Below are positions 1 through 40,998 of a DNA stretch of 40,998 nucleotides, piece by piece. The DNA comes from Chiloscyllium plagiosum (Eukaryota): NCBI RefSeq assembly GCF_004010195.1, contig NC_057751.1, forward strand, positions 11,828,402 to 11,869,399, written 5' to 3'. The notes beneath the pieces are model-generated. The model was not told the DNA's origin. It was given only the letters and a program-made list of their open reading frames with translations, and did not search any database. Numbering within the stretch: the stretch's first letter is position 1; each line of letters starts with the position of its first letter. A program made the translations under genes and the position numbers.

Positions 1-598
1 AACCGTAACCCCGGAGCAGACTCCCGGGTCTGGCTTATACTCACTCTACATGTTACCGGAACTGGGAGCCGTCAGTTCTCGTAGAGCGGTTGCCAACAAC
101 CCACGCTCGGCGGTTAAACGTAACCCCGGAGCAGACTCCCGGGTCTGGCTTATACTCACTCTACATGTTACCGGAACTGGGAGCCGTCAGTTCTCGTAGA
201 GCGGTTGCCAACAACTCACGCTCGGCGGTTAAACGTAACCCCGGAGCAGACTCCCGGGTCTGGCTTATACTCACTCTACATGTTCCCGGAACTGGGAGCC
301 GTCAGTTCTCGTAGAGCGGTTGCCAACAACCCACGCTCGGCGGTTAGACGTAACCCCGGAGCAGACTCCCGGGTCTGGCTTATACTCACTCTACATGTTA
401 CCGGAACTGGGAGCCGTCAGTTCTCGTAGGGTGGTTGCCAACAACCCACGCTCGGCGGTTAAACGTAACCCCGGAGCAGACTCCCGGGTCTGGCTTATAC
501 TCACTCTACATGTTACCGGAACTGGGAGCCGTCAGTTCTCGTAGAGCGGTTGCCAACAACCCACGCTCGGCGGTTAAACGTAACCCCGGAGCAGACTC
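1..598. repeat. Tandem array of a 115-bp CpG-rich unit, about 5.2 copies visible, running off the window start
   Basis: GTAACCCCGGAGCAGACTC recurs at 5, 120, 235, 350, 465 and 580; copies differ by only a few substitutions; the near-identical ORFs at 90/205/320/435 are 115 bp apart. Confidence 0.97.
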
Positions 599-600
599 AC

Positions 601-671
601 CGAACTGGAGACTTTTCCAGCTGATATACTCTTTTCCAGATATAAACATTCATGTGAACAGCAGAGCAAGG
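601..671 (-). other. Candidate 71-nt exon, minus strand
   Basis: Minus strand reads TGTGTTTTTTAG|CCTTGCTC...CCAGTTCG|GTGAGT: a pyrimidine-rich acceptor and a consensus donor. Product not recognised. Confidence 0.35.
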
Positions 672-811
672 CTAAAAAACACATTCCATTCTGGTTACAT
701 ACAGATAAGAAGATTCACACGGGGAGGTGTGTAATAAGATTCACACGGGACTAAGCAACACCTCCATTCCGGTTAGATTCACACATGTATTGGGACATAA
801 TTTTTAACCGT

Positions 812-1152
812 TTCACCACAGCCACCTCCTTCAGTACTCTGGGATGTAGACCATCAGGCCCGGGGGACTTATCAACCTTCAGAGCTAACAGTCTCTCCAT
901 CACCAATTCCTGGCAAATATAAATTCCCTTAAGTGCAGGTCCTTCAGCCACTGTTACCTCAGGGAGATTGCTTGTGTCTTCCCCAGTGAACATAGATCTG
1001 AAGTAATAATTCAATTCTTCTGCCATTTCTTTGTTCCCCGTAATATATTCCCCTGTTTCTGTCTTCAAGGGCCCAATTTTAGTCTTAACCATTTTTTTGC
1101 CTTTCACATACCTAAAAAAGCTTTTACTATCCTCCTTTATATTTTTGGCCAC
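812..1152 (-). mobile_element. CR1-clade LINE ORF2 fragment (region just upstream of RT)
   Basis: ORF 751..1227 contains AKNIKEDSKSFFRYVKGKK...LKVDKSPGPDGLHPRVLKEVA, typical of CR1 ORF2. Confidence 0.92.
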
Positions 1153-1716
1153 CATGTACAAAACTCTGGATAAGGGTGGTGGAGGGGTTGGTTCACGTGG
1201 GAGAGCTGTTTTTGCTTGATTCGGCAACTTTGGACAAAATAAATGCAGGCTGTTTTATATTGAATTGAATATATGGCAGTATTGCCACTTGTGGCTTCAC
1301 CTCAACAAAGTTCTGAAGTTATGGGACCAGAACTTCATCTGCTAGTCTCTCCTCCTCTTGCAAAAGTAGTCAGTTCGTGGTCCTATCTTCTCATCTGACA
1401 TTGAGCAGATCACACCAATTACAGCTTTGTTTCAACCTGAATCATTTCAGAATAAAAACAAATGGTGCAGATTTACTATGGATTAAGGCGAGACAAAATA
1501 TAATGTCACTCAGCACAAAGGACACACCTTCATAAACTAACAAACGAATTGTTAGCTCCATCACAACTATGAGTGCTGACTTGTTTAAGTACTTGTCCAC
1601 TGGTCATCGGCAGTTAAATTCAACGTACTTACAGCAAAAATAATGATACATTTTCCACGTCATACTTCAAAACTTTGAAACGGTCCAATTAATAAATCCT
1701 TTTTTCTCTCTCCATT

Positions 1717-1730
1717 ATTTCCATGGTAAC
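1717..1730. promoter_or_regulatory. Candidate RFX X-box in a locally CpG-enriched patch
   Basis: ATTTCCATGGTAAC (minus GTTACCATGGAAAT) is close to the X-box consensus GTTNCCATGGNAAC; a minus-strand donor GTAAGT lies at 1632-1627. Confidence 0.3.
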
Positions 1731-1987
1731 TAACTTCAACTGACACTAAGCTGAAGAATAATTGACCAACGCCTGAGACAGCGTTCTTGCGTAATGTGAA
1801 AGTTTCACAGTTTCTATTTGCACATTTCTTCCATGACTAACAAATGGCTAACTGTTTAATCAAGTTACAAAGAGAAATATTAGTCCAGATTATTCCTCAC
1901 AATCTTTCAAACCACATCGCCAATTGTGAAAGAATACTAATTCAGAATAAAATATGAGGTCAGAAATCATTTTTGTAATGGAAAATA

Positions 1988-2335
1988 GGAACCCTCGAGA
2001 GTAGTAATATCAGGATTACCCCTGGTCTACTAGTTAGTGAGGGTAGAAGTAGGAGGGTAGAGCAGATGATAACGCATGGTTGAGGAGATGGTGCATGGGA
2101 GAAAGATTCACTTTTTTGGATCATTGGAATCTTTTCTGGGGTAGATGTGGCAAGAAGAATAGATTGTACCTGAATTGGAAGGGGACTAATATACTGGCAG
2201 GGAAATTTGCTCAGGAGGATTTAAACTAGTCAGGTGAGGAGGTTGGACCCAGGGAGCTAGTGAGGAAAGAGATCAATCTGAGACTAGTGCAGTTGAGAAG
2301 AAGCGAGTCAAACAGTCAGGGCAGGCAGAAAATAG
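1988..2335 (+). mobile_element. CR1 LINE ORF1 3' end (SGNH esterase-like) plus inter-ORF spacer, decayed
   Basis: Translates with frameshifts to RVVISGL...AWLRRWCMGERFTFLDHWNLFWGR...LYLNWKGTNILAGKFA...EDLN*, matching the esterase-type CR1 ORF1 C-terminus. Confidence 0.8.
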
Positions 2336-2868
2336 AAAAACAAAGAAACACAGTTAATGGTTCAGTTTCACAGTCCATAAATGCCTGGCTTGCACTCTAC
2401 ACAAGGGTTTGACCTCGCCCCCACTGCTGCACTGGGCTGCTTGCTTTTGCCACCTTGTGACCTCTTCATGCTATCACTGCTGCCACAGGAAGCCTGTTCC
2501 TTTTCCTGCCACCAGCTGTGGCTGCCTGCTCCTGCTCTCACCACTGGCAGGTTTGAGTCATATAAGTGTGTTCTCTACGTAAGTCTGCAGCACTCATACT
2601 GATGCTCTGGCCAGAAACTGAACATTGATGCTTTGAAATAAAACCTTCATTACAAAATCTTTTATATGGTGAGGTGTATCTTCATGATCTATTGCTGGTG
2701 TTCCCCTTCCTAATGCTGCTATGTGTAAGATATTTGTGACTTTTGTCCATGCATACGACAATTACGTTAAGTGGCAGTCAAACTCTATTACTATTTAGTA
2801 TTTAAGAAACAAGTATTTCCTTGAGGACAGGAAGCTTCTGTGCCACAAATGGCTAATGCTTCTGAGTG

Positions 2869-3673
2869 AAAGTGAGTACTGCAGATGCTAGGGATTAGAG
2901 TCAAAAGTGTGGTGCTGGAAAAGCACAGCAGGTCAATCCGAGAAACAGGAGAATCGACGTTTCCGGCAAAGGTCCTTCATCAGGAATGAGGCTGGGAACC
3001 TCGGGGGTGGAGAGATAAATTGGAGGGGTTTGGTGCTGGGGGGAAGGTAGTGGAGAGTGCAATAGGTGGATGGAGGTGGGGATAATGGTGATGGGTCAGA
3101 GGGGAGGGTGGAGCAGATAGTTGAGAAGGAAGATGGACAGATGAGACAGGTCATGAAGACTGCCCTGCACCAATTAACCCCTCCATCCCATGGCCGAGCA
3201 CTTCAACTCCCCCTCCCATCCTGCTGAGGACATGCAGGTCCCGGGTCTCCTCCATCATCCCTCCCTAACCACCCGACGCCTGGAGGAAGAATGCCTCATC
3301 TTCAGCCTCAGGACACTCTAACCCCATGGCATCAATGTGGATTTCACCATTGTCCTCATTTCCCCTCCCCCCACCGTACCCCAGTCCCAACCTTCCAGCT
3401 CAGCAACATCCTCATGACCTGTCACATCTGTCTATCTTCCTTCTCAACTATCCGCTCCACCCTCCCCTCCGACCTATCAACTTTACTCCCACCTCCATCC
3501 ACCTATTGCACTCTCAACTACCTTCCCCCCAGCCCCACCCCCTCCCACTTATCTCCCAATCCCCAAGGCTCCCAGCCTCATTCCTGATGAAAGGCTTTTG
3601 CCCGAAATGTAAATTTTCCTGCTCCTCGGATACTGCTTGACCTGCTGTGCTTTTCCAGCCTCACACTCTTGAT
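2869..3673. mobile_element. Neptune-like PLE (family A), inverted fold-back insertion with GIY-YIG C-terminal remnant
   Basis: Left arm is the reverse complement of the right arm; 3190-3348 reads MAEHFNSPSHPAEDMQV..LL....TRRLEEECLIFSLRTL*PHGINVDF; TSD CTAAT(G/T)CTTCTGAGTG at 2853-2868 and 3674-3689. Confidence 0.88.
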
Positions 3674-5732
3674 CTAATTCTTCTGAGTGTCAACATGGAA
3701 TAATACAAAGTCATTCAGCCTAAAATCTAGATGTTATCAGGTTCTCTCAGGGCTTGGCTGCTTTGTTACAGCACTGCCTTTGGCTTCATCAGCATTACAT
3801 CTCATCAGCATTTTCGTTAGACTTTCCTTCTTCCTTGTCTAAGAGAGGAGAGAGGTTGCTAGTCCATCTTGTTCTCTTCTGGGTTCACACCCTGTGTTCG
3901 ACACTGTCCAACCTCTCACACTTTCAAGATAAAGTCTGTGATGCACAAGTATCTTATGGCATTCATTTCTCAATTATTTGAAGGTGGCATTGTCACTTTT
4001 ATACAGTTGTGTGCGAGGTCAACCGTTTTCCTTTTTTAATTTCACAGCATAAGGAGTAAGAGAAGGAGAATGTTTTCCTGCAGGCCCAGGACAGTGAGTC
4101 TGTAGTGAGAGGCATGGAGGAGTAAAAGAGTAATCCAGAGGAAGCGAGAGAGTGGGTTCAGGGACAAATATGAAGGGCCCAGCATCCTGGGTATGGTTGG
4201 GGAGGGGCAACCAGAACAGTCAGCCAAGTTACGAGAATGAGCAGCCTCATGAGTACTGACAAAATGCATGTCTGTCTCAAGGTCTTGGTGGCAGAGTCTT
4301 TCAAAGGCTTTGAGCTTTCTTACAATATTTCAATAACTTTCTGACATTTATGTCAAATAAGGTTTTTTACAATTAATCTTTGGTGTGAAAACCAGTTGAA
4401 GCTGCAAGTTCAGTTATGTCCCACATGACATAAGCATAAACATTCAAATAATGATCATGCACAGACAGTTAAATTGAAATCAATGTAATTGTGAAATATC
4501 AACAAGTGCAATTTAGTTTGGAAGAACACCAATGATACATTTGTGTTCTCATATATAATGTTAATGGGAACAGATTGGACAGTGAAGCTTTGGCTGTGAT
4601 TCAGAACCTCCCCGTTTCATGACTTGTTGTGTATTCTGGATTTAGGGCTGTTTCATTTCCCAAAGGCTTGCTACTTGCATCCATGGGCTATTTATATAAT
4701 ACTCTTTATTCACAGCTCACTTATGACATACATTTGCTCAGACAATGTTAGGATAGGACATCTGCTCCCTTTCAGATAGATGTCTCCTGAGACTGTACTC
4801 ATCGCTGCATCACTATAGACTTCTAATGTAAATTCGCAATGATGCAGTTGACTCCTTAATAGGCTGCCTGGAGATGTTGCATTGTCAGCTGATGGCAGGT
4901 TTAACCAATGAAAAGCTTCCCAAACACTGCATTGAATATTTTTCGGATGTATGTTGCTGGGACTCAGAATTTAAAGTGGAAGAGAGAAAGTGGAGTTGGC
5001 ATACGGTTCTGTTTACCACTTCAGAAATGGAACACCGTTGACAAACACGCAAAAACAACATTGCTTCATTCACAAGAAAGAAAATGTTCCAACTCTCCTA
5101 TCACCTTCAATGTGTGACAACCATGGAGGTTTCTCAGTCTGTTTGGCTCTCTGAATAACAATACACATGTGAATAAAATGAAGCAAATGTCATGTGAAAT
5201 ATTTACAAGTGAAGTGAAAATTTATAAAACACCCATAACACCTTATTTTCCTTGTCTAACATGTGGAAACATATTTATGGTCATATGTGTTCTGAAGACT
5301 TAATTCATGGAAACTATTCTGATCTTTGCAAACAAAGCTTTCATTCGCTTTGGTTGAGTAAGTTATTGAATCTTGATTTATATTAGTTTTGGAATTTCCA
5401 CTTTTTTCTGCTCAGATTGGACATGACTCATATTTTAACCTCCAAGATTTGACTTCATTAAACAAACATTGGCAAACTATTTTATAAGCAGTCCTATCTC
5501 TTGAACCTGGGTGTGCTCATGTGTATTCTGCAGTAGACAGCCCAACCCTTCAAATCAAATTTTGATACCATTTGATAAACAGCTATTGCTCACGACAGGA
5601 ACCTCTGGACTTAATAAAATGTAGGATGTCAGCATTGGGAATGGAACACTCGAAGAGTTTCCATTTCAACTATCTACGCTCAACCTCAAATACCTCCAGG
5701 TCAGAAAGGGAATAATTAGAGACAAAATAAAA

Positions 5733-6065
5733 AGGGCAGCAATGGCCTAGTGGTATTATTACTAGATTAATAATCTGAAGACCATGTAATGTTTTGGGGA
5801 CCTGGGTTTGAATCCCACCATGGCACATGGTGGAATTTGAATTCATTAAAAATCTGATGATGACCATGAAACAATGATCATGAAAAACCCATCTGGTTCA
5901 CTAATGTCCTTGGGAAGGAAACTGTTATCCTTATCTGGTCTGGCCTACATGTTACCCTGAACCCACAAAAATGTGGTTGACTCTCAACTATCGTCTGGGC
6001 AATTCAATGTGCAATAAATGTTGGCCTAATCAGTGATGCCTACATTCTGTGATTGAATTAAAAAA
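5733..6065 (+). mobile_element. tRNA-derived SINE with LINE-like 3' tail
   Basis: A-box-like TGGCCTAGTGG, B-box-like GGTTTGAATCC, tail GCAATAAATGTTGGCC...TGAATTAAAAAA; related pieces at about 7552-7615 and 11250-11570. Confidence 0.75.
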
Positions 6066-6461
6066 TGCTCCTGATAATCGCTTTATGTTGAAATTGAGAG
6101 ATAGTTGTCTGCATCATTGGAACTCTTTTTTTCTCAATTTCCCCACTCCCGTCATTAAATAGCCTCTGAGTGGCATTTAAAACAAAACCTAGACTTTTAT
6201 TGCATCTTTCACTATCTTAGGAGACCCTTAATTCCTTAAAACCAACAAATAATTTTGAAGTCCTGTCGGAAGAAAGGAAATACAACAGATAATTTGCACA
6301 GAACAAGATCCCAGAAACAGCAATATGGATAAAGATCAGATGAGCAGTTTTAGTACTGTTATTTGAAGTATTAATATAGGTCAGAACATTATAAGGCCAT
6401 ATGTTTCAGAACAGAATTAGGCCATTTGAGCCATCCAGTTTGCTCCACCATTCAAGCATGG

Positions 6462-7019
6462 TTAGAGACAAAAAAACGACAGATGCTGGAATCCAAGGTA
6501 GACAAGTAGGAGGCTGGAGGTACACAGCAAGCCAGACAGCATCGGGAGGTGGAGAAGTTGACATTTCGGGTATAACTCTTCTTCAGGAAGAAGAATGTCA
6601 GGAAGAAGAAGAGTTCACCCGAAACTTTGACTTCACCACCTTCTGATACTGCCTGGCTTGCTGTGTTCCTCCAGCCTCCTGCTTGTCGACCTTGGATTCC
6701 AGCATCTGTTGTTTTTTTTGTCTCCAGTCCTGAAGCAGGGTTATACCTGAGATGGTAGGAGAAAGTGAGGACTGCAGATGCTGGGGATCAGAGCTTAAAA
6801 ATGTGTAGCTGGAAAAGCGCAGCAGGTCAGGCAGCATCAAAGGAGAAGGAGAATCGATGTTTCGGGCATAAGCCCTGAAGAAGTTTCCTGAAGAAGGGCT
6901 TATGCCTGAAACGTCGATTCTCCTTCTCCTTTGATGCTGCCTGACCTGCTGCACTATACCTGAGATGGTGACTTCTTCACCGCCTGATGCTGCCGGGCTT
7001 GCTGTGTTTTTTCAGCCAT
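6462..7019. mobile_element. PLE terminal-repeat fold-back (family B)
   Basis: Inverted arms 6464-6590 and 6600-6727; degenerate HHR cores with GGG-TTATA-CCC-type stem II; TSD CACCATTCAA.C.TGG at 6446-6461 and 7020-7035 (14/16 identical). Confidence 0.8.
6757..6954. mobile_element. 198-bp fold-back PLE (family A) nested in the family B element
   Basis: Exact 15-bp TSD TATACCTGAGATGGT at 6742-6756 and 6955-6969; internal inverted arms; HHR core at 6888-6915. Confidence 0.9.
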
Positions 7020-8855
7020 CACCATTCAATCGTGGCTGATATGTTTCTCAATTCCATTCTCCTGTCTTTTCCCTGTATCTCTTGATCCCCTGACTAATCA
7101 AGATCTCTATCTTAAATACACCCAATGGCTTGACCTCCAAAGCCTTCTGTGGCAATGAGGGATAACTCCCCTGCTCTTTGATACCAGTGTAACATCCTTG
7201 ATTTTTGTCTTCAAGTTCTGCAGTGGAATTCAAACCGACCATGAATGAATTAAGCTAGAAGGGCAATTATCTGCTGTCGACCCATGTTATGCATAGAAGA
7301 TTGCCCAAGTGAAATTGACATCAGATCTGAGAAACAGCAAACAGTGGGAATCTTCACTCTCTGGATTTAACCATTTTACAAAATCGAGTTCAGAGGTCAT
7401 TTTGCTGCCCAGCTTTGCCTTTTTGAAATGTTTAACTTACTGATACTATTTTTAGCAAGCTTACATTTCACAGCAGATTACGGGCAACTGACCATGCCAA
7501 TGTGTTTCCTGTTCTAATGTGGTTCAACTCTTAAACAAACAATGGGTTCTTAAAGGCAATTTAGGATGGGCAACAAATGTTGACCTAGCCAGTGACACCC
7601 ATATCCTACAAAAGAAGAACAAAATGTGAAACATTTTTCTCTCAACATGTCGCATAAAAAGTATACAACAATTCTTCACACACATTTCCCATGTGATTGC
7701 TTGGGTTTGGATTTTGCACAGCTTATCCATCTTTCTGGAAAGGTGATATTGGGCTCGATTTGAACTCAATTTATTTTGAATTAGTTTGAATCGTGCTAAA
7801 TAATTCTATGGAAAATGTACTCTCATGGTACCCCTTTGAGTCAAACAACCTAATGATGCTGGATGGAGTTACAGATTTGCTGCCAGTATCTCAGGTTTTA
7901 ACAAATCAAAAATCAGATTGCAAAGGCCAGTTTTATTTCCATTTTTCCGAATCCCTCAGGAAAAACACATGGAATTCAGCGTTATGTAAACATATCAAAG
8001 TTATAAAAGTGGATTTAATTGACAAATGGGAACATAGAAGGAGAAGCATTCAGCCCCTTTAACCTGTTGTGCCAGTCTGGGTTGTGCCTTAATGCCATCT
8101 TCCCATGTTATCCCCCTAACCTATGTCAGTAATTTCACAAACATCTGAACAAGAAGCAGGAGTAGGTCACTTCGACCCTTGCCAACTCTTCCATTTCAAT
8201 AGGATCACAACTGACCCGAATGTAACTTCCCTTCTGCATTCCTACAAAACCCCAATGACCTTTTAACTCCTTGCTTCACAAGAATCTATCCACCTCTGTC
8301 TTAAAACTATTCAAGGATCCTCCTTCCACCAACTTTACAAGAAAATATTTCCAAAGCCTCACAATCATCAAAGAGATTTGTACCTCATCTTTGTTTTAAA
8401 GTGGCAACTATACTTTAAAATGGTGACGTCCTCGTTCTAGATTTTCCCACAACAGCAAATACTCTCTCCATGGGCACTCTTTAAAGAACCTCAAGGATCT
8501 TATGTGGTTCAATTAAGTTACTGTTTAATCTTCCAGGCTTCAGCAGATGCAAGTCCAGCCTGTCCAACCTGTCCTCATAAGGCAACCTGCCCATTCCAGT
8601 ATTAGTCTGCTAAACCTTTTCTGAACTGCTTACAACACATTTACATTTACATTAGTGGGTAGCATGGTGGCACAGTTGTTAGCACTGCTGACTCACAGCA
8701 CCAGAGACCCGGGTTCGATTCCTGCCTCAGGCAAATGTCTGTGTGAAGTTTGCACATTCTCCCTGTGTCTGCATGGGGTTCCTCTGGGTGCTCCGGTTTC
8801 CTCCCATAGTCCGAAAATGTGCCGGTTAGGTGAATTGGCCATGTTAAACTTTCCG

Positions 8856-9056
8856 GAGAAAGTGAGGTCTGCAGATGCTGGAGATCAGAGCTGGAAATGT
8901 GTTGCTGGAAAAGCACAGCAGGTCAGGCAGCATCCAGGGAACAGGAGAATCGACGTTTCGGCCCTTCCTGAAGAAGGGCTTATGCCCGAAACGTCGATTC
9001 TCCTGTTCCCTGGATGCTGCCTGACCTGCTGCGCTTTTCCAGCAACACATTTCCAG
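8856..9056. mobile_element. 201-bp fold-back PLE (family A) inserted in the HE1 SINE
   Basis: TSD CATGTTAAACTTTCCG at 8840-8855 and 9057-9072; arms 8891-8961 and 8986-9056 are reverse complements with one mismatch. Confidence 0.93.
8965..8998 (+). ncRNA. Minimal hammerhead ribozyme motif (PLE type), best-preserved family A copy
   Basis: CTGAAGA (8968-8974), A, GGGC-TTAT-GCCC stem II, GAAAC (8988-8992), GTC (8993-8995); stem III is reduced to the palindrome ACGT. Confidence 0.7.
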
Positions 9057-12000
9057 CATGTTAAACTTTCCGTAGTGTTAGGTGAAGGGGTAAATGTACG
9101 GGAATGGGTCTGGGTGGGTTGCTCTTCGGAGGGTCGGTGTGGACTTGTTGGGCCAAAGGGCCTGTTCACACTGTAAGTAATCTAATCTAATCCCTCCTTG
9201 AAGGAGGTAACCAATATTACACACCACAATCCAGATGCAGTCCTACCAGTGCTATATACCTCAAGCATAACATCCCTACTTATTCTTCTTGCAATAAAAA
9301 AATTATTTTAATTTTCCAACTTATTTGCTGTACCTGCATATCTTTCATGCACGAAGGCACCCAAATCCCTCTGCATCTCAAACATCTGTAGTCTGTCACC
9401 ATTTAGATAATGCAAAAAATATTTTCTTCCTGGCCACTCCTGTAACTTATGATTGACAGTTGTTTTGGTGTTTGTACAATAACTGTGCTTTCAAATGAAA
9501 AAGAAAATAATTATTTCTCAATCATTATATCAATTAAAATGCACTTTTTAGTGTCCGTTTAGGTACCACTTTGTGTGCTGTCAGCTCAACAAATCGATAA
9601 TAGGCATTACTGAGCTGAGAAGAACTGCTCCTTAAAAATACTCCCCAGCGTACATATTATTGCTAATTATGTGGCAGCTACCAAGTAGATTTCCACAAAG
9701 TAGGTGTGGACTCTTCCTGTTGCAGAGGTACACAGGAATAATTTGCTATCCAGCCACACCAATCTGTAGAGATATACAATCATCTGCTGTTCAGCCACAC
9801 AGACGTATCTTGCTGAATGTACAGGCATAAAAAAATTTTGAATACTGCATAACATTTGAAATGCTTGGCTGAACCTTATCATATTTTAATAAATTGTCAA
9901 TTTCTTTGAGTTTCAAGGGTTTCTCTCCATCAGGCCCAGAGGGATTTCACACCATGTCATCTTAAAATTTGCTCATTAATCACCCACTGCACTGACATTC
10001 CTCACACCTGATGACAGTCTGGATGGTGAGATAAGAAGCTTTGTATTAATTAGACTTGCAGTTAATGAGACTATTAACAAGGAAAAAAAGCCCCTTCATT
10101 AGTAGGCATCCCATCACTGTCTAGTGAGAATCTCAACCCAGGAATTCTGTTTGAAAATGTGACAAGTTCCTCCCCATTGCTCAGGTCTCACTTGACTTCT
10201 CACACAATTCTCCCAGATTTCCTATTATAGTTTATGTTGTTCAGAGTCCTATAAGATTCTGCCTGTGAAGGTTAACATAAAATGAAATGAATGCTAATTG
10301 GTCATTTAACTACCACAAACTATTCTGACATTAAGTGAAATCATGGATAATCTTTGACCTATCATTACCTTTATTTTGAATCCATTAAACCTTCTGACTA
10401 ATAAAAGTCTCTCAATTTTATTTTTAGAAATAATTAATCAATTTTTAGAATTAATTCACCTTTTGCGTGAAGGCTTCCCTAAATTCACTGCTGAAAGGTC
10501 TGGCTTCACTTTGTGACCATTTTCCTCAGTCCCAGATGCTCTTAGATTATAAGAATAGCTTCTTTCTGTCTACCTTGTTTGTTCTCATTCAGAGCTTGAA
10601 ATATTTGATTAAATCAAATAATTTAACATGCAATTTCATTCAGAACTTGTATAATACAAAAAAAGTCTACTCACACTTGTGTGAGTTCTGCTGAAGAAAT
10701 GTGCATAGAGTGCTGGAGATCTTAATTGTCAAATAATTTAATTATACCTCCTCAAATACATCTATTCCAATTGAAATAATAATGTGACTTGCCATGGCAA
10801 TCTGGTGTCTGCATTTAAATGCTTCTTTTTGTCATAATCCATTTCATATCTAATTAGCCATCCAGTTACCAGGAGGAAAAAGCTAAAAGTGCATGTGCCA
10901 GTATAATTTATTGATCTGCCCAAAAACATTGGGTCTATTATCAGAACAACAACTGGTACAAGCTTCCTTCTTGCTTTCTCTTGCCTAAAGCCTGGAGAAA
11001 CAAACCCAGTGTTTAAACTCTGTTGTTTTAAATGTGTGTAGAATGATGATGTCTATCTTTTCATCTCCCACAGTATATATTACCCTTGAAAATACCATTT
11101 TGAGCAGGAGGTTAAAGATAAAATAAAGCCTGAGAAGTTTTTCAGAAGTTATTTAATTAATAGATGAATACAAATAATTTCCTTTGAATTCAGGCAGCCA
11201 AACACAGATTTGGAGTACTCTCACTTGATAATTATTTTGCTGAAATAGTCATCTAGTCCACTCAATTAATGGTCCTGTAAAAAGAGTTCAATCCCAGCAA
11301 GTCAGCGCATTAAATTTAAGTTCAATGCATTAAATAAATCTGGAATCAAAATCTAGCATCAATAATAGTGTAATTATAGGATTGACATGAAAAACCCCAT
11401 CAAGTTCACTCGTGTGTTTCAGAGAAGGAAATTTGCTCCCATCACCTGATCTGTGACTCCTGACACACAGCAATGTGATTGATTGTTAAGCGTCCTCTGA
11501 AACAGTGCAGCAATGTATTCAGTTATATTGAAGCAGGGAATATCACAACCCAACAATTCAGGTTGGGTGAAAAAGATTGAGTTTGCCAGCAATATTCCCT
11601 CCGGTTTCCGATAGCTGTTTTGGCTCCTTTGTTGTGCCTGGCTACACATATGCATGCCTTCCTGTGTATTATCTAGTTGTACCCTGCAAAATCAATTCTG
11701 GATTGCAGCACATCAGAGCAACTTAGAAAGAATTTTGTTTGCTCGGGACGTCCACATCAGATGAAAAAATTGTAAGAAAAACAACAGAGCAGAATGCTGA
11801 TGTAGGACAACTGGCCATTGTCCTGGAGCTAATCTTGATCCAATTCTGTTAAATTATTTAACTGACCGTGACAAGGGCTTTGTTGGGAAAGATACAACAG
11901 CTGTTTCACTTATCCAGTCATCAAGATTACCCATATTGCTTTTAGTACAAATCCAGTAATATTAAAGGACACCTTTTTTTTCTGATCTTAAAAGTGGATC

Positions 12001-12441
12001 CATTTCCCAGTATGCCTTTTAAATACTGTAACATGTAGAAAATAATACATAAAGTTGAAAAATGAACAGAAAATAGAAGTGAAAACTATTGTGGTATTTT
12101 AACCATATATTCACACAGATCCCTGAGAAGGGAATTATATAAAGCTTTCCTTAAACATGTGAGCATTGCTGGCAAGGCTAACATTTATTGCCCACATTTA
12201 GCTACTCTCAGAAAAACAATGGGCAAAGTTATTTTCTTGAATCACTGATGCCCTTGCAATCATTTGATCAGCAACAATGAAGGAACAGCGAAACATTCCA
12301 AATAAGGATGGTGCATGAATTGCAGTCAAACTCGAAGGTGGTAGTGTTCCCACGGAACTGCTCCACTTGCCCCTCCATTCGGTCATGGTTGGAGACTTGT
12401 GAGGTGCTGACGAAATAATGTTGGAAAGCTGCCAGAGTGAC

Positions 12442-13830
12442 TGTAATGAGGTCAGCCAGGTGGACCTCCTAGAAACTGAGTTCCCCAACTGAGGCTGTTA
12501 ATCTGGTCCAATCAGGGACCCCTGGCTGAAAGAGAAAGAATGAGTGTCAAGGATACTGACATGCTGGTGCCTCTGTGTGAAGCAGAACTCATCAAGGACT
12601 GCTCATGTATAAATAAAGGGAGACTTGGTGATGGGATACCAGTCTTTGTCGAGTTATTTCAGTGGCAACAAGAGTAAAACATAACACTGAAAAAGCTCAC
12701 TCGCAACAGTTGTCTTTGAGCTGGAGCAAGCATTTATTGCAATACGCCTTTGTTTGGGAAGCTTGACTTGTTTGACCCTGCTGTTGCTGACTGGGCCCAG
12801 TAGGTCGAAAAATGTGTTATGTTTTCTGGACAAACAAGATTTTCACAGACTAAAAAGAATGAGTAATTCTCCTGACAGCCTGTGGAGCAGCAACCTTTTC
12901 TGTCACCAGGAGCCTAATGTTCCCTGAGGCACGAGGTACCAAAACCTTTCAAAAATTGTTGGACATTGTGAAAAGGTATTATGACCCAAGCCTCCTCTAA
13001 TTCTGAGATGTTATCGCTTTAACAAAGCAATTTCAGAACCACAGGAATCCATTTTTGGACGTTTGGCTTGATTAAGACAATCGGCAGAAACCTGTGAGTC
13101 TCTTTTAACCCTTCATTAGATGCTTCAAAGTTATCTGGTATATGGGAGTAATGATGTAAATGTGCAAACAATGTGCAAATGTACTAGCTGAATCCCAAAT
13201 GGACTTCAAACTGGCACTACAGCTGGCATTATCATTGGAAAATGTAGCAAGTGAAGCATATGGGTTGCAGGGTATTCTGATTGAAATGGACACTCTTGCC
13301 AGTCCAACTCAGCTTGCTTAACACCACTTTAGTGCAAGCAATTGCAAAGCCTCACTCAGGACAGAAACTGATCAGAGGGACTCTAGGCCAGCCCACAGCA
13401 AAACTCCAAAACAGAGCCAAGCCTCTGCCAAATGTTTAAAATTTTCTTCAGGATCCGGGCTGGCAAGACATTGTAGTTGTTGCCGTAGACTTGAGACAGT
13501 GAAAGAGTAACTCATAGGCTGGTTAGATGGTCACCGTTTCCAATGGACATCGACAACGGCATAGCAGAAACAAATTTTAATAAAGTTCACTCTGGATTCC
13601 AGTGCTTAACTTTGCGAGGTCGATGACTGATACTGGTGAAGCTTTGCAGATTAAGAGTACAACTTTGGTTCCAGTCTCTTTTGAAAAGCAGTGGCTTCAG
13701 TTACCAACAATTCTAGTAAAACGTTCTGGCCCAAACTTGATGGACAGAATTGGCTGTGAGAGATTCACCTAGATTGGCTCAACATTTATCAATTAGAAAA
13801 CTGCTGCCTCAATGAAGTCATTAAATACCC
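12442..13830 (+). mobile_element. Gypsy/Ty3 LTR retrotransposon remnant: 5' LTR (12442-12661), PBS, decayed gag and protease
   Basis: TG...CA-bounded LTR with AATAAA; PBS-like TGGCAACAAG at 12663; gag PLFGKLDLFDPAVADWAQ*VE...ILLTACGAATF...LLDIVKRYYDP; protease-like MDIDNG near 13543. Confidence 0.85.
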
Positions 13831-13990
13831 AGACCCACCCCTCTCCCTCTACTTACTTCTGGGCTCCCCTCCCTCTTCCCAGTCCTGCCGAAGGGTTTCT
13901 GCCTGAAACATTGACTTTCCTGCTCCTTAGATGCTGTCTGACTTGCTGTGCTTTTCCAGTCGAACATCTATTGACTCTGACTTCCAGCCT
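13830..13990 (+). mobile_element. PLE family A terminal-repeat remnant
   Basis: CCTGCCGAAGGGTTTCTGCCTGAAACATTGAC...GATGCTGTCTGACTTGCTGTGCTTTTCCAG matches other family A right arms. Confidence 0.75.
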
Positions 13991-16378
13991 CTGCGGGATC
14001 ATTTCAGCTGCTACAGTGCATCTTGTAGATAGTACAACTGAGGCAATGGGAGTGAATATTAGAGCTGATGGATGGGTGTGCCAAATAATTGGATTGCTTT
14101 GTCCTCGATGTCCATTCTCTTGAGCATTGTTGGATCTGCATTCATGCGGAATACAGAATACTCCATGTTACTCCTTTGGAGATAGTGGGACGGCTTTTGG
14201 CATTGAGCTGAGCCATCTGTTTGTGCATTAAAACATAATAAACCTTTTACTTAATATCAGACCAAGCCCAAGTCGTGTCGGCAAATACAAACTGCTTTGT
14301 TATCTGAGGAATTGAAAAGGATACTGAACACTCTGGCAATCATTAGCAAACATCCTACTTCCAACCTACTCTATAATATTAAACAGACCCAAACACTGTG
14401 CAAAAATAAGGAAGTGACTAAAAAACCAAGACAAAATAACAATGCTTATTGAAAATAAAAAATGCATATTACTATATAACTACTGTCTATTAACTACTAA
14501 CCTACCCCATAATATGAAACAAAACCAAACACTGTGCAAAAATAAGTAAGTGACTAATAAAACAAGAAAAAAAAACAACAACAGAACACACAAGACAAAA
14601 TAATAATGCTTGGCGCAACACTCCCAAACAAAAAATGGGAGCGTTGTATATATACCTATATTAACTCAGGACTCCCCTCCCCAGAGCCCAGGGTTCAGCA
14701 AACCTAACTGTTCTGATTAAATGAATGCCCTAGTGAAGATAGTAGACAGATCTGTGTCCAAATAACTCAAAAAAGGCTGCCATGTCTTATAAAAATGGTC
14801 TGTTGAGTGATGCATCATATTTGTGAAAAATCCAAGGGAATGTGCTCCATAATTAGTTTCTGCCATCCCAGCAAGCCTGGTGGGTTCTCAGACACCGAAT
14901 TCATCAGAATATTCTTCCGTGCACAGTAAGTAAGAAGATTAAATAGTTTCTTCCCATGCCCATCTAAAGATGATACATTCAGTAGACCTAGGAGGAGAGA
15001 TATCATGTCTATTTTAACTTCGGTCTCAACACTATCCCCATCTTTCCCATCACAGTGCTCCAATAAACATGGAGCTTGTAGCATGGCCAGAAGCAATGGG
15101 TAAGAATACGTCCACTTATTTTACATTTGGGACATGTTGGAGATGTCTCATTTTTAAACTTTGTCAGACAGTTCGGAGCCAAATGAACCCTGTGCAGAAT
15201 GTCTAACTGCATAGCGCATGTCCTATTACAGATTGAGATCTTGCGCACGTTCTTCCATATGACCTCCCACGTTTCAGAAGAGATCTTCACTCTAGCTTTT
15301 GCTCCCAAACCTCACATAACCAGTTAATATCCTGCCAAGCCCTACCAACCTGCAGGCAATAGATGGCAATAACCAAGATGGTGAGTGTGGAACATAGCAA
15401 CAACCTCTCTGTATAAGGCTTATAGGGCTCAGTGAGAAGCGTAGTCTTCTTCTGGATGAAATCCATAACCTGAAAAAAATGGAAAAAGGTCTCTGCTGGG
15501 CAGCCCGTGTTTACAGCTCAATTGCTTGAAAGACATCATAACCACCCCCTCAAACAAGTCTCCCAAACTGGAAACTCCTCTTGTTTGTCCATAGTTTGAA
15601 CCCTGAGTCCATCATCCCTGGTTGGAACCCTGGCATACCAACTGTGGGAGTGAGTGGTGAAGTCTTGGATAAGCAACCCTCACTCTGACGCATCGCCTTC
15701 CATGCCTTGACCGCACTAATAACAATGGGGTTCCGGCAGTGGTCCATAACTGTCCTCATCTTATCCATGAACAACATGTTAATAAGAGGGCACTTTGCCT
15801 GGGAGGCCTCGATATTGAGCTCAGATCGTTACCTGTCTAATCGCATACAAAGGATGGCAGGGAACTCAACTGATACCTCCTGATGTCTGGGAAATCAACT
15901 CCTTCCCATCATTGAAGCAACTGCAATTTACTAAAGTTTGTGCGAAGATTTGTAGCTCGGGTGCTCGTTGTTGTGGTTCTGTTCGCAGAGCTGGAAGTTT
16001 TTGTTGCAAACGTTTTGTCCCCTGGCTAGGCGACATCATCAGTGCTTGGGATCCTCCTGCGAAGCTCTTCTTTGATGTTTCCTCCGGTGTTTATAGTGGT
16101 CTGTCCCTGCCGCTTCCGGTTGTCAGTTTCAGCTGTCCGCTGTAGTGGTTGGTATATTGGGTCCAGGTCGATGTGTTTGTTGATGGAGTTTGTGGATGAA
16201 TGCCATGCCATGTGAATGGCATTCATCCACAAACTCCATCAACAAACACATCGACCTGGACCCAATATACCAACCACTACAGCGGACAGCTGAAACTGAC
16301 AACCAGAAGCGGCAGGGACAGACCACTATAAAACATCAAAGAAGCGCTTCACAGGAGGCTCCCAAGCACTGAAGATGT

Positions 16379-17054
16379 NNNNNNNNNNNNNNNNNNNNNN
16401 NNNNNNNNNNNNNNNNNNNNNNNNNNNNNNNNNNNNNNNNNNNNNNNNNNNNNNNNNNNNNNNNNNNNNNNNNNNNNNNNNNNNNNNNNNNNNNNNNNNN
16501 NNNNNNNNNNNNNNNNNNNNNNNNNNNNNNNNNNNNNNNNNNNNNNNNNNNNNNNNNNNNNNNNNNNNNNNNNNNNNNNNNNNNNNNNNNNNNNNNNNNN
16601 NNNNNNNNNNNNNNNNNNNNNNNNNNNNNNNNNNNNNNNNNNNNNNNNNNNNNNNNNNNNNNNNNNNNNNNNNNNNNNNNNNNNNNNNNNNNNNNNNNNN
16701 NNNNNNNNNNNNNNNNNNNNNNNNNNNNNNNNNNNNNNNNNNNNNNNNNNNNNNNNNNNNNNNNNNNNNNNNNNNNNNNNNNNNNNNNNNNNNNNNNNNN
16801 NNNNNNNNNNNNNNNNNNNNNNNNNNNNNNNNNNNNNNNNNNNNNNNNNNNNNNNNNNNNNNNNNNNNNNNNNNNNNNNNNNNNNNNNNNNNNNNNNNNN
16901 NNNNNNNNNNNNNNNNNNNNNNNNNNNNNNNNNNNNNNNNNNNNNNNNNNNNNNNNNNNNNNNNNNNNNNNNNNNNNNNNNNNNNNNNNNNNNNNNNNNN
17001 NNNNNNNNNNNNNNNNNNNNNNNNNNNNNNNNNNNNNNNNNNNNNNNNNNNNNN
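16379..17054. other. Assembly gap (N run)
   Basis: 676 consecutive N. Confidence 1.
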
Positions 17055-17426
17055 AAACACTATATAGTACAAACAGGAAGACAGCTAACAATCCGCATAC
17101 ATGAACATCAACTAGCCACGAAACGACACGACCAGCTATCCTTAGTAGCCACACACGCAGACAACAAGCAACATGAATTCGACTGGGACAACACTACTAT
17201 CATAGGGCAAGCCAGACAGAGAACAGCCAGGGAATTCCTAGAGGCATGGCATTCATCCACAAACTCCATCAACAAACACATCGACCTGGACCCAATATAC
17301 CAACCACTACAGCGGACAGCTGAAACTGACAACCGGAAGCGGCAGGGACAGACCACTATAAACACCGGAGGAAACATCAAAGAAGAGCTTTGCAGGAGGC
17401 TCCCAAGCACTGATGATGTCGCCTAG
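17055..17426 (+). CDS. PLE ORF C-terminus, GIY-YIG endonuclease (partial; 5' part lies in the gap)
   Basis: Open frame KHYIVQTGRQLTIRIHEHQLATKRHDQLSLVATHAD..HEFDWDNTTIIGQARQRTAREFLEAWHS..SINKHIDLDPIYQPL...DDVA*; the YIG motif reads YIV. Confidence 0.88.
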   Translation, partial: KHYIVQTGRQLTIRIHEHQLATKRHDQLSLVATHADNKQHEFDWDNTTIIGQARQRTAREFLEAWHSSTNSINKHIDLDPIYQPLQRTAETDNRKRQGQTTINTGGNIKEELCRRLPSTDDVA

Positions 17427-17446
17427 CCAGGGGACGAAATGTTTGC
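17407..17446 (+). ncRNA. Minimal hammerhead ribozyme motif in the Poseidon-like terminal repeat
   Basis: GCA CTGATGA T GTC-G-CCT-AGCC-AGG-G-GAC GAAAT GTT TGC, stem I GCA/TGC; second copy on minus at 16006-16045, third truncated by the gap at 16366-16378. Confidence 0.7.
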
Positions 17447-17651
17447 AACAAAAACTTCCAGCTCTGCGAACAGAACTGCAATTTACTAAGTTTGATGAGG
17501 GCTGCCCACAACGCCAGACAAAGGAACTAAACCAACCTATAAGTTTTTTGCAACAAAAACTTCCAGCTCTGCGAACAGAACTGCAATTTACTAAGTTTGA
17601 TGAGGGCTGCCCACAACGCCAGACAAAGGAACTAAACCAACCTATAAGTTT
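17442..17651. repeat. Exact 105-bp tandem duplication
   Basis: 17442-17546 is repeated at 17547-17651. Confidence 0.95.
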
Positions 17652-20600
17652 CCGCAGCGTTGACCTGGGAAATGTTACAGCGAGCTTGGGATAAAGTGAA
17701 CAAGGGAGGACATTCATCTTGATGAGGGCTATTTGGCCTAACCATGGAATTGGAAGAGCATCCCATCTCTGGAGATCCCGCCTAATATTGTCGAGCAGGT
17801 AAGCAAAATTAATCCAAAATAACCGATCAAACATGGGGGTAATAAAGATGCCTAGGTATCGGAAACCCACCCATGACTACTTAAAGGGGAACCTAGGGCC
17901 ACCTTCAACCTTTGGCACTTCCTTGAGATTCCCCACAGGCATAGCCTCTGATTTTGCAAAGTTGATCTTATATCCTGAAATAGCCCCAAATGACTTAATA
18001 CATTGTATCAGATGGTGTACAGAGGTCATCAGGTCCGATAAAACCAGAAAGACATTGTCCGCATACAGTGTAATCTTACCTCGATCCCACTTCTGCAGCG
18101 GTTATGAGGACATTCTGACGAATGGCCTCTGCCAGCAGCTCTATCGCCAACGTAAACAACAACGGTGAGAGGGGGCAGCCTTGACGACTACCCCTGTCAA
18201 TCCTAAAGTTCCCAGACCGCAGCCAGAGGGTGGCGATATAAAACCCCCACCCACCTAGCAAAGACCTCACCCATCCCAAACCGCTCTAAGACATAAAAGA
18301 GATACGGCCATTCCACCCAGTCAAATGCTTTCTCTGCATCTAAGGAAATCACCAACCCCTGGTTCGATCGTTGCTGACATGCTTGGATCATATTCAACAA
18401 CCTTCTAATATTATTAGAGGACCTACGGCCCATTATAAAACCTATCTGGTCCTCTTTGACAATATGGGGCAACACCTTCTCCAATCTCAGCCCCAAAATC
18501 TTAGACAGAGTCTTAAAATCTGAATTTAATAGAGAGACGGGCCTGTCAGAGGCACAATCCTCAGGAACCTTCCCCTTCTTAATAATGAGGGAAATATTAG
18601 CTTCTCTCAAAGATGGTGGGAGGCATTCAAGCATATAGGAGTGATTCTACATTTCCAGCATCTGCCCTGATAGAATTCCTATAACTCCTTATAAAACCCA
18701 CCCGGGACACCATCAGGACCAGGCACTTCCCCCTCTGAAGTTGCCTAGCTGCCTCCTGTATTTCCTGAACTGTCAAGGGGGCATTAAGGAGAGAGGCCTG
18801 TTCCAGGGTTACCCCCAGGAGGTCCAGGCTCTTAAAAAAGGTTTCCATCTTGGCCCTCCTATCCTCGCAACCTTCAGACCGACACAATTCAGAGTAAAAA
18901 CTCTGAAAAGCCTCATTAATCCTTTTGGCATCGTATGTATGGACCCCAGCGCTGTCTCTAACTGCAGTAATGGATTGGGGTGCATGCTTTTTATCTAGTC
19001 AGATAAAAATACTAAATACTTCCCTGACCTATCCCCACACTCAAATATCTTTGTCTCGCAAAAGCAAGTTCTTTCTTTGCAGTTTGTGTAAGTATTGAAT
19101 TCAAGGCAACCTGAAGGGCCATGATCTGCTGTAGCTTGGTCACCGAAGGCCACGTAAAATGTGCCGCCTTGGCGGCTTTCAACCGCATCTCAAGTAGACG
19201 CTGCTGTCATTTCCGGCTAGCCGAATAAGAAATAGCTAATCCCCTAGCAAAGGCCTTAGTGGTCTCCCATAGCATAGACGGACTACTAGCCTTGCCTGAG
19301 TTGATAGTCAAGAACTCCTGAAAGTCTGTCAAAAAGTATTCCACAAATTTGGAATTCTTAAGAAGAAAAGGATTCAGATGCCAGTGCCGCAAACCTAGCC
19401 CTTCACTCTTGGCCTTAACCTCCAAATATACTGCCGCGTGATCAGAGATAGCTATGTTTCCAATTTTACAACCCATAATTGAATCCAGAAGGCTCAAGGG
19501 TGCCAGAAATCCTCATGTGATATTTATGTGGGTTTGAAAAAAAGATGAAGTCCCTGCCAGTAGGGTGAAGACATCTCCAAATGGCCACCAGCCCCAACTC
19601 CTCACATAAATCAGTCAACCTGCTTGGCCTGCGAAGAAATAGTTGGGGGCCCACTAGGCATCCTGTCCACTGTTGGATCCAAAAGGCAACTGAAATCCCC
19701 CCCCCCCCCCTTCCATAATAATGTGCAGTTTTCCAAAGGCACTCAACTTAGAAAAGGCACTAATCAAAACTTTGAGGGGATGCGCCAGACGACAGTAGAC
19801 ATTTAAAATGCCATGTACCTCCCTATGTGTCAGAGCCTTAAGTATCACAATCCACCCCGATCATCTTTCACCTGCTCTTATAATGTGAACTAAAGATTTT
19901 TCCGGATAAGTACTGTCACTCCCCGACTTTTAGTAGTAAAGGATGAAAAGAATACCTGATCAGAACCCCCCTGTTGTAACGTCAGGTGTACACCATCATC
20001 AAGATAGGTTTCCTGCAACAGGGCGATCTCAACTCTTTCCCTCTTAAGGCAAGAAAGCATTTTTTTTCCTTTTAACAGGCAAATGGCTTTCCTTGATGTT
20101 GCAGGTGTACCATTTAACAAGACACTTAGCCATATCCCCTTTCAGAGACCTTTGAACCCCAGGAGGGAGAACCCTGCTTGCAATGTGCCCAGCATAAGTG
20201 AATGGAGACTCAGAGTCACAGAATTGTGTATACAAAAACTACTCTATCATAACTGTAAACAACTATTGCAAGCAAAAAACTGCAAAGAAAACCAACTACA
20301 AAACCCTGAATGGGAGACTGTCCTCCCCTGCCCATGGGGGGGCACTCACCCTACCCATCCCCTTCCTGCACAGCTCCTTCGGGCCTGGTCTGTGCCCCAG
20401 CCTTAGGCAAAAAAAAGTAAATAAACAAGGAGATGATCCTTAAGTTAACAAAAGAAGACAAAGCCAGGTTAAGAACTCCACCCATTCCTGGCTCCATGTC
20501 ACCTCGACCTGTGACTAAAAGAGAAAAAGAACAAAAAGAAGGAAAACAAAGGGCATCCACAAAATTTCCCATGATAAAATCCAGTTACAAAAATTTAATA

Positions 20601-20693
20601 GGAACAACATATTCCAAGATTTTTAAAAAATAATTTTTAGGGAAAGAGTGAAAAAAGGGAAAACACTGGGAAAGAAGGAAAAGAGAACGAACA

Positions 20694-21571
20694 TTAACCT
20701 TTTCCTTCAGGCCAGTTGGTCCATTTTAAAATGTCTGCAAAGTTCTTGGCCGAGTCAAATGTATAAACTGAGTCCTCGTGGCTGAAACGGAGCACCGTGG
20801 GGTACCTCAAGGAGTAATGGATGCCCAGGTTCCTCAGCCTCTTTTTAACCTCATTGAAGGACTTCTTCTTTCAAATCAGCCGAGAAATCCTGGAGAAACC
20901 TGATTTTTGACCCCTTGTGCAGCAAGTCCAGTGGATCTTGCCCCAGTGATCTGGAGGCTTCTATCACTCTTTGCTTGTCCCTGTATGTGAGGAAGTGCAC
21001 TAGGACCGGGTGGGGGCGCTGTACCGGCCCGGACCTGTGCACTGCCACCTGATAAGCCCTTTCAATCTGCAGCCGGCTGGAGTCGATTTGACGGCGCAGG
21101 ACCTATTGCAGCCAGTTTTCAAAGAAGCTGACTGGCTGCCCACCTTCTTCACCCTCCTGGAGCCCAACAATCCGAAGATTGGTCCTCCAACCTCGATTTT
21201 CGAGGTCATCGACCTGGTCTCATAAGCCCCGCACCTCCTGCTCCAGTACCTGGATCCGTCCGAATGAGGACTCCATCGCTGTGGTTCGACCCTCTATCTC
21301 CTCCATCTGCTCCCTGAGGCCCTGGAGCTCCCATTCATGCTTCTGCAGCATAGATGCGATGGGTTGGACCTGGGCAAGGATTTCCTCATGGATCTCCTTA
21401 ATCGCAGCCCCAACCTTCGCGGCAAGTCTCGCTATTGCCACTGCCAATTCCTGTGAGGTCCCCCAGGAGTTCAGGAGAGGCTACCAATGCTGTTGCGGCC
21501 TCTGGTGTGCCTGGTGCTGCAGGGGAGTGTCCTCCTCGCTGCTATTTGCTCGCTCCTTTTTGTTTTGGCAT
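20694..21571 (-). pseudogene. L1 ORF1 (coiled-coil, RRM, CTD), disrupted
   Basis: Heptad-rich LQKHEWELQGLREQMEEIEGR..RIQVLEQEV, then DDLENRGWRTNLRIVGL, PVLVHFLTYRDKQRV, IRFLQDFS, YSLRYP; contains stops and frameshifts. Confidence 0.85.
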
Positions 21572-22429
21572 CCTTTCCACTTCAAATTGTCAATGAATAT
21601 GCGTTCTTCAAATTTTTATATTAACAATTCATCCATGTGAGTTGGTCAGGGATGGTAAAAAAAACACCAATATGCCTTGGCTGTTATGTAGAGCCGTCCA
21701 CGGCAGTTCGACTGAATTGCCACCATCTTGCTGAGTCCTATGCTACCTTCGTAAAATATTTTGAGGTGATCCTGTCTGGTCCATAACATCAGAGATCAGA
21801 GAAATGAGCATAGAGTGAGTAAATAGCAAGACGTGTCATGATCCCAGCTGATTGTACTCCCGGACAAGTCAATCGCAGAATGAAATGTGGATTGTTTTTT
21901 CTTTTGATAATGTGGGGGTTAGTTCCTGAAGTATTTCCACATAAGGCTACACAGCTTAATAATATAGCAGATGTTTATAATACAAAAGATGAAAACAAAA
22001 TGAAAACAAACTATCTATAAACAGAAATGTAAATCCAGAGAAATGACCCACCTCTATCACATACTTAAGTTCTATTTCATTTATTCTCCCCACTTTCTTT
22101 CTTTTGAACTGAGTGTTCTTACATGATTATTGAGAGCGTAAACAAGCTCAGTTTCTAATAACCTGCAGATTTCAAACCAAACTCTTCTGATCTGGAAGCT
22201 GCACAAACTAAATACTTCTACCGAGGTAACTGTGTATTCTCTGAACTATTCCAGACATCTGTGAGGAGAGAAACTACACTTGCTTGTGACCCCAGTCAGG
22301 TGACCTCCAAATTGCCATAAAAACATATTTCTGGGTTTTCTGAAATAGAATCAATCTTTAATTATTCAGAACTGAAATCAAGCTAATGGCCTTTAATGTT
22401 TACCCACTTTCTATTATTAAAGAAGTGTT

Positions 22430-23995
22430 AAGTTCAGCATACAGTTAGAGAAACACAAGTATGATTTAATCAAATCAACATGGCTTTCTTTTTTTCTCTT
22501 TTAAATTCAATGGTCTTTATTTAACATCACCCTGTTCACATGGGGAAGAAATCATTCAGCTATTCCATGTATGGGAAGGTATTCACTTGGTGATCCAGCT
22601 TAATGTCACACGAACGTCTTCATCGTCAGGAGAGAAGCTTTGTCTGCTTTTTTTTAGATTACTTACAGTGTGGAAACAGGCCTTTCGGCCCAACAAGTCC
22701 ACACCAACCCTCCGAAGAGCAACCCACCCAGATCCATTTCCCTACATTTACCCCTTCACCTAACACTACGGGCAATTTAGCATGGCCTAACCTGCACATT
22801 TTTGGACTGGGGGAGGAAACCGGAGCAAACCCTAAACAGACACGGGGAGAATGTGCAAACTCCACACAAACAGTTGCCTGAGGCAGGAATTGAACCCAGG
22901 TCTCTAGCGCTGTGAGGCAGCAGTGCGAACCACTGTGCCACCACTTCAACATAGCTTTCAAGAGGGAAATCCCATTTGCCAAAGTAATGAGACTTTTTTT
23001 AGAGGATGCCACTCATCAGGTAAAGAAAGGGGTGTTAGTGGATGCAGTACACTTGGATTTCCAAAAGATGGAAATCCAAATAAATGATTAATGAACAAAA
23101 TAAGGACTCAGAGTTATATTAACAGTTAGAAGTAATTATATAATTAAATTAACACCGATAGGAGATTGACATTGGCCTTCAGCTATTTACAACTTATAAT
23201 AATGACTTAAATGAAGAAACAGAGAATGATTTTCTTCAGTTTGCTGATGACACAATTCCAAGTGGGAACTCAAAGCCTGAGAATTACACAAAAAAGCTGG
23301 AAAGTGTTAAAGACAAGTGAAGTGAGCATGAATCAAAACAAGACATGTAGCATAATGTGTAGAAATGTGAGGCTCCCCATTTGGTCATCAGAATAAAAAA
23401 GCAGAATACTTTTGAAAAGCTTGACACATGCAAATGTTGATGTTCAGAGAGACTTAGGTGTAGTTGAATAAGGAATAAAACAAGGTACTATGCAGTTAGC
23501 AGAAAGCAATTAGGAGAGAAAATGGGATGTTGGCCCCTCTTGAAAGGGGCAGAACAAGAATAAATCAGTCCCTAGGACAAGATGGTATTTTATGGTGAGA
23601 CCCTGAGCAAATTGGGTCTCTAATCTCTGGAATTCAGATGATAATGACTGGTGATCTCATTGAAACATACATGACCCTGAGGAGGCTTGACAAGTGATTT
23701 ACTTGGTTCCTTAGGTTAAGGAATCGAGAACATGAGAGTAAAGTGTCAGGGTTTGGGGCCAATCTTTGAGGGCTAAGATGAGGTAATTTTTCACACAAAA
23801 GTGTGATAAATATTTGGAATTCTATGTCCAGGGAGTTGTGGATATGACATTGTGGATTCTCAGTGAATCAAGGGGTATAGGGAGTGGGCAAGAAAGTGAA
23901 GTTGAAGTCTAAGAGCAACCAAGATTGTTTTGAATGGAAGAACAGGCATGACATGATGGGTTGTGTAGTCTTCTGAAGCTCCTACTTCTTATCTT
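22430..23995 (+). mobile_element. Old CR1 RT-to-3' fragments
   Basis: Decayed QHGF (~22477), DAVHLDFQK (~23041) and FADDT (~23239) motifs and a CR1-like 3' end. Confidence 0.75.
22654..22943 (-). mobile_element. HE1-type SINE
   Basis: Reverse complement closely matches 8657-9192 without the PLE insertion. Confidence 0.92.
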
Positions 23996-24069
23996 CTGAT
24001 ATTGCTCTCACTTCACTTTTGGAATTCCATTTCATTGTCTATGTTTTGTCCACAGCTGTACTGAGATTT

Positions 24070-24770
24070 GCAGTTGAGTGGACTCTGAAAGAACCCGAAC
24101 TCAGCACAGGTGAGCAAGTTGTTACTGAGTAAGTACAGATTATACTAAGGTGTCAATGTCACCTTACATCCCTGCATTGATTCTGGAGAGCACATTTATG
24201 GTACAATAAATGCTAGGATTGAATGTGTCCTGCTTTTTGTTGACACAAAGAAAGTCAGAACTGCAGATGCTGCAGATCAGAGTTGACAGTGTGGTGCTGG
24301 AAAAGCACAACAGGTCAGGCAGCATCTGTGGAACAGGAGAATCAATGTTTTGGGCATAAGACATTCATCAGGAATGAGGCTTGTAGGCAGAGGCTGGGGA
24401 AGCTAGGGAGAAAGTAGTTGGGAATGTGATAGGTAGATGAAGATGGGGTGAATCACCTTCCCCCCCTCCCCACTTTCATCTACCTATCACATTCCCAGCT
24501 ACCTTCCCCCAGCCGCCCTAGCCCTACCCACTTCCCATTTATCTCTCAGCCCACAAGCCTCATTCCTGATGTAGGGCTTATGCCCGAAACATTGATTCTC
24601 CCACTCCTCGGACACTGCCTGCCCTGCTGTACTTTCCCAGCAACACACTCTCAACTTTTTGTTGACAGGACCTTGATGGTGAAGCTTTAATTTTTTTTTG
24701 CAGAATGTTGCAGCTGTACTGGGATAGCTTGGTGAGAAACATGAATAAAAACATAAAGGCTGGAAACTAT
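24070..24770 (-). mobile_element. Old LINE RT fragment interrupted by a PLE
   Basis: Decayed QFGF-like RT region on minus near 24090; sequence resumes after the TSD at 24667. Confidence 0.5.
24246..24654. mobile_element. 409-bp fold-back PLE (family A)
   Basis: TSD CTTTTTGTTGACA at 24233-24245 and 24655-24667; inverted arms with degenerate HHR cores. Confidence 0.9.
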
Positions 24771-25344
24771 ACAGCAGCTCCATCAATAACTGAACAAAGT
24801 AACAGATGCGAGCATTACCAGTCAAGAATCTTTGACTGGGCCAGAGGGAGGACACATGAAGAAACAGCAATAGACTGTTCAAAATACTGAAGTGAGGAGA
24901 AGAGGAACAGGGGCAAGCCACTTTTCAAATTTCGCAAAAAAGATTTTGAAAAAAAAGGGACTATTCTCCAAATCACAAATCCCTGTATATTGAGCATATT
25001 TTCACATTTTCTGTTTGAATTTTACATTTTCAGTTATGTTTCTTTCATTTTAGAACTGCTCGACATTGTGTGACCAAAATATCGATTTGGAAATAACCCA
25101 TATGAGCCATCTGACAATGCATTAAGTCACAAAGAGTGTGCCTTATATTCAATTCCACATTTACAATGACAAGTTGGGCTTTCAATAAAGCTCACTCATA
25201 TATTCCTACTAACGATCTGTCTTCTACAGTCATACGGAATTTCAACTTAAAATTAAATGAAAATCTGGGGACAATAGTAGACTGGTGCATTCTCTATGGC
25301 AACATTAACCAATCAATTTGAAAATCGACCAGCACCCATTCCCA

Positions 25345-25720
25345 TTGAATTGAATTGAAATGAATTGAATTTATTGTCACGTGTACCGAGGCACAGTGAA
25401 AAGCCTTGTCTTGAGAGCAATACAGGCAGATCACAGAGTTAAGTAGCATAGATAAGTAACTAATAGGTAAACAGCGGCAAAAACAAAAACACAGGTGCAG
25501 GCGAAAGTTAAGAGTTTGTGAGTCCATTCAGTATTCTAACAACAGTCGAGTAGAAACTGTTTTGAAACCAGCTGGTGCATGTGTTCAGGCTTCTGTACCT
25601 TCTCCCCGATTGTAGAGGTTGTAGAAAAACATTGCCAAGGTGGGATGGATCTTTGAGAATGCTGGCTGCCTATCCTTGACAGTGGGCCTGGTAGATGGAT
25701 TCTATAGGTGGGAGGTTGTA
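25345..25720 (-). mobile_element. Rex/Babar-like LINE 3' end
   Basis: Minus strand has AATAAA plus a (TTCAA)n-like tail and an LQSGRRYRSLNTCTSWFQNSFY C-terminus. Confidence 0.7.
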
Positions 25721-26087
25721 CCACCCCCACGACTTGCTCTAGTGGCTTGTTCCATACACACAACACTGTCTATATGAAATGCACCCACTTGTGCTTAGGT
25801 GCTGCTGTCTTTCCCAACTCTGACCAATCGGGTTCACTCATCAGGTTTGTGTTCACTGAAATTGGCTTTCAGCATGTCAACTTCAAAGCTTTCACCTGCT
25901 GAGATTCTCCAGTATCTTCTGTTTATATTTAAAATTCTTACCCAAGCTTTCATCTCTCTGTGGCTTCACCATTCTGTACCTCTGTCACCTTCTCCAGCCC
26001 CACAAACTTGTACGGTGTTTACACTCCTTAAATTCTTTTTTCCTGTACATTATGATTTGATTTTCTTCACTTCACAATCAATGAGTG

Positions 26088-26590
26088 TACCATAAGACAT
26101 AGGAGTAGAAATTAGTCCATTCAGCCCATCATGTCTGATCCATGGCTGATAAGTTTCTCAACCCCATTCTCCCCACTTTCTCCCAGTAGCCCTTGATCCC
26201 CTTGGCAATCAAGAACCTATCTATCTCGGTCTTAAATATACTCAATGACCTGGCCTCCACAGCCTTCTGAATTCCATCGATTCACCACTCTCCGGCTGAA
26301 GAATTTTCTCCTTAACTCTGTTGTAAAAGGTCTTCCCTTTACTCTAAGTTTATGCCCTTGGGTCCTAGTCTCCCCTACTAACAGAAACATCTTCCTGACA
26401 TCTACTCTGTCCAAGCCATGTTTCAAGTAGATCCTCCCCCACCATCCTTTTAAGTAAAGACCCAGAGCCCTCAAACATTCTTCATACGTTAAGTTTCTCA
26501 TTCCTGGAACCATTCTCATGAACCACCTCTGAACACGCTCCAGGGCCAGTACATCCTTCCTGAGATATGGCTGCCAAAACTGCACACACG
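26088..26590 (-). mobile_element. CR1 ORF2 C-terminus and 3' UTR
   Basis: ORF 26232..26585: QFWQPYLRKDVLALERVQR...TYEECLRALGLY...ETRTQGHKL...FFSRRVVNRWN. Confidence 0.92.
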
Positions 26591-27059
26591 TCTCCCTTCA
26601 GCTGCCTGGTCCACAAGCCCCCTGATCTCCTCCCTTCACCTGCCCATCTCTTTCTCACTCCATCCTCTGCTTTCATGCTCGGAAAAAAACTGTGCCTTTG
26701 ATGAAGCTTTTGGTTTCTGTCCTAACGTTTCCTTGAGGAATTCATTGTCAAAAGTTGACTGATTGGAGTCCCTGCAAAGAGCTCTGGGACTTTTTTTTTT
26801 ACCAAGAATAATGCAGCACAGGAGCACAGTATTAAACTCAGAGTTTTGTTAAGTATTAAACTCTGTCCATGAAGAAACAAAGCATCACCTGCACCAATTG
26901 TTTGAAAGAGCTACCCAATTAGCTGCAGCCGTCCGCTCTTTCCTTGCAGACACGCATCAATTTTCTCACCTCTCATGGGAGTCATGGAGTTCAATTTGTT
27001 CGCACCCCCCTTGCAGGTCGCGCTGCCTACAAATCACTGCCCATAAACAAATAAATTGC

Positions 27060-27181
27060 CTCCGGCTTTTTCAGCCTTCAATCTGCGAGGACTCATTGCT
27101 ACTTTTTGTGGCACATTCTGAGAGCAGTGTCTCCTCCTCGACCAGTGGATTCTGTGCTTCTGACAACCCCCCTGGCACCAT
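27060..27181 (+). other. Probable non-coding upstream exon (start uncertain)
   Basis: Consensus donor CAT|GTAAGT at 27181/27182; a 330-nt intron ends TTTTATTTTGACCGTGTGCGTTCTGTTTAG| at 27511. Confidence 0.55.
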
Positions 27182-27677
27182 GTAAGTGGGGGGTGGGGGG
27201 ATCACTGCATTCTCAGGGGTTGACCTCGAAACTTTTTTTTCCCTCTGATGGTGATACTTGCAACCCTGAAAAGTTGTCCCGAGGAGACTGATTCCTACGC
27301 CTCGCAGAGGGGGCGCACCTCAGTGCTGTTTTGTGTGTGTGTGTGTTGTGGGTGGTGGTGGACTGGTAGCGCATGCGTTGGTTCAGTCGCCTCTGGGGAT
27401 TATGAATGGATGATCCGAGCGGAACCGCACTTCCAAACTGCAGCAGAGAAACTATACCTTTCAAAGCGCATTTTGTTTTTATTTTATTTTGACCGTGTGC
27501 GTTCTGTTTAGATGACAGTGGACATATCAGCCAGCTCTTCCGGATAAAACCGATTGCACCTGTGAATCGCTGCATTGAAAGGGAAGGGTACAATGCTTTG
27601 CTCACTGGCCTGTTGAAGCCTGGTCGAGCAGCGGTGGGGGAACGCCGGCTGGGCTTTGGACGGACTGAAGGCAGAAC

Positions 27678-27759
27678 ATGGCTGGAAGTTTAAGGAAACA
27701 TTACGCTGTCTTTGTGCCAACTTTCACTGCATTGTTCTACCTAGTGATAGCAAAGATCG
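27678..27759 (+). CDS. First coding exon: signal peptide or signal anchor of a secreted or membrane protein (unidentified)
   Basis: Strong Kozak AACATGG; MAGSLRKHYAVFVPTFTALFYLVIAKI (basic n-region plus hydrophobic core); phase-1 donor G|GTGAGT at 27759/27760; exon probably 27512-27759. Confidence 0.7.
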
Positions 27760-29039
27760 GTGAGTTACTGAGAGAGGGGGAACAGAAAAACAAAGTGACC
27801 TCTCGGAATAGCGTAATGAAAATCCTTGGGTGTGGGTTAGGCATTTTCTCAGTGCGCCAGTGTTTTTACTGGCTGCTGTCAGTTTTCTGTCAATTATTTT
27901 GGTTTCCACTGCCGAGGTCTAGTGGTTTGAAGTGACGGTAAATACATTTGTTAACTGGAGGGTTGTTTTGTTGTGTTCAAATGAGATTTTGATAGACCGA
28001 AACTAAAATATTCCTCGCAGACTTGGCTTTTGAAATTTGTGTCAGATTTCAGAATGACCACGATCTTGTTTCTGCTGGCCAGTCATCGGAACAGCTTTTG
28101 ATCGAGGTCTCGTATAAAGGGAAAGACAAAAAGGGCAAATAGGCGGTGTTGGATTAGCGAGTGTAAATTACTCTGGTGACCGCAGAGTAAGATGGCAATT
28201 CAGTTCGGAGCGATAGCGGATTGATCGCCAGTCCCACGCTGCGCCTGATCTCGACTTCCAGCGCCTGCCTTTCCCTTCCTGCATCTTTTCATGGGGAGTC
28301 TTGTGGTCCCTGCTGAAAGGGAAGCATCGCACAACTCCCGTGGTCTTATGATGACAGAGACACGTCAACCCGCAGTAGAATGTGTGTGTGTGGGGGTGGG
28401 GGGTGGAAGGAAACTCATAGCCTTGTGTAATGCATTTTACCAGATTTCTTTTTGTTAGCATTAAGTCACGAATTCGGTGATCACTCACAGCCAATGGCTG
28501 ACGCTCCCATTGACTGGCCTTGTTTTTAGTTTTGCTGATTTTTTTTGTTTAAGCTGGGATGAATCATGGGAGCAGTTCCTGACGGCAGAAACCATGAGAT
28601 TCAGTCGTTCAACGGTTGCCTGCTTTTGAAACAACAGTGACCCCGTGGGATATAGCAAACCTCCCAGGAAATGATCCCACATTCATGTTTGGCTGAGATG
28701 TTAGCTGGAAAGGCAGGGGAGGGTGGAGCGGGATTTGCAGTGTGATTTCAGTAAATATCTGAACAGGACTGTGGTTGTAAATATTTGTTTTTAGGTAGAA
28801 TTTGAGATTTGTTTGATTTTAATCAAGAAATATGAAAGTTCCCCCCCCCCCCCGCTTTGTTTCAATTCAATGGAGATGAAGTCAACTGCGATTCATGAGT
28901 TCCCCTTAAGTTCTCTGATTCCGAAGCAGTGTACCATGGATATTGACTTTTCAAGACTCTGTCTCAGGTTCTGGCGCTCTGATTATACTTTATGGATGTA
29001 ATTGTAAACACCAGAAAATCATCGCACAACTGTCTGTAA

Positions 29040-30128
29040 TAGATTTGATTTATTATTGTCGCATGTACCAAAGTATTATGCAAAATTGTTTTGTTTGCAG
29101 TACAGACAGATCAAACATTAAAAAATAGGTGATTGAACAGTGAGGAATACCAAGTTTAAGGCGACAAAGAAAATGCCTAAAGCAAGAATAACATTGGGCT
29201 TGAAATCCATTCATAAGTCTTAATAGTGTTAATCTACAACATTTTCAGCCTGACAATGTTCATACAATCCCTATAGTGTGGGAACAGGCCCTTCAGCCCA
29301 ACAAGTCCACACTCTTACTCTGAAGAGTAACCCACCCAGACCCATTCGACTCCTGACTAATGCACCCAACCTACACATTCCTGAGCACTGTGGACAATTT
29401 AGCATGGCCAATTCACCTAACCCGCACATCTTTGGATTCTGGGAGGAAATCCACACAGGCATGGGGAGAATGTGCAAACTCCAGTCAGTTGCCCGAGGTT
29501 GGAATTGAACCCAAGTCCCTGGCGCTGTGAGGCAATTGTGCTAACCTCTGAGCCACCATGCCACCCCAATCTCGACAGAACAATGTGTTTAAGAGTGGGG
29601 AAGAAACTGTTCTTTAACCTGTTAGTATGTGTTCAAGCTTTTGTATGTTATGCCTGATGGAAGCAGTTGGAAGAGATCCTAACCAAAATAGGAAAAGTCT
29701 TTGTTGGGTGCCTTTCCGAGGCATTGAGAAATGTAAATGGAGTCAGTGGATGGAAATTTGGCTTGCGTGATGGCCTGGGCTGTGTCCACAACTTTCGTAG
29801 TTTCCTCAAGTCCTGGGTAGAGCAGGTGCATACCAAGCTGTGATACATCTACATAGAATGCTTTGTATGGTGCATCAGTAAAAGTTGGTGAGAGCCCCTC
29901 CAGACTTGCTGAATTTCCTTAGCTTCCTGATAAAAGTACATTGTTGTGCCTTGACTGTCACATCAATGTGGGTGGTCCAGATCTGATTGTTGCTGATGGT
30001 CACTTACAGGAACTTGAAGCTCTCAATCATGTCCACCTCGGCTCCATTTAATGTAGATATGGGCATCCCCCTCACTTCCTGAAGTCTATGATCAGCTCTT
30101 TAGTTTTGCTGACATTCAGGGAGAGATT
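29040..30128 (-). mobile_element. Rex/Babar-like LINE 3' part with HE1 insertion
   Basis: Minus strand NLSLNVSKTKELIIDFRK..VDMIESFKFL; 3' end resembles the element at 25345-25720. Confidence 0.75.
29262..29567 (-). mobile_element. HE1-type SINE variant
   Basis: Same tRNA-like head, GGGGAGAATGTGCAAACTCC core and tail as the other copies. Confidence 0.88.
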
Positions 30129-30149
30129 TAAGAAAAGAGGTTCACTCAT

Positions 30150-30560
30150 GATTTTCCCTGGAGCATCGGAGGCTGAGGGGTGACCTTATAGAGGTTTACA
30201 AAATTGAGGGGCATGGATTGGATAAATAGACAAAGTCTTTTCCCTGGGGTCAGGGAGACCAGAACTAGAGGACATAGGTTTAGGGTGAGAGGGGAAAGAT
30301 ATAAAAAAGACCTAAGGGGTAACTTTTTCATGCAGAGGGTGGTACATGTATGGAATGAGCTGGCAGAGGAAGTGGTGGAGGCTGGTACAATTGCTTCATT
30401 TAAGAGACATTTGGATGTGTACATGAATAGGAAGGGTTTGGAGGGATATGGGCCGGGTGCTGGCAGATGGGACTACGTTGGGTTGGGATATCTGGTCGGC
30501 ATGGACGGGTTGGACCGAAGGGTCTATTTCCATGCTGTACATCTCTATGACTCTATGATT
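30150..30560 (+). mobile_element. CR1/HER1-type LINE 3' end
   Basis: ORF 30204..30566: RGMDWINRQSLFP..ETRTRGHRF...FFMQRVVHVWNEL; tail CTCTATGACTCTATGA. Confidence 0.92.
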
Positions 30561-30644
30561 ATGTAGCCAAATTTCATCCAACTCCATCTAAAAGTTTGCA
30601 GACGACACCACCAATGTAGGCTCGATGTCTCATCATTGGTTGAT

Positions 30645-30785
30645 AGACAAAAAGTGCAGCAGGTCAAGTAACATCTGAAGAGCAGGAGAGTTGATGTTTC
30701 GGGCATAAGTGGGAAGGACTGTGAGAGATAAATGGAAGTTGGGGATGTGGCTGAGGAGAAGGTAACTGGGCAGGTGATAGGTGGG
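30645..30785 (-). mobile_element. PLE family A arm remnant
   Basis: GCAGCAGGTCAAGTAACATC..GGAGAGTTGATGTTTCGGGCATAAG matches family A left arms. Confidence 0.7.
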
Positions 30786-31668
30786 GTTGCAAGATACTTT
30801 GCATTCCAAGTGATTTGCTGTTATGTTCATACTATGAAACAAACTTTGAAACTCACTTGCCGAGGATTAAGACAGAACTGGACATCAGTCAGTTCATACT
30901 GGAATTCGATACTGCTCACCATTGTTTCTGTATACTCATGAAGATCACTTCTGAATGACCAGTTGAGGTAGTTGTGATAAAAGATTAACTCAAAGCAAAT
31001 CAGCCAAGTCTACATTTAAATGCAGATTTGTGGATTGCAGAGCTCAGTGAGTGGGAAGTCTGTCCCAGGTATATCTGCTAGCAGTTTGAACACCACCCTG
31101 TTTTGGGATTTTCTTTACTCTCTTCGGTTCTAAATTTTCCTCCTCCTTTCTCCACATGGAATGAGGCTGTACATGTTGCCTGGTTGAAGATGATACTTTG
31201 CAGGGTTGCTCATGAGAAGCTGAATTTCTTTGAGTGCAGCCCACGTTACCTGCTTTCTGTCTATTCCTCTTTGTGTATTTAGTTTGAGATTTTCAGCTTG
31301 ACATTGTACATCTTGACAGAAGGATGTTTAAGTTGAGGCAGAAAACAAAACATCTTCCATTTCCAAACTCCTCATTCCCACCCCCCCCACCCATTTTTTG
31401 AACTGGCCAAGTCTTATTGATATGGCCTTTGTCCTTGGAACTTCAACCAAACATTTTGTGTGCAGAATTGTGAGATTTATGAAGTCTGATTTTTGGCCTT
31501 ATGTAAGGTTTGCCACAGCTGAGTGGGTGGAGAAACTCTCAAATCAAATGGCAAAGTAATTTCCTTAATGAACAGCAAATTAATTAATTGAATATAACAT
31601 GAAAAACTTGGAATAATTTCATTGGTGATTTCCTCAGGAAAATGTGGTAACAGTTTGGATCACTAAGT

Positions 31669-31996
31669 TCATAGAGTCTTAGAGATGTACAGCATGGAAA
31701 CAGACCCTTTGGTCCAACCCGTCCATGCCGACCAGACATCCCAACCCAATCTAGTCCCACCTGCCAGCACCCATATCCCTCTTAAACCCATCCTATCCAT
31801 CTACCCATCCAAATGCCTCTTAATTGTACCAGCCACCACCACTTCCTCTGGCAGCTCATTCTACACTCTGAATGAATAAGTTGGCCCTTAGGTGTCTTAT
31901 ATATCTTTCCCCTCTCACCCTAAACCCATGCCCTCTGGTTCTGGACTCACCAACCCTAGGGAAAAGACTTTGTCTATTTACCCTATCCATGCCCCT
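31669..31996 (-). mobile_element. CR1/HER1-type LINE 3' end
   Basis: Reverse complement of 30208-30560 with deletions. Confidence 0.88.
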
Positions 31997-32114
31997 AATT
32001 TAAAACAGATCAATATTGAAATAACTCCAGATGCTCGTATAATGTTATCAAATCACCTTTTATTTCCACAGGCATAGTACTTCAAGTTGGTGCGTCTTCC
32101 TCAAAACCAACTGT

Positions 32115-32238
32115 CACAGTGAACAGACCCTCTGTCACGCTCCGTTTATATCTGTCAGCTAGAGCTCTCTGGACCAGATTAACAGCCCCAATCAAGGAAC
32201 TCTTATTCTATGAGTTCCAACTGGCTGACCTTGTTACA
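32115..32238 (-). mobile_element. Partial solo LTR related to the Gypsy LTR at 12442
   Basis: Minus strand TGTAACAAGGTCAGCCAGTTGGAACTC...GCTGTTAATCTGGTCCA matches TGTAATGAGGTCAGCCAGGTGGACCTC...GCTGTTAATCTGGTCCA. Confidence 0.8.
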
Positions 32239-33737
32239 ATCACAACAAATAGATTTCAATTCTTTAAGTGTAATGAGGGATATGAGGCAAACGCAGGTAT
32301 GTGGGGTTAGATGACAGATTAGTTGTGATGTCACAAAATGGCAAAACTGGCTTGAGGAGCTAAATGTGTTTATGGTGAGTTTGCTGGGAGGACTGTTGAA
32401 TTGGTATCTTCCCTCCTAGCTTATGCAAAAGGGAAGTAGCAAGGGGGTCCCTTTTCTAATTGCTGTGCAGTAACCCTTGACTGAAGATGTGCATGATTGG
32501 ATTGAATTTAATTGTGATGAACCTTTCTAAACCCTCCTGTTAATCCAGCTTCAAAAAAAAAGTATTGTTCAACAACACCTAAATATATTGCTGTTTTCTG
32601 GGATTTTTGTTGTGCATAAATTTGTTATTGTAGCTCCTACATTACAAGCATGACCTCAATTCAAGGGAGTGCTGTTGGCAGTAAAGTGCATTGGGGTATC
32701 CTCAAGTTGTGGAAACTGCTAGAGCAATTGCAGAAAGTAAGAGACATGATGATTTTCTCTGAGGATCAAGTGAATTTTCAGGAATATGCAACAGGATATG
32801 GGCATGTAGAATTAGTTCTGCTCAGGTGGCACCATCATGGACTGACCTGGCAAAGCAAACTGTTTGCATGTATTTTATGATGTGCAATCTCATGAACTCA
32901 GGGTTAGCCTAAATAGTCTAACATCTAACAACATTGTCATTGCAAAGCCACAGCTGTTTCAATACAACCAATGAAAAAATCTTATTTCATTTAGTGTATT
33001 TCTTATGCCTTCTGTCTTTTTCATCAGCTTATATTTTGAATACATAATTAGCAAGCCATCAATTTGGCTACTCTGCTGTAATGTTTGCTTCTCCGCTTTG
33101 TGTTAATGTTCTTCAGTCTGCTTGGAGTGACAGAAGTATCAAATGGTTATTTCCAATAAAATACAGAGAACTCCATGTTGCTCATCTAAACCCAATGTGA
33201 GAAAACAATTCCAATAATTTTGCAGTCCATAATTTTGAAAGCTTGTTTACTTGAATGAGGGGACTTCGCCGTCCTCAGGAACTCATAGGTGACTCCACAT
33301 TGCTATTAACAGGTTATCCTGTTCAGATAGTGTTTAAGTATGCTACGCCCTGCCTTTAGCTTTCACTGACAACTGATTAAGGAGTAGGCTACAGGAAGTT
33401 CAAACTTTGAAAGCTAGTGCTTTGTTTCCCTGCATGGCGTAGTGATGAGTGAGATGGGGAGTTGGACACATTGGCTGCACTGCAAAATTGTCTTTACGTA
33501 AATGGAAACTTATCCAGTACTTTTCCTTGTGAGAAATCATAGATTATGGTCTCGAAGTAGATATTGCACTTAAGATATGCAAGTGCTAAATGAGGAAGGA
33601 CTGTTGAAGGTATATTGCATCAGATGACATGACATGAGAATAGAAAATTTTCTGATGTGCTTTTTCATTAAAATATACTGAGAAGCTTTGAGTTGCGCCA
33701 CCATGGTGCCTATAGCAGTGACAGAAGTAGTACATAA

Positions 33738-34690
33738 TCATAGTTTAACATGTGTAGTTGGGAAAATGCTTGAGTCTATTATCAAGGAAGAAATAGCAAG
33801 GCATCTGGTTAGAAATTGTCCCGTTGGGTAGACTCAGCCTGCCCTTCATGAATCTACACTATGTTTAACTAACCTAATGGAATTCTTTCGAGACACTGTA
33901 AGTACGGTGGACAAAGGGGACCCAGTAGATATGGTGTATGGATTTCCAAAAAGCATTCGGTAAGGTGCCGCAGAAAAGGCTGCTGTGTTATGGGCTATGT
34001 ATTAGCATGGATAGAGGATGGGTTAACAAGAAGCAAGAGTGGGGATAAATGAGTGTTTTTCTGGTTGGCAATAAGTGATTTGGAGTTGGGGATCTGTGTG
34101 TGAGAGTTTGTGGATGACACTAAGATGAGTGGTAGAGCTGTGTGCAGAGCACTGTGAAGCTTTGCAAAGGACATAGTTTAACTGAGTGGGCAAAGGTCTG
34201 GCAGATGGAGTACAATGTTAATAAATGTATTCTATTTCGGTTGGAATCAAAGTAAAATGGACTGTTGGAATGGTTTAAAAAATTCCAGAACATTGCAACA
34301 CAGAGGGATCTAGGTGTCCTTGTGCAGGAATCTCACAAGGTTGGTCAGCAGATGCAACAGGTAATTAAGAAGTTAAATGGAATTGTCCTTCATTGCTCAA
34401 GAGTTTGAGTTTAAAAGCAGGGAGGTTATGTTGCAATTGTATAGGGTGTTGGTGAGGCCACACTTGGAGTATTGGATTAGTGCATTAGTCATGGGTAAAT
34501 ACAGGGTAGGGGGAATGGATCTGGGTGGGTTACTCTTCGGAGGGTCGGTGTGGACTTGTTTGGCTGAAGGGCTTGTTTCGATACTGTAGGGAATCGAATC
34601 GAATCTAATCTCATCTTATTGAATGATGGAGCTGGACTGAAGGGCCAGATGGCCTACTCCTACTCCTGCTCCTAGTTCTTACGTTCTTAT
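33738..34690 (+). mobile_element. Decayed CR1 RT to 3' end, with an HE1 3' fragment at about 34474-34612
   Basis: SLTCVVGKMLESIIK, CLTNLMEF, DFQKAF, FVDDTK, LYRVLVRPHLEY motifs. Confidence 0.88.
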
Positions 34691-35877
34691 TGTTTAAAAA
34701 AGTAAAGGTTCAAGAAAGAGTTTATCACAGTTTAGTTTATGGCTTCTGGGCTCGGAAAGTCAATTGAGGAAGCAGCTGGGATGAAACGGCCATGCCAAGC
34801 CAAGACCACCACTCTGCATGATACCACCTGTTGGGCCACTTTAATCTGTGGAGAAGATCTCCATGCCATGACAAGACCGCCTTCCTTCTTCTTCTTATTC
34901 TAGCACCTGTGTCCAACTGTGGCCCTGGATCCTCAGCCTAGCCTACGTGTCTGGGCTGAGGGAGTCAGCCTAGGGTCTGTTTCTGGTGAGACCCCTAGGC
35001 TGGGTGGAACATGGCTAGCTTGTCTTGGCATTGCTGCCGCTGGAGGCCGCCTCCTTCACCCACCACCTCCCATCATATGTCGACTTGGCTAAAATAAAAA
35101 ACAACGAAGAAAAGAGCAAAAGCAAAAAGAAGGAAATGAGCACACCTGTGGATTTTGTTTGTCCTCGAATAGAGATGAAGACATTTTGTCATTTTACTAA
35201 AAACAAAATTGGTTGTTCTTATTTATGTTTTGGTTGTGATTTGTACATTAAAACAGAGGTGACTGATTTTACATTATATATTCAAAGCAGGTGCTGAATG
35301 GCCCAGTCCTACCATTCATATGCTGTTGAGTAGCTAGCTGAATAGTATTTTACTGAATAGTATGATAACTTAACGCAGTGACATTGTTGAGCCCATTTAA
35401 CAAACTTTTTATTTGAATTTCATGTCCTAATTATTTCACTATGAATCAGAATGATCTCTTGGTGGGTTAGAATATGAGAGAAGTGTAAAAACCTATGAGT
35501 ACTGTGCGTTATTGGCATTTTTGACTTGTCACACCCCACTTCAAATGAGCAAGTGCAACCAGAGGGTTTACCTGGGGTTGCTTGTGGTCTGCGGTTTTCA
35601 GCACTACATGCTGATTTAAAAAAAAATGAAGATGCTAGCGAAGAGGAAATGAAGGGGTAATCCCAGAGGAGGTGTGTTTTAATCAGAAAGTTAATTTGCT
35701 TTGGCAAAATACAAACCTTCCCATCCAAAATGTTTTGAAGAGCTTTTAACTTGGTATTTCCATTAATTGGCAAAGCCAGAGGAAAAGTTAATGAGAGCAG
35801 GAAGTGTCTTAATTTATAATCTTAAATGTCCTACCCTCAGCTGAACACAACTTGGGTGGTTTCCTTTTAGCTCCTAG

Positions 35878-35928
35878 GTTTCACGAGGTCAATTGAAATC
35901 ATCACCACCTCAACAGTCAGCGAATACG
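35878..35928 (+). CDS. Candidate 51-nt phase 1-1 coding exon of the 27678 gene
   Basis: TTTCCTTTTAGCTCCTAG|GT...TACG|GTATGT; in frame gives (G)FTRSIEIITTSTVSEY; three CpGs in 51 nt. It requires skipping an AG 7 nt upstream. Confidence 0.3.
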
Positions 35929-36427
35929 GTATGTAGAAATTTCGACTTGTCAGCTCCCAATGTCACAATCAGTTTCAAAAAACAAGCACTGACTGTACGA
36001 GATCACATTCACTGGTGAAATCCAAGCACTTTCCATTAGTTACTCTTGGACTTTGCAAAAGTATGGCTTAATTTTGTACATGTGTATTAGAACAAGGCAT
36101 TGATAGTACAAGGTGCGATCAGTGTTGGGTTCAGAGGGCAGTGTCCATGTAATATACACAAGTAATGAGAGAACATGAATTGGCATTTGGAGCAGGCTTC
36201 AAGCTAAAAGTTCAGTCTACTTGCATAGGGAGAGCAAAATACTTAAATGAAGGTCATTTTTACGGCTCACACAAAGCTCCTTAAGGGTAAATCTTGGTAG
36301 TTGTGTCGTTTGGTAGACCTCTGTTTGGAAATTAAGCTACATTGATCTAGCTGTTGAACATGCTGCTGAAAAATAAATGCATATCTCGTTATCAATTTAA
36401 TCTAATTCCATCTGAGTTTGTGGAGGT

Positions 36428-38465
36428 AAAACAAAGATGCTGGAAATTTAAAGCTAAACTAGAAATTGCTTGAGAAATTCAGGTCTGGCAGCATCTGGGG
36501 AGAGAAATCAGAGTTAACGTTTTAGGTCCAGTGACCCTTCAGATCTGGTAGCTTGACAAAAGTGGTATTTTTGCTGAATGCAAGTGTTGTTAGGGGGACA
36601 GAGGATTGATAGGGTAGGTGGAGATGGAGCCCGGAGAGCGAGAATGACAGTTAGGAAAGACAAGATATGGACAATAGTAAACTCACGAGAAAGAAAAGCT
36701 GATAATGAGGGTGATGGAAGAAGTTCAGATTGGATGAATTTCAATAATTTTATGGAGTCCTGAAGGCTGCAGTGTTCCCAAGGACAAAATGAGCTGCTGT
36801 TCTTCCTGCTTGTGTTGCACCTGGCTGGAGCATTGCAGCACTCCCAAGACAGAAATTTAAAAAAAATGGAAGAACTGCAGATGCTGTAAATTGGGAACAG
36901 AAACAGACGTTGCTGGAAAAGCTCAGCAGGTCTGGGAGCATCTGTGAAGAGAAATCAGAGTTAACGTTTTGGGTCTGATGACCCTTTCTCAGAACTGTAT
37001 TAACTCTGATTTCTCTTCAGATGCTGCCAGACTTCTGGGCTTTTTCAGAAACTTCTGTTTTTGTTCCCAAGACAGAAATGGTGGCCAGAGAACATGATGC
37101 TGTGTGGAAGTGGCCAGCACCTGGAAGCTCGGGGTCGATTTTGCTGACTATAAGTGCTCCGTAACGTGGTCATCCAGTCTGTGCTTTGTCTCCTCTACGT
37201 AGATCAGACCATGTTGAGAGCAGCACATACAGTAGATTCAATTGAATAAAGTGCAGGCAAATCACTGCTTTACTTGGTAGCGTTGTCTGGAGCCTTTCAA
37301 AAGGAGGAGGAAGGAAATAAACGGGGAGGTGTTATATCTTCTGCGGTTGCATGGGAATGTGCCATAAGCGTGTGGGGAAGAGTTATGAGTGGAGGAGGAT
37401 GGGCTATGATATCCTGGAGAGAACAATCCCCACATAATACTGACAACAGAGGGGAGGGAAATGCATTTTGTGGTGGCATCTCCCTGGTGGTGACGGAAAT
37501 GGTGGCTTTAGAACCTTTTGGACATGAATGCTAGTGGAATGGAAAGTGAGAGCCAGGGGGTACCTGATTGGTGTTGTGGGAGAGAATAGAACGAATAAGA
37601 GCACAAGCGCAGGAAATGGGTCGATATGGCTAAGGGCCCTGTCAACCATGATGGTGGAGAATCTTCGGCTAAGGCAAACAGTGGACGTGTCAGGACATCT
37701 GCGGAAGATGGCGTCATTGTAACAGACACGATGAAGAAGAAAAAACCTGGGAAAATAGAATGGAATCTTTACAGGAAGCAGAGCGTGAGAATGTCTTGAC
37801 CAGGTAAGTGTGGGAGTCAGTGGGTTTGGAGTGGATATTGGTGGCCAGCCTATCCTCCAGATGTGGAGAATAGGAAAGGGAGGCAGGAGTCAGATGTACC
37901 AGGTGAATGTGAGACTGGGTGAACACTTTACAGAATGCCTATGTTCTGTCTGCAAAAATAACCAAGTTTCTAATCGACTGCCACTTCAACATATCAGTGT
38001 GTTCCCTGGCTAACATTTCTGTCGAGGGCCTGCTGCAGTGCTCCGGTGAGGCTCAGAGCAAGCTGGAGCATCAGGGACTAATTTTCTGCTTGGGACGCTG
38101 CAGTTTTCATGGCTCAATACTGTGTTCAGTAATTTCATAACCTGCACACCTTCCACCATGTCCTTTACCCACACCACATCCCATGCCTGTTTATCACACT
38201 GGCTGATTTCAGCACAGCCAACGCATTGTGAACTTTATCATTCTCATTATCAGCTTTTCTCCTTCCTTAGCTTACTGTCAGCCATCCCCTTATGTGCCAC
38301 ACTGCCTTTCCAGACTCCATCCCAATGTATCCTGTCCCTCTCCCTGTCCTCTCCCGCAACCCCCCAAACACACACACATACACACCCCAGTCTTCAGCAT
38401 AATTACCAACTTTTTCCTAACTACTATCAGTTCTCAGGAAGTGTCATTTGACTTGAAACTAGAGT
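36428..38465. mobile_element. Older Neptune-like PLE (family C), inverted structure with RT-thumb and GIY-YIG remnants
   Basis: Minus strand LATNIHSKPTDSHTYL..SCKDSILFSQ; the plus arm from about 37910 has HFN..LLQCSGEAQSKLEHQGLIFCLG; degenerate HHR cores near both ends. Confidence 0.78.
36857..37064. mobile_element. 208-bp fold-back PLE (family C) nested in a related PLE
   Basis: TSD TCCCAAGACAGAAAT at 36842-36856 and 37065-37079; inverted arms. Confidence 0.87.
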
Positions 38466-40269
38466 CACTGCTACAGCTTTACAGTCTACAATTTTTCTAA
38501 TTTTATTATCTTCTCTGATGTCATTCTTGGAATGATTGTAAACACATGGACTCTACTAACATGCCTCACAAGGATTGTTAACTCAGTTTCTACATGCTGC
38601 CATTCTGCTGGGCAGTAGCTTGTTGGCCCAGACTCAGGAATTTTGTCTCTTGTGCTACATAGTTGCATGAGAGGGATGCTCAGAAAGGCAGGTTGCATTA
38701 TAGTGAGGATCTGAAGATAATATGAGAAAAATCTGTCGGCCATAATAGATCAGCCACCGTGAAGCTCCCTGAAAATTACACAGCCTCAAAATGACAAAAT
38801 CTAGTCTTATGTAATTATGTATTTAAAATGTGATGCAACTGGTTCTGTACCTCAGTACCCAACTTGGTTTTGAGAGAATGTGGTACTTGTTGAACTCTTT
38901 GTGGCTACAATGCAGCTTTGCAAGATTACTGGTTTTGTATTGAAAATGACCCATTTCACCATGCAAACCAAAAAACCAAGTCTCTGGTTTAATGGCTAAA
39001 TTTGAAGCCTCAAAGATGCTTTCATGTCAGTGGCAACAGCTGAGGCTAGCGACAGTGTACAAGCCGAAGTAATTGCAACTTTCTGCTGTAGTGTTATCTG
39101 AGAACGAGAACAGGATCTTTCAACAAATGAAGAATACAGCACCAGGCTGTGTGGTTGATGCGCTGATTCAAGAAATGCTGTGTTTGAAACTGAATGGTAT
39201 GTGGCTGTTTAGATTCTGAGTCTGGTTTTGTGTCTGCACTGCCTGTTTCAGGAGCAGCAATGGAACTTGAACAACAAGATCATGAATGACGACTTCCATT
39301 CAGAATGTCAGTGGAGTGAAACAACAGGATATTTATCAGGAAAAACTGTAAAGGTGCTATTGTTGCTGCTATAATAATTGTGACATTAATGTCGTGTCTG
39401 CAACCTTCCAAGATATTTTACAAAAGCACTAAAAAACAGATTTGACACTGAACCACATATGACTTTTCTTATAGATGACATGCTAGGTTTTCAAGAGTAT
39501 TGAAAAGTTTGAGACATTGGAGAGAGGTTTAGGGAGGGGTTTCCAGATCTCAGAACTGTCATGATCTCTGTTCTTGATAGGAAAACATGTTTTTTGAAAC
39601 TTGATGTTATATTTGCCAAAGATTTTGACAGAAGCACCCCAATTTTAATGGCCGTGCCATGTCTTTTGCCTGAGAAGCAGTGCACAGTCATTCAGTTAAC
39701 TGGTTATTTTGGTTCAGGCTTTTCCTACAGGGTTGTGACAATCCTGAACTCAAATATTTCCCTTAACTTCTTGCAGAAGTGGATGCGTCAGGTTTGTAGC
39801 CAGTTGAAAAATTTCCAGGCTTTTGCTAATTTTAGTTTATGATGTACTGTAAATCAGCGAAGACTCCACACCTTCAAGAAAGGAGGCAGGTAGAAAATAT
39901 TGTCATTTCAGGTGTTATCTTTGTTTAGGTATCTCAACTTGTTTGGAGATCCATCAACATCCAAAAATAATACGTGAGGTCACTGTTTTAAATAAAGCTA
40001 GTTCTTCTCCAAATAATGGAAGCTTTATGGGAAACCTTCTACATCCAGGAAAAATCAACTGAAACTGGTTGAAGACTCAGACAGGATCTCACAGCCCTCT
40101 GTTGGGCCAACATGCTGCTATTGAGCAATCTAAGCAACTGTGACATCTAAGAGTAAATCTCTGGCACCAGATTTGTCAGCTGACTTTGGCTATAACCAGT
40201 TATGATTTGCTGGAAACTGTTGACTTGCAAACTGAAAACTGCCTACAGACAGAAGCCTTCAGGCATTGT

Positions 40270-40375
40270 TCCTGTTCCATTGTGCCAGTTGACAGACTGT
40301 ATGGTCTCCATTCCAGTATGTCAGTTCGTAGATTGTCTGGTCTCCATTTCCTGTGTGCCAGTCAGCAGATTGCAT
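40270..40375. repeat. Diverged 36-bp minisatellite, about 3 copies
   Basis: GGTCTCCATT at 40303 and 40339; TGTGCCAGT / TATGTCAGT / TGTGCCAGT recur. Confidence 0.6.
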
Positions 40376-40697
40376 GCACAATGTTTCTCTTTACTTTGTA
40401 TCAGATTCAGTAGTTTCTCTGCCCTTGTGCTGGTTAACAGATTTGGTCAAGGACAGTTGAGTGCCAGTTATCTGATTGTTTTCAGACTGGTGGAATGCCC
40501 CCTAAACTTTCTACTGCCAGAAGGGAAAGTTTGGTGACAGTGAGATGCAGGAGACAGTTCTGGAGTGAGGGTCGTGACAATGGTAATATATGCACAGGAT
40601 CCCCTGGAGTTGAGGCTGATGTTTTGTCCTCACTTTGCAGCTTAACTTTGCAGAGGCGACATTATTTGATATCCCTGACTGGTATTCATTGAACAGA

Positions 40698-40998
40698 GGA
40701 GAAAGTGAGGTCTGCAGATGCTGGAGATCAGAGCTGAAAATGTGTTGCTGGAAAAGCGCAGCAGGTCAGGCAGCATCCAAGGAACAGGAGAATCGACGTT
40801 TCTGGCATAAGCCCTTCTTCAGGAATGAGGAAAGTTTGTCCAGCAGGCTAAGATAAAAGGTAGGGAGGAGGGACTTGGGGGAGGGGCGTCGGAAATGTGA
40901 TAGGTGGAAAGAGGTCAAGGTGAGGGTGATAGGTCAGACGGGGGTGGGGGCGGAGAGGTCGGGAAGAAGATTGCAGGTTAGGAAGGCGGTGCTGAGTT
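40698..40998 (-). mobile_element. Young PLE family A terminal repeat, continuing past the window end
   Basis: Nearly identical to 8856-8960; minus-strand HHR core CTGAAGA-AGGGC-TTAT-GCCA-GAAAC-GTC at 40822-40795. Confidence 0.92.

What the first reader, a model, noticed from the sequence alone, without database searches (positions are those of the whole stretch)
8965..8998. Minimal hammerhead ribozyme cores in four different PLE families, with stem II covarying between families
Seen: the pattern CTGANGA, one extra base, hairpin, GAAAC, GTY recurs about a dozen times in various states of decay. Family A stem II is GGGC-TTAT-GCCC (2956-2983 minus, 3584-3610, 6888-6915, 8968-8995, 24566-24593, 40795-40822 minus). 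Family B is GGG-TTATA-CCC-like (about 6557-6588 minus, 6730). Family C is GGGTC-NNNN-GACCY (about 36516-36543 and 36963-36992 minus). The Poseidon-like element has GTC-G-CCT/AGG-G-GAC (17410-17443). Core bases persist while the helix changes yet stays paired. Established: PLE terminal repeats carry minimal type I hammerheads whose stem III is a short palindrome, proposed to cleave as dimers. Inference: these shark families use self-cleavage to process their transcripts; the ACGT palindrome has no loop, so it could only pair between two copies.
Basis: partly seen in the sequence, partly recalled or inferred. Interest (0 to 1): 0.75.

Follow-up and report, generated by a model that had tools for sequence, protein, structure and literature searches.

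The report
Penelope hammerheads at the capped leader
These tiny self-cutting RNA motifs are real but belong to a known kind carried by Penelope-type jumping genes; in this shark-like genome the ends of their copies suggest that the ribozyme sits at the very start of the element's capped RNA, usually stays uncut when copied, and likely does cut now and then in the germ line.

Summary
Confirmed and mostly known. A covariance model finds 13 minimal type I hammerhead motifs in the window. Across five family consensuses the core is invariant (13/13) while stems I and II change yet stay paired (27/30 Watson-Crick, 12.6 expected). Families A-C are Neptune-type and D is Poseidon-type; A and D follow RT/GIY-YIG frames. 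Such motifs are published (PMC4209133).

Beyond the papers I searched: family A copies (over 120,000 exact tail matches) begin at an Initiator-like base 4 nt before the core (30/115 at -3 to -5; 1/115 at the cut), often behind an extra G (62/100). This points to an uncut, capped RNA as the usual template. In 4 of 46 U6 loci, U6 is joined exactly at the family A cut site, in one locus on both arms: an indirect trace of cutting in vivo.

The dimer is unproven: the 4-bp duplex is worth -1.7 kcal/mol, and head-to-head arms cannot dimerise in cis. The copy at 8965 is likely inert. Earlier scan notes reported the capped-leader and U6 readings on other DNA of this genome.

The parts
8840..8855 (.). 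Left target-site duplication (16 bp, one base ambiguous) inside a tRNA-type SINE
   Evidence: Sequence; repeats at 9057-9072
8855..8961 (-). Antisense long-tail arm of the family A (Neptune-type) insertion; 5' end lies inside the ribozyme
   Evidence: Inverted repeat I18, 72 nt, 99%
8965..8995 (+). Minimal type I hammerhead: 3 nt of the stem I 5' strand, CUGANGA box (8968-8974), extra base, 4-bp stem II with 4-nt loop, GAAA box, loopless stem III palindrome; predicted cut after 8995
   Evidence: CM 43.4 bits, E 6e-10
8996..9057 (+). Stem I 3' strand and short-tail end of the sense arm (ends about 89 nt after the core start)
9057..9072 (.). Right target-site duplication
2864..3160 (-). Family A antisense arm (hammerhead 2948-2989) of an older inverted pair
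3160..3675 (+). Family A sense arm: broken C-terminal GIY-YIG-type coding piece (3190-3410), pseudo-LTR, hammerhead 3578-3619
6470..6718 (.). Family B head-to-head pair (hammerhead 6554-6592 minus)
6726..7017 (+). Family B copy whose hammerhead is split by a family A inverted insertion (6757-6954) with a 15-bp duplication (6742-6756 and 6955-6969)
13879..13920 (+). Old decayed Neptune-type hammerhead
   Evidence: E 3e-4
15971..17481 (.). Family D (Poseidon-type) inverted pair around an N gap; hammerheads 16001-16048 minus and 17404-17451 plus; GIY-YIG C-terminal coding piece upstream of the plus copy; the extra base is the U of an AUG
24246..24656 (.). Family A inverted pair (hammerheads 24336-24377 minus, 24560-24601 plus), both decayed
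36430..36548 (-). Family C copy, hammerhead 36508-36548
36861..37070 (.). Family C head-to-head pair, hammerhead 36955-36998 minus
40697..40998 (-). Young family A long-tail copy with upstream pseudo-LTR; proposed start base 40826, core start 40822, cut after 40795

Best explanation
These are minimal type I hammerhead motifs in the pseudo-LTRs of Neptune- and Poseidon-type Penelope-like retrotransposons; in the Neptune families the motif likely forms the first ~36 nt of a capped RNA that is usually reverse-transcribed uncut, and it likely cuts only occasionally, with protein help. SHOWN: conserved core, covarying stems, linkage of families A and D to RT/GIY-YIG frames, two fixed 3' ends about 36 nt apart, 13-16 bp target duplications in the copies read, 5' ends piling up 3-5 nt before the core, a G excess just before the -4 base, and U6 joined at the first base after the predicted cut. 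INFERRED: (1) RNA polymerase II starts at the -4 A (Initiator-like context, TATA-like element about 30 nt upstream), so the stem I 5' strand is the start of the transcript. (2) The element's RT primes at two internal sites about 93 and 129 nt from the cap, one at each nick of a staggered cut, and runs to the cap, adding a C opposite it. This gives 90-130 bp single or head-to-head stubs that each carry a hammerhead, and explains their huge number. (3) A minority of RNAs are cut after GUC, probably when bound protein holds two RNAs together or stabilises the 1-2 bp stem III. The cut would remove the cap with a 32-nt leader and leave a 5'-OH that can be ligated to U6. (4) The most likely selected role is a switch on the element's own mRNA (decapping, or a change in translation or stability), not release of a transposition template. 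The genomic stubs, including 8965-8998, are by-products and mostly inert.
For: Core 13/13 columns invariant across A1, B, C, D1 and E; 0/14 stem columns and 0/50 flank columns invariant; 27/30 stem cells Watson-Crick against a permutation mean of 12.6. On 10 distinct real copies, 86% of cells pair against 58% shuffled, and 6 of 8 pairs change on both sides. Among five A subfamily consensuses the only variable motif positions are N7 and two loop II bases. RT frames lie directly upstream of A (L296, PF00078 E 6e-8) and D (L302, L303, E 5e-10 and 2e-8); weak GIY-YIG in L150. 5' ends of 115 N-free copies (of 125) selected by a 3' pattern: 30 at -3 to -5, 40 at 0 to -8 (0.066 per nt at risk, against 0.003-0.009 further upstream), 1 at the cut. 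Depth in a DNA-type run falls about threefold across the -4 base, and loose ends pile there. In the 100 listed rows (of 8,089 matches) that have a non-C base at -5, that base is G 62, A 23, T 15 (hand count; p 1e-13 against 0.27). In one search, G is 13/23 at this boundary against 4/32 one base further in. A TATA-like element lies 29-33 nt before the -4 A in A, B and C. U6: 4 of 46 loci join family A at the first base after GUC (L367, L384, L401, both arms of L394) and none elsewhere in the A leader. Literature agrees: the Anolis Poseidon protein primes at two internal sites, uses uncut RNA, and its hammerhead cuts only with protein (PMC11167929); an extra G marks capped full-length L1 copies (PMC11702581); U6 ligation needs a 5'-OH (PMC6789731).
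Against: No transcription start, cap or cut RNA was seen directly. Another 28 of 115 ends fall at +1 to +9, many at fold-back junctions, so stalling or microhomology at the ribozyme fold also shapes the ends. In two copies read by eye the G also lies in the target duplication (L007, L022). One copy (L047) has it outside, and this was not measured across many copies. The pile-up is absent in the Poseidon families (D 2 of 30, E about 5 of 25 near the core). No copy was found in which the leader runs on into the start of the Neptune frame. The core was used to seed some families, so core invariance is partly circular, and the families are related, so the shuffle counts are not probabilities. The U6 count is small and only the best 48 U6 candidates were scored. 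Family A has a U-U mismatch in its 4-bp stem I, and the active fold is about 3 kcal/mol above its minimum-energy fold.
Confidence: 0.65

Rival explanations
1. One reading: tandem copies form a double hammerhead through the loopless palindrome and cut long precursor RNA into unit-length (perhaps circular) transposition templates.
For: The palindrome is invariant in all five families. Partial tandems with two sense motifs exist (L094, 1,371 nt apart). U6 junctions show that cut RNAs can be retrotransposed. Dimers of a Schistosoma motif cut weakly in vitro (PMC4209133).
Against: 1 of 115 copies starts at the cut. The palindrome duplex is -1.7 kcal/mol, and no cofold minimum gave the double hammerhead in 5 of 5 families. 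About 58 of 125 sampled copies have an inverted partner on the other strand, which cannot dimerise in cis. Core mutants did not affect Anolis insertion in vitro (PMC11167929).
Confidence: 0.15
2. The 5' pile-up is not a transcription start: RT stalls just past the folded ribozyme or a bound protein, and microhomology between the two arms or with the target fixes the junction and the G.
For: Many ends fall at +1 to +9 and at fold-back points. In some copies the G belongs to the target or the partner arm. In Drosophila Penelope the 5' end of helix I is an intron end, not the start site (PMC4209133, PMC2377424).
Against: Single (non-inverted) copies show the same boundary and G excess (8 of 14). 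Ends drop to background beyond -8. A TATA-like element sits at the canonical distance in three families. Poseidon families have an equally folded motif but no pile-up, and their TATA box lies further upstream.
Confidence: 0.15
3. The motif is kept as a protein-binding or start-site structure and cutting is incidental.
For: Weak stems; stem I overlaps the Initiator-like start (Neptune) and the extra base is part of an AUG (Poseidon, as in Anolis), so other constraints act on the motif. Naiad PLEs thrive without hammerheads (PMC8557442).
Against: All catalytic positions are invariant across two clades whose flanks do not align, and U6 joins sit at the scissile bond.
Confidence: 0.05

Closest known systems
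Minimal hammerheads (min-HHR) in pseudo-LTRs of metazoan PLEs (Cervera and De la Pena 2014, PMC4209133; parts 1-2 of 4 read)
   Same: Type I topology, no loop 3, palindromic 15.2-16.2, extra base between positions 9 and 10.1, invariant G10.1-C11.1, several covarying families per genome, mostly single or opposite-strand copies; reported in Neptune and Poseidon elements of fishes.
   Different: The parts read do not mention sharks (supplement not seen) and give thousands of motifs per genome, against more than 30,000 exact and over 120,000 tail matches for one family here. They do not link the motif to the transcription start or to copy ends.
PAc, Poseidon element of Anolis carolinensis (Frangieh et al. 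2024, PMC11167929; parts 1-2 of 4 read)
   Same: Two internal RT start sites defining the tail; uncut RNA as template; protein-dependent hammerhead; ORF start at the beginning of stem II, as in families D and E.
   Different: In vitro only, and no RNA reads ended at the cut. Families A-C are Neptune-type, lack the AUG at that place, and show a capped-leader boundary and U6 junctions.
U6/LINE-1 chimeras made by RtcB ligation (Moldovan et al. 2019, PMC6789731; abstract and Discussion part 1 read)
   Same: U6 with its T-run joined to a retroelement RNA that needs a 5'-OH.
   Different: L1 junctions are variable and the nuclease is unknown; here the junction is fixed at the ribozyme's scissile bond.
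Non-LTR retrozymes (Li, Clavereau, Pollet, bioRxiv 10.64898/2026.07.22.740005; part 1 and passages read)
   Same: Non-coding, PLE-derived, type I hammerhead; one chondrichthyan sampled.
   Different: Retrozymes are head-to-tail tandem arrays with a motif in every unit; these are dispersed single or head-to-head stubs with target duplications.

Membership tests
Minimal type I hammerhead of PLEs | Conserved catalytic boxes with NUH cut triplet | tested here: met
   13/13 core columns invariant in five consensuses; GUC or GUU
Minimal type I hammerhead of PLEs | Stems I and II supported by compensatory change | tested here: met
   family A keeps a U-U mismatch in stem I, family D a purine mismatch in stem II
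Minimal type I hammerhead of PLEs | Extra base at 9/10.1, G10.1-C11.1, loopless palindromic stem III | tested here: met
Minimal type I hammerhead of PLEs | Located in the pseudo-LTR of a PLE | tested here: met
   A and D directly downstream of RT frames; B and C only by their tails resembling A's
Minimal type I hammerhead of PLEs | Self-cleavage activity | not testable with these tools
   Only an indirect trace: U6 junctions at the scissile bond
Minimal type I hammerhead of PLEs | Works as a dimer | tested here: inconclusive
   Duplex -1.7 kcal/mol; not the cofold minimum; folding models do not capture protein help
Neptune clade PLE (family A) | RT plus C-terminal GIY-YIG with a Cys-rich linker between them | tested here: met
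   RVT_1, weak GIY-YIG, Cys linker seen in L149 and L147; the criterion is from PMC8557442 passages; no tree was built
Penelope/Poseidon clade PLE (families D, E) | RT plus GIY-YIG without the linker; ORF start overlapping the hammerhead | tested here: inconclusive
   No Cys linker in L303; AUG at the extra base in D1-D3, E and G, but no copy continuing into the full frame was found; no tree
EN+ PLE insertions | 5' truncation, inverted partner, optional 30-40 bp tail, target duplication | tested here: met
Non-LTR retrozyme | Head-to-tail tandem units each with a hammerhead | tested here: not met
   Window copies are single or head to head; no genome-wide tandem search was done

The most novel reading that the evidence does not exclude
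In Neptune PLEs the hammerhead is a cap-removal switch built on the transcription start itself. One RNA molecule is copied twice, by two RT sites of a protein dimer, to give both arms of a head-to-head insertion, as L394 suggests, where both arms carry U6 at the cut. The genome would thus record both the capped state and the in vivo cut state of a ribozyme whose function in animals is unresolved.
Probability: 0.4. Interest if true: 0.75.

Novelty: new member of a known kind. Interest (0 to 1): 0.52.

Why it matters
What PLE hammerheads do is stated as unclear in PMC8557442, and the Anolis study saw no RNA ends at the cut. Here the copy ends name exact bases to test: a start 4 nt before the core, a cut 32 nt later, and two priming sites. 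If right, the ribozyme is a regulatory cut in the 5' leader rather than a precursor-processing tool. The enormous number of single hammerheads in fish and shark genomes would then be a by-product of internal priming near the cap. The motif family itself is ordinary.

Tried and rejected
Rfam scan: no hammerhead family matched; only hairpin look-alikes below threshold.

Monomer folding z-scores were not significant, so the evidence rests on covariation.

RNA runs: no RNA holder on record was listed. Laying two raw single-cell runs and two contig sets on 40690-40998 gave no place where many molecules begin or end. In X19, 93% of laid reads ran on into unrelated flanks (host transcripts with inserted copies), and X20 laid none. 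This says nothing for or against expression or cutting.

Search for a full-length Neptune copy with the leader continuing into the frame: long open frames were mostly N gaps, and none had a continuous leader. The first family B search returned mostly family A and was redone. Consensuses C2, F and G rest on 1-3 copies and were left out of the five-family count.

Rejected: tandem retrozyme (wrong arrangement), MITE or DNA transposon (arms are unequal, joined by microhomology, and continue into RT frames), and miRNA precursor.

Literature searches that found no report of these points: Penelope + pLTR + transcription start, shark + Penelope + Neptune, Penelope-like + hammerhead + SINE or 5' truncation, U6 snRNA + Penelope + chimer; one search returned nothing. 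The library lacks most subscription papers and Repbase reports, and no supplements were read.

Full report
Observation. The site at 8968-8995 holds both hammerhead boxes, one extra base, a 4-bp stem II and a GUC triplet. A 33-letter family A pattern has 30,536 exact matches in the 3.56-Gb genome and a downstream 32-letter pattern 120,751. Family C has 287 strict matches and family D 9,124. All reversed controls are 0. Positions below count from C3 of the first box as 0; the predicted cut lies between +27 and +28.

What carries the motifs. The family A copy at 3160-3675 begins with a broken C-terminal endonuclease piece, which had 54,614 first-look candidates genome-wide. In fetched loci the A motif lies downstream of RT frames (L296, RVT_1 E 6e-8). 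Related frames carry a weak GIY-YIG match and a Cys-rich linker, which PMC8557442 (passages read) gives as a mark of Neptune and Nematis. Family D follows an RT frame without that linker. In D, E and G the extra base is the U of an AUG, as described for the Anolis Poseidon element (PMC11167929). B and C share tail sequence with A; their own frames were not sought. No tree was built.

The locus itself. It is one insertion into a tRNA-type SINE: an antisense long-tail arm (8855-8961) and a sense short-tail arm (8965-9057) between 16-bp duplications. The arms form a 72-bp inverted repeat that would bury the cut site and the stem I 3' strand, and the sense arm starts at -3. This copy is therefore likely inert. 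In 125 sampled copies, 66 end at the short and 59 at the long 3' end, and 58 have an inverted partner (crude motif count). This is the known PLE tail and inverted-repeat anatomy.

Covariation. Consensuses were computed from 7-133 copies each. Across A1, B, C, D1 and E, 13 of 13 core columns are invariant, against 0 of 14 stem and 0 of 50 flank columns. 27 of 30 stem cells are Watson-Crick, against 12.6 under permutation. On 10 distinct real copies, 86% of cells pair against 58% shuffled and 20-44% slid, and 6 of 8 pairs change on both sides. Stem I covaries as clearly as stem II. Among five A subfamilies only N7 and two loop bases vary within the motif.

Is the cut RNA the template? I selected family A copies by a pattern downstream of the ribozyme and mapped their 5' ends: 115 of 125 were free of N. 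One starts at +28 and six at +28 to +32. Thirty start at -3 to -5 and 40 at 0 to -8, and beyond -8 the rate falls from 0.066 to under 0.01 per base. Depth in a DNA-type run drops about threefold there, and loose ends gather at 40826, the -4 base. That base is an A in an Initiator-like pyrimidine context (consensus recalled), with a TATA-like element 29-33 nt upstream in A, B and C. Among the 100 listed of 8,089 matches with a non-C base at -5, it is G in 62, A in 23 and T in 15 (hand count; p 1e-13). In a separate, partly overlapping sample G is 13 of 23 at this boundary and 4 of 32 one base further in. An extra G marks capped full-length L1 copies (PMC11702581, passage read). Family B shows 12 of 24 ends between +15 and -3, while D shows 2 of 30 and E about 5 of 25 near the core. 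Against this reading: 28 of 115 ends lie at +1 to +9, often at fold-back joins; in two copies read by eye the G is also in the target duplication and in one it is not; how often it is untemplated remains open; and no leader continuing into the Neptune frame was found. I reached this reading before consulting earlier notes; three of them state it for other DNA of this genome, which is not independent support.

Does it ever cut? Two earlier notes reported U6 joined at the cut, and I tested this. The U6 search scored 48 candidates, which I read in 46 loci. In L367, L384 and L401 the U6 T-run is followed by family A from the first base after GUC. In L394 both arms of one inverted insertion with a 13-bp duplication are joined so (the start matches the subfamily seen in L305). 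L396 joins a D-type tail at or within a base or so of the cut. L379 and L383 join the interior of the Neptune frame at different points (read by eye). No U6 joins the A leader elsewhere. Since only 1 of 115 ordinary copies starts at +28, four of four at that base calls for an RNA end there. U6 ligation needs a 5'-OH (PMC6789731), which is what hammerhead cleavage leaves (established chemistry). A template jump from a cut end would imply the same cut. Two arms that both carry U6 are most simply two copies of one chimeric RNA (inference from one locus).

Dimer. The loopless palindrome is invariant, but its duplex is -1.7 kcal/mol and none of five cofolds gave a double hammerhead. Head-to-head arms lie on opposite strands and cannot supply two ribozymes in one RNA, though partial tandems exist (L094). 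Published dimers cut weakly (PMC4209133), and the Anolis motif cuts only with protein, which is predicted to be a dimer (PMC11167929). Protein-assisted cutting, possibly between two RNAs, is the likeliest form.

Verdict. The motif and its home are known (PMC4209133); this is a new member, at very high copy number. The capped-leader boundary and the U6 trace were not found in my searches. Those searches miss subscription papers, Repbase reports and all supplements, and the scan has noted both points before. Papers seen: PMC4209133 and PMC11167929 parts 1-2 of 4; the retrozyme preprint part 1 and passages; PMC8557442, PMC2377424, PMC3846280, PMC13725137 and PMC11702581 passages; PMC6789731 abstract and Discussion part 1. 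PMC3846280 already notes a TATA box and an Initiator-like sequence in a rotifer pseudo-LTR, and PMC13725137 shows that self-cleavage can drive cap-independent translation in fungal viruses, a possible role for the cut RNA. Confidence: real PLE min-hammerheads 0.95; capped leader as usual template 0.7; occasional cutting in vivo 0.7; role as an mRNA switch 0.35. Interest 0.52.

Noticed in passing
window 6726-7017: A family A inverted insertion landed inside the hammerhead of a family B copy, with a 15-bp duplication.
   Followed up: partly
L365, L372, L373, L377, L382, L385-L392, L395, L398, L404-L406: About 18 of 46 U6 loci (counted by eye) are followed closely by the 5' start of the common tRNA-type SINE, suggesting frequent U6-SINE chimeras.
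   Followed up: no
L368, just after the U6 match: U6 is followed within a few bases by a tRNA-like sequence.
   Followed up: no
L394:318-742: Single inverted insertion in which both arms are U6-PLE chimeras joined at the cut, with extra U6 pieces between them.
   Followed up: yes
L291, L293, L296, L297: A family A subfamily with a perfect 4-bp stem I and a different loop II; best candidate for an in vitro test.
   Followed up: partly
L104, L142, L149, L310, L336-L360: Further hammerhead families (E, F, G, C2) absent from the window, with their own compensatory stem I pairs.
   Followed up: partly
L300:6168-6330: A Poseidon-type stub begins right at the end of a family A long tail; L341 shows a similar join.
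   Followed up: no
window 4-723: Tandem array of a 115-bp unit, about 98% identical.
   Followed up: no
window 17442-17651: Exact 105-bp tandem duplication at the end of the family D element, next to an N gap; possibly an assembly effect.
   Followed up: no
window 17307-18998 minus, 751-1254 minus, 26232-26597 minus, 30192-30566 plus: Decayed LINE-type coding pieces (RVT_1 at 18206-18646).
   Followed up: no
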